From an uncultured delta proteobacterium (GTDB taxonomy: Bacteria; Desulfobacterota; BSN033; UBA1163), in the NCBI GenBank assembly GCA_963827685.1, contig CAWHBU010000003.1, positions 224,001 through 288,000 on the forward strand: 64,000 nt of DNA, written 5' to 3'. A model generated the notes under the pieces. It saw nothing but the letters and a program-made list of their open reading frames with translations. It searched no databases and was not told where the DNA came from. Both the position numbers and the translations under genes were made by a program. Below are positions 1 to 64,000 of this stretch, piece by piece (position 1 is the first letter of the stretch; each line of letters begins with the position of its first letter).

Positions 1-946
1 GCCGATTGAACTTCTTCATATGGCTTTCATTAAGTTCTTTGACTCCTGGGAATTTAAGCTTATTGTTCCATCCCGGACCTAAAACGACATAATCACCGTC
101 TTTCCCTAACGCCTTCCCCCACGCCATCGGGTCAGGGGCACGATAAGCAAAGTAGAATTTGGGGCTGTAATCGAGTTCCTTCATCTGCTTGGTCATGGTA
201 ATCCCCTCAGGAGTAGTGGGACCGGTGAGCAATACCTCAGAACCTTCTGCCTTGGCCGCCATGATAAGGGGTGAAAAATCTTTCATCTCTCGAGGTTGGT
301 CTTTATAAAGAGGTTCTCCATAACCATGTTTGACAGATTCATCTTTCCACATATCACCCAACTCCATTCCGACAGGTGCCTTTTCCATGAAAATGGCCAC
401 CTTTTTAGGTTTCTGTGCCGCTGGAATGGAATCGAGGAGTTCAAAGACTGCCTTGGCACAGTCAGGTGATTTGGGAAAGGGAGAAAAGTTATATTTATAT
501 CCCTTCTGGTGGATGCTCCATAAATAACTAGCCACCATAAATAGGGGCACTTTATTCTTTTCGGCAATGGGAGCCTGTGCTGCATGGATGGGACTGGAAA
601 ATCCGCCCAGGTAGGCCACCACATCATAAGTGGTATAAAGGGTTTCCATCCGGCTTACCGTCAGCGTCATATTCGATTCATCATCCAGGAGAACCAGTTC
701 TAACGGAATTTTTTTCTTGAGCTCTTTAACAAAGACACCTCCCTTTTTGTTAATGTCCTCAATGGCAATCTCATATCCAGCCTTGCACATGGCCCCCCCG
801 GATCCGAAGGGACCCGTCAGGGAACACGAAGACCCGACTTTAATGGTTTTAGGAGCCTGTTTGGCTGGAGCAGCAAAGCCCCAAGAAGAAAGACCCATTA
901 CTAAAAAAATCCCTACAACTGCGATAATAGATACCTTCCTCATCAT
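1..946 (-). CDS. Branched-chain amino acid ABC transporter substrate-binding protein (LivJ/LivK family), truncated by the window edge
   Basis: Read by hand: MMRKVSIIAVVGIFLVMGLSSWGFAAPAKQAPKTIKVGSSCSLTGPFGSGGAMCKAGYEIAIEDINKKGGVFVK...; signal peptide; GGAGGAG RBS. Confidence 0.85.
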   Translation of the reverse strand, partial: MMRKVSIIAVVGIFLVMGLSSWGFAAPAKQAPKTIKVGSSCSLTGPFGSGGAMCKAGYEIAIEDINKKGGVFVKELKKKIPLELVLLDDESNMTLTVSRMETLYTTYDVVAYLGGFSSPIHAAQAPIAEKNKVPLFMVASYLWSIHQKGYKYNFSPFPKSPDCAKAVFELLDSIPAAQKPKKVAIFMEKAPVGMELGDMWKDESVKHGYGEPLYKDQPREMKDFSPLIMAAKAEGSEVLLTGPTTPEGITMTKQMKELDYSPKFYFAYRAPDPMAWGKALGKDGDYVVLGPGWNNKLKFPGVKELNESHMKKFNR

Positions 947-1309
947 ATTCTCCTCCTTTCTATCTTTTTCAACATCAATTAAATTTTTGTTCGGCAGCCT
1001 ATCCACTTTCTCTTCTCTCTGTATCTCATCCCTCCTCTGTTTGTATCCTTAAATTAAGCAAAGCATACTTTGAAATGAGAATGGAAGTCAAGCGAAAACC
1101 CCCAACCCTTCTCTAACGGACTTAGTCATGAACCGACTATTCCATTCTTGTTAAGTAAAATCGCCACTTCGAATATAGAATTTGGGCATCCCTTTCGGAC
1201 AAATGTTATAAGAAAATTCTCAGACTCAGACCTGTAACGATCTAAAAGCCCTTTCGCCTCTCTAAAAATGTTTCCCGCTGGAGGGTAGGGCTTTCGCCAG
1301 AGGGCGTAC

Positions 1310-1480
1310 TCACAAAAGAAGATCTGTTACATTGATTTCGAGCATCTTCACGGAGGCAAGAATCCGCTCGACATTCCGATCTACCGCCTGCATTCCTCCT
1401 GAAAGGACCTTCAACTCCTCGGCCGCCTTCTTAATGGCTTTAATCCGGGTATCCATTTTTTTCAACTCCTTTCGATCCAT
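1310..1480 (-). CDS. Small helical hypothetical protein (56 aa, MDRKELKKMD...)
   Basis: ORF directly downstream of the CoA ligase; G-rich RBS before the ATG at 1480. Confidence 0.6.
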   Translation of the reverse strand: MDRKELKKMDTRIKAIKKAAEELKVLSGGMQAVDRNVERILASVKMLEINVTDLLL

Positions 1481-1567
1481 TCCATCCCCCCTTAACGCCC
1501 TAAATTCCAAAGCAATTGCAATCAGCTAAAATCGATGGTGATTGACCTGTAATTTGGTGCCTCCCCT

Positions 1568-2917
1568 TTATCCGTGCTGTCTCAGGTCCTTGAACCGCTT
1601 CGCCTTCACCTCATACCGGGGTAGTGAATGATACGGGTGGACCTCGATGTTATACCCCAGGTTCGTCTTCAACCGAAGCTGGTCCTTGAGCTGACCCAGA
1701 ATCGCTTCCCGATTTCCTTCCTCGTCCGGAAAAAGTTCGATCTTGAGCGTAATATCGTCCAAATCCCCCTTCTTCGTCACCAGCACCTCGAACTCATTGC
1801 CTAGCCCCTTAACCGAACGGACCACTTCTTCTATCGCGGATGGGGCTACCAGTACGCCTTTGATCTTCGTAATATCATCCGCCCTTCCCAGTACCCCTCC
1901 GTGAATGATGCGGAATGTTCTTCCACAGGGACAGGGTTCTTTCGACCATTCCGCCACATCCTTGGAATCGAATCGAATGCATGGTTGTGCGATCCGGTCA
2001 AGGGCAGTAATCACAAGCTTCCCTTTTCGACCGGGCTCTTCGATCAACTGCCCTGTTTCCAGATCCTCCAATTCCACCAGAAACAGCGCTTCGTTTATAT
2101 GAAGACCCCCAGGCTGCTCCACGCACTCAAAACCCCACGCCCCAATCTCCGTCGCCCCCACGTGATCGTACACCTTCGCCCCCCAGACCTCCTCCATCCT
2201 TCGCTTCGTTGATGGGATGCTCGCCCCGGGCTCCCCCGCACAGGTGATCTTCCGGATCGTCAGATCCTTGGCCGGATTGATCCCCAGCTTTTTGAGCGCC
2301 GTGTCCGCCATCCCCAGCACATACGTCGGCGTCGCCATCATCGCCGTGGCCCGTAGCTCTTGAATCTTCAACAGTCGTGCCTCCGTATCCAGGACCCCGC
2401 CGGGGATGACCTCACACCCCAGTTTTTCTGCTGCATAATGACCCGCCCAAAAGGCCACAAAAATATTATACCCAAACGGGAGGAAGACCCGGTCTGTTTT
2501 CCGATAACCTTGGGCATAAAGCAGGTATGCCCATGCCTCTGACCACCACTCCCAGTCCTGCCAGGTATCCGGCTGATAGATAGGCGTCCCTGTCGTCCCA
2601 GAGGTCTGACGAAACTCGGTGACTTCCTCCAGGGGCACGCAGAGGGCATCCCCGTACGGAAAGGGATCTTTCCTCTGGATATCCCTCATCATCGATTTCT
2701 CCACCTTCGGGACCTTGGCCACATCCTCATAGGTCTTGATATCTCCGGGCTTAAGACCCGCCTGCTGATAGAGCTTCCGGTGAAACCTCGACCTCTCGTA
2801 AGCCCATTCCAGAATCCTTTTGAACTTCTTGACCTGAAGGGCTCGCAACTTCTCCTGTGGCAGTGTCTCCACAACAGGATTCCAGTACCTTGCCGTCTCT
2901 TCAGGGAAGGTCTTCAT
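1568..2917 (-). CDS. paaK: Phenylacetate--CoA ligase family protein
   Basis: TSGTTG P-loop, AGEPG, YDHVGATE, GRADD motifs; substrate uncertain. Confidence 0.85.
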   Translation of the reverse strand: MKTFPEETARYWNPVVETLPQEKLRALQVKKFKRILEWAYERSRFHRKLYQQAGLKPGDIKTYEDVAKVPKVEKSMMRDIQRKDPFPYGDALCVPLEEVTEFRQTSGTTGTPIYQPDTWQDWEWWSEAWAYLLYAQGYRKTDRVFLPFGYNIFVAFWAGHYAAEKLGCEVIPGGVLDTEARLLKIQELRATAMMATPTYVLGMADTALKKLGINPAKDLTIRKITCAGEPGASIPSTKRRMEEVWGAKVYDHVGATEIGAWGFECVEQPGGLHINEALFLVELEDLETGQLIEEPGRKGKLVITALDRIAQPCIRFDSKDVAEWSKEPCPCGRTFRIIHGGVLGRADDITKIKGVLVAPSAIEEVVRSVKGLGNEFEVLVTKKGDLDDITLKIELFPDEEGNREAILGQLKDQLRLKTNLGYNIEVHPYHSLPRYEVKAKRFKDLRQHG

Positions 2918-3020
2918 CTTGTCCCCTATTGATCGTATGACTTTTCTGATGGCTATTGAAGATGTTGAATGCCTGGTTCAGCCCCGTGAACAGACAGCTG
3001 TTTTAATAATTTTCTTAGCA

Positions 3021-3048
3021 AGTATACTGAGAACAAAAATTTTGTCAA
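3021..3048 (-). promoter_or_regulatory. Putative sigma70 promoter for the CoA ligase gene
   Basis: TTGACA-N16-TATACT on the minus strand. Confidence 0.5.
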
Positions 3049-3099
3049 GAAAAATCGGTGGGCAACATTCTAAAGAAGAATCAACGGGATAGAAAAAAT

Positions 3100-4161
3100 T
3101 TATTTGAAAACTGAAGAAGCAATAGCATCAACTCCCAATCGCTTTAACGCTTCACTATGCTGTTCTAAAGAGAATTTAATCCCTGCTATCAATTTCAAGG
3201 AGACCATCTTATTCTTTGGAAGTTCCTTCTCAAGAAGAAGCAGTGTGGTACTCAAACATTCCAAAATACCCTTCGTAAACTCTTTCTGCCCCGCTGTCCC
3301 TGAAAAGTGAATCACCCCATCCTTATATTCAAATTCACCGATAAATGGATCGAGGAAGGCGAATTCTTCTGATTTCTCTATGAGAGACTCCTTAAATACT
3401 TTATGGAATAGCCCTCTCCTTCTTGAGGCTTCATCCACCAACTTTTCTGCTTTGGAGAGGATATCTTGGAAAATCGGGATGAGTTCTTTCAGGTCACCTT
3501 CTCGCGGTGTCACTTTGACCTCTTTTATTTCCTCCTTTATTTCCTTTTTTATTTCTCTTCTCACAATTTTGGCCTGACTCCTGTAGACATCAAAAATGGC
3601 TCCTTGCTTGACGGCGTTTTCCACAAATATGGGGATTGACTTTCTACCAAAAACAGAAGGGCCGGATTCCGGAATGGTGAACATCTCAACAGGTTCTCCC
3701 CCTTCAACAAAGAGAACCCCCAAAATCTTTTTCTCTTTTGTCAGAACCTCGATGAAACCGTCATGCTTATCCTCCTTTAACTTTAAGAGGAGGCGGTCCA
3801 ATCGAGTAAAATCTGTAGATAATTCTTTAAAAAGAACTTCGTGTTGAAGATGGTTGGCGATGAGTGCCACCTGTTCGGGTAGAAATCGGTACACATTGAG
3901 GACCCCATTCTTTTGATTCGAGAAACTCAAAAAAGCTTGGATAGCTTCCTGTCCGATCATCCTTTCTGCGGTACTCTTTTCTTTTATCTCCGCGTTAAGA
4001 ATCTCTCCCGAATCAATGAAAATGGCCCCTTTCTTTTCGGGAAATTCAATTTCAACGATACCGCTGAAGCCCTCTGATTTGAGAGCGGACAAAAGGGCGG
4101 AAAGATCGGTATAGGCCGTTAATAAATTTTGGTGTTTAACTTCACCTTTTGGAAGGATCAT
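3100..4161 (-). CDS. Hypothetical protein with two tandem DUF4388/DUF2226-like domains and a C-terminal helical domain
   Basis: Internal repeat: 'LTAYTDLSALLSALKSEGFSGIVEI..GAIFIDSGE' vs 'LSTDFTRLDRLLLKLKEDKHDGFIEV..GVLFVEGGE'. Confidence 0.6.
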   Translation of the reverse strand: MILPKGEVKHQNLLTAYTDLSALLSALKSEGFSGIVEIEFPEKKGAIFIDSGEILNAEIKEKSTAERMIGQEAIQAFLSFSNQKNGVLNVYRFLPEQVALIANHLQHEVLFKELSTDFTRLDRLLLKLKEDKHDGFIEVLTKEKKILGVLFVEGGEPVEMFTIPESGPSVFGRKSIPIFVENAVKQGAIFDVYRSQAKIVRREIKKEIKEEIKEVKVTPREGDLKELIPIFQDILSKAEKLVDEASRRRGLFHKVFKESLIEKSEEFAFLDPFIGEFEYKDGVIHFSGTAGQKEFTKGILECLSTTLLLLEKELPKNKMVSLKLIAGIKFSLEQHSEALKRLGVDAIASSVFK

Positions 4162-4304
4162 GGCTTTCCCCTCTTTCTCTTTTTTTAACTCAGAAATCCC
4201 ATCTATCTCAGGAAAAAAGCGTTGATTTAACCTTTTGAGAGATAGGGAGCAATCTCGCTCTTATGTTCTCCTTTGGACAAGTCGTCCTCGATGCCAATCC
4301 TCTA

Positions 4305-5096
4305 TTACTTTCCAGAGGGAAGGAACTGCATCATCACCCTGATGAACTCCTTCTTCTGCAAATCACGAGGAATCTCCTCACCCAGCGCTTCAATAAAGGA
4401 TAGTGCCTGATCTTGGGGAAACGAAGCCCTGGTGTTTCCAAATTCATCCAGTTTATCATCAATGATGATAGAAGCCACCGGTCCCACTGCCTGTTTTAAT
4501 TCATTTTCCACCTTTAGAAAAAAGTTCTCACCGACCAACTTCTTTTCAATAGGTTTTTGACCTTCCACCCGCATCAATAATCCTAATTGGACAAGTTGGA
4601 AGATTGTCTTAGATGTTTTGAATTCATCCCAGTTGAGCATTCCAGCAATTTCTGAGACGGTTTTCGTCCCATTGCATAGGGCTACCACATTCCATTGCTC
4701 AGCATTGATATTCTTATTCTCTGGATTCTTCTGCATGGATAGGTGAAAAATCGTATTGGGAGAGGGAATTGACTCTTTAATCTTATCCCACTCCTGTTTT
4801 CGGTAAGACCAATTCAAAAGGAGTTGTTCGGTTGAAATGGAGATGGTTCTTTCTAAAGGAACTTCATCCGGTTCAAACGAAGCCCTTCCAACTTTTAATC
4901 CCATAAGGGTGAAGAAAGCATATTCTCCAACAGCATCATTCGTCTTTGCATGGGTGATATTCCCGAGCTCTAAATACAATTCTCCATCCTCTTTCCCCTT
5001 GAACATAATCTTTCCGGTCTTTTTACCACTAAAAAGGGGTTTAAGAATGTCAAAGAGTTTAACATGTGTAAGATCACCGAGAAATATTTCAGGCAT
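4305..5096 (-). CDS. DUF4388 (PatA_N-like) domain protein with winged-helix and C-terminal helical domain
   Basis: 'GDLTHVKLFDILKPL..KKTG....GELYLELGNITHA....GEYAFFTL....GRASF'; wHTH-like 'GTKTVSEIA...FQLVQLGLL'. Confidence 0.75.
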   Translation of the reverse strand: MPEIFLGDLTHVKLFDILKPLFSGKKTGKIMFKGKEDGELYLELGNITHAKTNDAVGEYAFFTLMGLKVGRASFEPDEVPLERTISISTEQLLLNWSYRKQEWDKIKESIPSPNTIFHLSMQKNPENKNINAEQWNVVALCNGTKTVSEIAGMLNWDEFKTSKTIFQLVQLGLLMRVEGQKPIEKKLVGENFFLKVENELKQAVGPVASIIIDDKLDEFGNTRASFPQDQALSFIEALGEEIPRDLQKKEFIRVMMQFLPSGK

Positions 5097-5223
5097 AGAA
5101 TCGCTCTAAAACTTTCTCTCTGGGATTAAGGACCCCCTCCACCCTTATCACAAAGGACGCATTTCTTCGTATAGAAGAAAGCTTATTCAGTAAATCATCA
5201 ATCCCTTAACTTCCGATATCTAT

Positions 5224-6342
5224 TTAAGTTCCCCTTCTCCGCAGCCTCTCGATGGATAAACGAATACTATCCTGCATACGGGAGATGGCGTCGGCCAAAT
5301 CTCCTATTTCATCCTTTGATGTGATTCCTACTTCTGCTTTCAATTCACCTAAGCTGATACGGTATGCTATGTCGGTCAGAGATTTGATTCTCCTCGTTAG
5401 TCTTTGGACATACAGTAACATGATGATACCGATAAGTAAGAGGGTACCCCCAAAAACCCCAACTACGATATTTCTCGTATCAAAAATCAGATTTTTTATA
5501 CGATTTCCAAGTATATTTACTGACAACATGAAATCATCTGTATTGGCAGTAGCCAGAATGCCGTAAGGCGTTTGTGCCACCGGCGAACAGGCTAATATTT
5601 TTTCCTTTAAAATACCGTTTTCATCCTTCGAGAGATAGAAATCGGATGCCACCCGATTCTCTCCGGTTGGTCCGATCGGCGTGATTTTCCCAAATTCGTC
5701 ATATTTATCCTTGCCCAATACGCCCTTGACCATAAGGCTGTTCAAGGATTGACCCTCTAAATCTTTGTTGCGGTTTATTAAGAAAGTACCTAAGGCCTCT
5801 TGCGTCTCAGGATCGTATCTGAGGTACATACTTGCCTCACCGGAGAACGACACCCGCTGAAAGATTATCTTTTTTAATGCGGGATCATTTTGTAAATCCT
5901 CTCTCTCCAATTCTGGGTGGCCTAAAAGATAAACTTCAACCTGATTGGCAATTGAGCTTGCCATTTGGTTCATATCATTCTTGGCCTTTTCAATGGCCGA
6001 TTGGACCGCCTCGTTGACGATGCTGTCGTTGGCTTTATTGATGTATCCGATGGTAAACGGCACAGCAAAAGCCAACATACAGATAGGAATAATAAAGAGA
6101 ATGAGGAATATTTTTCCCCTTAAACCAAGCCTTTTCTTCTTTAAACCAACCCCCTCCGATTTGGGGATGGAGACTTCTTCTTCGTCGATCTTTGGAAGAG
6201 ATGGGTTCAGAGTCTTAATTTTAGGTTTCGAAACCGTCATTATATTGTTGCAAGACGGACATTTAAACCTGGCCACCTCTCCTTCAATTTTTTCAGGGTC
6301 TATCTCGATTTTTTTTCGGCATTTCTCGCATATAGCTATCAT
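5224..6342 (-). CDS. Zinc-ribbon + TM + Cache-like + TM + HAMP membrane protein without an output domain
   Basis: CxxC-x19-CxxC N-terminus; two hydrophobic segments; C-terminal HAMP 'SKDEIGDLADAISRM' followed by a stop. Confidence 0.75.
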   Translation of the reverse strand: MIAICEKCRKKIEIDPEKIEGEVARFKCPSCNNIMTVSKPKIKTLNPSLPKIDEEEVSIPKSEGVGLKKKRLGLRGKIFLILFIIPICMLAFAVPFTIGYINKANDSIVNEAVQSAIEKAKNDMNQMASSIANQVEVYLLGHPELEREDLQNDPALKKIIFQRVSFSGEASMYLRYDPETQEALGTFLINRNKDLEGQSLNSLMVKGVLGKDKYDEFGKITPIGPTGENRVASDFYLSKDENGILKEKILACSPVAQTPYGILATANTDDFMLSVNILGNRIKNLIFDTRNIVVGVFGGTLLLIGIIMLLYVQRLTRRIKSLTDIAYRISLGELKAEVGITSKDEIGDLADAISRMQDSIRLSIERLRRRGT

Positions 6343-6457
6343 AATTTTATCTCCCCTAATATTTTATTTTCTTAGATATTTCAACTGCAATGCCTCTTTT
6401 TCGCATGTCATAATTCAATAAATCATAATTCAATAAATCTATTTCGATTAATATTTG

Positions 6458-6474
6458 AGCAATTTCAGTGCCAA
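6458..6474 (-). promoter_or_regulatory. Sigma54 (-24/-12) promoter
   Basis: TTGGCACTGAAATTGCT, with correct GG-N10-GC spacing, about 115 bp upstream of the ORF at 6342. Confidence 0.7.
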
Positions 6475-6804
6475 AAATAACTTATCTGTATAATTATCTG
6501 ATTTTTAAGGATTTTTTGAAATATTGACAATTAGAGGAAAATGACAAATTTGACCTTTTTCGTCTAAATGGATCAAAAATTACCAGCCATTGAGAAAGTC
6601 CTTGCTTTTGGATGTCAGTCCCTGACTAATTTTTTTCCTTTTTTTTAACGATTCGGTTCCCGGAGCCTTATTGCGGTCCGGTTAGAAATAGCAGATCTAT
6701 GGATAATGCCGAAAAAACTGCACCTTTATGCATATTTATGCCAAGTGATTTATATATATGTTTTTTTCAAAAGTCAAGATAAATTTTAGAAAAATTTTGT
6801 GAAA

Positions 6805-7491
6805 TTAAGGAGTTATGACACAGAGGCTATCTATCATTCCCAGGAATGTCTTTTTGAAGACTTCATAAACTCTTTTTTCACTCCCTGAAATGGACTCCCT
6901 CTCCCACTCATTCCCTTTATCAGAGACCTTCATACCAAAAGAATTAGCATCCTTCGAATATCGGATGGAAACAGCACTCTCGCCCTGATAGAGGAATAGA
7001 AATTGTCCTTGAAGAGCCCAAAGGGAGGAAATGACAAGCCCTTTCTTCACGATGGGTTGAAGGGATGGAGCGTCAGGGTTCCATGCCATTAATTGAATTA
7101 AATAATCTACTTCCAATTCTCCCTTCTTCACCTTCCCTTTTGAATACAATCTTTTGTCTGTATAGGGTCTCAGGGGCGCTGCAGTCATTGGCCCGGCCTG
7201 AGGGTTAGTCTTATCTGCGATCTGAAGGATGAGCATCTCCTCAACCTGTTTCTCCTTAGTTTTAACAAGAAAATAGACACGGGTGAGCGAACTCTCTCTT
7301 GGATTTTCATGTGAAATAGAATATACGAGATTAAGTTCAGAAGGTAATGTTAAGGTAAAAAGCGGTTTCTGGGAGACTAATTTCATCCCTTGAACCTCTA
7401 AGTCCTTTTGGGCAGCACTGGCAAGGACCCCTGTGGCTAGGATTAAACAGAATAATGCAACAATAATTTTTCTCATTGTTTGTTCTTCCAT
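6805..7491 (-). CDS. Exported hypothetical protein
   Basis: Signal peptide MRKIIVALFCLILATGVLASA; 228-aa ORF. Confidence 0.65.
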   Translation of the reverse strand: MEEQTMRKIIVALFCLILATGVLASAAQKDLEVQGMKLVSQKPLFTLTLPSELNLVYSISHENPRESSLTRVYFLVKTKEKQVEEMLILQIADKTNPQAGPMTAAPLRPYTDKRLYSKGKVKKGELEVDYLIQLMAWNPDAPSLQPIVKKGLVISSLWALQGQFLFLYQGESAVSIRYSKDANSFGMKVSDKGNEWERESISGSEKRVYEVFKKTFLGMIDSLCVITP

Positions 7492-7557
7492 GGGAATGGG
7501 GGTTAGAGATTAGGATTCAGTAAATCCCAAAAATCCAATCCCCAACCCCGTGAGAAA

Positions 7558-8556
7558 TTACTTCTTTTTTGTGAGCAACTCTTTCAACTTGGGTCCTGTG
7601 GCAGGACATTTCCCCAGCACATCTTTCCAGCCTTCGTCGTATGCCACTTTGAGGAACTTCTCACTTTCAGCCGGAGGCAGGGTGTTAACCTGGATCCCTT
7701 CCTTGAGAAGTATAGGCCGCTCCTGTTTTGCAAGGTCATCAAAAAGAGCAACAACCTTTTTTTCAGCTTCCGCGGCTGCTTCCGTCAAAAGATTCTGAAG
7801 CTTCTTGGGGAGCTTGTTCCATGCGTTTAGGTTCATAAGAAGGGGGTTTGGCACTTGGTAAAAACCCGGATCAACAACATATTTTGTCTGCTTATCCCAG
7901 CCCCAATCACGAGTCCCAACCGATGGCCAGCAATAACCGTCGACAACGTTCCTTTCGAGAGCGGAATATACTTCCGTGGGTGGTATTGCAACAGGATTCC
8001 CGCCAAGCCCCTTTATCACTTGCAGGTACATGGGGGACACACGAATGTTGAATCCCTTGAGGTCTGCGGTCTTGATGGGTTTTTCAAGGTAGAGATGGAA
8101 TTGTATGCCCAGACCGAGTCTTGCCAGGTAATAGAGCCCGATCTTCTCGTGGAGTTGATTGATATAGGCCCAGGCACCTTTTGCTCTTTCTTCGGCAGGT
8201 GTCAAGACAGACAGCTTGAGGGCATCCACATCAGGTAAGACCGATACGTAGTAGGCATTGGTGGTGAAAACCATATCGACCATGCCACGCTGACAGGCCT
8301 GGACCTGATCCATCGTTTTGACCGCTTCCGGTCCCCCGATGTATTGAATCTTCAGTTCCCCGGGATATTTCTTTGCAACCATCTGTTCCACCAGGTCCGT
8401 GAAGATTGTAAAGGCTTTGTACTCACTGGCTGTCTTGGGCCATCCGGTAACTGCCTTCAGGGTAACTGTTTCCGCTTTAACCGGCCCGCTCACAAAACCA
8501 CAAACCAGGAACGCGAATAAAACTGCACAAAATAGAACTGGTAATCTCTTTCCCAT
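7558..8556 (-). CDS. dctP: TRAP transporter substrate-binding protein DctP
   Basis: Signal peptide; 'DLKGFNIRV', 'EVYSALERNVVDG'; adjacent to dctQM. Confidence 0.9.
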   Translation of the reverse strand: MGKRLPVLFCAVLFAFLVCGFVSGPVKAETVTLKAVTGWPKTASEYKAFTIFTDLVEQMVAKKYPGELKIQYIGGPEAVKTMDQVQACQRGMVDMVFTTNAYYVSVLPDVDALKLSVLTPAEERAKGAWAYINQLHEKIGLYYLARLGLGIQFHLYLEKPIKTADLKGFNIRVSPMYLQVIKGLGGNPVAIPPTEVYSALERNVVDGYCWPSVGTRDWGWDKQTKYVVDPGFYQVPNPLLMNLNAWNKLPKKLQNLLTEAAAEAEKKVVALFDDLAKQERPILLKEGIQVNTLPPAESEKFLKVAYDEGWKDVLGKCPATGPKLKELLTKKK

Positions 8557-8714
8557 AGCAGACCCTCCTTCTCTTATATTATTTGCATTCAGCGGATTGT
8601 GCATAGCGTTTAGCGGACGGTAAACAATCTTTGGTCCTTTGTCTACGCTTCATGCTAAAACACTTCACGCTGTTCATGCCTGTCCTCCATACTACCATAA
8701 ATCCCGCTCCGGTT

Positions 8715-10037
8715 CTAATGCACCATTCCCATAAGATTTGGCACAACCGTTGCTATTTTCGGCATTGCCATCACAAAGGCGATGCATAGGACATCTACGA
8801 TGACATAGGGAGTTACCGCCTTCCAGATATCACCCATCGTTACATCAGGAGGAGCTACGCCTTTCATCACAAAGAGCGTGACACCGAAAGGAGGGGTTAT
8901 CAGGCCGGTCTCGAGGGCGATAAGCATCATCACGCCGAACCAGATTTTGTTAAACCCGAAGGCATTGACGACGGGCATGTATATCGGTATGGTGATCATC
9001 ATAATGGCAACGGTTTCCATGAAACAGCCCATAATAAGAACGACGACCAGCATACCGATGAGTATTACTATCGGCGATATGGCGAGGTTGCTAATAAAGT
9101 TCGTCATTCCTGCCGCCGCACCGGTAAAGGCTAATATCTCACCGTATGTGGTTGAGACAATAATAATCATGAATATCATTACCGTGACTTTGACGGTACT
9201 GTAAACCGACTTCTTGATAATTTCCCAATTTAAACGCCTGTAAAGAACGGCTAGGACAAATGCTCCGAATGTTCCTGCTGCGGCCGATTCCGTAGGAGTT
9301 GCGACACCAAGAAATATGAGACCTATGACCAGAAAGATGATGAAGCCGAGGGGTACCAGGTCTCGTAAGGTAACCCGCAGCTTTTCTTTCAAAGGGACTT
9401 TCGGCACAATATACATAGGTGCTTCTTCAGGTCTGATACGCAGCCATAGTACGACGTAGATGAAGTAGAGAGCAGACATCATGATACCCGCCGGTATGCC
9501 GGCCATGAGAAGTTGTCCGACATCGATATTGGCAAGACTTGCGAGGACCACGGTAAGTGCATTGGGAGGGATAAGCGCATCGACCGTACCTACGCCCATG
9601 AGTGGCCCGAGACTCATGTTCTTGCTGTAGCCTTTTTCCAGCATTTGAGGGAGCAGGATGGTGCCGAGGAGGGCGCATGTCGCAATCGTGGAGCCGCTCA
9701 AAGCCCCGATGATAACACCCATAATAATAGCCAGAAGAGACAGCCTTCCCCGGAGGTTGCCAAGCCATTTATCAAGCACATTCACTGCATTAAGCCCAAG
9801 GCCTGAATGGAATATCAATTCACCCATAAGGATGAAAAAGGGCACGGGGAGAAGGGTAAAGGTTGTAATGGACGTAAAAGCTCCTGTTGCTACCCCGACA
9901 AGGCCCGGTAGCCCTCCCAGAAAATAATATGCCGCAATTAAATTGACAACCAGAAAAGCAAAGGCAATAGGTAGGTTGGTGAGCAATAGGAAAACCATAC
10001 CGCCAAAAAGCAACGAAATAATCAGCCACCATTCCAT
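8715..10037 (-). CDS. dctM: TRAP transporter large permease DctM
   Basis: 'ATPTESAA', 'GLITPPFGVTLF' motifs; multi-TM. Confidence 0.92.
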   Translation of the reverse strand: MEWWLIISLLFGGMVFLLLTNLPIAFAFLVVNLIAAYYFLGGLPGLVGVATGAFTSITTFTLLPVPFFILMGELIFHSGLGLNAVNVLDKWLGNLRGRLSLLAIIMGVIIGALSGSTIATCALLGTILLPQMLEKGYSKNMSLGPLMGVGTVDALIPPNALTVVLASLANIDVGQLLMAGIPAGIMMSALYFIYVVLWLRIRPEEAPMYIVPKVPLKEKLRVTLRDLVPLGFIIFLVIGLIFLGVATPTESAAAGTFGAFVLAVLYRRLNWEIIKKSVYSTVKVTVMIFMIIIVSTTYGEILAFTGAAAGMTNFISNLAISPIVILIGMLVVVLIMGCFMETVAIMMITIPIYMPVVNAFGFNKIWFGVMMLIALETGLITPPFGVTLFVMKGVAPPDVTMGDIWKAVTPYVIVDVLCIAFVMAMPKIATVVPNLMGMVH

Positions 10038-10040
10038 GAG

Positions 10041-10535
10041 TTACCTCCCTGTCCTTATATCGATAAGTTTGCTCCACGCTATCCTGAAGAACTGGATCGT
10101 AAGAAAGATGCTGCCTATGGGGATGATAATAAAAACAGCCGACTTGGGGACAGTCATTGCCCTTACATCGGTTACCCCATGTATAATACAGTCACAAATA
10201 TGGATAACTCCAAGATAAAACAACATGAAACAGGCAATCCCACCGATAACGGACATGATAAAATCGAGATAACGCTTGGTCTTCTCATTGAGATGAACAT
10301 ATATGACATCGGTGGTGATATGTCCTCCTTCTCTCAAGAGCCAGGTTGTTCCAAGGAAGACTATCCACAAAAGGGCATATTCGCTCATCGGTACGATCCA
10401 TATGGTTGTCTGTCTAAATACGAATCGCATGAAAATGGTATAGCACATAGCGGCCGATATAAAGACCAGCAATACTCCGGCCGAGGCTGCCATTAAGTCT
10501 GAAAGCTTATCAAAAAACCTCCAGAATCCTTTCAT
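10041..10535 (-). CDS. dctQ: TRAP transporter small permease DctQ
   Basis: 4 TM; 'GGHITTD' motif. Confidence 0.88.
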   Translation of the reverse strand: MKGFWRFFDKLSDLMAASAGVLLVFISAAMCYTIFMRFVFRQTTIWIVPMSEYALLWIVFLGTTWLLREGGHITTDVIYVHLNEKTKRYLDFIMSVIGGIACFMLFYLGVIHICDCIIHGVTDVRAMTVPKSAVFIIIPIGSIFLTIQFFRIAWSKLIDIRTGR

Positions 10536-10592
10536 TGAACGTCCTCCTTTCTCAAAAGCCTTTTCCATTCTCGTTCGTCTTTGTTGAGTTTA

Positions 10593-11480
10593 TCATCGGT
10601 CTCCTGAAGTTGAATGACCCGCTCTCTGCTTCAATCTTTCCCATTCCTCATCCACATCCATTTGAATCTGTCTGATCTGCTCTTCCTTCAGGTGTCTGAA
10701 TCTCCCCTGTTTCAGGAGGTACTCCTGGACAGGGAGACGGCGTGGTTCACGATTGATGGTGTATCGCTTTCCATCTTCCACCTCGTAAAGGGGAAAGATA
10801 TTCGTTTCCACAGCGAGAATGGACAATTCAGGGGAGATATCCGATGGCGTCTTCCAGCCTGTTGGGCAGGGGACAAGCATATGAATGAATTTTGTCCCCC
10901 GGATACTTTTCGCTTTGGTGATTTTCTGCTGGAGATCACGGGGAAAACCGATGCCGGCTGTGGCCGAATATGGATTGTAATGGGCGGCCATGATCTCCAT
11001 GATGTTTTTCTTCCGGCGGGGGTTCCCTTCGGGGGTCGTGCCCGTCCAGGCGTACGAAGGGGTTGCAGAGCTCACCTGAATCCCGGTGTTCATGTAGGCT
11101 TCGTTATCGAGGCAGACGTAGATGATATCCTCATTGTTCTTTGTCGCCCCCGAAAGAGACTGCAAACCAATGTCAAACGTTCCGCCATCTCCCGCAAAGG
11201 CCAGCACCTGAATATCATCCCTCCCCTGGATTTTGAGGGCATTGGCTATCCCCGCGGCAGTCGGTGCGGCTATCTCAAAAGCAGAATGAATCGTCGAGAC
11301 ACCATAGGAAGTGTTAGGGTACACACCTCCTATTGCTCCTTCACAGGACGGAACGATGACGGTAATGGTTCGAGGTCCCATGGCCTGAAGGACCAGTTTC
11401 ATGCCGATGGCGAGTCCGCAACCCGCGCATGCTGCATGACCAGGCCGAAGTAAATTGGGTTGCTGTGCAGGTGAAGCCAT
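10593..11480 (-). CDS. porB: 2-oxoacid:ferredoxin oxidoreductase beta (TPP-binding) subunit
   Basis: GHAACAGCG, GDGG..DIG, DNEAYMNTG, PCPTGW. Confidence 0.88.
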   Translation of the reverse strand: MASPAQQPNLLRPGHAACAGCGLAIGMKLVLQAMGPRTITVIVPSCEGAIGGVYPNTSYGVSTIHSAFEIAAPTAAGIANALKIQGRDDIQVLAFAGDGGTFDIGLQSLSGATKNNEDIIYVCLDNEAYMNTGIQVSSATPSYAWTGTTPEGNPRRKKNIMEIMAAHYNPYSATAGIGFPRDLQQKITKAKSIRGTKFIHMLVPCPTGWKTPSDISPELSILAVETNIFPLYEVEDGKRYTINREPRRLPVQEYLLKQGRFRHLKEEQIRQIQMDVDEEWERLKQRAGHSTSGDR

Positions 11481-11586
11481 TGAATCCTCCCAATATTTGC
11501 ATTTCAAACAACTCTAATTTTAGATTTCAGAATTAAGATTTCAGATTTTTGCAATCCCCAATCCGAAATCCGCAATCCGCAATTGA

Positions 11587-12739
11587 CTACTCTTCCATCA
11601 CCCATATGGGTTTGTCAAAAGGCTCAGATCGATTCATAACTTCCAGGGAAATTTTTTGAATCACTTCAGGAGTGACATCTGTACCCCCTACTCCCGCAAT
11701 ATAACTATAGGTAAGTGGATGGTCTGAAGAATGGATCAGTGCTGCTCTCAACTCCTGACAAAATATCCCTCCGCTTCCGAGGGAGATGTTTCTGTCGATG
11801 ACGGCAATCTTCCTCTTTCCTTTAAGGGCATCTCGAACGGCTTCCACCGGAAAAGGTCTGAAGAGGCGTATTTTAAGCAACCCAATCTTATGTCCCTGTT
11901 TTCGAAGGTCTCTTATCACCATCCTTGCCGTACTTGTGATCGATCCGGCCGTCACAAGAACAATCTCTGCATCTTCGACCATGATGGGCTCAACGATCCC
12001 GTAGTCTCTTCCAAATTCCTTCTTAAATTCCTCATCCACCTTTACGGCAACCTCTTTCACGGAGTCCATGGACCCCTGGGCCATATGCTTATACTTCCGA
12101 TATAATTCCGATGAAACCACAGGGACGAGAAATCCTGGTTTGTCGATATCGAACTTATGAGGTAGATCCATAGGCGGAAGGAACCGATCGACCTGCTCTT
12201 GCTCGGGGAGGTCAACAACCTCCATGAAGTGGGAGACAAAAAAGGCCTCCAGAGATATCATGACGGGGAGATATACCTGCTCTGCTATCCTGTACGCCTG
12301 GATGACAGTATCCAGGGCTTCCTGACCATTTTCGCAATAAAATTGAATCCACCCCGTATCCCGCTGGGAAAGGCTGTCTAACTGGTCAGCCCAGAATCCC
12401 CATGGCGCCGCTAAGAGACGATTGACATTGGCCATCACGACCGGAGACTCGGCACCCCGCTGCGAAATGAAGCATCTCATGCATCAGGGCAATGCCCTGG
12501 GAGGAAGTGGCCGTAAACGTCCTCACGCCTGTCAAGGAGGCGGCAATACACGCTGCCATGGCAGAATGCTCAGACTCCGTCCGCATCATGACTCCTTTGA
12601 GCAGGCCTGATGCTTCCCATTCCGAGAGCTTTTCATAGATAGCGGTCTGCGGTGTGATGGGATAGGCGGCAACGAATGGAGTACGGCAGAGCTTGACAGC
12701 GTTCGCTACCGCATGATTCCCAGTCATAAAATCTTTCAT
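11587..12739 (-). CDS. porA: 2-oxoacid:ferredoxin oxidoreductase alpha subunit, split by an apparent +1 frameshift at about 12447
   Basis: N-half has YPITPQT, ESEHSA, TATSSQG; C-half has VVMANVNR..RDTGW; span is 3n+1. Confidence 0.85.
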
Positions 12740-14464
12740 GGGGTTTCCTTCATCTCTACGACATTCCTCGGACAAGACTTTGCACAAGTCCCACACCCTT
12801 TGCAATGGTCAAGGTCAACGTACTTTGTCTGGTGAAGAGGATCGAGTGAAATCGCCCCTTCGGGGCAAAAGAAATAGCAATTGTAGCAGTAGTTACATGT
12901 TCCGCAGGAAAAACACCTCGAAGCAGACAGGCCGGCCTCTTCTGCAGATAAACCGCGATTCACTTCCGAAAACCCTCTCCGTCTCTGGTCGAGGCCGAGT
13001 TTGCGCATATTGATTTTTTTGCTATGCTCAAAGTATAACGTGTTTATCCTGTCATATGAAATGATGTTCTTGGGATCTGGCCATTTTTCCTCATCCCTCC
13101 CGGAAAGATAAGCTTCCATCGAAACAGAACCTTTATTTCCAAGTCTGATCTTAGAAAAAACGTCGTCGCAAGAATTTCCCCTCAGATGAAGATCAATGGA
13201 AATGGCAGCCCTCTTCCCTGAAGAGATAGCAGTGACGATGGTTCGGGGCTGGTCAACAGCATCTCCCCCTGCAAAAACCTTGTGAGACGGATTCACATCA
13301 ATTAGATCATTCTTAATAAGCTCCTGAGGAATCCATGAAAGATCAACTTGTTCACCAACAGCTGTGATGAGACGGTCGGCTTCCAGGGTGAGAAATTTTC
13401 CCCTGAGAGGGATCGCTCTGGGTCTGCCACTTTGATCCGAACTGCTCAGCTTCATTCTTTGGAATTTGACAGCCAACTTCTTATTCTTGAGAAGGTTTAC
13501 CTTTAGAGGCTGAATCAAGAACTCAAATCCTACTCCTTCCTCCCCGGCTTCAACGATTTCGTCTTGAATGGCCGGCATTTCATTTCTGGTCCTTCGATAG
13601 GCGACCGTCACTTTTGAACCAAGACGCAAAGCCGACCGGGCCACATCCATGGCTGTATTGCCTCCCCCGATCACAAGGGTCTCTCTTCCTAGAGTAGCCT
13701 TCTCCCTTGAATTGATCCGCTCCAAAAAATCTCCACCCTTCCAGACCCGTTTCAAATCTTCGCCCTCGATGGAAAGAACTGCACTCAGTCTGGCTCCGGG
13801 AGAGAGAAAAACGGCATCAAACCGGGTCAACTCGCTAAAAGAAAGGTCTTTCCCCACGTTGATACCTGTTTCCATCTCGATGGGCAAATTGAATATCCTC
13901 CGAATCTCTCTTTTTAATACAGATTTGGGGAGGCGATATTCGGGAATCCCCCAACGCATTATGCCCCCTGGTTCCTTTTTAGCCTCGAAAACCGTCACCT
14001 GATGGCCCAGGAGAGAGAGGAAGTAGGCACAGGAAAGTCCTGCCGGACCTGCGCCCACAATGGCAACCCTTTTTGAATTCCTATTCTGTACCGGTTTGAG
14101 ATCCGGAAGCTGATTCGATGCTGTATCAGATACATATCTTTCCATCGAGCGAATGGATACAGATTCATCATACTGAGCCTCTGTTGCAGTCAGTCTCACA
14201 GGGATGGAAACAGACTCTCCCGCATATTCCGGGGAAAGGATTCTCTTTCAGAAGGGTTTGAAGGGCCTCGTCATATCGGCCCTCACCTGCCAGGTAGAGG
14301 AATTGGGGAATGGGATTTCCTGCGGGGCAAGCCTCCTGGCAAGGGGCTGTCATGAAGGATGTCTGTGGTTTCTGGAAACCCCATTTACCGGTTTCTATAA
14401 CTTCCGTGCTTCCATAGGAAATCGGAATGACAAACTCAGAGGAATGGTCGGAATTCGTTTTCAA
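12736..14464 (-). CDS. GltD/SudA-like FAD/NAD(P) oxidoreductase fused to a C-terminal 2x[4Fe-4S] delta-subunit-like domain; apparent +1 frameshift at about 14178
   Basis: APCQEACP..CGRVCFHPCETDCNR, GAGPAG, GGGNTAMD, C-terminal CxxCxxCxxxCP twice; span is 3n+1. Confidence 0.85.
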
Positions 14465-14469
14465 TCGCC

Positions 14470-15021
14470 CTATCCTTCTGCCTCGTATATTTTTACCTGA
14501 TTATAAGCCTCTCTCACGGCTTGAACATTTTCTTCTTTTTTTGCCGGTGCCATTGCCTTGACGGTTTCAGTCAACGTCTTTATTGTGATCAAATTTGTTA
14601 AACGTACATAAGCACCCAACATGGCGGTATTGAACGTGGCTCCCAGGCCAAGACTTCTGGCAATCGGACCCGCATCAATCAGACCGATTCTAAATCTCCG
14701 CAATTTCCTAAAAAAATCGATTCCCTGATGGCTATTTATCAGAATCGATCCATTCGGTTTGAGTTCCTGCAATATTTCCATTTCATCGATTAAGGAAAAA
14801 TCGAAAATAATCATCTGGTCAGGATGATAGATCTGGCACTTCAAGAGAATGGGTTGCTCATCGACACGCAGGAATCCAACGACAGGAGCCCCTCGGCGCT
14901 CCCCTCCGAAGAGAGAAAAACATTGGGGGTATTTTCCTTCCGAGAAAAAGGCCCTTCCTAAAATCTCGGAGGCAACCACCGCCCCCTGTCCTCCACGGCC
15001 TCTAAATTTGATTTCGATCAT
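14470..15021 (-). CDS. porC: 2-oxoacid:acceptor oxidoreductase gamma subunit
   Basis: GRGGQGAV, FGGERRGAPV, NTAMLGA. Confidence 0.88.
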   Translation of the reverse strand: MIEIKFRGRGGQGAVVASEILGRAFFSEGKYPQCFSLFGGERRGAPVVGFLRVDEQPILLKCQIYHPDQMIIFDFSLIDEMEILQELKPNGSILINSHQGIDFFRKLRRFRIGLIDAGPIARSLGLGATFNTAMLGAYVRLTNLITIKTLTETVKAMAPAKKEENVQAVREAYNQVKIYEAEG

Positions 15022-15027
15022 AGAAAG

Positions 15028-15708
15028 TTATCTCTTCGCTTTAGGGGCTTCTTTAAAGGCATATCTCAAGATATCCTTTTTGGATTGCTCCATATGGTGC
15101 TGGATGGCTTTATTCACCCCTTCCAAATTCCGTTTTTCTATCGCTCGAAGGATTCCCTTATGCCCGTCAATGGCCCTTAAGACATTGTCAACCGAATAGA
15201 TACTCTGGATTCTGTATCGCAGCATATGCCGCCTCAAGGTCTGAGCCAGCTCGAACAAGCGCTGGCTTCCGCTAAATTTGGAAATAATCTCATGAAATTT
15301 TGCATCCATATCCACAAATGCCCTCGCGTCTCCTTTTGAAACCTTATCTTCCGCAATAGATATGTTCTTTTCCAGCTCTACAACCAATTTTTCATGGGCT
15401 TTTTCCATAGCCCAGCGAGCAGCCAATCCTTCTATCGCTGCCCTGATCTCACATATCTCTTCAACTTCCTGTTCACTGATGGGCTTAACGACATAGCCTA
15501 CCCTGGGTATCGACTCGATAAGACCCTCTAATTCCAAACTATGAAGAGCCTCTCTCACCGGCGTTCTGGATGTCCCAATGTCCCGTGCGATCTTGGCCTC
15601 TATTAAATGTTGATGAGGTTGTATCTTACCGCTTAAAAGCTGCTCGCGAAGGTGCTCATAGATCTTCCTGCGAATCGTCTTTTCACTTTTTATAACGAGT
15701 CTACGCAT
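15028..15708 (-). CDS. GntR/FCD family transcriptional regulator
   Basis: 'GTSRTPVREAL' HTH; FCD 'DAKFH'. Confidence 0.9.
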   Translation of the reverse strand: MRRLVIKSEKTIRRKIYEHLREQLLSGKIQPHQHLIEAKIARDIGTSRTPVREALHSLELEGLIESIPRVGYVVKPISEQEVEEICEIRAAIEGLAARWAMEKAHEKLVVELEKNISIAEDKVSKGDARAFVDMDAKFHEIISKFSGSQRLFELAQTLRRHMLRYRIQSIYSVDNVLRAIDGHKGILRAIEKRNLEGVNKAIQHHMEQSKKDILRYAFKEAPKAKR

Positions 15709-15878
15709 CAGGGGTACTGTACCCCAGTTAATTCCCCATTGTCAAGAATTTTTTTCATAACATGTACCTTCTCCTGTTTGACGCGGTCGTGGCATCTTAC
15801 TCCGCAAAATGTTAACATATCGATTAGACAACCTCCTAAATAGAAATGGATTGCGAGATGGGAAAAGGAGATGGCTCA

Positions 15879-17162
15879 ATGGATTGCTATGTCAACTATG
15901 GCGACCAAAAAAGAAACTTTCGGGTACCTGAGGGGTGGAACTTAATCTCCGCAGAGGACAAACCTCTTGTTCCCGGAGTCGTTGACCCGCTGCAAGAAAT
16001 CAAACGCTCCTTAGATCATCCCATCGGATCGCTCAAGATCGAAGAGTTGGCACGCCCGGGAATGGAGGTCGCTCTGTTATTCGATGATCTTCAGCGTCCA
16101 ACTCCGGTTCATCTGGCATTGCCCGAGATTCTGAATCGGCTTAATCGCGCTGGCATTCCGGACAATCGGATTAGTGGAATCTGTTCATTAGGCACACATC
16201 CTATTCCCACGTTGGAACAACTAAAAAAGAAAGTGGGGGAAGAAGTTTTCTCCCGTTTGCAGGACCATATCTTTCCCCATGATCCTCGTGCATCTGATAA
16301 TGTGATCATTGGAAAAACCCATCGGGGAACGCTTGTGGAAATCAATCCCCGGGTGGCATTCTCCGATCTCATTATCGGGGTTGGAGAATGCATGCCTCAT
16401 CCTTGTGCCGGATTCGGAGGGGGATGCAAGATTATCATGCCAGGGGTATGCTCCTATCGATCCGTGGCCGACCATCACTTCACCTGGATGCGCCATCGAA
16501 ATAGCAAGGTCAATCTTCTTGATGGAAATTCTTTTTATGAGGAAATCGTGGATGCAGGGCGTCTTTCAAGACTGGCATTTAAACTCGATTTCATCATTAA
16601 TGAAAAGAGAGAAGTCATCCGGGCCTTCGCAGGAGACCCTGTCGCAGAGCATAGAGAAGCCTCCCGCTATGCGGCCTCGCTTTATTTGGTCCCCCTGCCG
16701 AAAATGGCGGATGTGACGATTACTGCAGCCTTTCCGATGGAAATCGGGGTTCAAGCCACAAAGGCTTTGACCATGGCTGGATTTTGCACAAGATCCGGAG
16801 GAGCCATTATTTGGGTCGCCCCACAAAAAGAAGCAGGCTCGATCATGCCTTTGGTCAAGGAGATGGGAAGTTCGGAGAGTGCAGGAGATTTCCATCGTCG
16901 TCTGATCGAAGGGAACATTCCCGATCATCTCAAGTCTTTCGGAATCTCATACATTATGCAGGTCGTTTACTTCAAAGAAATGGCCGAAAAATTTGACGTC
17001 GTTCATGTCACCGAGGGGCTTTCGCCGGAGCAAGTGAAGATAATGAAATTTTCATATGCTTCCAGTATTCAAGAGGCGATCAACCGAGTCTCCGAAAAGA
17101 TGCCCCGAGCTGACGTAGCCGTCTTCCCATCTGGAGGCAATATCATTCCCGAAGTCCGATAA
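15879..17162 (+). CDS. Lactate racemase LarA superfamily (nickel-pincer) protein
   Basis: DLQRPTP, LGTH, PHD, PHPCAGFGGGCKIIMPGV, DHH motifs. Confidence 0.85.
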   Translation: MDCYVNYGDQKRNFRVPEGWNLISAEDKPLVPGVVDPLQEIKRSLDHPIGSLKIEELARPGMEVALLFDDLQRPTPVHLALPEILNRLNRAGIPDNRISGICSLGTHPIPTLEQLKKKVGEEVFSRLQDHIFPHDPRASDNVIIGKTHRGTLVEINPRVAFSDLIIGVGECMPHPCAGFGGGCKIIMPGVCSYRSVADHHFTWMRHRNSKVNLLDGNSFYEEIVDAGRLSRLAFKLDFIINEKREVIRAFAGDPVAEHREASRYAASLYLVPLPKMADVTITAAFPMEIGVQATKALTMAGFCTRSGGAIIWVAPQKEAGSIMPLVKEMGSSESAGDFHRRLIEGNIPDHLKSFGISYIMQVVYFKEMAEKFDVVHVTEGLSPEQVKIMKFSYASSIQEAINRVSEKMPRADVAVFPSGGNIIPEVR

Positions 17163-17316
17163 TACTCTATCTTCGCCAACACCTCTCCAGTTCCCGTCCA
17201 CAGCTCCACACACCCAAATTCTTGCCGGGACTTACATGGATGATTATATTTGTCTTAAGAGGGATTTTAGATAACCTCGAGGTACAGTAAGATTAAAAGG
17301 TAAAGGAGGGATAAGA

Positions 17317-17847
17317 ATGAAAAAGATCATACATATATCGGTTGTTGTCGCATGCTTGCTGCTTGTTAGTTTGCTTACTGCTTATGCGGGGTACAATGGC
17401 GGAGCTCCATACTCTGGCTCCAAAGAGTATGAACACATGAAACAGCTTATTGGTGTATGGGAAGGTACTTCCAACATGAGTAAAGAGGGGCAAACGGCAA
17501 GGGTGGAGTATCGCCTGACGGCTGGGGGTAGCGCAGTCGTCGAAACGCTCTTCCCGGGTACTCCCGAAGAGATGATTTCCGTTTACTATGATAGGAAGGG
17601 GAAACTTTCAATGACTCACTATTGCATGCTCCAAAATCAACCTTCCATGAAGCTCCTAAAAGCCGGAACAGACAAATTCGATTTTATCTTTGCTGGAGGG
17701 AGTGGCATTAATCCGAAGAAGGACGCTCATATGCATGCCTTAACCATTTCATTTGTCGATAAGGATCACATCGTCCAAAATTGGACTTTGTTTGAAGATG
17801 ACAAAGAAAAGGAAGTGACGAGACTGAATCTATCTCGTGTGCATTAA
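17317..17847 (+). CDS. Exported hypothetical protein (beta-barrel-like)
   Basis: Signal peptide; 'MKQLIGVWEG', 'MTHYC..NQP'; AGGAGG RBS. Confidence 0.7.
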   Translation: MKKIIHISVVVACLLLVSLLTAYAGYNGGAPYSGSKEYEHMKQLIGVWEGTSNMSKEGQTARVEYRLTAGGSAVVETLFPGTPEEMISVYYDRKGKLSMTHYCMLQNQPSMKLLKAGTDKFDFIFAGGSGINPKKDAHMHALTISFVDKDHIVQNWTLFEDDKEKEVTRLNLSRVH

Positions 17848-17854
17848 ACGTTAG

Positions 17855-17918
17855 ATAGAACGAAAAGGCTCATCGGGAGCCGGATTTATCGGCGATCCGA
17901 AGCAGCCGTTTGTTATCT
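17855..17918 (-). repeat. attC site (cassette 9)
   Basis: Minus strand AGATAAC...GTTCTAT palindrome, overlapping the stop of ORF 17913. Confidence 0.8.
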
Positions 17919-18377
17919 GCTCTTCGATTTTGCTTTGGCCCAGGTTTCACCGGTTCCGCGAACAACAACGATTTCATTGTCCTCGATATCTCGGACCAAG
18001 ATATTATTCATCCGCTTTTCGTCGGGCCGCTCTATTCTAAACTCGACTTCACTCACACCCCAAGGGTCAATTTTGATTGGTAAGTTTATCTGGTTTCTGT
18101 ATCCACGACCTTCCAAAATACTTTCACCCTCCCGGATATATATGTCAACTATTGCTGTAGGGCGATGGCTGAGATTCCTGAAGAGTAAAGTGATTTTAGT
18201 TCGGTCGTCATCGCTGCCAAGATAAAAGTTATTTCTCTGCCACACTTCGATTTGTGCCTTGCTCCTGGCACGTTCAGAAATGATATTCCAATAGAGGGCA
18301 ATTATGGCAACAGCGAGAGCAACACCTGAAATCAATATCGGTAACCACTTGCTCCAATTAAAATGTGCTTCGTCCAA
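17913..18377 (-). CDS. Cassette 9: N-terminal TM + beta-rich hypothetical protein
   Basis: TTG start after AAGGAG; stop inside the attC R'' box. Confidence 0.7.
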   Translation of the reverse strand: MDEAHFNWSKWLPILISGVALAVAIIALYWNIISERARSKAQIEVWQRNNFYLGSDDDRTKITLLFRNLSHRPTAIVDIYIREGESILEGRGYRNQINLPIKIDPWGVSEVEFRIERPDEKRMNNILVRDIEDNEIVVVRGTGETWAKAKSKSR

Positions 18378-18895
18378 AGTGAGACTCCTTTTATTTTATT
18401 ACGTGTAGATAACGCCGCGGATAACCTGGACAAAAAGCGCAAGCTTTTTGGATCAGGGTTGATCCGCTTGTTATATGGTATCGAGTTCAGAATAAGATAT
18501 GCTATGTTCTGCCGATGGTATAAAAAAATAGACCGATTCCATATTACCCAACTGATAAGCCCTCCAATACAATAAGCTAGCACATCAAAAGGGTCCGATG
18601 TGCCCTTTCCGAAAAAATAAGGACCGATAAATTCAAAAGCTATTGACCATATTGCTAATGGTATAACTATCTCCATAAGCATTGGAGGGGAATATTTTTC
18701 TCTGAACTTCAATATTCTTGAGAAAAAGAGAATTATAGGTAACATGACTGGTATCAGAAGCACATCGTTAAGATAGGCATTAATGAATTTGTGACCCCAC
18801 CAATAGGGTGGAAATAATGATAGCTTATTCACCGTGTATAATGTCGAGGAAAAGAGGAATAGAGGGTCTAAAATGTATTTAAAATTGGCATTCAT
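18332..18895 (-). CDS. Cassette 8 gene 2: membrane hypothetical protein (MNANFKY...; 'YLNDVL..P', 'FE', 'SDPFDVLAY'), frame runs through attC
   Basis: Hydrophobic ORF; ATG 5 bp after the upstream stop. Confidence 0.65.
   Translation of the reverse strand: MNANFKYILDPLFLFSSTLYTVNKLSLFPPYWWGHKFINAYLNDVLLIPVMLPIILFFSRILKFREKYSPPMLMEIVIPLAIWSIAFEFIGPYFFGKGTSDPFDVLAYCIGGLISWVIWNRSIFLYHRQNIAYLILNSIPYNKRINPDPKSLRFLSRLSAALSTRNKIKGVSLWTKHILIGASGYRY
18407..18476 (-). repeat. attC site (cassette 8)
   Basis: ATATAAC...GTTATCT with internal palindrome. Confidence 0.85.
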
Positions 18896-18900
18896 ATGAT

Positions 18901-19077
18901 TTATAATCCCAAGCTTATAATAATAACAGCAACTACTATTGCAGCAACAATTAAGAAAAAAAGTGCGCAACCGCTCATTCCTTGGGCTGTTTTCTTTAAT
19001 GGGTGTCCGCATTTCGGACACGAGGCTGCTTCGTTTGATACTACAGTTCCGCATGCAGGGCAATTAATCAGCGCCAT
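18901..19077 (-). CDS. Cassette 8 gene 1: 58-aa zinc-ribbon + TM protein (below the ORF-track cutoff)
   Basis: MALINCPACGTVVSNEAASCPKCGHPL...ALFFLIVAAIVVAVIIISLGL; GAAGGAGG RBS. Confidence 0.8.
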   Translation of the reverse strand: MALINCPACGTVVSNEAASCPKCGHPLKKTAQGMSGCALFFLIVAAIVVAVIIISLGL

Positions 19078-19136
19078 TGCTCCTCCTTCACATACACTTC
19101 GTAAACAAGTTAGAGAGTTAGCATATTTTCAAAAAT

Positions 19137-19224
19137 ATATAACGCTGTGCATCAGCCGACGCCGCCACTGAGACACGCTACAGGTGCCACGCTATTCGAC
19201 GTCGGCTGGATGCTGTTGTTGGCA
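19137..19224 (-). repeat. attC site (cassette 7)
   Basis: TGCCAAC...GTTATAT; stem GCATC(C)AGCCGACG. Confidence 0.85.
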
Positions 19225-19260
19225 ATGTATTTTCTTTATCATCATTTTTCCTGATTAAAC

Positions 19261-19806
19261 CTACCAATTATGAAAGCGCTTGGACATAAATGTGCAGACT
19301 AAAAGACTGCACGAAAGATTTTCACCAAGAGTTATGTCGATTAGATCACAGTTCTCTTTTTTGCTCAAATTGAGATTTGTCTTCTCATTTATTCTGTCTA
19401 AATAAAACTCCCAACGGGGATCACCGACGGGAATAGGAAAAAGTACAAATGCAACTATACCATTTTGTGAGTTTAACTTCTTGGCGTCATCGATAACCGA
19501 CTGAATATTTTTTGTAATTGGGCGACAATTTGTATTTATGCCCTGAATTCTCCAGTTTGTATTTGGCGTTTTTAACTCTATACTGTAAGGTTCGCCATTG
19601 TGGAAAAATGTTATATCAGTCCTGTCGCGGCGATGGTGGACCTTAGATTCAACTTCCACGTTCTTCATTTCCCTTTGTTCTAAATAGTGTGCGAGTTCAA
19701 ATTTCAACCATCCCTCGAACTTGGCCTTTTGCCTCAAGGGTATGCGTAACAGCGCCGCATTATTTTTTATAATATCGACTATTCCAGTGCGAATGAGCTT
19801 GTCCAT
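19261..19806 (-). CDS. Cassette 7: PD-(D/E)XK nuclease-like protein
   Basis: 'FEGWLKFEL...RTDITF...SIELKT'. Confidence 0.65.
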   Translation of the reverse strand: MDKLIRTGIVDIIKNNAALLRIPLRQKAKFEGWLKFELAHYLEQREMKNVEVESKVHHRRDRTDITFFHNGEPYSIELKTPNTNWRIQGINTNCRPITKNIQSVIDDAKKLNSQNGIVAFVLFPIPVGDPRWEFYLDRINEKTNLNLSKKENCDLIDITLGENLSCSLLVCTFMSKRFHNW

Positions 19807-19846
19807 GTAAGACCACGAATTATCATTTTCAGTTCATCAATATGCT

Positions 19847-19936
19847 TGCCAACGAATTGCATAACCTGCGCGGGCAATCAGTTATTCCCAAAACCTGACG
19901 CGACTAATCCGCGTCAGGTTCATGCAGTTGTTGGGC
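19847..19936 (-). repeat. attC site (cassette 6)
   Basis: GCCCAAC...GTTGGCA; stem TGCAT(G)AACCTG(A)CGCGG. Confidence 0.85.
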
Positions 19937-19937
19937 C

Positions 19938-20573
19938 TCAGCTAAACAATTTGGCTATTTCTGTTGATGCTGTGCTTAATACTACACCCAAAAGAAGCCA
20001 TACCAACCCCATGACGGAAATGCTCAGTCCGCCCGTCTGAGAGAGTTCTATCTTCCTCTTCGTCTCATCGTCCTCCTTTTCCCGCAAGACTCGCTCTTCA
20101 TGCAATTCTGATGTAATTTTTCGAGCTTCATCATCTAGCCGTTTGTCTACCTGAACTAATCTTTGATCCAGAGCCAAAAGATTTTCCTCCACTACTGCCA
20201 GCCTTTTCTCAATCGGTGCCTCCGGGCCAGCACCTTGCCAAAGGTGCGCACGTCCAGTTAACTGAATCGTTGGGAGACTAATGTTGCCCTCAAAGGATAC
20301 TGGCCTAGGCTTATATTTTGGAAACCGCTTAAGCCACTCCACTAAGTGTTCAAAGAAACCTGCACGTCCGAATAGCTTCCTTGTTTGTCTCAGACCCCAC
20401 ACCACTGTACTAATGCCACAAAGCTGCAGAACCAGGCCGGTGATTCTAATTTTCTGCTCAGTCACTCCTCCGAAAAGAGCCAAAGCCATAGACGCAACAA
20501 CCACAAATGTACACAGCCAAAACAGCCTGGGTTCTCTAATCCAACGCAAGACCGCTCTAACCCACCGAATCAA
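19938..20573 (-). CDS. Cassette 6: membrane protein (2 TM, coiled coil, C-terminal TM)
   Basis: Hydrophobic segments flanking the heptad region 'IEKRLAVVEENLLALDQRL...'. Confidence 0.7.
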   Translation of the reverse strand: MIRWVRAVLRWIREPRLFWLCTFVVVASMALALFGGVTEQKIRITGLVLQLCGISTVVWGLRQTRKLFGRAGFFEHLVEWLKRFPKYKPRPVSFEGNISLPTIQLTGRAHLWQGAGPEAPIEKRLAVVEENLLALDQRLVQVDKRLDDEARKITSELHEERVLREKEDDETKRKIELSQTGGLSISVMGLVWLLLGVVLSTASTEIAKLFS

Positions 20574-20599
20574 GCTCTTCTCCTATCAAAATTTTATAC

Positions 20600-20662
20600 G
20601 CCCAACGTGCGGCTCACCGAGAGCCGGGTTTATCGGCGATCCGGTGCAGCCGCTGGTTGGCA
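20600..20662 (-). repeat. attC site (cassette 5)
   Basis: TGCCAAC...GTTGGGC; near-copy of the 17855 attC. Confidence 0.85.
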
Positions 20663-20675
20663 TGTCATCAGTTCT

Positions 20676-20927
20676 TTACATGAGATCCAATTTATCGCCA
20701 ATGAATTGTTCAGCCATTTTAACCGACATCTCACGCGCGACTTTCTCAACATCATCAAGATTAATATTGGTGGTTTTTTTTAAGTCCAGCAGCTCCCACC
20801 TTGGGAAGTCCACAGTAACTTCAGATAATATCTGTCCATTACTCGATTCTCTAACTGTTACTTTGAATTGCTTACCTATGCCATCATCATGTTGTATCCA
20901 TTCGCTGGTAATCTTGACTTTAACCAT
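20676..20927 (-). CDS. Cassette 5: 83-aa hypothetical protein
   Basis: MVKVKITSEW...; AAGGAGAG RBS. Confidence 0.65.
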   Translation of the reverse strand: MVKVKITSEWIQHDDGIGKQFKVTVRESSNGQILSEVTVDFPRWELLDLKKTTNINLDDVEKVAREMSVKMAEQFIGDKLDLM

Positions 20928-20957
20928 TCTTCTCTCCTTAAACTGAATCTTATTGAG

Positions 20958-21084
20958 CGCTAACGTGGGCGTGAACGGCGAGAGGTTTGGCTGCACTTAA
21001 CCTGCTACTAAAATAAGACCTTGAGAGAGCATAAAACTGGCCAAAAAGCGAGAGCTCTCTCGTTCGCTCCACGCAGAGTTAGCT
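20958..21084 (-). repeat. attC site (cassette 4), long type
   Basis: AGCTAAC...GTTAGCG; stem GCGTGG(A)GCGAACG/GAGAG. Confidence 0.8.
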
Positions 21085-21091
21085 GTTTTTT

Positions 21092-22096
21092 TCATGAACT
21101 TATGGCTTTTAGCCACCATTTTTCTATGGATTCTTGAATGGAGTTTTGATTGATTGCCCCAATTAGTTCCTTTCCTGTTATGGGTACAATCAGAATATCG
21201 CCTTGTGAAGTTCTTAAGTCTTCCTTTACAAAGGTTTCCTTAAATCCATTCCAAGAAACAAAAAATCCAATCTTAGCTCTACTTCTTCGGTTTACAATCT
21301 TCTCTTTAAATAGGACTAATTCATTTTTGCCGCATTTTGAAGACCAATTCTTGCATTCAACTAGAATCAATGGTGACTCTTTTTGCCAGAAAACTTCTTT
21401 CGACTTATTTAGAATTACTAAATCTATTTCCTCTGTTTCAGTCTTAAGTCTCTCAATAATTTCAAACCCATCAATATTAGCGAAGAACTTAAATAAAAGT
21501 TCTTCCAGCAACCTTCCTTTAGTATTAGAGTCATCTTCAGCCTGAACTTTATTAATAAGTTCTGGAATCTCAATGAGTTTAAACTTGGAATATTCCCCAA
21601 CAATCTTTGATATTAATTTGCCTGTTTGCTCCTGAGCTTCATTAACAATCTTATCTACCCAATTTGATACAGACAATCCATATTGGTAAACATCATATAG
21701 AGTAGAAACCTCATCAGGAATGATTGTGTAGTAAAGATGACACCAATCTCCTTCATCTGAAAACTCAATATCTTCAATGTCTTTGTGTTCTTTCTGCCTG
21801 AATTCAACTAATCTTTTCATTAAATCCATATGGAATGGCATGCCCAATGGGGCTGTCCACCATTTTCGATACCAATTATGGGACATATAGATGCAAATTC
21901 TACCGTCTTTCCACCCGATAGTACCCTCGAGGTCGACATAATGGATATTGTCCTCTCCAAGCTTAGAAACTTCAATGGTGACGTTTTTAGAAACTTCAGA
22001 TATGTTTATTTTGGGTGTATCTTCTGGTTCCAAATGAACTGGTTCTTCCGAATCTACACTATCGCTGATAATCTCCAATAACTTTTCCTTTTCCAT
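21092..22096 (-). CDS. Cassette 4: Mrr-like restriction endonuclease (C-terminal Mrr_cat-type domain) with an unknown N-terminal domain
   Basis: 'KGRLLEEL...EEIDLVI...LVECKNW...VSWNGF'. Confidence 0.8.
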   Translation of the reverse strand: MEKEKLLEIISDSVDSEEPVHLEPEDTPKINISEVSKNVTIEVSKLGEDNIHYVDLEGTIGWKDGRICIYMSHNWYRKWWTAPLGMPFHMDLMKRLVEFRQKEHKDIEDIEFSDEGDWCHLYYTIIPDEVSTLYDVYQYGLSVSNWVDKIVNEAQEQTGKLISKIVGEYSKFKLIEIPELINKVQAEDDSNTKGRLLEELLFKFFANIDGFEIIERLKTETEEIDLVILNKSKEVFWQKESPLILVECKNWSSKCGKNELVLFKEKIVNRRSRAKIGFFVSWNGFKETFVKEDLRTSQGDILIVPITGKELIGAINQNSIQESIEKWWLKAISS

Positions 22097-22143
22097 AAAA
22101 AGTCAGTGTATTAAATCGAACATTTTGACAAGCAAATCTACAC

Positions 22144-22508
22144 AGCTAACGAGCCTGTAGAAAAAGTCACTTTTTTAAAAAACGCTTCTTCTGCCGGATC
22201 AACAATAGGAAATTACTTTCTGTCATCAAAAGTTTTTCCGATCCTTGGTGCAATGTTAGTCTTTTCATGATATTTCTCTTACCACAAAACCCTATCACAC
22301 CATCCGGCTCCTTCACGCAAACTCCAGACCGTATCGATCGGAATAATCATAGTCCTTATATCTCGCCATCCAGTCCCTCCTAAGCGGCCCCGCTCTCTTT
22401 TCCGTTACTGATATGGCGATATTATCATGCTTCCAGGACTTTTTCTACAGCCTCAACGCCTGAAATCAGCGGTGGCTATCAGCCATTCGCTGCAATGACG
22501 TGTCAGCC
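22144..22508 (-). repeat. attC site (cassette 3) interrupted at its GTT core by an IS remnant
   Basis: Removing 22151-22457 restores GGCTGAC...GTTAGCT. Confidence 0.8.
22151..22454 (-). mobile_element. 304-bp internally deleted IS1182-like element (MITE)
   Basis: 18-bp TIRs GAG(C/G)CTGTAGAAAAAGTC (17/18 match); AAC duplication; RBS + transposase-like start MARYKDYDYS at 22369. Confidence 0.75.
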
Positions 22509-23102
22509 ACGTTTTGCAGGCGGATCACAATACTCACTAAGACAGTCGCCAATCAAATCGGCAAGTGGTGTTTGTGCCATTACCCCAAATAGGTCTTCCC
22601 AGGTAATGATGCTTGAACCCTGCTTCGCCAGGACAGGCCAATCCTTCTTCTTTTCGTGACCATGCGACAGAAGATAGTATAGATTGCAGTCCCATGAACT
22701 ACTATGCAAATATTGATATAGGTGGTGATACAACGAAATATTTCTTACGACCGATTCGGATAATGTTTTCACCTCTATCAAAACCACTTTCTTATTCTTC
22801 TTGTCTATGTGCAGAATGTCAGGCTTAATATATGCAAATCGTTTGTCGAAATCCTGAATGCCAAAATTCTCACCCGTCAAACCGTTTTCGCACACAGTAT
22901 TAAGGTATGTAAAACCAGAGACCAAGAATTCGCCTTTAGCGGTGAGGTATCCATCATCATCTGATTCATACACTGGCAACCTGATTCCCGGCATGTTCGC
23001 CGAGATGTATATCAACGACATTTGAGCAACAGCAGCCCATCTTGACTCTGAATTCTTCATTAATCGGGATGGTTTCTCGAAAAGATATGTCGCGTTACTC
23101 AT
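22503..23102 (-). CDS. Cassette 3: PD-(D/E)XK nuclease-like protein
   Basis: 'SESRW...KPDILHID....LIEVKT'. Confidence 0.7.
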   Translation of the reverse strand: MSNATYLFEKPSRLMKNSESRWAAVAQMSLIYISANMPGIRLPVYESDDDGYLTAKGEFLVSGFTYLNTVCENGLTGENFGIQDFDKRFAYIKPDILHIDKKNKKVVLIEVKTLSESVVRNISLYHHLYQYLHSSSWDCNLYYLLSHGHEKKKDWPVLAKQGSSIITWEDLFGVMAQTPLADLIGDCLSEYCDPPAKRG

Positions 23103-23117
23103 GTGCGTCTCCGGTAT

Positions 23118-23183
23118 GGCTAACGTGATGGTCACCAGCGTGGCGCGCCGTTTTGCCACGTCCGATTCACCTACCCGTTAGGC
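23118..23183 (-). repeat. attC site (cassette 2)
   Basis: GCCTAAC...GTTAGCC with internal stem CGTGGC. Confidence 0.8.
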
Positions 23184-23186
23184 AAT

Positions 23187-24045
23187 TCACCAGGTCCAGC
23201 GTTGAGATGCCAAGAAAGCATCAATCCCGCCTGACCCCACGACAGCTATCGTGCGTGCGTATTCGACCTCTAGGAGATCCCCAAGAGCGGCCCTTGAGAA
23301 GGGCTCATCCTTTGGCACTTGCCGATCTATTGCATGCTGTAGGCCGGGTGAAACGTGGTATTGAAGCCATAACCACGGTTTTTCGACAACATCGGCAGAA
23401 CCGAGCGCCACGTGTCCGGTAGTGACGTCCGATGCAATGTCTATGTCCGTCGCCCATATTTTGGCGGTCGTGAATATCACAGGGATGAAACTTATGGGGA
23501 AGTTCTCGGCCATGTAGCGTTGGTTTTTCGAGAAACACTCGATAAGCCCATTTACGCCTCGAATGACTTGAGTCGCGGCTTCTTCGATCGTCCCGCGACC
23601 AGTGCCACTAGCGTCGCCCTTGGCAGCGCCCTTCACTTCGACTGCTACGTGGTAAATCATTTCAGACCCGTCGAGACGGCTGAGGGACGCGGTCAAAGCA
23701 TTCCCCTCTCTCCGTACAGATTCAACCAGAATGTCTTTCGGTACACCACCTCTACGCACGTAAGGTGGCTTGAGCGAACAACCAGTCGCTAAGCGATGGA
23801 TTTGCCCGCTTGCATTCGGCCACAAGGTATCGGAAAGACCCCTTGGCGACTTCGCTCCATTGACTCAGGACAAAGTCGATTCGCGTGTGGTAGCTCTGCA
23901 ACTCGACAGGGAACTCGGACGCCTCGAACACCCACGGTGAACGCCTCTCATCGTTCAGTTGGTGGGCGCGTCGAATCACTGCGTACTGGAACGGATGGCC
24001 CTGTCGGTTGAGGGCTGCTTCGAAAATCGTCTTCTGGTCGGTCAT
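23187..24045 (-). CDS. Cassette 2: PD-(D/E)XK nuclease-like protein, apparent +1 frameshift at about 23775
   Basis: 'GHPFQ...EFPV...RIDFVL...VAECKR..DWLF' continuing into 'PVIFTTA'; span is 3n+1. Confidence 0.7.
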
Positions 24046-24057
24046 TTCTCCTCGCAT

Positions 24058-24088
24058 GCCTAACGAGCCTCTAGGAAAAGTCTATAGA
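24058..24088 (-). mobile_element. Lone IS1182-like terminal repeat abutting the GTTAGGC core; the rest of the cassette-1 attC is missing
   Basis: GCCTAAC|GAGCCTCTAGGAAAAGTC, 16/18 identical to the TIR at 22151. Confidence 0.65.
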
Positions 24089-24947
24089 TCACTTTAATTT
24101 GAATATTGATTTCGTAAAATCATTTGGATTCAAACGGCTTTTTTCAAAATAGTCTTTTAGCTTTTGAAAGGCTTCTTTATCAGATTCCTGCCAAGACAAA
24201 CCCATTACTGTTGCCGACTTTACAAATGCTTCTTTTGCTTTATCGAAACAGACGCCCCCAAAAAAGTAAGGTTGATACCATTGCCTAGAAGATGTGTCTA
24301 GACTTTCATTTGTAATCCAAGTCTGGTATCCAAAAGACACTGGAATACCAGCAATTCTATATGCATAGTTTTGGTGTTCGAATGAAACCCATTCGTCAAG
24401 TATCTTAAATATTTTCTCTCTAAATATTTCATCTGATAGTTGCATCGTATCAAGTTTTATTATAGGTTTACCCAAGTGAATAACAGTTTCATGCTCTGTT
24501 TCCTCTGGTTGTTTCAATTCGGTATTAAGGCCATCTTCAGGAAGGAAGAGTAAATTGTTATTCACAAACCCTTTTGTTTCCCATTGAAGTATAAAAGTCA
24601 ACGTCCAAGAACAATACAATTTAAGAGATGCTTTCTCTCGGTTAACTCGAGGCAAAAAATAAAGGGATATTCAGGTTTTTTAACCAATTCAGTAAATGCT
24701 CCCCATTATAACGAAATGCTTCTTCACCCGATTTGACTTGTATGCCAAATACTTTTTTTACGTAACCAACAGAGCCTTTGACTTCCATCAATGAACAAAT
24801 CAAATCCACGCCATAGTCATTTTCTGTGGTTGCTCTTATACATGGGCCAAATTCAGAGAGAATATACTGGGCGAGGTATTCAGCACGGATTCCTTGCTTT
24901 CGATTAACAGCAACCTTTCCACCTGATTCTTTTCCTGCCATAATCAT
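24089..24947 (-). CDS. Cassette 1: DUF4365-type PD-(D/E)XK nuclease-like protein, apparent +1 frameshift at about 24652
   Basis: 'GIRAE...NDYGVDL...FGIQVKSG...NIPLF'; span is 3n+1. Confidence 0.7.
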
Positions 24948-24984
24948 CCTCCTGTTTATGGGATCACTTACTTTAAATGTTTTG

Positions 24985-25015
24985 GCCTAACTTATTTTTT
25001 AAGCTTATTCTATAT
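24985..25015 (-). other. attI-like site at the head of the array
   Basis: G|TTAGGC preceded by A-rich, non-palindromic sequence (no attC stem). Confidence 0.5.
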
Positions 25016-25025
25016 ATGTTCTCAT

Positions 25026-25053
25026 ATTATAGTCAGTAAGGAGGGCTTGTCAA
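25026..25053 (-). promoter_or_regulatory. Consensus sigma70 promoter reading into the cassette array (Pc-like)
   Basis: TTGACA-N16-TATAAT, 35 bp upstream of the first GTT. Confidence 0.75.
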
Positions 25054-25213
25054 CGGATAATTCCAGATTTGATGTGTGAAAACCGCCTCGATCATCGGTA
25101 TAATAAGTCGTAGCTTATTATTATGCCGAATTGATATAAAATCCATAACTGTCATGTTCCATGACTGTGAATCATTCCTTTCTTTACTTTAAAAACTATT
25201 TTATTATTAATGC

Positions 25214-25837
25214 ATGTGGACAAGAAGAAAACTCATAAAAAATTGGTTTTGGGCTTCTCTATCAAGCCTCGTTCTTCACCCCCTCTCAATCTCCTGGGCC
25301 AAGGCCAAGCAGCTCCTCCCAAAGGGGTTCCCAAAGAACCAACTTTTAAACATGAACCCGGAAGACATTGACAATCGAAATCTCGAAGTCGATCCCCTCA
25401 ATCAATTCGGAACGATGGGACCAACGGATGTGGCGATCGACTCAAAAACTTATCGACTCAAGGTCACGGGGAAGGTGGGGCACCCTCTTTCACTCAGTTA
25501 TGATCAAATTCTCAAGTATCCCTCATTGACGGAAACGGTTCTCCTCATCTGTCCCGGTTTCTTTTCCAATAATGGTCGTTGGACAGGAGTAAGTTTTAAG
25601 AGCTTACTTCATGAAGCACAGATTAAAAAAGAGGCTCAATATATCGACATCGTTGGGGCCCAGGAAAAGCGAGTTAGAATACCGTTGAAAACATTAGATC
25701 AAAAAAAGGTTTTTTTGGCCTATCGCGTCAACGGAGAAACACTTCCTCAAAAACACGGTTTTCCCCTGCGATTGGTCTATGAAGATGCCTACGGGTACGA
25801 TTGGGTAAAATTTGTCGAGGAAATCGTGGTCTCATAG
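25214..25837 (+). CDS. Molybdopterin-dependent oxidoreductase (sulfite oxidase/MsrP-like), Tat-exported
   Basis: TRR signal; 'LICPG', 'WTGV', 'HGFPLRL...WVK'. Confidence 0.8.
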   Translation: MWTRRKLIKNWFWASLSSLVLHPLSISWAKAKQLLPKGFPKNQLLNMNPEDIDNRNLEVDPLNQFGTMGPTDVAIDSKTYRLKVTGKVGHPLSLSYDQILKYPSLTETVLLICPGFFSNNGRWTGVSFKSLLHEAQIKKEAQYIDIVGAQEKRVRIPLKTLDQKKVFLAYRVNGETLPQKHGFPLRLVYEDAYGYDWVKFVEEIVVS

Positions 25838-25892
25838 ATCACTTGTAAGCAAGCGATCGACGAGAGGCAGGGCGAGATGATTTAAGAGTCTT

Positions 25893-25999
25893 GTCATTCC
25901 CGCCCCGTATCCAGTACGGGGTAAATTTCGACGGCAATCCAGTGGAGATTTTAGGTCACAAAACAGGAATTCCTGGATTCCTGCTTTCGCAGGAATGAC
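25893..25999. repeat. REP-like palindromic element with a nested mini-hairpin
   Basis: GTCATTCC...GGAATGAC termini; nested CCCCGTATCCAGTACGGGG. Confidence 0.7.
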
Positions 26000-26050
26000 A
26001 GAAAAAAGATAACCCTTAAATATCAGATGTGTTTGATTGGAATTTATGAT

Positions 26051-27067
26051 TTATTTGGGGTTTGAAATTTGGGATTTGGTTGTTTCCTTTTCCCGGGCGG
26101 TTCCGTTCTTAGCCAGAAATTCCAGAATGAGGGTGGCTACTTCTTTGGGTTTCTGTAACTCCAAATCGTGTATTCCGTCGTTAAACCGCACAATTTTGAC
26201 ATTTTGAAGGTGCGCTCTCAAAAACTCTGCATTCGTCTCAGCCATGCCATGGTAGTAGGAATTCTTCCCGTAAAGATAAAGCACAGGAGTCCGGATAGTC
26301 TTGGCCTGATCCGTGAAATCTCTCGACGTCTCGAGGGTTCGAGAGATGAGATGCCACGAAACGCGCGAAGCCGTTTTGTTATTCTGGGCCATGATCTCGA
26401 TAATTTCCTTTCTCTCAGTCTCACTCATCTCTTCCCATGCCTTCCCCATCACCGATTTCGCAACGAGCCTGTTAGCAATTCCAGCTCGAATCACCCCGAT
26501 AGAAAGCTCTCCAAGCACAGGCCATCCTAAAAGGCCCTTCATGGGCTTATAAGGAACACTCTGATGTTTAATGCCATTTCCCTCAATCGAAATGATCATG
26601 TCCACTTTTTCCGGATACCGGGCGGCAAGGTTTAAGGCAATGGCGCCCCCATAGGATACACCCAAAATGTGGACTTTCTGGATCTGTAATGCTTCGATCA
26701 TCTTTACAATCAAGTCGGCCTGCTCCTCTATTGTGTAGCCGAACCCAGACCTGGGTTTATCAGAATCCCCTACACCGAGGTAATCCAGACAGAGCAGTTT
26801 ATAACGCTCTGAAAGGTACGGAATAACCCTATTCCAGTGCCGATAAGTGCTGAAGGCCCCGGGGATGAGGAGGATGGGTTGCCCCTCTCCTGCCTCGACA
26901 TAGTGAAGATTATACCCTTGAACGGCTATAAACTTATCCATGCCGTATCTGGGTTTTCGATAAATTTGGTGTTTGTCATTTTTCACCATGTAGCTGCAGC
27001 CGATGTTGAAAAGCAAACAGGGAATCAGTAAAATCACGAAAAGTATTTTCTTCAACTTCTCATCCAT
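26051..27067 (-). CDS. Alpha/beta hydrolase, probable lipoprotein
   Basis: GVSYGG nucleophile elbow; C-terminal His; NIGC lipobox-like. Confidence 0.85.
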   Translation of the reverse strand: MDEKLKKILFVILLIPCLLFNIGCSYMVKNDKHQIYRKPRYGMDKFIAVQGYNLHYVEAGEGQPILLIPGAFSTYRHWNRVIPYLSERYKLLCLDYLGVGDSDKPRSGFGYTIEEQADLIVKMIEALQIQKVHILGVSYGGAIALNLAARYPEKVDMIISIEGNGIKHQSVPYKPMKGLLGWPVLGELSIGVIRAGIANRLVAKSVMGKAWEEMSETERKEIIEIMAQNNKTASRVSWHLISRTLETSRDFTDQAKTIRTPVLYLYGKNSYYHGMAETNAEFLRAHLQNVKIVRFNDGIHDLELQKPKEVATLILEFLAKNGTAREKETTKSQISNPK

Positions 27068-27121
27068 GATGGGCTATTCCAATTCTATATTTTGCCATAC
27101 CCCAAGTCGATAATCGAGCCT

Positions 27122-27868
27122 CTACGGAACAAAAAGTTTATCGCTGAGATGAGCATTAATCCCATAGTCTTGAATAATGCTGACTTCAAGGGGCTTCCCC
27201 TCCAAATCATATCGCTCGATCCGGATGGGGAGCCAATTCCGTTTCGATATAATAATTCGATATTTCTCAGGATCTTTTCCCCCTATATAATCATAGCCCC
27301 ACAGCCAGAATCTTATTTGATCTTTATCTTCAGAGAATTCATCCGTCCCCTGCTTTACTTTTTCGAGATTCTTCAAAAGGAAATTGATGAAATAGTCCAT
27401 ATCCGTTTGGTTGATCCGTTGGCCGGCAGGCGTGAGGATGAGAGGATTGTCAATGGATAGTCGAAATTTCAGAGCATGTAAGGACCGAAGAGGGAGAACG
27501 GTGGCCTCTTTATCCCCTTCCTTGAAAAAGATGCTCAGGGATGAATAGGGGTAGGAAAAATCGACTCTGATCCTCTTTTCCCTCTTGAAGTAGAACTTGA
27601 ACCGGTAGCGCTGGTTCTCCTCCCCACCCTGATAGAAAATCTGTTCCACCTCACAGGTATAATCCTGCACGGATTTAAAGGCAGATTCCATTTTTTGAAC
27701 GACGGCAAGGACCCGATTTTCCTCTGCGCCTTCTGATAAGGGTAGAAAGCTTACCGCCATAAGAAGCGAGAAGGTCGATGTAAGCCATAACCCGCTAAGT
27801 CTGGATATTCTATTTGAAGACAAAATTTTCGTCAAATAGGTATGGGTTATCAAAATAGTCCTTCCCAA
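27122..27868 (-). CDS. LolA-like/outer-membrane lipoprotein-sorting family protein
   Basis: 'VQDYTC...FKREKRIRVDF..P', 'LPIRIERYD..G', 'INAHLSDKLF'. Confidence 0.6.
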   Translation of the reverse strand: MGRTILITHTYLTKILSSNRISRLSGLWLTSTFSLLMAVSFLPLSEGAEENRVLAVVQKMESAFKSVQDYTCEVEQIFYQGGEENQRYRFKFYFKREKRIRVDFSYPYSSLSIFFKEGDKEATVLPLRSLHALKFRLSIDNPLILTPAGQRINQTDMDYFINFLLKNLEKVKQGTDEFSEDKDQIRFWLWGYDYIGGKDPEKYRIIISKRNWLPIRIERYDLEGKPLEVSIIQDYGINAHLSDKLFVP

Positions 27869-29348
27869 TTAACTCAATGGCGTGGTGACCGCGTTGACGC
27901 ATGCTTCCAACGGATGGAATCCCCATTGAGAACAGAATAAACCGCTCCACCCTCTCCGAACCTTTGACAATTCCTTTGGAACTAAAAATGCTCTCCGCTC
28001 TTCCATTTTCGCGCGGAAGCGCCTCGAGGACATCATAGCGCACCAGTGCATAAGGAATTGGATCGGGAAATTCTTTTACAGCCATCAGGCGCTGCACTTG
28101 ATGCCAACCCGAGTTGATCCGGATTCCAAGGCGCTCTTCTGAGGGGATAGCTGGAAGCCATTCGGGCATAATAGGCTCAAAACTCAAAGGTCTGGATTGA
28201 ATCCGTTCGACGCGCGCCTTGTCAGGTGAGAAGAAATGGTAGCATCCGCAGTCGCTCACCACATCCACCATAAAGACCTTCCCCTCCCCGTCGAGGGACA
28301 CCCGAATTGTCAACCCATCCACGTGGCCCAGCTCGATAGAGGGTGACCTTTCCCCGGCTCGTTCCGAATACCAGATGACATAGTTGATCTGAAGGATGGG
28401 CTCTCCTTTCAGAAAGGCCTGGGAGGTATAATAATAGACAGTGGGTTTTTCCAGGTCGATGTCCACGCGATCGCCTTTCCATACAACCTGTCCCAGACGA
28501 TCATAGGCAGCCGCTACATCTTGAATAAAGACAGGGGCAAAGGACCAAACCAGCTTCTCCTCCTGGTCGCTATTTGGCAAGGGTACTCCCATCAGATTTT
28601 TCTTGGACTCTCCAAGGATCTCTCGAACTTCCTTTTCGGAGAGAGACGCTCGCTTCTCAGGGATAAACGTCGTGAGTTGCCCATCAATAGGGAGGTCTTT
28701 CAGATCTGTATCGAATCTTTTTCTGATTTTTTTTATCGATCGTTCTGTAAGCACTGCCACGGGTATCGCGACCAAAGGATAAAGGCCGACGGCTCTTCTT
28801 AGACAAGAATATTCACCCGGGACGTGTACAAGGGGGAAAAGTGTGCTGTAAAAATCCGATCGGACTTGCTCATGGCTCAGGAGCTTAGAAGAACAGGACT
28901 TCACCTGAGCATATAACCACTCTCGGTCTGCTTTTTTTCCATCCTCAAAATCTAAAGAAAGAATGGCTTTATCAGGAAGGTTACTGAGTTCCTTCTTCCT
29001 GGACAGGAGATCCAGCTCTTGCATCCAAAGGAGCCATTCTCCCTTCTGTCCGTCGTCTTTAAGGTCTTTCCTCAAGGAAGCAATGAAACGATTAGTCCGA
29101 AGATAAGGAAATCCAGGGATCGGCATACATGAAGCATCCTTCACGCCCGCGTCTTCGACAACTTCATCCAATCGGCTCAAAAAATCCCGGCACTGCTCAG
29201 GTTTTTCAAAGGAAAGGGGAGCTGGCTTGGCCAGAAATGGTGCGCAACCTAAGAAGAAAACGAATAGCGGGGCTACGAAGATAATACGGAATCGAGTAAT
29301 TTTCATAACCCTAACGATTGGCTTTGGATAAGTCAACCCTCTTACCAT
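27810..29348 (-). CDS. Hypothetical lipoprotein (512 aa)
   Basis: FLGC lipobox; 'GHVDG', 'CGCYH', 'MRQRGHHA' conserved-looking motifs. Confidence 0.7.
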   Translation of the reverse strand: MVRGLTYPKPIVRVMKITRFRIIFVAPLFVFFLGCAPFLAKPAPLSFEKPEQCRDFLSRLDEVVEDAGVKDASCMPIPGFPYLRTNRFIASLRKDLKDDGQKGEWLLWMQELDLLSRKKELSNLPDKAILSLDFEDGKKADREWLYAQVKSCSSKLLSHEQVRSDFYSTLFPLVHVPGEYSCLRRAVGLYPLVAIPVAVLTERSIKKIRKRFDTDLKDLPIDGQLTTFIPEKRASLSEKEVREILGESKKNLMGVPLPNSDQEEKLVWSFAPVFIQDVAAAYDRLGQVVWKGDRVDIDLEKPTVYYYTSQAFLKGEPILQINYVIWYSERAGERSPSIELGHVDGLTIRVSLDGEGKVFMVDVVSDCGCYHFFSPDKARVERIQSRPLSFEPIMPEWLPAIPSEERLGIRINSGWHQVQRLMAVKEFPDPIPYALVRYDVLEALPRENGRAESIFSSKGIVKGSERVERFILFSMGIPSVGSMRQRGHHAIELIGKDYFDNPYLFDENFVFK

Positions 29349-29668
29349 CCTCCCAGCAAATGAAGATGGAGATGAAAAATCACCTGGCCCCCACCCCGCT
29401 CCACATTAAAAACCAAACGATAACCTGACTCTGCGATGGAATGCTCTTTTGCCATCTCCTTTGCCTTGAAGACCATTTTGAAAATAATATCCTTGTCTTT
29501 CTCTTTTAGATCGTTGAGGCTTCGAATATGTTCTCTGGGAACAATCAGAACATGAATCGGGGCAAAGGGACGGATATCCTTAAATGCAACCAGAAACTCA
29601 TCTTGATATAAATAGTCGGCTGGTTTCTCTCCTTTTATGATTTTGCAGAAAGTACAATTTTTTTCCAT
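29342..29668 (-). CDS. hinT: Histidine triad nucleotide-binding protein
   Basis: CTFC; HLHLHLLGG. Confidence 0.92.
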   Translation of the reverse strand: MEKNCTFCKIIKGEKPADYLYQDEFLVAFKDIRPFAPIHVLIVPREHIRSLNDLKEKDKDIIFKMVFKAKEMAKEHSIAESGYRLVFNVERGGGQVIFHLHLHLLGGW

Positions 29669-29767
29669 AGAATCGGTGGCCGGATCACATACGGGAGCCT
29701 CAATGAATTATCTTTAATATGGATAGGGCGATATGTCAACAATGGATTTCATAAATAAATCTTATGG

Positions 29768-30505
29768 TTATAAGGAAATTTGGAAGAATAAGGAAGCATT
29801 GGCTGTCGTCTGTTCTGCTACAGCCGAGGGATCCAACCCCTTAAGCCGGGCCACCTCTTTCAAGGTGATCCGAACATCTTTGGGCCTGGATTCTCTTCCC
29901 TGATAGCTTACGGGTGTGTCTGTTTCCAGCAGAATCCTCTCTATGGGTGCCCGTTTGATTGCCGCTTGATGAGGAGGACTGTAAGCCAAGGCAGGAGTGG
30001 CAGAAATAAAATAGCCTGTCTTCAAGATCTCGTCTAATAGGCCGATGGGTCCGGAATACCAATGAAAGACGGTCCGTTTGATCTTCCTCTTTCTCACCAT
30101 CTCAAATGCTCGATGATGGGAATATCGGCAGTGGATAATCACCGGTTTGTTAGACTCAAGAGCGATACCCAGAAGCTCTCCAAAGACCTTCCACTGCAAC
30201 TCCTTTTTGACTTTGATTTTATAATCCAGCCCAATCTCACCTAAAGCTACCCCTTGCTCGACACGATTCCGGATGAAAGAAAGGTTCGCCTCCACCTCTT
30301 CTTGTCTAATCTCCCAGGGATGATAACCAAGAGCAGGATAGACATATTGAGTATTTGCCTCGGCGATCTTAAGAATCTTTTTATTCGACTCGATATCCAT
30401 TCCTACGGCGATGATACCCCGTACACCTGCTGCCTTGGCCTCATCAAGCGACTCAGAAAGGTCTTCCAGCTCTTCCAAGTGCGCATGGCAATCAACTAAG
30501 GACAT
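29768..30505 (-). CDS. tatD: TatD family hydrolase
   Basis: DCHAH, GYHP, GEIGLD, HCR, ETDTP. Confidence 0.9.
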   Translation of the reverse strand: MSLVDCHAHLEELEDLSESLDEAKAAGVRGIIAVGMDIESNKKILKIAEANTQYVYPALGYHPWEIRQEEVEANLSFIRNRVEQGVALGEIGLDYKIKVKKELQWKVFGELLGIALESNKPVIIHCRYSHHRAFEMVRKRKIKRTVFHWYSGPIGLLDEILKTGYFISATPALAYSPPHQAAIKRAPIERILLETDTPVSYQGRESRPKDVRITLKEVARLKGLDPSAVAEQTTANASLFFQISL

Positions 30506-30801
30506 CTTCCCTGATCTTTCCTTCCGCATCTCACCCTCACCCCTGCCTGCCGGCAGGCAGGCTATCCCTCCCCTTTGGAGGAGAGAAGGTGTGAAAAAAT
30601 TGCTCCCGAGTGTAGACGGCGGGCATGGATGACGAAAAAGTTTTACAGCGGCACCTCTTCAGATTAACCGCTAACAATGAAAAAGTTTAACACATGTTGA
30701 GTACTTACTGGCTTTCGTTACCTTTGCCCTCTCAAATGATCGCATTTGTAAAACTTTGGAGATATCCTTACCCGGCCGGCTCCCACAATTTTTGCAGAGC
30801 T

Positions 30802-32481
30802 TCAAGGGCGGGCGGGGGGGTCGGAGTCGATATCGTAGCACCAGCAGAGCATTCCCCCATCAATATTCCTCACATTCTTAAACCCTTCGTGCTGAAGTTT
30901 GAGGCAGGCTTTGTAAGAACGAAGACCGGACTCACAGTGGACTGCAATCTCCTTTCCCTTGTCGAGTTCACCGAGACGCCTTCTCAATTCTCCGTAAGGG
31001 ACCCAGATCGTATTGGGAATTCGTTTCGCCTTCACTTCCTCTTCTTCCCTGACATCCAATACCTGAAAACTCTCCTTTGAACTTCGAAGCTTCTCTCTCA
31101 CCTCCGAAGCTTCAATCCCTTCTACCTTGCCTTCCAATTTGTTCATGAGCACATTCGCCCCCACGATGACCGGAGAAAGGGCTGGACTGAATGGAGGGGC
31201 ATAAGCGAGATCCACGGAGGCGAGCTGCTGACAGGTCATTCTGCCATGAAGCGCCATGGCCAGAATATCGATGAACTTATCCGATGGACCCTCTCCAACT
31301 GCCTGACCTCCCAGAATCCGGCCTGTTTCCTTATCAGCAATCACCTTTAAGGTTGATTCTTTTCCGCCCGGATAATAGTGGGCACGATCAAACCCTCTGA
31401 CGATGGCCTGAACGGGATGGAATCCTTCCTTCTCCGCCTCTCTCATGTTTAATCCCGTCTTGGCCACATTGAAATCAAAGGTCTTAAAGACTGCTGTTCC
31501 CATCACCCCCGGAAAGGTAGCATTTCCGCCGCAGACATTAACCCCAACCACTCTCCCCTGTTTATTTGCAGTAGACCCCAAGGGGATCCAAACTTTCTTC
31601 CCTGTTATGAGGTTCATCGTCTCTGCGCAATCGCCCGCCGCATAAACCCCTTCAGCACTCGTCTCCATCTTCTCGTTGACCCAGACCGCTCCGGTCTCAC
31701 CAATCTTTAGCCCTGCTTGCTCCGCCAGCTCAACCTGAGGACGAATCCCAAGACTCATCAAAACCCCATTCGCCTCCATTTCACGCGTTATGGTTTGAAC
31801 ATCAGTGACCTTCCCTTCTTTCCCTCTCAATGCTTTAATACCCTCTGAGGTAAAGATCTTCACCCCTTTCTTCTCCAGGTATTGTCGTAGAATGCCGGCA
31901 AAATCTTCATCGAAGAGCGTCAAAATTTGAGGAGCCAATTCAACAATCGTTACATTTTTACCTAAATGAACAAGCGATTCGGCCATCTCAAGTCCGATAT
32001 AGCCTCCTCCGGCGATCACCACATTTTGGATGCCTTCTGATCGAATCTGCTCGAAGATGGCATCGGCATCGAAGATGGAACGGAGATAGAACACGTTCTT
32101 CAGATCAATGCCCTCAATCTTAGGCCGAATGGGATGGGCTCCTGTGGCAATGACTAATCGATCAAACTCATCCGTAAAGGTCTCTCCTGATCCAATTTTG
32201 TGGCCAGAGACGGCACGATTCTGGATATCGATTTTCTCAATCCGGCGGTTCTTCAAAACCTTGATCCCCTCTTGGGCAAACTGACCGGGTGTACGGGAGA
32301 TCAACTCCTGCCTTTTCCTAATCACACCGCTTATATAATAGGGAAGCCCGCAACCAGCATAGGAGATTTCATCCTCCACCTGATAGACGACAATCTCCAT
32401 CTCCGGATCGCATCGCCTGGCCTTAGCAGCTGCCTTCGGCCCTGCCGCCACTCCTCCGATCACAACAAGCCTTTTTTTCAT
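30802..32481 (-). CDS. CoA-disulfide reductase-like FAD oxidoreductase with C-terminal rhodanese domain
   Basis: GGVAAG, SYAGCGLPY, YAPPFS, DVRE...HCESGLRS. Confidence 0.88.
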   Translation of the reverse strand: MKKRLVVIGGVAAGPKAAAKARRCDPEMEIVVYQVEDEISYAGCGLPYYISGVIRKRQELISRTPGQFAQEGIKVLKNRRIEKIDIQNRAVSGHKIGSGETFTDEFDRLVIATGAHPIRPKIEGIDLKNVFYLRSIFDADAIFEQIRSEGIQNVVIAGGGYIGLEMAESLVHLGKNVTIVELAPQILTLFDEDFAGILRQYLEKKGVKIFTSEGIKALRGKEGKVTDVQTITREMEANGVLMSLGIRPQVELAEQAGLKIGETGAVWVNEKMETSAEGVYAAGDCAETMNLITGKKVWIPLGSTANKQGRVVGVNVCGGNATFPGVMGTAVFKTFDFNVAKTGLNMREAEKEGFHPVQAIVRGFDRAHYYPGGKESTLKVIADKETGRILGGQAVGEGPSDKFIDILAMALHGRMTCQQLASVDLAYAPPFSPALSPVIVGANVLMNKLEGKVEGIEASEVREKLRSSKESFQVLDVREEEEVKAKRIPNTIWVPYGELRRRLGELDKGKEIAVHCESGLRSYKACLKLQHEGFKNVRNIDGGMLCWCYDIDSDPPARP

Positions 32482-32799
32482 CTTTCTTCGATCCTCCTTA
32501 GTTTCTTTGTCTCCCCTCGGAGACTGCGTCATGTTCATGCTTGGGGAAGTTACAGAAGGAATCCCGCCCTGCTGGGATCAGGCTCTTCACCTTTAGAATG
32601 CGGTCATTTAGAGTTATGGGGAATCGACCTTCCTGTAATGCAAGCTTTCCACGGACCTGCAGACCAGTAGTTGACCGACAAAAGGTTTCCGCTCTAAAGC
32701 TTCATCACCCGATCCCGGTAGGTCGGGATTCGGTCCGTATTCAGCCTCCACCATCATTATGACAGAGTTTATCGCGAGGGAGGAGGAATTCGTCGCTTC

Positions 32800-33123
32800 T
32801 TATTTAAAGTGTAATGCTAACCAGACGGTTTTCTGCTCAGGGTCTGTCCATTCAACCCGGTGCCGTTGGTGAGGTTCGATTTGGACATAATCGCCGGCGT
32901 TCATAATGAATACTTCCTCTTCATCCTCAAATAACAACCCGGCACTGCCACTTAGCAGGATGACCCATTCCTCAGTATCCTGATCATACCATTCCCCCTC
33001 CGGCGTTGCCTGACCCGCCGAGATGATCCGTTCAAGCTTGAAACCTTCCTTTTTTAGGAGCGTCTCAGAGATTTCATCCTGCATAAAATAAGGGATCCTT
33101 AAAAATATATTGTTGGACTTCAT
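32800..33123 (-). CDS. Cupin domain protein
   Basis: 'ERIIS.GQATP..WYDQ..EWV', 'HRVEWT'. Confidence 0.85.
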   Translation of the reverse strand: MKSNNIFLRIPYFMQDEISETLLKKEGFKLERIISAGQATPEGEWYDQDTEEWVILLSGSAGLLFEDEEEVFIMNAGDYVQIEPHQRHRVEWTDPEQKTVWLALHFK

Positions 33124-33248
33124 TCTCTCCCTCTTGCCCGGAAAAATTCTTCTTGAGCCGTGCTAATTTCCTTGGTTTCGGCCTTAAGGCATTCTGTGGC
33201 TATTTTGTTTACGGAGCCCGCCTTGAGTGGAGCCTGAGCGTTAATCAT

Positions 33249-33608
33249 TTACTCTCTCCTGTATTTCAGCCTGGCCCTCTTCTCTCTTTTTGACTTCTGC
33301 CGTCTCACCTTCTTAATGATCAACTCTTCAGGTGTCAACTCTCCTGACAACTTCTCGATTCTCATAACAAGTTCACGCCTCGCAAGAAATCGATTGAGAG
33401 ATTGATTCCTCTCTTTCATGCATTTCATTTCAATGCCTGTTGGAATATGTTTGAGATAAACGCAGGTGGATGTCTTATTCACCTTCTGCCCTCCCCTGCC
33501 TGAGGACCGAATGAATTTCTCTTCAATGTCCTTCTCATGGATGCCAAGGGCTTCCATCTTTTCTTTAAGCCATCTATTCTTCTCTTCGCTAACAGGGAAT
33601 AAGATCAT
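33249..33608 (-). CDS. RF-1 domain (GGQ) peptidyl-tRNA hydrolase/ArfB-like rescue factor
   Basis: SSGRGGQKVNK; basic C-terminal tail. Confidence 0.85.
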   Translation of the reverse strand: MILFPVSEEKNRWLKEKMEALGIHEKDIEEKFIRSSGRGGQKVNKTSTCVYLKHIPTGIEMKCMKERNQSLNRFLARRELVMRIEKLSGELTPEELIIKKVRRQKSKREKRARLKYRRE

Positions 33609-33728
33609 GAGATTTCCTTCAAATCTTGTTTTATGTGTTTCGTTTGACCAGTGCTTTTCCGATCTTTGAAGACCTTAAAGACAATCTTTCCGGAAACGGT
33701 TGCCCTTCCAACGCTCAGGGTCAATCCT

Positions 33729-34268
33729 CTATTCCTTCCCAGGTAATTTTCCAATGGCCTTCTTGTGGTAACCTTGGTCGGGCTCACTTTTGTGTATAAT
33801 CGTCACTGTCCCATCTTGCTCCAGCAGTGCCCGCTTGATTAAAGGAAGATCCGTGTCTGGATCGAGTTCGTGCTTACGAATCGAACGCTCCAATTCAGCC
33901 CTCGTCATGACCTCGCGCCTCAGGTTTCTTGTGAGGACCTTGCCGTCTTCAATTAACGGCGTGGGCTTGCCTTCGAGAAGCCGTGCTATGCTTGGGAAAT
34001 AAAGCGTGAGGCGTCCAATCAAACCATTTGCACAAAATAGGGCCAATCCACCGATGAGACCTCCGGTCAGAGAATTGTCTGGACCGATCATTGCATTTTG
34101 CAAGACGTTGCTGATTGTTAGCAGAACGATCAAATCAAAGGGCGTCATCTGGCCCAGTTCACGTTTTCCTACTATGCGAAAGGTAATAAGTAGGAAAAAA
34201 TAGACGATCAGCGGCCTTACAATTTTCTCAAGTATCTGAACCTCGGGAATAAACATATTTAGATTCAT
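33729..34268 (-). CDS. DUF421 (YetF) membrane protein
   Basis: 'GKRELGQMTPFDL', 'LEQDG'. Confidence 0.88.
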   Translation of the reverse strand: MNLNMFIPEVQILEKIVRPLIVYFFLLITFRIVGKRELGQMTPFDLIVLLTISNVLQNAMIGPDNSLTGGLIGGLALFCANGLIGRLTLYFPSIARLLEGKPTPLIEDGKVLTRNLRREVMTRAELERSIRKHELDPDTDLPLIKRALLEQDGTVTIIHKSEPDQGYHKKAIGKLPGKE

Positions 34269-34290
34269 CTTTTTCCTCCTTTTGAACTCA

Positions 34291-34887
34291 TCAAGATGGT
34301 CTAACCAGGGCCAAATCGTGTTGGATCCCTTTTCGCACAGCGTTGACGAATGTTTGGAGTTGGTCCCTATTCGTTCTGAGTACGTCGCGTACCTTGCGAC
34401 TGATTTCTAACTGAACGCCTTGCATCAATTTTCCCCGATTGCAAATGTTCATCCGATCAGTCCCCAGCAGCCCTTCTGTTGGAGGTCGAGTCTCAAAACC
34501 GGATGTTTCTAACTGGTGCTTTATTTCCGAACGTAAACCATCGTTGAGACCACCCAGCATCACAAACTCATCTTTCTGATCAATTTGCCCATGCACAGTA
34601 ACCACGATACTGGCCTTTTCGACCGCTTGCAGTGCGCGAGGCTCATCAAAAAGATGGCTCTCTATATGAAGCACACTATTTCCGCCTGCCTTTAGCCCCT
34701 CGAAACTGTAAAAAGAGTAATTCACACCTGCAATAGCTTCTGCAATTTCTGTCGTGGTTGGCTCGATTTTTCCCCCATGAGGGGCGATGATGAGGACACG
34801 TGGATCTCTCAGTGCGATCCTGATTCGATAATCCTGAACTTCCACTTCATGATCGGCAAGCTCTTTAAAATTTTTGTAGGAGGTCAT
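34291..34887 (-). CDS. Poly-gamma-glutamate hydrolase family protein (PghP/DUF867-like)
   Basis: APHGGKIEPTT, HIESHLFDEP, HG, GVQLEIS. Confidence 0.85.
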   Translation of the reverse strand: MTSYKNFKELADHEVEVQDYRIRIALRDPRVLIIAPHGGKIEPTTTEIAEAIAGVNYSFYSFEGLKAGGNSVLHIESHLFDEPRALQAVEKASIVVTVHGQIDQKDEFVMLGGLNDGLRSEIKHQLETSGFETRPPTEGLLGTDRMNICNRGKLMQGVQLEISRKVRDVLRTNRDQLQTFVNAVRKGIQHDLALVRPS

Positions 34888-35346
34888 TTTATCCCCCTAA
34901 AATTGTGGCTTCACGGGAAAGTCCTCCCCGTGAGCGGGACGATATTAATGGAATTACTTTAGCTCGGAAGCTGTCTGCCCTGCCTGTAGCGTCTGAACGG
35001 GGTGTGCGGGCAGCTTCACTATAGCAAAAAGACCTACATTGTCAAACAGATCATGACAACCTTAGGAGAATAAAATTGAATCGTTAGGAGGAGGGCAAGA
35101 GTGGCTTTTGCCAATAAAGATGGAATGCAATTTTATTTTTGTAAAATTCTTATTCGCATTGTGTTCCAAATTGAAAAACGTCCTTGGAAACAGATGAATC
35201 AAAACATTAATAAGCTTCGTATTTCGACTGGGTCTTGTCGCAATTTACATCATTTTCTATGACACCCTCACGGATTATAGGATACGGGTAGGCTCACTGA
35301 CTCTTTAGGGGGTAAGATGATTTCGTAGAGCAAATAGGAGATGTTG

Positions 35347-35607
35347 TCAAGGCATAAATTTTGGACGATGCCTTCTGGCCTTAATCTTTCCTGGGGTAAT
35401 ACCTTCGTTGGGAGAAAAATAGTTCTTGTTGGGTAAGAATTTTGATTTTTCCTTATAAAGACTTTCTAATTTTTCTTCCTGCTGTTCAGTAATCATATTT
35501 TTTTGATCAAAATCATACTCTGTTGATTTGACAAATTGGTCTTCTTTTTGGGTCAATTCATACCGGTTTAATCCTGACAAAACCCACTCAAGTCGTTCCT
35601 TGTTCAT
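35347..35607 (-). CDS. Small hypothetical protein
   Basis: 86-aa ORF with AAGGGG RBS. Confidence 0.55.
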   Translation of the reverse strand: MNKERLEWVLSGLNRYELTQKEDQFVKSTEYDFDQKNMITEQQEEKLESLYKEKSKFLPNKNYFSPNEGITPGKIKARRHRPKFMP

Positions 35608-35702
35608 GGCAAATCCCCTTTTACATGCTGTACATTTAAGTTTACATCTGCTTATTTATGATAATTCTCCCAAAAAGAGTTAACCAAATCAGCTGCCCTT
35701 TT

Positions 35703-35994
35703 TTATTCCCAATTCTCCCGAAAACCCCGAGCGACTCTGGCTTCCTTTACCAGTAAATCCTTTCCCATGAAGTTTTTTCGGTTCAGCATGGAGACAGCCC
35801 TCCGGGCTTCCCATTGGGTAGACATCTCCACGAAGGCAAACCCTCTGGGTTGGCTGGTTTGTCTATCCTTGACGATCTTGACAGACATCACATCTCCCGC
35901 ATTGGAGAAAAGGGGCTCTAAGTTCGGGTTCACTGGCCTGTAAAGGAAGGTTAGCGACATAAATTTTCTTATTTATTTTCGGTTTCCGATTCAT
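35703..35994 (-). CDS. RRM-domain RNA-binding protein, apparent +1 frameshift at about 35914
   Basis: True N-terminus MNRKPKINKKIYVANLP (RNP2) is in another frame; RNP1 RGFAFVEM; span is 3n+1. Confidence 0.85.
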
Positions 35995-36086
35995 TTCTCC
36001 CTCCACCTTAAATTCTCCTCACACATCAATTGCTCCTTTCACAAAAAATTCACGCTGGTAACCCTCACTTAATTTGAAGCCTCCAT

Positions 36087-36128
36087 AAAAAAGCCCGCAA
36101 AGAAGTTGTTTAGAGTTCTTTACGGGCT
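36087..36128 (-). terminator. Intrinsic terminator-like hairpin in the leader of the RRM gene
   Basis: GCCCGTAAAGAA-loop-TTCTTTGCGGGC-TTTTTT. Confidence 0.65.
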
Positions 36129-36356
36129 CAATTCCCTTGGTCGCAGGTTAAAAAGCTCTATGCAACTAATTTTAATTAATTCTACATTTTTATGAACTAA
36201 AAAACAAGAAAAATTACTACCTTTCAGATCACCGGTAAGGAAGTCTGAAAAGATGCCTTTGAGACGGTAAGGAAGTGAAGCTTCCCGGCCACACGCCGGG
36301 GCTTCCCGGGCACGTAGTGGCGAGCGGAAAGCTCGCAAAGGAAATATCGTTTTAAT

Positions 36357-36408
36357 TGTGCCCCTTGCCCCCGCCTACAAGGCGGGGCTTGCGGGGCACT
36401 TGCCGGCC
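36357..36408. repeat. Dispersed palindromic repeat; second copy inverted at 55288-55340
   Basis: TGTGCCCCTTG(A/C)CCCCGC(C)TACAAGGCGGGGCTTGCGGGGCAC. Confidence 0.75.
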
Positions 36409-36518
36409 AACAAATAACTTCAATTAAGAATTGATAAATTAGGAATTGATGGATTGAAGGATTCGGAATTGCTTTAAAAAGTCTGTGGTTTTTTATCCTA
36501 TTGCAGTTGCAGCATTAT

Positions 36519-37802
36519 TTACTGCGGCTGCTTGCCGTTTCGAACCTTCCCATTCTTTTTCTGAGCCGTTACAAGAGGTCTTATTTCTTCATCCTTTGAA
36601 ATAGGAATGGAAAGGATCATCCCTTTTGAAATCGGGGTCGCCTTGGTGAGATGGTTGATTTCAAGCAATGGCTCAAGATCCACCCTGTATAGCTTGGCAA
36701 TTCCTTTCAGGGTCTCTCCTTTTTTGACGAGATGGGTCTTGAATTGAAACTTCTCCAAAGGCTGGAGGATTTCGAAGGCTATCAGAAAGATATCCTTCTT
36801 CCCGAAGGGGATTTTGATTTCATAATCGGTTTCATTGGGAGGCGTAACCCCTCTTCGAAGTTCGGGGTTGAGATCCTTAATCTCCTCAAGTGAGGTGTCG
36901 CAGGCTCTCGCGATGTGAGAGAGATCTGTCAACTCAGGAACCTTCACCTTTTCATACCGAAGAGGCTCCTGGAATTCGACGTCGCTGAATCCATATTTCT
37001 CCGGGTCTTTGCCGATGAGCGCTGCCGCAATCATCAGCGGAACATAATTTTTGGTTTCCCGTTTTAGATACTTGACTTTCGTCAGCTTCCAGAAGTCCTC
37101 TGTCCGGTAGCGTTTCATCGCTTTGACGATCTTGTATTCCCCTGCGTTGTAACCCGCCGCGGCAAGATACCAACAGGCGAACGTCTCATAGAGGTCCTTC
37201 AAGTATTTGGCCGCGGCAATCGTGGACTTTTCCGGATCCCTTCGTTCATCGACCCACCAATTCACCCTTAAACCATATCTTTTCCCTGTCAGGTAGATGA
37301 ATTGCCACGGACCCACGGCCTTGCTCCTGGAATAAGCATAAGGATCGAATCCGCTCTCGATGAACGCCATGTAGACCAGATCTTCAGGGAGGCCGTGCTC
37401 CTTCAAGAGCTTCTTCATGACGGGGATATATCTCCCGGACCTGGCGAGCCAGGTAACAAATTTGTCCCGCATGGTCGTCTGAAAACATAGGATGAACTGT
37501 TCCACTTTTTCGTTGATGACGATGGGGATATCGAAATCGGGTTCTTTTTTACGCTGATCTCCGAGAAGGATCTCTACGTTCAAGCCGTCCCCTTCTTGAA
37601 GATGGAAAGGTTCCAATTCCAGCCGATAGGAAATCGGTTCTTCCTTTCTTAAATAGAATTGGGAACCGTCCTGGGCACCCACATTGGACAGGCACGTCGA
37701 GGACAAAAGCAAGATGATTCCAATCAAAAAGATCTTCTGGATCAGAAGAAACCTCCCTAAGGCGTAAAACGTAAAGGGGTAAAAATGCATTTTTTGTGCC
37801 AT
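36519..37802 (-). CDS. Lytic transglycosylase MltD-like (SLT + LysM)
   Basis: IESGF, AVGPWQF, YNAGE, ETKNYVP, LysM. Confidence 0.9.
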   Translation of the reverse strand: MAQKMHFYPFTFYALGRFLLIQKIFLIGIILLLSSTCLSNVGAQDGSQFYLRKEEPISYRLELEPFHLQEGDGLNVEILLGDQRKKEPDFDIPIVINEKVEQFILCFQTTMRDKFVTWLARSGRYIPVMKKLLKEHGLPEDLVYMAFIESGFDPYAYSRSKAVGPWQFIYLTGKRYGLRVNWWVDERRDPEKSTIAAAKYLKDLYETFACWYLAAAGYNAGEYKIVKAMKRYRTEDFWKLTKVKYLKRETKNYVPLMIAAALIGKDPEKYGFSDVEFQEPLRYEKVKVPELTDLSHIARACDTSLEEIKDLNPELRRGVTPPNETDYEIKIPFGKKDIFLIAFEILQPLEKFQFKTHLVKKGETLKGIAKLYRVDLEPLLEINHLTKATPISKGMILSIPISKDEEIRPLVTAQKKNGKVRNGKQPQ

Positions 37803-37995
37803 GCTAAGATTTTATAACTTATTGACTTTAAATACATTTTACACTCAAAAATCTCTTGCCATGGTTGATAATTGACCGAAATTGGCAGGAATTGACAATT
37901 TGTGCCATTTTAGGCCAAAGGGGTTCGGAATTTAATAATAAAAACTGAGGACTAAGAATCAGGAGGTAATAGAGGTGGCGTGGGTTGCGTTTGTA

Positions 37996-38541
37996 TTAGT
38001 GTCTCAAAGCGATAACACGAATAACGGCTGAGGCAATAACCATCAAGAAGGAAGGCAGCCACACCCATAAAAGCTCACTTTTGATCACAGCTAAGCCCCA
38101 TCTGCCAAAGAAAGAGACAACACCAATCGGTGAGACCATGATTGGCCTCCACGGAAAGAAATACCTTGTCTGATCGAAAGGAGACAACAGAGCAATACCC
38201 AAACCTCCATTCGTAAAGGCGTCGAGGATGCCATGACTTGCTGATAACGAGAAAAAGAAAATCAGATAGAAGAACCACTCTTTAGAAAACATCTCTATGT
38301 CAGGTAAGAAAACACAAACAAGAAAGATGCTCAATAACAAACCGAAAAAGGGTGAATGGAAGAATCCTCTGTGCCCAAAGAGATGTTGGTATGGGATGCC
38401 GAAGGAAAATGCGATGACGTCGGCGTCGGGAATCACTGAACAGATCAGGGAGAGAGACCAAAAACGATTGGTCACATCTCGGGGTGCAAAGGTTATTCCG
38501 GCAGCAACTCCAACCACTGCATGCGAAACTACTGAAGGCAA
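37996..38541 (-). CDS. Membrane metal-dependent hydrolase (YdjM/YbcI family)
   Basis: SH, PDAD, HRGFFHS, SHGILD. Confidence 0.88.
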   Translation of the reverse strand: MPSVVSHAVVGVAAGITFAPRDVTNRFWSLSLICSVIPDADVIAFSFGIPYQHLFGHRGFFHSPFFGLLLSIFLVCVFLPDIEMFSKEWFFYLIFFFSLSASHGILDAFTNGGLGIALLSPFDQTRYFFPWRPIMVSPIGVVSFFGRWGLAVIKSELLWVWLPSFLMVIASAVIRVIALRH

Positions 38542-38566
38542 AAGAGGCCCCCTCTAAACGTTCCCA

Positions 38567-39451
38567 TTAGGCTTTCCCTAAATCTTTTCCCGTTATTTTC
38601 CAGAGGATTTCCTCTATTTCGGAAGAGAGCTTAGGCATTCCCTCCCCTTCCTTTGTTTTGATCCGAACGTCATACATGGTCTCAAGTTGAGGGAGGAGAT
38701 TCTTCAGTTCTGGTGTTCTTTCCACTTTCTGGCTGATGAGACTGCGCTGCTCAAGAGCCCTCTCAAAGTCTTTCTTGTCAATGGGAATGTTATAGAGCAA
38801 ATTCAAAATTTCCATCAGCCGCAACTTTCCCAAATAATCCTCTTCCAAAACAAAATATTGGGGCAGAGAGACGATAAACCAAATCGTCTCAATACCAAAC
38901 GCTGGGGCCTTTTGACTAATCAAAATGGTAATGGTCGTCGGACCTTGATAACGACTCGGCAGGGCTCCGGATTTCTTTAAATCCTGCTCCGCTTCCATCC
39001 CTATTGCTCCCCCATTGACAATCAGAGGCCTGGTATGAGGAACCACATCATACATGCTCCCTAAAAGAATATATTTCTTCACTTTGAGAGTTTTGAGAAG
39101 TTTTAAAATAGAATCGACGTAAATTTCGGATAGGGCATGAGGTTCGAGAAGGTGAAGGAAGAGAAGGTCATGTCCTCCTTCCCTTTTAGCGTAATGAAGG
39201 GTCACGTTGGGAATGGATACTCGGCGAATGCCCTCTTCCAGATAAAGAGTCGGGCGGTACCGGGTAAAATCGAAAAAGTGACCAGGTTTAGCAAGCCCGG
39301 CCAATTCCTCAGCTCCCAGTTGGGTCTCCAATTCGTTCAGGACCAACGTTCCAACATTATTCACATCTATCCACGGCCGAAGGATGGCAAAGACATAGGG
39401 ATCGTTCAGTTCCGGTATAGGTTCTTTTACCTCAAAAGCACCAATTCTCAC
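38567..39451 (-). CDS. PAC2 (proteasome assembly chaperone-like) family protein
   Basis: 'WIDVNNVG', 'FFDFTRYRP', 'EPH', 'VPHTRP', 'YQGPT'. Confidence 0.75.
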   Translation of the reverse strand: MRIGAFEVKEPIPELNDPYVFAILRPWIDVNNVGTLVLNELETQLGAEELAGLAKPGHFFDFTRYRPTLYLEEGIRRVSIPNVTLHYAKREGGHDLLFLHLLEPHALSEIYVDSILKLLKTLKVKKYILLGSMYDVVPHTRPLIVNGGAIGMEAEQDLKKSGALPSRYQGPTTITILISQKAPAFGIETIWFIVSLPQYFVLEEDYLGKLRLMEILNLLYNIPIDKKDFERALEQRSLISQKVERTPELKNLLPQLETMYDVRIKTKEGEGMPKLSSEIEEILWKITGKDLGKA

Positions 39452-39747
39452 TTTCTATCCCTCCAGTAGCAATTGCCTATATAAACTATTATAAAAGAAT
39501 ATTGTTATCTCGGAAACTAAATCTTTGCATCCCTCAACCACTCTCACCTTTCAATCTTTCTGGGGTGCATTTGAGGAACGCCTTGTTCAGTGTCTGCTCT
39601 CGTTGAGGGGTGCTCTATATTAGGAGTATTACACTTAAGACATGGAGGAGGGTGTAAATTTTTGATCATAAGCCGTAAAGCCTAAGGAGTTGGAGCTTAG
39701 GTGGCGCGGCGTTTAGGATAAGGAGGGGGTCCGCTTTTCGTTGTCAT

Positions 39748-40284
39748 CTAGCGCAAGTAGGTAATGCCTTGAACGTTTTTGATGATTGGATGATTCTTTT
39801 CAAAGAATACTTTATATTCTTCAAGAGAATGGAATGGACCGTGAACCCCAACAAGCGTTTTATAAGGTGTCCCGTAATCCATAATGAAAAGATTACCCTC
39901 CCTCATATAAGAACAGACGTAATGATTTGCTCCTTGTCGAATTAAGAGAACCGCTATCTTAGCTTTATAGGATGGATCGATCCGGTTGAGAGTCTCCTTG
40001 GCAAAGATCGCTGCATCAATGTAGATTCCAGATTTGAGTTTGAAAGTTTCCTCTGGGGCTCTCGGGGGAGGTAATGTTCCTTCAAATCTCTTAAACCTCT
40101 CCACATCGAGAGAAAAATCCTTTTCCATCCATGTCTCTACGTCTTTATAGGATTTCCATCGGGAAACCGTATCATCATAGGATCTTACGAAAATAATCCC
40201 ACAGGCAAAGAGGAATAGAAACAAAATGGATAAACATTTAATTTTCAATCTTATTATTTTTATCTGATCCGTTTGAGAATCCAT
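39748..40284 (-). CDS. Hypothetical protein, degenerate transglutaminase-like fold possible
   Basis: N-terminal TM; 'PEETF..KSG.YID.A', 'NHYVC', 'MDYG'. Confidence 0.55.
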   Translation of the reverse strand: MDSQTDQIKIIRLKIKCLSILFLFLFACGIIFVRSYDDTVSRWKSYKDVETWMEKDFSLDVERFKRFEGTLPPPRAPEETFKLKSGIYIDAAIFAKETLNRIDPSYKAKIAVLLIRQGANHYVCSYMREGNLFIMDYGTPYKTLVGVHGPFHSLEEYKVFFEKNHPIIKNVQGITYLR

Positions 40285-40528
40285 CTCGTATCTCCTGATC
40301 TCCTGAAATTTGATTCCCCGTCAGTTCCACAATTTAAGTTCATCAGAATAATCGAAGGCCCTATACTTTCTAACCGAAATACAACCAAAGATCAATCATC
40401 AGGATCCTCCCTTCTCTTTCAGAAAAGGATAAACTGTAAGAAAGATTGATTTTTTGCTTTAGAATGATTAAATTGAAAATTCTTCTATCAAACCTCCGGG
40501 AGGAAAGCATGTCGTCTCATGAGAATCT

Positions 40529-40750
40529 AATGGAGCCCCACGGGCAAAGCCCGTGGTACCTCCATGAAATACCCGCCTACGCCCATGGACGCTGAAACGC
40601 TTCGGTGCGCAAGTGCCAGGGCTTCGGCGGGTTATCCGCCGGTAGCGGAATCCGCCGTAGCATTAACCTAGGGGCACAGAAATGACTAAGCCACGGAGTC
40701 CGCATTCATCCACGGGCAAAACCCGTGGTCTTCTGCGTAGGCGGATAAAA
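40529..40750. mobile_element. Non-autonomous IS200/IS605-like remnant
   Basis: Two near-identical subterminal hairpins CCACGGGCAAA(G/A)CCCGTGG at 40538 and 40710; no transposase. Confidence 0.55.
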
Positions 40751-40836
40751 ATCTTTGAGTATGCCCTCCAGCAGGAAGAAACAGGAAAATCCTTCTTTCA
40801 GAATTCCCTCCAGAGGATGGGAGTGGATGATCCCAA

Positions 40837-42078
40837 ATGATTCGTACGTTGACGCCAGACGGTAATTTCCTGTTTGTCACACGCATCGCCCGCATGTTTG
40901 GTTACGGATTCCTCTCCGTTGTGCTCGTGCTCTATCTTGAACAAGTAGGATTGAACCAAGTCCAAATCGGCCTTCTCCTGACCTTGACCTTAATTGGCGA
41001 TACGATCATCTCCTTATGGATTACTACGAACGCTGATCGTATTGGCAGGCGGCGAATGCTAATCATTGGGGCTTTCCTGATGGTTTTCGCTGGACTCTTA
41101 TTCGCCGTGACACGCCATTTTATGTTCCTTTTGATTGCTGCCACCATTGGCGTTATCAGCCCAAGTGGTTATGAGGTCGGTCCGTTTTTGTCTATCGAAC
41201 AAGCGGCGTTGTCGCAGATTGTCGCAGACGAAAAACGGACCAATATCTTTGCCTGGTATAACCTTGTGGGTTCATTTGCCACGGCGTTAGGTGCCTTAGC
41301 GGGTGGTTCATTGGTTCAAGCCCTTATGGACTCCGGTGTGACACCACTCGGAAGTTATCGAACAATTGTGATCGGCTATGCAATAATAGGAGTACTGCTT
41401 GGCGGGTTATTCACCCGCCTTTCCTCTTCAGTGGAAGTTAAGGCAGGGGGCGCTTCATCTCCTTCTGCTTCTGCCTTCAAAACTCGATTTGGTCTTCATC
41501 GATCACGGGGAGTGGTGCTCAAGCTATCTGCTTTGTTCTCCATCGATGCCTTCGCAGGTGGCTTCGTGTTGCAGAGTATCGTGGCCTACTGGTTTCACGT
41601 ACGATTTAATGTGCAGCCAGCCATCCTCGGAAGCATTTTCTTCGGGGCGAATATTCTTGCCGGCCTCTCAGCTCTAAGCGCTGCCTGGGTGGCCTCCAAG
41701 ATAGGCCTAATTAGAACCATGGTATTCACACACATTCCCTCAAATCTCTTATTAATCCTGGTACCGCTCATGCCAAACCTGCCATTGGCCATTACGGTTT
41801 TGCTGTTACGCTTCAGCATTTCACAGATGGATGTTCCCACACGGCAATCCTACACCATGGCGGTGGTTGCACCGGATGAGCGGTCCGCCGCTGCTGGCAT
41901 GACAGGAATTGCACGGACGACAGGCGCTTCGCTCTCACCTGTCATTACAGGACCTTTGTTGGCTAATGCAGCACTAATGAATTTGCCCTTCTTCATATCC
42001 GGCGGCCTCAAAATCATTTATGACCTAATGCTATATCGCAATTTCAAGGCCATCAAACCCCCGGAAGAGAAGACATAG
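40837..42078 (+). CDS. MFS transporter
   Basis: 'ADRIGRRR' motif A; 12 TM; 'SQMDVPTRQSY'. Confidence 0.9.
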   Translation: MIRTLTPDGNFLFVTRIARMFGYGFLSVVLVLYLEQVGLNQVQIGLLLTLTLIGDTIISLWITTNADRIGRRRMLIIGAFLMVFAGLLFAVTRHFMFLLIAATIGVISPSGYEVGPFLSIEQAALSQIVADEKRTNIFAWYNLVGSFATALGALAGGSLVQALMDSGVTPLGSYRTIVIGYAIIGVLLGGLFTRLSSSVEVKAGGASSPSASAFKTRFGLHRSRGVVLKLSALFSIDAFAGGFVLQSIVAYWFHVRFNVQPAILGSIFFGANILAGLSALSAAWVASKIGLIRTMVFTHIPSNLLLILVPLMPNLPLAITVLLLRFSISQMDVPTRQSYTMAVVAPDERSAAAGMTGIARTTGASLSPVITGPLLANAALMNLPFFISGGLKIIYDLMLYRNFKAIKPPEEKT

Positions 42079-42080
42079 GG

Positions 42081-42144
42081 ATTGGGGGATTGGGGGATTG
42101 GGGGATTGGGGGATTGGGGGATTGGGGGATTGGGGGATTGGGGA
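42081..42144 (+). repeat. Tandem octamer (ATTGGGGG)x7 plus one degenerate copy
   Basis: Directly visible. Confidence 0.95.
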
Positions 42145-42189
42145 ATTGCGAATTGCATGGAGTTCCAGATTCCAAAATTCCTAAATTCC

Positions 42190-43200
42190 CTAATTCCTAA
42201 ATTCTTCAATTTGACCGCGAATTTTCCACCAGGTTTCGAAAAGCCTATCCGCCAGACTTCTGGCAAATGAAAGTCCTCGAGGTCCATCTTCCAATTGCTC
42301 CATCCATTTTACTGGAAGGCCCTTTTCTCCTACATGGGCGCCCACGATGGCTCCAACCATCCCTGCAATCGTATCGGTGTCGCCTCCGAGGGAAATGGCT
42401 GATCGAATGGCATCACAAAAATCCGGACTATAAGTAATCGCAATATAGCAGGCACTAGGAACAGAGAGATGAGCCTCCACCCCGTTTCCAAGGAATTGGA
42501 CAACCTCACGGGCTTGGAGTTTCTTCCCTTGAGACAACATCTCCTCAATCTTATTTAAAGCCTTTGTATAATCGATCGGTCCACCCCAAAGAAGTTCTCT
42601 CAGGTTGATAACCATTTGCTCTTTCTTGAACGGTTCCTTCGGGTTCTGCATCACTGCCAATCCTACAGAGCAAGCCTGCATTACAGCTCCCCATTGACCT
42701 AAGGGATGAACATGGGTGATATTTGCCTGTTTAATGGCCGCCTCTTGAAGGCCAACCAGATCGTGATGGTAGAAGAGGCCGACGGGAGAGACTCGCATGG
42801 CAGCGCCATTCCCGAATGACCCGTTTTCAAAAACAATCCGCGCCACCTCATGCCATTTCAATCCAGTTCGGAGCGCCTCGACAGCTTTGATCGTTCCGAT
42901 GGCATAACCACGTGTGAGATCACAGTAGAGACTGAACTGCTTCGCAATATCTTCCAGATCGATTTTCCCACATTGGATGATCGATTCAGCCAGGGCAAGC
43001 GTCATGTCTGTGTCATCGGTATAACTTCTGGTAAACTTTTTTGACACGAAGTGATGAACCGAAGGTGAATCAAGGATGCTCATGTGAAACATAGCCCTAT
43101 CTGGGTCCATCCCTTCGAAGCCTGATCCAAAGGCATCTCCCAAAAAGCATCCGAGGATTGCCCCTCTGAATTTATCTTGAAGGATTTCTTGAGATATCAT
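42190..43200 (-). CDS. ADP-ribosylglycohydrolase family protein
   Basis: GDAFG, YTDDT, GNGAAMR, GGDTDT. Confidence 0.92.
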   Translation of the reverse strand: MISQEILQDKFRGAILGCFLGDAFGSGFEGMDPDRAMFHMSILDSPSVHHFVSKKFTRSYTDDTDMTLALAESIIQCGKIDLEDIAKQFSLYCDLTRGYAIGTIKAVEALRTGLKWHEVARIVFENGSFGNGAAMRVSPVGLFYHHDLVGLQEAAIKQANITHVHPLGQWGAVMQACSVGLAVMQNPKEPFKKEQMVINLRELLWGGPIDYTKALNKIEEMLSQGKKLQAREVVQFLGNGVEAHLSVPSACYIAITYSPDFCDAIRSAISLGGDTDTIAGMVGAIVGAHVGEKGLPVKWMEQLEDGPRGLSFARSLADRLFETWWKIRGQIEEFRN

Positions 43201-43205
43201 AATTA

Positions 43206-44310
43206 TTGACTTTCGCATAAATAATGGAACGTTTTAACTTTTTCTGCTATAATATGGGGCATGAGACCCCATGGATCCCAAGAGGAACTGGAGAAGCGCC
43301 GTCGAGGCGCCATTTCGTTGTTGAAAGAAGGCAAGGCCAGTCTTTCGGCCATAGCGCGTTCGGTGGGGGCATCAAAAAGCTCAGTCTTCCGATGGTTTCA
43401 ACAGTACCAAGAAGGCGGATCGGAGGCCCTTCGCTCGAAGGCCATTCCAGGACGTCCTCCGAAGCTGTCTCGAATCGAGAAAGAGAAGTTAGCGGAACTG
43501 CTTTTGGCGGGTCCTCTGGCCGCAGGATATCGGACCGATCTGTGGACATTGAAGCGGATCGCTCAAACCATTCTGAAACACTTTCGTATCCGGTATCACC
43601 CCAATCATGTGTGGCGGTTGCTTCAGGGCATGGGATGGAGTTGTCAGAAACCAGAGCGTCGGGCGTTACAAAGGGACGACAAAGAGATCGTACATTGGAA
43701 GGTTCACCGGTGGCCGCATATAAAAAAACGCCAAAAGACTTGGGGCCCAGCTGGTCTTTCTTGATGAGTCTGGCTTCTTACTCATTCCAAACATTCGCCG
43801 CACCTGGGCTCCAAAAGGGAAAACCCCTGTCTTCTACCACCTGTACAAACAGGATAGGATTTCCTCTATCAGTGCTTTGTCGGTCTCCCCGAAACGAAAG
43901 CGGTTGGCCCTTTATCTCCGATTTCGGGCATGGAACCTCACCGGTCTGGATGTTCGGTCTTTTCTTAAAGAACTGCTCCAACATATCAGGGGACCCATGT
44001 TCCTGTTGTGGGATCGAGCCACCATCCATCGGCGAAAGGAAGTTAAACAGTTTCTTCTTCGGCACCCTAGAATTCATATGGAATACTTTCCGGCCTATGC
44101 TCCCGAGCTTAATCCGGCTGAGTATGTTTGGAACCAGACTGACCGTGCCTTGTCCAACAGTGTACCGGAAAGTCTAAATGATCTTAAGAAAATGCTTCGA
44201 AACTCGAGACGAAGACTCAGGCAATCACAGAAACTCCTCCGGTCATGCATCTATGCTTCTGATCTCCCATGGACTAGAGAGTAGCGTTCCATTATTTATG
44301 CGAAACTCAA
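43206..44310 (+). mobile_element. IS630-family insertion sequence
   Basis: 26-bp TIRs (1 mismatch) TTGA(C/G)TTTCGCATAAATAATGGAACG; TA duplication. Confidence 0.92.
43261..44284 (+). CDS. IS630 transposase, orfA/orfB joined by a -1 shift at the A7 run (43722-43728)
   Basis: HTH + 'WPHIKK|NAKRLGAQLVFLDESGF...WDRATIH...YAPELNPAE'. Confidence 0.9.
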
Positions 44311-44334
44311 TAATACAAATGCAATAAATGGGTT

Positions 44335-44483
44335 GTCATTGCGAGGAGTCCTGCAGTTGCAGGATGACGAAGCAATCTCATAAAAGACGGGATTGCCACG
44401 CCTGCGTGCCGTAACATTTTTTTTGCACTGTAGTCAAGACAAGCACTCCGGCGTGCATGCACGCCCTTCGGGCTCGCAATGAC
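44335..44483. repeat. REP-like palindromic element with nested insertions
   Basis: GTCATTGCGAG...GAAGCAATC/GATTGCCAC...CTCGCAATGAC. Confidence 0.75.
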
Positions 44484-44610
44484 GATGGATGAGGCTAACA
44501 TATTAAATGTTAAACGGAGCTGCAATGCTAATTCCCGTTAGTCCCCTTTTATGAAAAGGGGACTGTCTTTCCCCTCCCTGTACGAAAGGGTGGCTTGGAG
44601 GGATTATAAT

Positions 44611-45504
44611 TTATAACGGTTTTCCCACTAGCCTCTCATAAGCTTCCAGATATTTTTCTCGTGTTCTGGTAACGATTTCTTCTGGCAATTGGGGAGCTGG
44701 CGGACTCTTGTCCCACTTAATGGAAAGGAGGTAATCTCTTAAGAACTGCTTGTCAAAACTCTTCTGCGGACCTCCGGGTCGGTAACCATCTTTTGGCCAG
44801 AATCTTGAAGAGTCCGGGGTGAGGAGTTCGTCGATCAGGAGAAGCTTTTTATCCTTGATCCCAAACTCCATCTTGGTATCAGCGATGATGATTCCATTAC
44901 CCTCTGCAAAATCTCGCGCTTTTTTGTAGATTGCCAATGAGAGAGATCGCAGTTTCTTCGCGCGATCCTTTCCAACGATCTTTTCCGCTCTCTCAAAGGT
45001 AATATTCTCATCATGGAGTCCCATCTCTGCTTTCGTAGCCGGTGTGAAAATGGGCTCCTCTAATTTTGAGGACTCCAGCAGTCCCTTTGGAAGTGGAATA
45101 CCGCAAACTTCCCCTGTCTTCTTATATTCCTCCCATCCTGAACCAGAAAGATACCCTCTGACCACACACTCGATGGGAAGGACATTCGTCTTCACCACCA
45201 ACATGGAGCGATCCTTCAACATCTCCTGATAGGGTTTGCAATCTTTAGGATAATCCTCTACCTCCGTTGAGATGATATGATTGGGAACAACCTCCTTTGT
45301 CAGATCGAACCAAAACCTCGATAGTTGGGTCAGTATCCTCCCTTTATCCGGAATCGGATTGGGCATCACCACATCGAAAGCAGATATCCGATCCGTTGCA
45401 ACGATCAGGAGCCGATCTCCGAGATCATAGATATCTCTCACCTTCCCCCTTCCCTGCAGGGTCAAAGATTTGAATTCAGTCATAGAAACCACGTGTGAAC
45501 TCAT
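44611..45504 (-). CDS. purC: SAICAR synthase
   Basis: [36 protein letters not shown]. Confidence 0.96.
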
Positions 45505-45696
45505 AAGTGCCTCCTCTCCTTCCATAAATAAGTTCGGAGTTCGGAACAACCATTTTAAGTCATTCTTTTCATCTTTAAACTCTGAACTCCGAACCTATTT
45601 AACTTTTTCACTGGAAATGTTATGGTTTTTCTCAAAATTCTTCCCCCATCTTTCTCCTTCCCCACATGCGGGAGGATGGGGGGTGGTTTCCAAAAG

Positions 45697-46320
45697 ATGA
45701 TCAGTAACAAAATCGGACATCGACTCGACCCTTACCTCTATTATATCCTTAAAACAATTGTGGGAGAACATAGCAATCCCAATCTCTTCACCTTAATGGG
45801 CTTTTTGGCAACCCTGGTCGCTTCTCTCCTTATCCTTAATGGGTTTTGGTTCCTTGCGGGACTGGCGATCATCCTTTCAGGGCTTTTTGACCTCTTTGAT
45901 GGCGTGGTAGCCAGAAAATCGGGAAAGGTGACAGCCTTTGGGGGTTTCTTAGATTCAGTCTTGGATCGATATTCGGATCTCCTTCTCCTTATCTCTCTTC
46001 TTATTCATTACCTAAGAAAAGAAGATCCTGGTCTCGTCATCCTCACTTCTTTTGTCAGTATGGGCACGATTCTTATTCCCTATGTTAGAGCGAAGGCAGA
46101 GGCGCTACAAGTCCCGTGTACCATCGGGCTGATGGAAAGGGCAGAACGTATTATCCTTCTTTCTATCGGAACCATCTTCCAATGGATGGAACCCATTCTT
46201 TGGATCCTGGCCATCTTCACTCACTTCACCGTGCTTCAACGAATCTATTATGTCTGGAAAAAACTTCGTTCTCCATTGAAGAACGAAAATTCCAAATCCC
46301 AAATTCCAAATCCCAAATAA
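45697..46320 (+). CDS. CDP-alcohol phosphatidyltransferase
   Basis: DxxDGxxAR...GxxxDxxxD motif. Confidence 0.9.
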   Translation: MISNKIGHRLDPYLYYILKTIVGEHSNPNLFTLMGFLATLVASLLILNGFWFLAGLAIILSGLFDLFDGVVARKSGKVTAFGGFLDSVLDRYSDLLLLISLLIHYLRKEDPGLVILTSFVSMGTILIPYVRAKAEALQVPCTIGLMERAERIILLSIGTIFQWMEPILWILAIFTHFTVLQRIYYVWKKLRSPLKNENSKSQIPNPK

Positions 46321-46556
46321 ATTCCAGGCAAAGATATTTGAAATTTCCCCCTAACTATCCCCTCCCCCTTCGACGGGGGAGGGTGAGGATGGGGGCGATT
46401 AGAATCAATTTCCCCCTCCCCTTTACCCTGTTAGATAAGGTTGTCTATCCAGCCCCATTATTCAAGAAATCTTCTATCTAACAGGGTGAATCCCCTCCCA
46501 CCAAGGGAGGGGAGAATTTTAGGGATTTGGCAAATGTTAGAAGAAGATTTCCAGAC

Positions 46557-47621
46557 TTAACCTTTCTCTTTTGTCATTTCTTGGATTTCATTTAACAAGA
46601 CTGAAACAAAATCTTTTTCCTTAAGCTTCCTGACTACCTTCCCCTTTCTAAATAGAACTCCTACCCCTTTTCCTCCGGCAATACCAATGTCGGCTTCTTT
46701 TGCTTCCCCTGGCCCATTCACGACACATCCCATAATCGCCACGGTGAGAGGAGTTGAGATTTTTTCAACCCCCCTTTCCACCATTCCTACAAGTCGGGTG
46801 AGATCAACCTCGCAACGGCCACAGGTGGGACAGGAAATAATCTCAACACCCCGCTTGCGAATATTCAAAGCTCTCAATATTGCGTAGCCAACGCGAACTT
46901 CTTCAACAGGATCTCCAGTCAACGAAACCCTGAGCGTATCTCCGATCCCTTCGCTGAGCAAAAGTCCGATGCCAATGGAGGATTTGGCAATGGCTCCCGA
47001 GCCTTTTCCGGCTTCTGTTACACCCAGATGGAGCGGATAATCCGATTTATTTGAAAACAGGCGGTAAGCTTGAACTGTCCGCAAGACATCCGAAGCCTTC
47101 AAAGAGATCTTGATCAGATGGAAACCGAGATCCTCTATCCATTCGATCGTCCGGAGGGCGCTTGAAACCATGGCCTCAGGAGTTGCTCCTCCGAATCGTT
47201 TTAAGAGGTCTTTCTCTAAAGAACCGGAATTCACTCCGATACGGATGGGAATGGAACGATCTCTCGCCTCTGTGATAACGGGCTTCAGACGATCTCTTCC
47301 TCCAATATTTCCAGGATTAATGCGGAGACCATCCGCTCCAGACGCCATGGCCATCAGAGCCAGGTGAGGATGGAAGTGGATATCTGCAATCAGGGGAATT
47401 CGAATCTTCTTCTTAATCTCAGTAATCGCACGGGCTGCTTCCTCATCCACCACAGCCACCCGAATGATTTCACAACCTGCCTCTTCGAGACGCCGGATTT
47501 GATGGACGGTCTTCCGGATATCCCTCGTATCGGTTTTCGTCATCGATTGGACAGAGATGGATGCATTCCCTCCAACCTTGACCGGGCCTATAGAAATCTG
47601 ATGTGTCTCTCTTCGTTCCAT
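46557..47621 (-). CDS. ispG: HMBPP synthase
   Basis: VQSMT, ADIHF, RINPGNIG, CPTCGR, GCVVNGPGE. Confidence 0.96.
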   Translation of the reverse strand: MERRETHQISIGPVKVGGNASISVQSMTKTDTRDIRKTVHQIRRLEEAGCEIIRVAVVDEEAARAITEIKKKIRIPLIADIHFHPHLALMAMASGADGLRINPGNIGGRDRLKPVITEARDRSIPIRIGVNSGSLEKDLLKRFGGATPEAMVSSALRTIEWIEDLGFHLIKISLKASDVLRTVQAYRLFSNKSDYPLHLGVTEAGKGSGAIAKSSIGIGLLLSEGIGDTLRVSLTGDPVEEVRVGYAILRALNIRKRGVEIISCPTCGRCEVDLTRLVGMVERGVEKISTPLTVAIMGCVVNGPGEAKEADIGIAGGKGVGVLFRKGKVVRKLKEKDFVSVLLNEIQEMTKEKG

Positions 47622-47652
47622 CGAATATTTTGGGAACGACTCTTGAAGAAAC

Positions 47653-49029
<1,377 letters not shown>

Positions 49030-49068
49030 TCAAGTAAATTCCGCATTCTGCATTCCGCAATCTGCAAT

Positions 49069-50233
49069 TTACAGTCCGGCGGCCTTCCTCAGTTCTTCCG
49101 CGCGATGGGTATTCTCCCATGGAAACCCAGGCTCATTTCGGCCGAAATGACCATAACAAGCCGTCCTCTTGTAGATCGGCTTGAGAAGATCGAGATACTT
49201 GATGATCGCCTTCGGCCTCATGTCAAAATGTTCACGAATGATCTTTGCAATCTTGTCGGGAGATATCTTTGAGGTTCTTGAGGTATCGATCATCAAGGAG
49301 ACAGGTTCTGCTTTCCCGATGGTGTAGGCAATTTGAACTTCGCATTTTTTCTGCAAGGCCACCTGCCACCACATTCTTGGCAATATGCCTGGCCATGTAA
49401 GATGCGCTTCGGTCCATCTTCGACGGGTCCTTTCCCGAAAAAGAGCCTCCCCCATGACTCCCCACTCCCCCATACGTATCCACAATGATTTTTCTTCCCG
49501 TCAGTCCGCAATCGGCTTTCGGCCCTCCCACCACGAAGCGTCCTGTCGTATTGACATAGTATTTGGTGTTCTTATCTCGAAGTTTCTCAGGAATGACTTT
49601 GAGGATGACTTCTTCGATAATCCCCTCCCTGAGCTTCTCATAGGCAATGCTTTCTGAGTGCTGAGCGGCAATGACGACCGAATCGACACGGGTTGGCTTT
49701 CCATTGATATATTGGATCGTCACCTGAGACTTTCCATCAGGCCTCAGAAAATCGAGGATCTTCTTCTTCCGCACCTCGGCCAATCGTTGGGTCAGGCGGT
49801 GGGCGAAGATGATGGGCATAGGCATCAACTCCGGGGTTTCATTGCAGGCATAGCCGAACATTAACCCTTGATCCCCGGCTCCTTGTTCATGATCTCCTGA
49901 TTCATCCACTCCTTGCTTGATATCGGACGACTGCTCATCAATAGAGGTGATCACGGCACAGGTCTCCCAATCGAAGCCCATCGCTGAGTCATTGTATCCG
50001 ATCTCCTTGATCGTCTCGCGGACGATGGATGGCATGTGGACATAGCAGGAAGTGGTAATCTCTCCCGCAATAATCGCCATGCCCGTGGTGACCATTGCTT
50101 CACAGGCAACCCGGGCCCTGGTATCCTGAGCGATGATCGCATCCAGGACGGAATCTGAAATCTGATCGGCCACCTTATCAGGATGCCCTTCGGTGACCGA
50201 TTCTGAGGTGAACAAAAAATCTGTCATTGCCAT
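49069..50233 (-). CDS. metK: S-adenosylmethionine synthetase, apparent +1 frameshift in an A6 run at about 49345-49350
   Basis: [32 protein letters not shown]; span is 3n+1. Confidence 0.93.
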
Positions 50234-50321
50234 GGAATATTTCCTCCCTTTCTCCCCTTACACTCTCCTCTCCCCCCTGCCTACCGGCAGGCAGGCGAAG
50301 GAGGTGTGGCGGGTGAGGGAT

Positions 50322-52118
50322 TTATGCTTTTGCCTTCTCTGTATTAGATTCAATTTCAATAAAATCTTCAGGAAATCGTTTGGCCGCCCATTTTCGTACA
50401 AAGCCCTCAATCTCTGAGGCTGTCGGAAATTGGAACAATTCTTCGACTAGCGACCGGCTCTCCTCAAACCTCGACATCCGGAGCACCTTCTTCACTTTGG
50501 GGATGGAAACCGGGGTCATGCTGAATTCATCCAGGCCCAATCCTAAAAGGACGACGGCATAAGCTGGCTCTGCCGCCATCTCTCCGCAAATGGCTACCGG
50601 AATTCCGGCCTGATGACCTGACCGAACCACCCACCGGATGATTCTCAGAACGGCCGGATGCAGGGGTTCATAGAGATAGGAGACGTGCTCATTGATCCGA
50701 TCGACGGCCAACGCATACTGAATCAGATCGTTTGTTCCGATGCTGAAGAAATCCACCTCTCTCGCCAAAATATCAGCGATGTCCGAGGCAGAGGGAATCT
50801 CGATCATGGCCCCGATCTCGATTTTTTCATCAAAGGGAATTTTGGCCCTCGCCAGGCCTTTCTTCACCTCTTCTAAAATGGCTTTCGCCTGTCGGATTTC
50901 TTCAATTCCCGAGATCATGGGGAAAAGGATTCTTAGCTTTCCATGGACACTGGCTCGCAAAATCCCCCTCAGCTGGGTTTTAAAGATTTCGGTCTCCTTG
51001 AGGCTGAACCGGATCGCCCTCAACCCCAAGGCCGGGTTCAACTCATTATTCTTTGAATAATTGGGAAGAAATTTATCGCCACCGATGTCCAACGTGCGGA
51101 TGGTGGCTGCGGCAGGGGAAACATTTTCCACCAGACGTCGGTAGGTTCGGAAATGTTCTTCCTCCGTCGGGAGGTCTTTCCGATTCAGATAAAGGATTTC
51201 AGTACGATAAAGCCCGATCCCTTCCGCACCATGCATCTTGGCAGAGGAGATCTCCTCCACCATTTCAATATTGGCCTGCAGACGGACACGGACTCCATCG
51301 CGGGTCTCTGCCGGCAGAGAGGCATACTTAAGAATCTCACGCTCAATCAATCTGGTCCGGCGTTTCCGTTCGAGAAAGGACTTTGAGATTTCCTCCGTGG
51401 GATTAATGACCACCTCTCCCGTCTCTCCATCGATGATCAAGAGGTCTCCCCCGTTGATGAGGGAAGTCGCCACCTGGAGGCCTACCACTGCCGGGATGCC
51501 CAGAGATCGGGAGAGAATGGCCGTATGGGAGACTTTTCCACCGATGTCCGTGACGAACCCCGCCACATGTTCCAGGCTCATCTGGAGGGTATCCGCTGGA
51601 GAGAGGTCATGGGCGACAATAATCACTTTCCCTTTGATCTTGGTGATATCATCATGCTTTTTTCCCAAGAGGCTTCGAAAGATCCTTGCCGCCACATAGT
51701 GAAGGTCGCTGCGCCGTTCCCTCAAATATTCGTCTTCGATGGCCTTAAAGACCGTGTCCAGCCTCTCCAAGGTGAGGTCCAGAGCCCATTCTGCATTGAC
51801 CTTTTTTTTTCGGATCGTATCCACTGTATCCTGAAGCAGCATCTCATCGTTCAGGATCATCAAGTGGACATCCAGGATAAAAGAATGTTTACGTACCTCT
51901 GGGTCCAGAATCTTCTCTTTAATCTCCGCTAACTGATTCTGTGATTCTTGAATCGCGTTGAGGAACCGCTTGACCTCTCCCTCTACCTGAGTTGAAGCGA
52001 TTTGCTTCTGAGGAAGACGGACTTTGAATCGTTCAACCAAGTAGGCTTTCCCAACGATGATTCCGGGAGAAGCTCCGATTCCTTGGATAAATTTATTGAT
52101 CTGTTGCCGAACAGCCAT
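50322..52118 (-). CDS. ptsI: PEP-protein phosphotransferase (enzyme I)
   Basis: SHTAILSR, GIGLYRTE, SIGTNDL, CGEMA. Confidence 0.95.
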   Translation of the reverse strand: MAVRQQINKFIQGIGASPGIIVGKAYLVERFKVRLPQKQIASTQVEGEVKRFLNAIQESQNQLAEIKEKILDPEVRKHSFILDVHLMILNDEMLLQDTVDTIRKKKVNAEWALDLTLERLDTVFKAIEDEYLRERRSDLHYVAARIFRSLLGKKHDDITKIKGKVIIVAHDLSPADTLQMSLEHVAGFVTDIGGKVSHTAILSRSLGIPAVVGLQVATSLINGGDLLIIDGETGEVVINPTEEISKSFLERKRRTRLIEREILKYASLPAETRDGVRVRLQANIEMVEEISSAKMHGAEGIGLYRTEILYLNRKDLPTEEEHFRTYRRLVENVSPAAATIRTLDIGGDKFLPNYSKNNELNPALGLRAIRFSLKETEIFKTQLRGILRASVHGKLRILFPMISGIEEIRQAKAILEEVKKGLARAKIPFDEKIEIGAMIEIPSASDIADILAREVDFFSIGTNDLIQYALAVDRINEHVSYLYEPLHPAVLRIIRWVVRSGHQAGIPVAICGEMAAEPAYAVVLLGLGLDEFSMTPVSIPKVKKVLRMSRFEESRSLVEELFQFPTASEIEGFVRKWAAKRFPEDFIEIESNTEKAKA

Positions 52119-52120
52119 TC

Positions 52121-52387
52121 CTATTCTTCACCGAACCGATTCTCAATCAATTCACCCAGGGCTTTGATCGCTTGGACCGCGTCTTTTCCTTCTGCCTTCA
52201 GCGTAATCTTCGAGCCCTTGGAAGCGGCCAGCATCAGAATGCCCATGATCGATTTCCCATTGACCTCCAGACCATCCTTCTCGAGGGTAATCTCTGAAGC
52301 AAAGCGATTGGCCGTTTTGACCAAGAGAGCCGCTACCCGTGCATGAAGCCCTAAGCGATTTCGAATCGTGAAGGTCTGAACTTCCAT
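52121..52387 (-). CDS. ptsH: HPr family phosphocarrier
   Basis: GLHAR, GKSIMG. Confidence 0.93.
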   Translation of the reverse strand: MEVQTFTIRNRLGLHARVAALLVKTANRFASEITLEKDGLEVNGKSIMGILMLAASKGSKITLKAEGKDAVQAIKALGELIENRFGEE

Positions 52388-52461
52388 CCCAACTTTTATG
52401 AAAACCGCGCATAGCGCAAAGTGTTTTTTACTCTTAATTCTTAACTCTTAATTCATAACTC

Positions 52462-52896
52462 TTAACTCTTCATTTTATCCACCCGCTTTTTAAGCACCTC
52501 ACTGGCCAAGTTGATATTTCTCTGACCATAATCGGCGATAAAAGCAGCCAGGGCTTCGAGATCCATATTGTTCTGATAGGTTGCTAATTTCAGCAACATG
52601 GGAAGGTTGACTCCCGTGATCACTTCAATCCTCTTCTCTTCTAAGAAGGAGAGGCTGATATTGGAAGGGGTTCCCCCATACATATCCGTTAGGATAAGTA
52701 CCCCTTTTCCGACATCCACTTTTCGGATGGCAGAGATGATCTTTTCCCGGATCTCCTCGGATCCTTCCTTCGGATCGATCGAAACAGGTTGAAACTGTCT
52801 TAACTCTTCCCCCACCACCAACTGAGCAGCACAGATCATCTCCTCAGCCAGGTGGCAATGCGTCACCACAATCACCCCAACCATCTCTTTCCTCAT
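52462..52896 (-). CDS. PTS EIIA, mannose/fructose type
   Basis: VVTH, DMYGGTPSN, GVNLPML. Confidence 0.9.
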   Translation of the reverse strand: MRKEMVGVIVVTHCHLAEEMICAAQLVVGEELRQFQPVSIDPKEGSEEIREKIISAIRKVDVGKGVLILTDMYGGTPSNISLSFLEEKRIEVITGVNLPMLLKLATYQNNMDLEALAAFIADYGQRNINLASEVLKKRVDKMKS

Positions 52897-53846
52897 CCCT
52901 TCTCCGCATCGCGGTGTTCTACAGACAGAAACACTCCCCTCTTCGTCAATTCGTCCCGGAGCACCTCTGCCAATCGGTTGACGATGACAACGGACCGATG
53001 TCTCCCACCCGTACATCCTACAGCAATGGTCAAATGGGTCTTCATCTCCTTTTCATAGAGGGGAATAAGAAACCGAATCAGATCTTGAACGTGTCGCAAA
53101 AACTCTTTTGTCTCTTCCCACTGTAGGACATATTCCGATACCTTGGGATGATCCCCCTTCAATCGTTTCAGCTCTTCAACAAAATAAGGATTGGGTAAAA
53201 AACGAACATCCATCAAGAGGTCCGTTTCAAAAGGAATCCCAAAGCTATATCCAAAGGAAAGGAGGGCGACCGTCATCTGGCTTGAACCCCTTCCCTCCTG
53301 GGCATACTGCTGGACTTTTTCTTTCAGCTGATGGACATTTAATTGGGATGTATCAATCACCTGATTGGCCATATCCCGAATGGCTTGAAGTCGTTTTCGT
53401 TCCAACTGGAGCCCTTCTCGGATAGATCCGCCAACCGCCAAAGGATGCTGACGACGGGTCTCGCTGAACCGCCTCATCAGAATGGGGTCGGAAGACTCCA
53501 AAAAGAGAATTTCGATCGGGTAACCCTCCCTTTTCAAGTCCTGGATGATCCGTCTCGAATCTTCTAAGAAATCCATCTCCCCTACCGTACTCCCTGTCTG
53601 CCCCGAACCAGCACGGTTCAGGGCCTGCTGGGAGAGAGGGTAGGAGGCTTCTCCGCGAATGTCCTCCACCACTGCCACCTTGGAAATCTTTCCGTCTGAC
53701 TGCCCACAGAGTTCTATGAATTTAGGTAAAAGGAGGATGGGAAGGTTATCGACACAATAAAAGCCAACATCTTCTAAGGCTTTAATGGCCGTGGTTTTGC
53801 CCGACCCGGAAAGACCGCTGATCAGAATCACTCGCAGGTTCTTCAC
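52893..53846 (-). CDS. rapZ: RNase adapter RapZ (YvcJ)
   Basis: GLSGSGKT, DNLP, RFLPNP, GCTGGRHRSV. Confidence 0.93.
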   Translation of the reverse strand: MKNLRVILISGLSGSGKTTAIKALEDVGFYCVDNLPILLLPKFIELCGQSDGKISKVAVVEDIRGEASYPLSQQALNRAGSGQTGSTVGEMDFLEDSRRIIQDLKREGYPIEILFLESSDPILMRRFSETRRQHPLAVGGSIREGLQLERKRLQAIRDMANQVIDTSQLNVHQLKEKVQQYAQEGRGSSQMTVALLSFGYSFGIPFETDLLMDVRFLPNPYFVEELKRLKGDHPKVSEYVLQWEETKEFLRHVQDLIRFLIPLYEKEMKTHLTIAVGCTGGRHRSVVIVNRLAEVLRDELTKRGVFLSVEHRDAEKG

Positions 53847-54811
53847 TCCACTTCACCCTCAACCTCAACTCTGTCTCTCCCTCTCTCTTCCATCTTGCGG
53901 AGGAGTTTTTTCTCAAACTCCAACGCCGAATCGTATCCCATCACTTTCAAAAGGTGATTGCGGACAGCCACTTCGATGATGGTCGTCAAGTTCCGAGCGG
54001 GCGTGACGGGGATTCTAAACATCGGAAGCTCAATGTCCAAGATGGAAAATTTTTCCTCTTCAAACCCCAAGCGGTCGTACTCCCTCTGGGCATCCCACTC
54101 CGTCAGCTCCAGGACGAGCTCAATTTTCTTCTTATCGCGAATGGCCTCAACCCCAAAAAGGCTCCGGATGTTGATGATCCCCAATCCCCGGATCTCCATG
54201 TGGTGTTGGATCACTTCAAAACCACTTCCAATCACGGATGAGGGAGATCGCTTCTGAATATGAACCATATCGTCCGCCACCAGTCGGTGCCCTCGAAGAA
54301 TCAGATCCAAAGCACATTCACTCTTCCCGATCCCGCTTTTGCCCAGGATGAGGAGGCCCACCCCGAAGACATCCATCAGCACACCGTGGAGGCTGCTCGT
54401 AGCGGAAAGTTTCTCTTCTAAGAATTTGGTGACCCGCTCAATGAAATCGAAAGAACGCATATTGGTCCGAAATACAGGGATCCCCTTCTCATCGGCTTCC
54501 CGAAGGAGAAGTTCAGGAATCTCCAAACCCCGGGTGATGACCAAACAGGACAACGGGAGGCTGCAGATCTGATGGATCACCTTCTCCTGCATCTCGTGAG
54601 TCAGCGTTTTAAAATAAGCCATTTCCGTATTTCCGATGATCTGAAGACGCTCTGGATTGATGAATTGGATAAAACCCGTCAAGGCCAATCCCATCTTTTG
54701 GACTTGCGAATGGGTAATCTTCTTTTTGAGCCCCCTTCGCCCGGCCATCAGGGTCAGCTCCAAATGGTGTTCCCGACTCTGCTCCAATTCTTGTACGATG
54801 AGACTGTTCAT
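53843..54811 (-). CDS. hprK: HPr kinase/phosphorylase
   Basis: HGVL, GKSGIGKSE, ADD, EIRGLGII. Confidence 0.95.
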   Translation of the reverse strand: MNSLIVQELEQSREHHLELTLMAGRRGLKKKITHSQVQKMGLALTGFIQFINPERLQIIGNTEMAYFKTLTHEMQEKVIHQICSLPLSCLVITRGLEIPELLLREADEKGIPVFRTNMRSFDFIERVTKFLEEKLSATSSLHGVLMDVFGVGLLILGKSGIGKSECALDLILRGHRLVADDMVHIQKRSPSSVIGSGFEVIQHHMEIRGLGIINIRSLFGVEAIRDKKKIELVLELTEWDAQREYDRLGFEEEKFSILDIELPMFRIPVTPARNLTTIIEVAVRNHLLKVMGYDSALEFEKKLLRKMEERGRDRVEVEGEVE

Positions 54812-54814
54812 CGA

Positions 54815-55279
54815 CTAATATTTCTCATCCTCTCCAGAGATGATTTGAAAAAGCTCCTTCTGGGAAGGAGCCTCCATCAATCTTTTTTTGAAGGAAGATT
54901 CTTTGAGCAGGGTGACGATACGACCCAAAAGCTTTAGATTATCGACAGCCGAATTCTCTGGAGCCATCACTAAAAAAAAGAGCTGGCTGGGTTTTCGATC
55001 GATGGAATCAAAATCCACGCCCTTGAGGGAACGGCCGAAAGAGATGAAGAATTTTTTTAACTTTTTCAACCGACCATGGGGGATGGCAATCCCTTCTCCG
55101 ATCCCCGTCGATCCCAGTTTTTCCCGATCAAAGAGCACTTGAAGCAGCTCTTCAACAGACGTGACCTGGCAGGGCTTTACCAAGACGCTTGATAACTCCT
55201 TCAGAATGGATGGCTTGTCCGTTCCCTGCAAGTCCGGAATCACCCACTCTTCATTCAGATAGTCCATGATCTTCATCAT
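54815..55279 (-). CDS. ptsN: PTS EIIA-Ntr
   Basis: REKLGSTGIGEGIAIPH. Confidence 0.9.
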   Translation of the reverse strand: MMKIMDYLNEEWVIPDLQGTDKPSILKELSSVLVKPCQVTSVEELLQVLFDREKLGSTGIGEGIAIPHGRLKKLKKFFISFGRSLKGVDFDSIDRKPSQLFFLVMAPENSAVDNLKLLGRIVTLLKESSFKKRLMEAPSQKELFQIISGEDEKY

Positions 55280-55400
55280 TTCCCCTCGACCGGAACGTGC
55301 CCCGCAAGCCCCGCCTTGTAGCGGGGTCAAGGGGCACATTATGAAATGAAAATACCTTGCCGGGAAGCCCCGCCCTGTGGGCGGGGAGGTTCATGCCCCT

Positions 55401-55946
55401 CTATTTGGGATGAGGCTCGACCCACCCGTAACCCCCGTTTTTTGAGCGATAGACGACATTCATCTGCCCGGAATCCGAATTGATAAATACTAAAAAATCC
55501 TTCTTCGAAAGGTGCAATTGAGAGAGCGCCTCCTTAAGAGACATGGGTTTGGCAATGGTACGTTTCCTCTGGACGAGGAAAGGAATGCTTCCTTCTTCTT
55601 TTCCGTCTCCGACCTTTCCACTCCGTGGGAGGGGAATCTTTGAAGAAGAGGACGTCGCTCTCTTACGTCTTACTTTCTCCCTCCGCTCGCGAATCTGTCG
55701 CTCCATCTTATCCACCATCTGATCGATGGCGGCGTAGAGATCGTTGTCCCTCCCCTGGCTATTAAAAGCTCCTCCGTTCCCGACCATCGTGATTTCTGCA
55801 ATATGCCGGAATTTTTCCACCGCTAAAACGACATGAACTTCCCTCGGGTTCTCAATATATTTTTGAAGCTTCTCCACCTTCTCTTTCACATAAGCCTTGA
55901 CGCCTTCGTCGGTCTCCATATGTCGAAATGTCACCGAAACCTGCAT
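55401..55946 (-). CDS. hpf: Ribosome hibernation factor, long HPF
   Basis: 'DLYAAID', C-terminal 'KPMS..EA...F'. Confidence 0.9.
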   Translation of the reverse strand: MQVSVTFRHMETDEGVKAYVKEKVEKLQKYIENPREVHVVLAVEKFRHIAEITMVGNGGAFNSQGRDNDLYAAIDQMVDKMERQIRERREKVRRKRATSSSSKIPLPRSGKVGDGKEEGSIPFLVQRKRTIAKPMSLKEALSQLHLSKKDFLVFINSDSGQMNVVYRSKNGGYGWVEPHPK

Positions 55947-56020
55947 GGGTCAGCTCCTTATCTTCATCAAAGTTCATCGGCTTCGTAGCAAAGGGGTACA
56001 TGGGAACGATCCGGTTACGA

Positions 56021-57482
56021 TTAAACGATTTTCCTCCGTTCGTTGGAGGAGAGGATCCTCATCATCTCCCGATATTTCGAAACGGTCCTCCGGGCAATAT
56101 GGATGTTCATTCCCTGGAGGATTTGAACCAATTTCTCATCGCTGTAAGGTTTCTTCGGATCCTCTTTAGCGATGATCTCCCGAACCAGATTCTTGACACT
56201 TTCCGAAGCCATCGTCTCTCCCTGCGTGGAGGTGATCCCCGCATTGAAGAAGAATTTCAATTCATAAATGCCTTGGGGAGTATGAGCATATTTGTTGTGG
56301 GTAACCCGGCTAATCGTGGACTCGTGCATCTGGATATCTTCTGCCACATCCCGTAGCACAAGGGGTTTGAGAAATTGAATCCCTCTATCCAAGAATTCTC
56401 TCTGAAATTTCACGATGCTTTTCGCCACCTTGTAAATCGTCCTTTGCCGTTGGTGAATGCTGCGGATCAGCCAGAGGGCGGATCGGAGTTTTTCCTGAAT
56501 GTATTTTCGGTCCCCTTCCGGAGCGAGACGGTTGCCATTGAGGATATTCCGGTAAAGAGAATTGATCTTGAGCCTCGGGACCCCATCATCGTTCAGATAA
56601 ATGACATAATCCCCCTCCACCTTGTGGATATAGACGTCAGGGATGATTTCTTGGATCACCTCTCCTCCGAAGGCCTTGCCAGGTTTGGGATCCAATTTGG
56701 AAATGAGAGAGGCGGCGCGATTCACTCGATCCAGAGATACCCCTAACCGTTTGGCAATGGCTGGATAATTTCGATTCTTCAATAGCGAAAGATGTTCGGA
56801 AACAATCTTTTCTGCCAGGGAATCTCGGGGGCTCATCTGCTCCAGTTGGATGAGAAGACATTCTTTTAAGTCTCTCGCCGCCACGCCTACCGGATCAAAT
56901 TGTTGAATTTTTAGGAGGACTCGCTCGACCTCCTCCATCAGAAGATTGGTTTCCGAACAGATATCTTCCAGGGAAATCTTCAAGTATCCATCTTCATCCA
57001 GATTTCCGATGATCCACGTCCCGATTTCATGCTCTCCCTCTGTGAAATGTGAGAGTTGAAGTTGCCAATGAAGATGATCCGTGAGGGTTGTTCTCTTGGT
57101 GAGAAAATTTTCAAAGGACGGTCTTTCTTCCCCATCCTGAGAGCTCCGAGGACTCTTCTCAAATGGGGTGAGGTTGGAATTTTCTAAATAGTTCTCCCAA
57201 TCGAACTCATCTGCCCCCTGCCCATTGCCTTTTACTTCCGGGGTACGCTCAGGTTCTGGAGAAGTCTCTGTCTCTTCCTGTTCGGCCACCGGGGCTTCGC
57301 CTTCTGCGAGCTCCTTCCCCTCCTCCGCTTCTTCCAGGAGTGGGTTCTCCTTCATCTCCTGGCTGATCAGGTCTACCAGTTCAAGACGCGTTAATTGGAG
57401 AAGCCGGATCGCCTGCTGAAGCTGAGGAGTGATCACCAACTGTTGAACGAGCTTCACTGATTGTTTGAGCCTCTAAGACCAT
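56021..57482 (-). CDS. rpoN: RNA polymerase sigma-54; apparent +1 frameshift at codon 4-5 (about 57470)
   Basis: TPQLQQAI, HESTISR, ARRTVSKYRE; removing one G restores MVLELKQSVKLVQQL. Confidence 0.95.
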
Positions 57483-57483
57483 C

Positions 57484-58278
57484 TTACTCCCATCGTCTCC
57501 CCTGTGCAGGGGAATTTACATCCCTTTTCTCTTCCCCATCGCTACGGCGTCTTCCCCCCAACTCGAACCCATCTCCCAGATAGATCTTTCTCGCCTTTTC
57601 GCTTTGAGCGATCTTTTCGGGACTCCCTTCTTCCAAGATTCGCCCCTCATTGAGGATATACGCCCGGTCGCAAACTCCCAATGTTTCTCGAACATTGTGA
57701 TCAGTAATTATAATTCCAATCCCCTTTGATTTCAATTGACGGATAATGGTCTGGATATCTAAAACGGCGATGGGGTCAATCCCTGAAAAAGGCTCATCCA
57801 AAAGGATGAAAGAAGGTGAAAGCACCAGGGCTCGTGTAATCTCCACCCGTCTGCGTTCTCCTCCCGAGAGAATATAGGCCTTCTGTCTCCGCAGCGAGGA
57901 GAGTCCCAACTCGTTCAAGAGCTTCTCCAATCGGTCTTTACTCTCCTCTTTGGAGAGCGGGAGGGTCTCCAAAATTGCCATCAGATTCTCTTCGGTTGTC
58001 AGCTTTCTAAAAACAGACGGTTCCTGAGGAAGGTACCCTATCCCTTTCCTCGCCCTTAAATACATGGGGAGGGAACTGATCTCCTCATCATTGAGATAGA
58101 TCTTCCCGCCGTTGGGTTGATACAGCCCGACGATCATATAAAAAATGGTGGTCTTTCCTGCACCATTGGGTCCCAACAATCCCACTACTTCTCCCCCTTG
58201 GATCTCAATATTTACCGAATCCACAACCTTCTTATGACGAAATGACTTGGTTAAACTCTCACATAAAATGTGCGACAT
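57484..58278 (-). CDS. lptB: LPS export ABC ATPase
   Basis: GPNGAGKT, LSGGERRR, DEPF, TDHNV. Confidence 0.95.
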   Translation of the reverse strand: MSHILCESLTKSFRHKKVVDSVNIEIQGGEVVGLLGPNGAGKTTIFYMIVGLYQPNGGKIYLNDEEISSLPMYLRARKGIGYLPQEPSVFRKLTTEENLMAILETLPLSKEESKDRLEKLLNELGLSSLRRQKAYILSGGERRRVEITRALVLSPSFILLDEPFSGIDPIAVLDIQTIIRQLKSKGIGIIITDHNVRETLGVCDRAYILNEGRILEEGSPEKIAQSEKARKIYLGDGFELGGRRRSDGEEKRDVNSPAQGRRWE

Positions 58279-58384
58279 GGTTCTTCTCATCACAGTTCGG
58301 AGTTTTTAGGGTATTAGAAATTTAGTTCGGAGTAATTTAGTTCGGAGACTTAAAAACTCCGAACTCCGAACTCATAACTCCAAA

Positions 58385-58954
58385 CTATTTTTTTTTGCCT
58401 TCCCCTTCCTCTTTGGGCGGTGGAGTAATGCTGGTGCTGACTCGCCCCCCTTTTCCCGGTTCCACAACGCTCCTCTCCTCTTCGACGTAGAAGGTGATTC
58501 GCTCCCCTCTGATGACATTCGTCCCTTCACGGACCACCGCGTCCCCGTCCAGAACCACCTTATTCTTATCCTGATCGAAGGTGACCTTCTGGCCGGTTGC
58601 CCGGCGATCCAATTGGACGACCTTCACATTGCCGGTCGCTATAATCTCCTTCAGTTTTTTCGTGTCGGGATCGTAAATGACAACCAGCGTATTGGCATAG
58701 AGCGTCATGTCCTCCTGTTTGGCTATCACATTTCCTTTGAAAGTGACCCGGTTCTGTTTCTGCTCTCCCTCTACCGTGTCTGAGGTGATATCGATGGGGG
58801 CACGGCTGGCAGTAAATCCGAAACCCCTACCGGTCTTGAGTGCGCTCTCTCCGCCTTTTCCACTCCCCTTTTTTTCCTGGGCCTGTCCGGAAGCGAATAA
58901 GAGAAAAAGGGAGACCAGAATGACGACAAGACCGATTCCCTTGCTTGGCTTCAT
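58385..58954 (-). CDS. lptA: LPS transport periplasmic protein
   Basis: OstA-like beta repeats; synteny. Confidence 0.88.
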   Translation of the reverse strand: MKPSKGIGLVVILVSLFLLFASGQAQEKKGSGKGGESALKTGRGFGFTASRAPIDITSDTVEGEQKQNRVTFKGNVIAKQEDMTLYANTLVVIYDPDTKKLKEIIATGNVKVVQLDRRATGQKVTFDQDKNKVVLDGDAVVREGTNVIRGERITFYVEEERSVVEPGKGGRVSTSITPPPKEEGEGKKK

Positions 58955-59523
58955 AGCTTTTTTTTACCTCTCAGTTGAGTCTTAACCTGGCTGAGAACCT
59001 TAAACGTCTTGGCATCCATATTTACCAACATCCCTTTGCCCGTCAATCGAATCTGTTCTCCTTCGATCTCTACGGGATCTTGGGTTCTGATGATCTTTTC
59101 CGAATCGCAATAGGAAGCGGAATGGGTCTTCAGCTGATAGCCATCGCTCGTAGAGAGCACGACATCGCCCTCCACATCAATATCCTTCGATTTTTGATTC
59201 ACCTTTCCTTTCTTGCTCGTGAGTAAAAACGTCCGTCCTTCCTTGGCGTAATAAGTTACCTTTATGTCCTCTAAAACCGAAATGTTCTCATCCTGATATA
59301 CCTGAACAGATTTCGCTTCCAACTCCCAGGTCTTCTGACCGTGTTTATCCTCCACAAAGTGAACCTCTTTCAGTTCCTGGTCATGGCGGCCAGTGGAAAC
59401 AATTTGAGGCTTCTCGACTGCTTCCGATTTTTTTCTCTCCTGGAGATTCACCCAAAGCCTCACGAGAACAATCCCACCGATCAATAAAATAGAAATCAAG
59501 ATGGCAATCTTAAGTCTTTTCAT
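58951..59523 (-). CDS. lptC: LPS export protein
   Basis: N-terminal TM, 'WELEA'; synteny. Confidence 0.85.
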   Translation of the reverse strand: MKRLKIAILISILLIGGIVLVRLWVNLQERKKSEAVEKPQIVSTGRHDQELKEVHFVEDKHGQKTWELEAKSVQVYQDENISVLEDIKVTYYAKEGRTFLLTSKKGKVNQKSKDIDVEGDVVLSTSDGYQLKTHSASYCDSEKIIRTQDPVEIEGEQIRLTGKGMLVNMDAKTFKVLSQVKTQLRGKKKL

Positions 59524-59599
59524 ATGTGAGTCCTGAGTTCGGAGTTTAGAGTTCGGAGTATCATTATCTCCGAACTCCGAACTAATCACTCCGAACTAT

Positions 59600-60568
59600 T
59601 TACACCACCCCCGCCTTCAGAAGATCATGAAGATGAATGACCCCCGCGGGGACTCTATCTCCTGCTTTGTTGAAAACAAAGAGGGAAGTAATCGAATACT
59701 CCTCCATCCTCTGTACTGCTTTCGCCGCCAAGGCATCTTTCTCAATCCACTTCGGGTTTTTCGTCATTACCTCAGAGGCCTCCCGATTGAAGAGATCGCT
59801 GAATTTTTCCAAAGCCCGCCTCAGATCCCCATCCGTAATCACGCCGACCAGGTGTCCTTCTATGTTGCAGACTCCAGTCACCCCTAATCGTTTTGAGGTG
59901 ATCTCAAAAATCGCATCCTTCATCAACGTCTTCTCCGATACCATCGGAAAGGCATTTCCAAAGTGCATCAGGTCTTCCACTTTCAGGAGAAGCCTCTTCC
60001 CCAATGCCCCGCCCGGGTGGAGGATAGCAAAATCTTCTTTTTTGAAATCTCTCTTTCCCATGAGAGCAATGGCTAACGCATCTCCCAGGGCGAGGGTGGC
60101 TGTGGTGCTGGCTGTGGGGGCCAGACCAAATGGACAGGCCTCCTCTTTCACATGAACATTGAGGTTCACATCCCCGGCCTTCGCCAGGGTGGAGTTCAAA
60201 TTTCCAGTGAAGGTGATCAGCCGATTTCCATATCGTTTGATGAGAGGCAATGCTTCCAAAAGCTCTCGAGTCTCTCCGCTATTGGAGATGGCGATGATCA
60301 CATCCTGCTTCGCCAACATCCCAAAATCTCCGTTCAGTCCTTCTGCGGGATGAAGGAAAAAAGATGGGGTCCCTGTGCTGGCAAATGTGGAAGAGATCTT
60401 CCGGCCTACCAGTCCCGATTTCCCCATGCCCATGAGTACCACTTTCCCTTTACAGTGATAGAGTAATTCGACCGCCCGTGAGAGATTCTCATCAATTCGC
60501 TCTGCCAAATCGAGAATGGATTGGGCCTCTACTTTTAATACCCGCTTCGCCTCTTTCACAATATCCAA
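59600..60568 (-). CDS. kdsD: Arabinose-5-phosphate isomerase (SIS + CBS)
   Basis: GMGKSG, STGTP, APTASTT, HPGGALG; TTG start. Confidence 0.92.
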   Translation of the reverse strand: MDIVKEAKRVLKVEAQSILDLAERIDENLSRAVELLYHCKGKVVLMGMGKSGLVGRKISSTFASTGTPSFFLHPAEGLNGDFGMLAKQDVIIAISNSGETRELLEALPLIKRYGNRLITFTGNLNSTLAKAGDVNLNVHVKEEACPFGLAPTASTTATLALGDALAIALMGKRDFKKEDFAILHPGGALGKRLLLKVEDLMHFGNAFPMVSEKTLMKDAIFEITSKRLGVTGVCNIEGHLVGVITDGDLRRALEKFSDLFNREASEVMTKNPKWIEKDALAAKAVQRMEEYSITSLFVFNKAGDRVPAGVIHLHDLLKAGVV

Positions 60569-60696
60569 TGACTCCTGTCTCCTTTCGAATTCCACCACTC
60601 TCTCCGCTCCGTCGCTAAAGCTATGGAGCGTCAACGACCTCCCCCTCAAGACCTGCCGTGCCGTAGGCACGGGGGAGCGCTGGGAGGGGGTGAACG

Positions 60697-62400
60697 CTAT
60701 GCGCTATGTGTTATGCGATCCGTATGTAGCTTTGAACTTCTGGTCTTTCCCTTAACCTTCGACCTTTTCCCTCGCCGAAGGGAAGCCTTGATGAACTCCC
60801 TGAAAAGAGGATGGGGATCCATGGGTTTCGATTTAAACTCCGGATGGAACTGACATCCAAGAAACCACGGGTGGCCTTTCAGCTCGACGATCTCGATTAA
60901 CTCCTTATCAGGAGAGACGCCGCTGAATACCATTCCTGCTTTTCCTAAACTATCCATATAGGCATTATTGAATTCGTAACGATGCCGGTGTCGCTCGTTG
61001 ATCAACTTTTTACTATAGGCCTCAAGAGCCAAGCTTCCCTCTTCGAGCTTGCAGGGATAGGCGCCCAGCCTCATCGATCCACCCTTCTCCGAATCACAAG
61101 TACGTTTCTGAACGGTCTGATTACGATCCACCCACTCCTCGAGTAGATAGATCACAGGGTGTGGAGTATGGGCATCGAATTCCTCACTATTCGCCCCTTT
61201 TAGGCCGGCGCAGTGTCTGGCGATCTCAATCACCGCACACTGCATTCCCAGACAAATCCCAAAGTAGGGAATCCGTTTCTCCCTGGCATATTGAATCGCC
61301 TTGATCTTCCCTTCAATCCCCCTGGTCCCAAACCCTCCGGGAACGAGAATGCCATTGGCCTCCTTGAGAAAATGTTCTGGTCCTTCCTTCTCGATCTGCT
61401 CCGAATCGATATATCTCAGATTCACCCTGGCATCGTTCGCAATGCCTCCGTGAATCAACGCCTCGGATAAACTCTTGTAGGATTCAACCAGGCTAACGTA
61501 TTTTCCCACTACAGCGATCGTGGTTTCGAAACGGGGATATTTGACCCTTTTGACGACACGCTCCCACCCTTTCAAATTCGGGCGCCCCGTCCAGATATTC
61601 AGTTTCTCGACAATCTTCTCATCCAGTCCCTCCTGATGAAAGACAACAGGGACTTCATAAACCGTCTCCACATTCTTGGCCGTGATCACCGCATCTTTAT
61701 CCACATTACAAAAGAGGGCGATTTTCGCTTTCACATCGGGAGAAAGCAATCGGTCGGTCCGGCAGAGAAGAATATCGGGTTGGATACCTATTTCTCGGAG
61801 TTCCTTCACACTATGTTGAGTCGGTTTGGTCTTTAACTCCCCAGCTGTTTGAATATAAGGCACCAGAGTGAGGTGAATGTAAAGCGTGTTTTCCCTGCCC
61901 ACATCTCCTCGAATTTGTCGGATCGCCTCCAAGAAAGGAAGGCTTTCAATGTCGCCGACGGTCCCCCCCACCTCAATGATCACAATGTCTACATCCTGGG
62001 CCAGGTCGAAGATCTTGGACTTGATCTCATCGGTGATATGAGGGATCACCTGGACGGTACTGCCCAGGTATTCCCCCTTTCTCTCTTTGGAGATGACCGA
62101 ATCATAGATCTGTCCGGTGGTGAAATTATTTTTCTTCGACGTCTTGACATTGGTGTAACGCTCATAGTGTCCTAAATCGAGATCCGCCTCTGCACCGTCA
62201 TCGGTCACGTAGACCTCTCCATGCTGGAAAGGATTCATGGTGCCTGGGTCTACATTGATGTAGGGATCGAACTTGAGAAAATTGACTTTCAACCCCCTGA
62301 GTTCCAGGAGCGATCCAATGGATGATGACGCCAATCCCTTCCCCAAAGACGAAACCACGCCTCCGGTCATAAATATATATTTTGTCCTCGTATTCGCCAA
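60697..62400 (-). CDS. pyrG: CTP synthase
   Basis: [32 protein letters not shown]. Confidence 0.97.
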
Positions 62401-62417
62401 AAGATCCTCCCTTTCTC

Positions 62418-63656
62418 TCAGCACGAACAATGGGGATTTAAGAATTTTTCGATCAATTCAAATCCCTTTTCAATAAAGATTCCGGACTGACCTGCAGAAA
62501 CTTCATCAAATGCTTTCCCATGGGCGGACGTGGCCCCATCCTCATTGGAATAAATGACAAAAGGAACTGGATCGGCAGTGTGCGTTCTAACAGAAAGAGG
62601 AGTGGGATGATCGGGGAGGACCAAAACCTTATACCGTTTGAATTCCTTCATCCCTCTCAAGATGGCCCCTACGATCTTTTCGTCGAACGCCTCAATGGCT
62701 TCGATCTTCAATCGAAGATCTCCCATATGGCCCGCTTCATCAGGGGCCTCCACATGAATATATACAAAATCCTTTTCCCTTAAACCTCTCAGGGTATACT
62801 GCCCCTTCCCATCATAATTCGTATCAAAGTATCCTGTGATCCCAGGGACCTCCAGCACTTCCAACCCTGCCAAGATTCCAATCCCCCTGATCAGGTGGAC
62901 TGCTGAGATTACATAGCCGTCCATCCCGAATCGTTCCTTCAGTGTGATCATCTGGGGCGAACGGCCCTGACCCCAGAGCCAGATGGAGTTGGCCGGGGGA
63001 AGCCCCTTCGCCTCACGGGCGTGATTGACAGGATGATTCTTGAGAAGTTGCTGAGATTCTTTCATTAGAGTCAGGACAGGTTCTTTCATTTGAGGGAGGA
63101 AAGGGGATATTTCCTTACCAGTGATATCATGAGGAGGGGGGATTTCCAGTCTTTCCATGTTTGAGAACTTGGCCGCTCCATTTTTCATGACCATCAAATG
63201 CCGATAGCTCACTCCTGCATAGAATCGAATCTCATTGGTCGCCAGTTCTCTATTCAAATCAACGATGACTTTGCTGGCTTCCTCATTCGTGATGTGACCG
63301 GCAGAGAAGTCTTCCATCACGATTTTATTTCCATGAAATTTTAGGGTAACCAGATTACATCGGAAAGCAATATCATCCGCCTTAAGTTCGACCCCCAGGC
63401 TAGCGGCCTCCAAAGGACCTCTTCCGGTATAATAACGGACGGGATTATATCCGAAGATGGAAAGGTTGGCGATCTCACTACCCGGGTTAAAACCCTCAGG
63501 GATTGTCCTGACCAACCCAATCTCACCCTGGTTTGCCATCCAATCCATGTGGGGGGTCCTGGCTGCCATCAGTGGAGTCTTCCCTCCAAGACTCTCAACC
63601 GGGTAGTCTGCCATCCCATCCCCCACAATAATAACATACTTCATCTTTTCAGGCAT
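62418..63656 (-). CDS. apgM: Cofactor-independent phosphoglycerate mutase (ApgM type)
   Basis: [27 protein letters not shown]. Confidence 0.9.
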
Positions 63657-63726
63657 TTCCTGACATCCTCAAAACCTCTAAATATACCAAAAACTTACAA
63701 ATGTCAAATGAAAAGCAAAAGGCGAA

Positions 63727-63743
63727 AGCAAAAGGCATGCCAA
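63727..63743 (-). promoter_or_regulatory. Putative sigma54 promoter upstream of apgM
   Basis: TTGGCATGCCTTTTGCT, GG-N10-GC. Confidence 0.55.
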
Positions 63744-63877
63744 ATCTTAGGGAGGGGTTGGAAGATTAACCCTTAACCTTTGGAAGGACCGCCTCTCTTG
63801 CATGACGGACCACCCTTTCCTTCTCCACTCTGTTCTCCTTGCTCTGGCTATGCAGAGGAGGGTTTAGACGCCCCCTT

Positions 63878-63990
63878 CACTCTATTTTCGCGGCTTAAAA
63901 GTCTGATGATTCCAATCACAGGATCGTTAATATAGCAGATTCCAGAAGCCCATAAGCTTAGATGAGTTCATAGGTCAATTTGAGTCGGAT
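63878..63990 (-). pseudogene. Deleted remnant of an AcuC/histone-deacetylase-family gene
   Basis: 'IRLKLTYELI*AYGLL' joined out of frame to 'ASGICYINDPVIGIIRLLSRENRV'. Confidence 0.6.
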
Positions 63991-64000
63991 ACCCCGAATG

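Follow-up and report, generated by a model that had tools for sequence, protein, structure and literature searches.

Does a classical transposon home to the recombination sites of integron gene cassettes? Integron cassette arrays are a main store of adaptive, defense, and resistance genes, and to our knowledge the mobile elements that home into attC have so far been of two kinds, both of which find their sites via RNA. The locus described here lies in a 64-kb window (the whole stretch of DNA that was analyzed, 64,000 nucleotides), for which the original prediction proposed that IS1182-like elements had inserted twice at exactly the attC crossover triplet.

Cassette array of the window and its interruptions

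The window carries a cassette array on the minus strand (positions 17859 to 24064), with matches of the bottom-strand covariance model falling on the plus strand. Its uninterrupted sites are as follows.

17859..17918, minus strand: predicted attC (covariance model, E 2.3e-6), a hairpin with paired AAC/GTT
18411..18476, minus strand: predicted attC (covariance model, E 6.2e-6; folding)
19141..19224, minus strand: predicted attC (covariance model, E 5.4e-5; folding)
19851..19936, minus strand: predicted attC (covariance model, E 1.9e-8; folding)
20604..20662, minus strand: predicted attC (covariance model, E 7.7e-8; folding)
20958..21084, minus strand: long attC-like site of 127 nt (eye and folding only; missed by the model)
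23118..23183, minus strand: predicted attC, GGCTAAC...GTTAGGC (eye and folding only; missed by the model)

All seven, together with an eighth, interrupted site, have the RYYYAAC...GTTRRRY ends, imperfect palindrome, bulged bases, position between open reading frames (ORFs), and common orientation of attC. The covariance model, for which the flanks of 11 elements from other genomes were the only input, has as its sole independent check the recovery of arrays judged to be attC by eye and folding, in which two of seven sites were missed. It recovers six of the eight sites of the window (five of the seven marked by eye plus the interrupted one), all on one strand, and has no other match below E 0.1 in the 64 kb. 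Other routes to attC detection were dropped: a duplex-energy test of attC arms was too strict and missed obvious sites, a genome-wide regex-plus-fold search returned mostly other palindromic repeats and missed real sites, and a MAFFT alignment of the seven window attCs, tried as the basis of a model, misplaced their length differences.

With at least two attC and no intI nearby, the array is a CALIN. A scan of 33 ORFs between 8715 and 37802 found no integrase domain, and the sole IntI-like match in the genome is a C-terminal fragment about 540 kb from the array (G000:C3:782919-783275; 191 bits; model positions 197 to 315). Since this fragment is the only integrase found in the genome, the window attCs are named here as predicted sites and not as active ones. 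Mrr_cat and DUF4365 are the only Pfam domains found among the cassette ORFs, and PADLOC (0/12) and NCBIfam (0/12) gave no match.

Two borders in this array depart from the regular pattern.

22144..22150, plus strand: R′ box of the interrupted attC, AGCTAAC on the bottom strand; its last 3 bases are copy 1 of the target duplication
22151..22454, plus strand: 304-bp non-autonomous element derived by deletion from a 1.8-kb insertion sequence (IS), with IS nucleotides 1 to 188 on the left (188 bp) and 1688 to 1803 on the right (114 bp)
22151..22168, plus strand: left inverted end (IRL), position 4 is C
22313..22369, minus strand: transposase start remnant (ribosome-binding site and ATG, with 10 codons reading MARYKDYDYS before the frame is lost and a stop follows)
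22437..22454, minus strand: right inverted end (IRR), position 4 is G
22455..22508, minus strand: body of the interrupted attC (covariance model, E 2.1e-6, model positions 1 to 59)
24058..24064, plus strand: R′ box half GCCTAAC, start of the cassette 23184-24064
24065..24082, plus strand: probable remnant of a related element, reduced to a lone left end, GAGCCTCTAGGAAAAGTC; beyond base 18 it matches no copy
24089..24947, minus strand: pair of overlapping ORFs, the upstream one with DUF4365, in a cassette from which the attC has been lost

The original prediction had described a 304-bp element with 18-bp terminal inverted repeats and the start of a transposase gene, duplicating AAC within the GTT/AAC core of an attC, and it proved right on each of these points. 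The left-end sequence GAGCCTGTAGAAAAAGTC at 22151-22168 (plus strand) recurs inverted at 22437-22454 with 1 mismatch; the remnant start codon is an ATG at 22369 on the minus strand, in the right part of the element, and its MARYKDYDYS was compared with the transposase N terminus of intact parent copies, MARYKEFDYSQGKF; and AAC stands at both borders, at 22148-22150 and at 22455-22457, where it forms copy 2 of the target duplication. The duplicated AAC/GTT triplet is the conserved part of R′, and the transposon joints flank it. Integrase crossover falls within this same triplet, so that describing the insertion as being at the crossover triplet is correct. Matches to the end sequence with at most 3 mismatches number 3 in the window against 0.05 expected, a count reached in 0 of 100 shuffles. 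No outward promoter or terminator was found in or beside the element. Like a miniature inverted-repeat element (MITE), it is non-coding, has its parent's ends and the same target duplication, and is present as two 304-bp copies that share their borders and are 88% alike. Taken jointly with the targeting of attC R′ discussed below, we consider it very probable that the element is a miniature non-autonomous copy of an IS from a divergent IS1182 branch.

The second border lies two cassettes upstream in the array direction, beyond the cassettes 22455-23126 and 23184-24064. A diverged end had been claimed here at the same AAC position, with deletion of the remaining attC, and both parts hold: the 18 bases at 24065-24082 match the left end at 16 of 18 positions, directly adjoin GCCTAAC, and have the orientation of the left end of the 304-bp element, and the covariance model finds no attC there. 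The next ORF has its stop codon (24089-91) 6 bases past this end. The 18 bases are probably what remains of an earlier insertion by a related element: a deletion would have spared its left end and taken the cassette's attC as well. It is improbable, in our judgment, that they are instead a chance look-alike or part of the cassette's own recombination site. Such an origin would fit a match that is limited to 18 bases with 2 mismatches and extends further in no copy, as well as the frequency of GTTAGGC, which is no commoner in the window than by chance (3 found versus 3.8 expected). However, only 0.05 end matches are expected per window, and this one begins exactly after TAAC at a cassette border, has both the orientation of a left end and the left-end base C at position 4, and matches at 17 of 18 positions the left end of a miniature element, 159 bp long, in a metagenome locus (L209). 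Moreover, other solo ends occur in the genome, one a left end only (C6:353822) and one a right end only (C3:1075971).

The parent element, a divergent branch of the IS1182 family

Full-length parents occur in the same genome, namely, five copies of 1802 to 1803 bp that are 98.6 to 100% identical, each with an intact 517-aa frame; one of them lies at G000:C8:40941-42743. Along with these, the genome holds the second 304-bp copy with identical deletion borders (G000:C2:594200-594503) and further deletion forms of 405 and 586 bp. With its single ORF and 18-bp ends, the parent falls within the size range of the IS1182 family, about 1.3 to 1.95 kb in ISfinder. Its transposase matches the NCBIfam model NF033551, "IS1182 family transposase," over nearly the full model (positions 34 to 486 of 488; E 8.1e-76), although its 255.8 bits do not reach the curated cutoff of 270 bits; the next-best NCBIfam family, IS5, scores 36 bits. 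The protein has the domains DUF772 (PF05598) and DDE_Tnp_1_6 (PF13751), both above Pfam gathering scores, and is 24 to 28% identical over ~500 aa to four annotated IS1182-family transposases, which are 25 to 38% identical among themselves. The residues D142, D306, and E470 are conserved without exception in the 8 aligned transposases. The model score, the domain pair, the full-length likeness, and an end resembling that of ISBce1 thus bear out the suspected IS1182 relation and show that the element family is a divergent branch of that family. In the plasmid collection searched, the nearest relatives are 42 to 45% identical, on Pseudoalteromonas and Catenovulum replicons, and no close relatives were found on clinical plasmids.

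Site and orientation of insertion

Of the 10 left ends in the genome itself, 8 have AAC directly before them, and of the 10 right ends, 8 have it directly after; one copy (C1) has AAT on both sides, which fits a triplet that is a duplication rather than part of the element. The covariance model begins exactly at the AAC after 6 of the 10 right ends, in a genome of 5.2 Mb with only 23 matches at E ≤ 0.01. At the other four right ends (C1, C2, C5, and C9) there is no adjoining model match, and those of C5 and C9 fold weakly. We also looked in public runs for an empty site or excision product; none was seen, nor was a transposition event, and in contigs of 4 runs, no joint skips 22151-22454. In the joints that do appear in the public-run contigs, one end is joined to another, as could result from other miniature forms or from assembly.

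Further loci extend these observations. The end sequence led to 120 of them (121 ends), at which the outside triplet is AAC in 49, GTT in 37, and something else in 35, against a chance expectation for AAC/GTT of 2 in 64. A hairpin test was passed by 17/37 GTT ends but by none of the 49 AAC ends or the 35 others, and by 50 of 3,000 background sites; furthermore, the model adjoins 12 of the 26 GTT ends that were left out of model building. At 80 metagenome loci found by protein, GTT is present in 71/72 upstream and 74/76 downstream flanks, the downstream consensus is GTTAGGC, and upstream of the triplet C is found at −4 in 69/69 flanks and A at −12 in 94%. Model matches abut the upstream (attC-body) end exactly in 44 of 62 cases and are lacking in 18, and all 88 model matches have one orientation relative to the transposase gene. 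Since these metagenome loci are close relatives (75 to 95% identity) and some were sampled twice (L175/L177 and L209/L211), the counts are not independent events. Given that 4/10 right ends in the genome and 18/62 in the metagenomes have no model match, either the specificity is not absolute or some sites have decayed.

More distant relatives, at 45 to 50% identity, share the end and the TAAC/CGTT flanks in Marinobacter algicola DG893, Mangrovitalea, Tamilnaduibacter, Agaribacter, and Pseudoalteromonas, and model matches adjoin the ends in three such loci (L228, L231, and L145). Beside the four annotated IS1182-family elements at 24 to 28% identity, no attC match was found; the one in pPHE24 lies in the loop of a terminator-like hairpin. 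Site and orientation specificity for attC R′ is thus shown across lineages. The further attC-targeting IS lineage that the original prediction envisaged is supported by the element's own genome, by the loci found by end sequence and by protein, and by cultured Gammaproteobacteria. The hosts of the lineage carry the labels of many different phyla, and in contigs from wetland and sediment, element ends are far deeper than neighboring host DNA (~4,000 versus 8 in run X2). As to the immobilizing, fusing, or hitch-hiking on cassettes that the original prediction also envisaged, the sole hint is of rearrangement at element borders, in three locus pairs that share one flank but not the other.

How might such a site be chosen? 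In the mechanism that we propose, a DDE transposase would join both ends across the R′ GTT of an attC, with the 3-bp duplication arising on insertion. The orientation is constant, such that the transposase gene runs with the cassettes, the transposase-start end adjoins the attC body, and the opposite end adjoins GTTRRRY, the start of the next cassette; miniature copies would be moved in trans. The enzyme may read the R′-side arm of the attC, 5′-A-N7-C-GTT-3′ followed by RRRY, and most likely also needs a palindrome or hairpin context, since the short motif alone is far too common for the hits observed. Insertion of a miniature IS from a divergent IS1182 branch across the R′ GTT, in one orientation, is the best explanation of the data, and we hold it with high confidence.

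Two other readings deserve consideration. The transposase could read only a short word (about A-N7-CGTT, perhaps with RRRY), the palindrome and its folding playing no part. In its favor are the invariant C at −4 and the frequent A at −12; the 18 of 62 ends without a model match still carry the word, and two copies in the genome (C1 and C2) lie outside recognizable attCs. Likewise, each of the seven intact attCs in the window has AACG on its bottom strand, but at the mirror R″ side the reading is AACA, AACC, AACT, or AACG, so that a preference for R′ over R″ could rest on one base. Yet A-N7-CGTT is expected about ten thousand times in 5.2 Mb, compared with 23 model-detected attCs, and 6 of 10 right ends nevertheless sit on an attC, which argues that more information is read than the word contains. 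IS1272 is, moreover, reported to choose inverted repeats of unrelated sequence (PMC5678879). We therefore regard recognition of the word alone as unlikely. Far less probable still is that the attC-like arm belongs to the mobile unit, as cargo or as a long subterminal structure, and was carried along rather than being a preexisting attC. Several full-length copies in the genome do stand beside a single attC and not in an array, and two further loci (L201 and L202) have the same abutting attC, IS, and downstream flank but differ upstream of the attC. However, the attC bodies beside different copies are unrelated in sequence, a diversity that argues against carriage; likeness among copies ends at the 18-bp end, metagenome contigs part from each other exactly at the element's borders, and the interrupted attC of the window has the orientation and build of its uninterrupted neighbors.

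Returning to insertion into preexisting attCs, a more far-reaching version is conceivable, though we think it rather doubtful: the DDE lineage might read a folded or extruded attC in the manner of the integron integrase, and its ends might be shaped to leave the upstream attC with a usable R′ box, so that an integrase could excise and reinsert the element plus the next cassette, giving it two ways of moving and allowing it to reshuffle or delete cassettes when it transposes inside an array. The junction reads GTT-G-AGGC on the top strand versus the native GTT-AGGC. As a test of whether the end mimics R′, pairing of IS bases 2 to 5 (AGGC) with the R″ box was scored in 41 of the 44 abutted attCs; its mean, 2.3 of 4, does not really differ from the means for native RRRY (2.0 of 4; n = 32) or IS bases 1 to 4 (1.9 of 4), a neutral result.

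Significance and comparison with known systems

A classical DDE transposon that inserts at these three bases, always in one orientation, would add a third solution to attC homing, one based on protein, and its parent and relatives indicate a widespread transposon lineage specialized on gene-cassette arrays. The system is tractable for studying how a DDE enzyme can read a site defined more by shape than by sequence. It may account for the loss of attC sites from arrays, for cassette fusion, and for the breakup of arrays into integrase-less clusters, and it can be tested through cultured carriers such as Marinobacter algicola DG893. In the full-text literature searched, no paper found describes an attC-homing habit of such IS.

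A close parallel in behavior is offered by the IS1111-attC elements, which have subterminal repeats and are not known to make a target duplication. These elements (ISPa21, ISPst6, and ISKpn4, of the IS110/IS1111 type) are described as entering one end of cassette attCs at a set position and always the same way round, by means of a DEDD transposase guided by a seekRNA (PMC11187229). Earlier work on them is cited from Tetu and Holmes (2008) as well as from Post and Hall (2009). Insertion at an attC end with set place and orientation is what the present element has in common with them. In contrast, it has a DDE transposase (DDE_Tnp_1/DDE_Tnp_1_6), true terminal inverted ends, and a 3-bp duplication, and its way of finding the site must therefore differ; only DDE_Tnp_1-type Pfam domains, and none of the DEDD type, were found in the transposase, which places it outside the IS1111-attC group. 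Group IIC-attC introns such as S.ma.I2 also home to attC, part a cassette from its neighbor, and could alter expression of downstream cassettes (PMC8876359 and PMC3001079). They are retroelements, however, with a ribozyme, a reverse transcriptase, and RNA targeting, and the element here has no such parts.

Within the IS1182 family, a preference for hairpins, which the original prediction had mentioned, is in print for IS1272 of Staphylococcus, which targets inverted repeats or stem-loops by shape rather than sequence (PMC5678879). IS1272 replaces the stem-loop, leaves no duplication, and uses unrelated hairpins, whereas the present element keeps the hairpin whole on one side, duplicates 3 bases, and uses a single class of site, attC R′. 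ISBce1 and the other annotated IS1182 elements, at the 24 to 28% full-length identity given above, share the same invariant D, D, and E and four cysteines, and a count by eye shows the ISBce1 end GAGGTTGTCCCAAAAGT to agree with GAGGCTGTAGAAAAAGT at 13 of 17 positions; unlike the element here, none of the four examined has an attC beside it. MITEs reported around integrons flank whole integrons, and a MITE inside an attC is not described in those portions of the literature that our search covered. Bacterial MITEs derived from IS are likewise short and non-coding, with the parent's ends, a target duplication, and one internal deletion present in several copies; what sets the 304-bp element apart from them is its site specificity for attC R′.

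Cassette array, inserted element, and lone end

On its minus strand, the window holds a cassette array, one of whose recombination sites is interrupted by a short element.

17859-24064, minus strand: cassette array, ORFs of unknown function alternating with imperfect palindromes
22151-68: left inverted end of the element, the 18-mer GAGCCTGTAGAAAAAGTC
22437-54: right inverted end, an inverted copy of GAGCCTGTAGAAAAAGTC with 1 mismatch
24065-82: third copy of GAGCCTGTAGAAAAAGTC, same direction as the left end, with 2 mismatches

The palindromes are bounded by RYYYAAC and GTTRRRY, GC content differs from cassette to cassette, and Mrr_cat and DUF4365 are the sole Pfam matches among the cassette ORFs. 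Seven uninterrupted attC sites (integron cassette recombination sites) were marked by eye; each of them folds into an attC-like hairpin that has bulged bases and, at its foot, AAC paired with GTT. No integrase domain was found among 33 ORFs scanned with Pfam (8715-37802), and the one IntI-like sequence in the whole genome, ~540 kb from the array (G000:C3:782919-783275; L141:1492-1857), is a C-terminal fragment (191 bits, model positions 197-315, in a 141-aa open frame) with no N-terminal integrase part adjoining it. The array is therefore a CALIN. Two pairs of overlapping minus-strand ORFs were also observed. The pair at 24089-24655 and 24642-24947, whose upstream ORF matches DUF4365 over part of the domain, is probably a single frameshifted gene, while the pair at 23187-23825 and 23752-24057, inside one cassette and without a family match, could represent either two genes or a single frameshifted one.

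The original observation of a 304-bp element with 18-bp inverted ends, AAC on either side, and a remnant of a transposase start was confirmed; 18-mer matches of this kind are expected by chance 0.05 times per window. The minus strand of the element carries a ribosome-binding site and, starting from an ATG at 22369, ten codons that read MARYKDYDYS, after which the frame is lost. Five full-length copies of the parent IS (1,802 to 1,803 bp, 98.6 to 100% mutual identity) are present in the same genome, each with an intact 517-aa frame that starts MARYKEFDYSQGKF, and the window element corresponds to IS bases 1-188 plus 1688-1803 at 88 to 92% identity. Another 304-bp copy with the same deletion borders (G000:C2:594200-594503) is 88% identical to the window element, and the shared borders argue that the deletion form moved, or was copied, as a unit. 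The genome also has 405-bp and 586-bp forms and two solo ends. Beside the full-length copy on contig C8, the left flank (G000:C8:39941-40940; L011:1-1000; L003:894-1226) contains a radical-SAM-type-looking gene truncated at 110 aa, and this copy may lie at the border of a rearrangement instead of being a simple array insertion.

A second, diverged end at the same AAC position, with its attC gone, had also been claimed, and this held. Just 18 bases remain at 24065-82, immediately after GCCTAAC; the sequence that follows matches no copy, no attC was found after it by the covariance model described below, and the stop codon of the next ORF lies 6 bases past the end. Its closest counterpart is the end of a 159-bp miniature element in locus L209 (17/18). 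It is most simply read as the trace of an old insertion at a cassette R' box, the rest of the element and the attC body having been lost to a later deletion, after which this cassette could not be excised independently. In this one case, the outcome fits the earlier idea that such elements immobilize or fuse cassettes.

Target sites in the same genome and in other genomes

Within the genome, AAC lies immediately outside 8 of 10 left ends and 8 of 10 right ends, and a copy on contig C1 (G000:C1:62730-64531) has AAT on both sides, as would be expected from target duplication. The right-hand sequences of different copies are unrelated, and most reach GTTRRRY within 45 to 80 bases. So as not to depend on calls made by eye, we built a covariance model from an alignment of right-hand flanks, which came from 11 elements in other genomes, with the hairpin structure annotated from the alignment. 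In the window, this model matched five of the seven eye-marked uninterrupted attCs (E values of 1.9e-8 to 5.4e-5) and the interrupted attC (22455-22508; E value of 2.1e-6), all on one strand, with no further match at an E value of <0.1 elsewhere in the 64 kb. Since a model built from foreign flanks matches the array, the flanks of such elements in other organisms describe the attCs of the window. Genome-wide, the model gave at least 23 matches at an E value of ≤0.01 (150 of 835 candidates scored), and a match begins exactly at the AAC following 6 of the 10 right ends. The four right ends without an abutting match belong to copies on contigs C1, C2, C5, and C9: the right flanks of the C5 and C9 copies retain an AACG...GTT frame with a weak fold, and the C1 and C2 copies lie outside recognizable attCs. 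The C2 miniature copy (G000:C2:594200-594503) has AAC/AAA flanks and sits between CTCAC and GTGAG, possibly a small hairpin.

When one genome per species was scanned for the 18-mer, allowing two degenerate positions, at least 120 loci with at least 121 ends were obtained. Among the matches listed, the triplet outside the end was AAC in 49, GTT in 37, and another triplet in 35, many of the last probably being chance matches, since ~70 are expected by arithmetic in 596 billion bases. A folding test, which 50 of 3,000 random sites pass, was passed among the matches listed by 17/37 GTT ends, 0/49 AAC ends, and 0/35 others. Of the 37 GTT ends listed, 23 have a model match directly beside them, namely the 11 that served in building the model and 12 of the other 26; one listed GTA-flanked end is abutted as well. 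Nine further loci among the matches listed have a model match 97 to 160 bases inward of the matched end, and in eight of them a second inverted end immediately precedes AAC; these are 146- to 160-bp miniature elements at attC R' boxes. Record titles of the matches listed name Gamma- and Betaproteobacteria, Thermodesulfobacteriota, Nitrospirota, Binatia, Fibrobacterota, Gemmatimonadota, Spirochaetota, and others; many of these loci are in metagenome bins, and the labels are only as reliable as the binning.

A sample selected by protein, with no use of the end sequence, comprised 80 metagenome loci at 75 to 95% identity, which are related, a few being the same locus twice, and are not 80 independent events. 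The upstream flank ends in GTT in 71/72 and the downstream flank starts with GTT in 74/76, with the first seven downstream bases following the R' consensus (most commonly GTTAGGC). Position -4 is C in 69/69 flanks and position -12 is A in 94%. Where at least 60 flank bases were available, 44 of 62 upstream ends were abutted exactly by a model match, and all 88 matches in these loci, abutting or not, have the same orientation relative to the transposase gene. Relatives at 45 to 50% identity in Marinobacter algicola DG893, Mangrovitalea sediminis, Tamilnaduibacter salinus, Agaribacter marinus, and two Pseudoalteromonas replicons share the same end and TAAC/CGTT flanks, and in three of these loci, model matches lie directly against the ends. 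Altogether, the genome's own copies, the loci found by end sequence and by protein, and the cultured relatives support the proposal that a lineage related to IS1182 targets attC.

Three pairs of loci (L147/L180, L195/L199, and L201/L202) have the element and one flank in common but diverge beyond it on the opposite side. Divergence sets in exactly at the element border or, in L201/L202, where the abutting attC ends on its outer side. These breaks, seen in short flanks, could reflect an integrase acting on a still usable attC, transposition within an array, exchange between copies, or independent hits. When contigs of four wetland/sediment runs were mapped onto the region, summed depth at the element ends (22070-22577) was ~4,000 in run X2 (versus ~8 for neighboring host DNA), ~450 in X5, and at most 75 in X3, with neighboring host DNA at 2 to 8 where covered. 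The IS family is very abundant in the sampled communities. Metagenome contigs split from each other exactly at both element borders. A 502-base contig from run X1 (window positions 22340-22805) matches the right end, attC, and cassette of the window with 0 differences and runs into the 5' portion of a transposase gene of the full-length form (reading ...QGKFIPIHFD); the window site may be occupied by a full-length copy in some cells, unless the contig is an artifact of the assembly graph.

Orientation and proposed mechanism

Insertion is always at the R' end of the attC and never at the mirror-image R'' end, and in the window and the metagenome loci, the interrupted attC lies on the same strand as its uninterrupted neighbors. 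The order along the cassette strand is cassette, attC body, GTT, transposase-start end, transposase gene, other end, GTT-RRRY, and next cassette. Position 4 of the end is G in 85% of attC-body-side ends and C in 74% of other ends (L147-L226); both ends of the window element obey this rule, and the lone end has the left-end base. Since position 4 is unequal, the cassette strand reads AGGC near both ends, as in the common R' box GTTAGGC. The IS end may mimic the R' box; it pairs with R'' no better and no worse than the native sequence does.

What is established is a DDE transposase whose catalytic residues are conserved, inverted ends at the termini, a fixed triplet at either border, one class of site, and one orientation. 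Staggered joints 3 bases apart across GTT would yield the duplication, and the enzyme of the full-length copies would mobilize the miniature ones. We infer that the enzyme recognizes the R'-side arm and reads more than the short word A-N7-CGTT, because by arithmetic that word is expected ~ten thousand times in this genome versus a few dozen attCs. The additional information may lie in a longer sequence, duplex shape, an extruded cruciform, or a folded single strand; for the relative IS1272, published evidence favors recognition of inverted repeats of unrelated sequence (PMC5678879). The R' arm of the window attCs reads AACG in 7/7, and the R'' arm reads AACA in four and AACC, AACT, and AACG in one each, a one-base difference that could by itself direct the choice of R' over R''.

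Transposase family and comparison with known attC-homing elements

The assignment to IS1182 was likewise supported. The parent transposase matches the NCBIfam model "IS1182 family transposase" over nearly its full length (E value of 8e-76), contains DUF772, DDE_Tnp_1, and DDE_Tnp_1_6, and is 24 to 28% identical over ~500 residues to four annotated IS1182-family transposases, whose mutual identity is just 25 to 38%. D142, D306, and E470 are invariant in all eight aligned transposases, as are four cysteines (residues 380, 410, 413, and 419 of the parent transposase, P0001), an arrangement suggestive of a zinc-binding insert that separates the second D from the E. The transposase scores 255.8 bits, under the 270-bit cut-off, and the parent IS is best viewed as a divergent IS1182-family member. 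The end of an ISBce1-family copy (GAGGTTGTCCCAAAAGT) is similar to that of the IS studied here. The model found no attC beside the four annotated IS1182-family elements. One of these four, on pPHE24 of Pseudomonas fluorescens (L239:582-618, 2185-2221), interrupts a terminator-like hairpin (AAAAACCCGCC / GGCGGGTTTTT) at its loop and has TTAAT on either side, an example of loop duplication at a hairpin target within the same family.

The attC-homing elements known so far are of two kinds, the IS1111-attC group and the group IIC-attC introns (PMC11187229, PMC8876359, PMC3001079), the former using a seekRNA and a DEDD enzyme (PMC11187229). IS5-type enzymes make up about half of the transposases in plant cassette amplicons in a study that does not address targeting (PMC11089894). 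[quoted passage not shown] The original observation is confirmed, and its reading as attC targeting by an IS1182-type element is supported: the IS arrives at the same outcome as the IS1111-attC group and the group IIC-attC introns but belongs to neither, and it represents an attC-homing mobile element carried by an IS1182-family DDE transposon.
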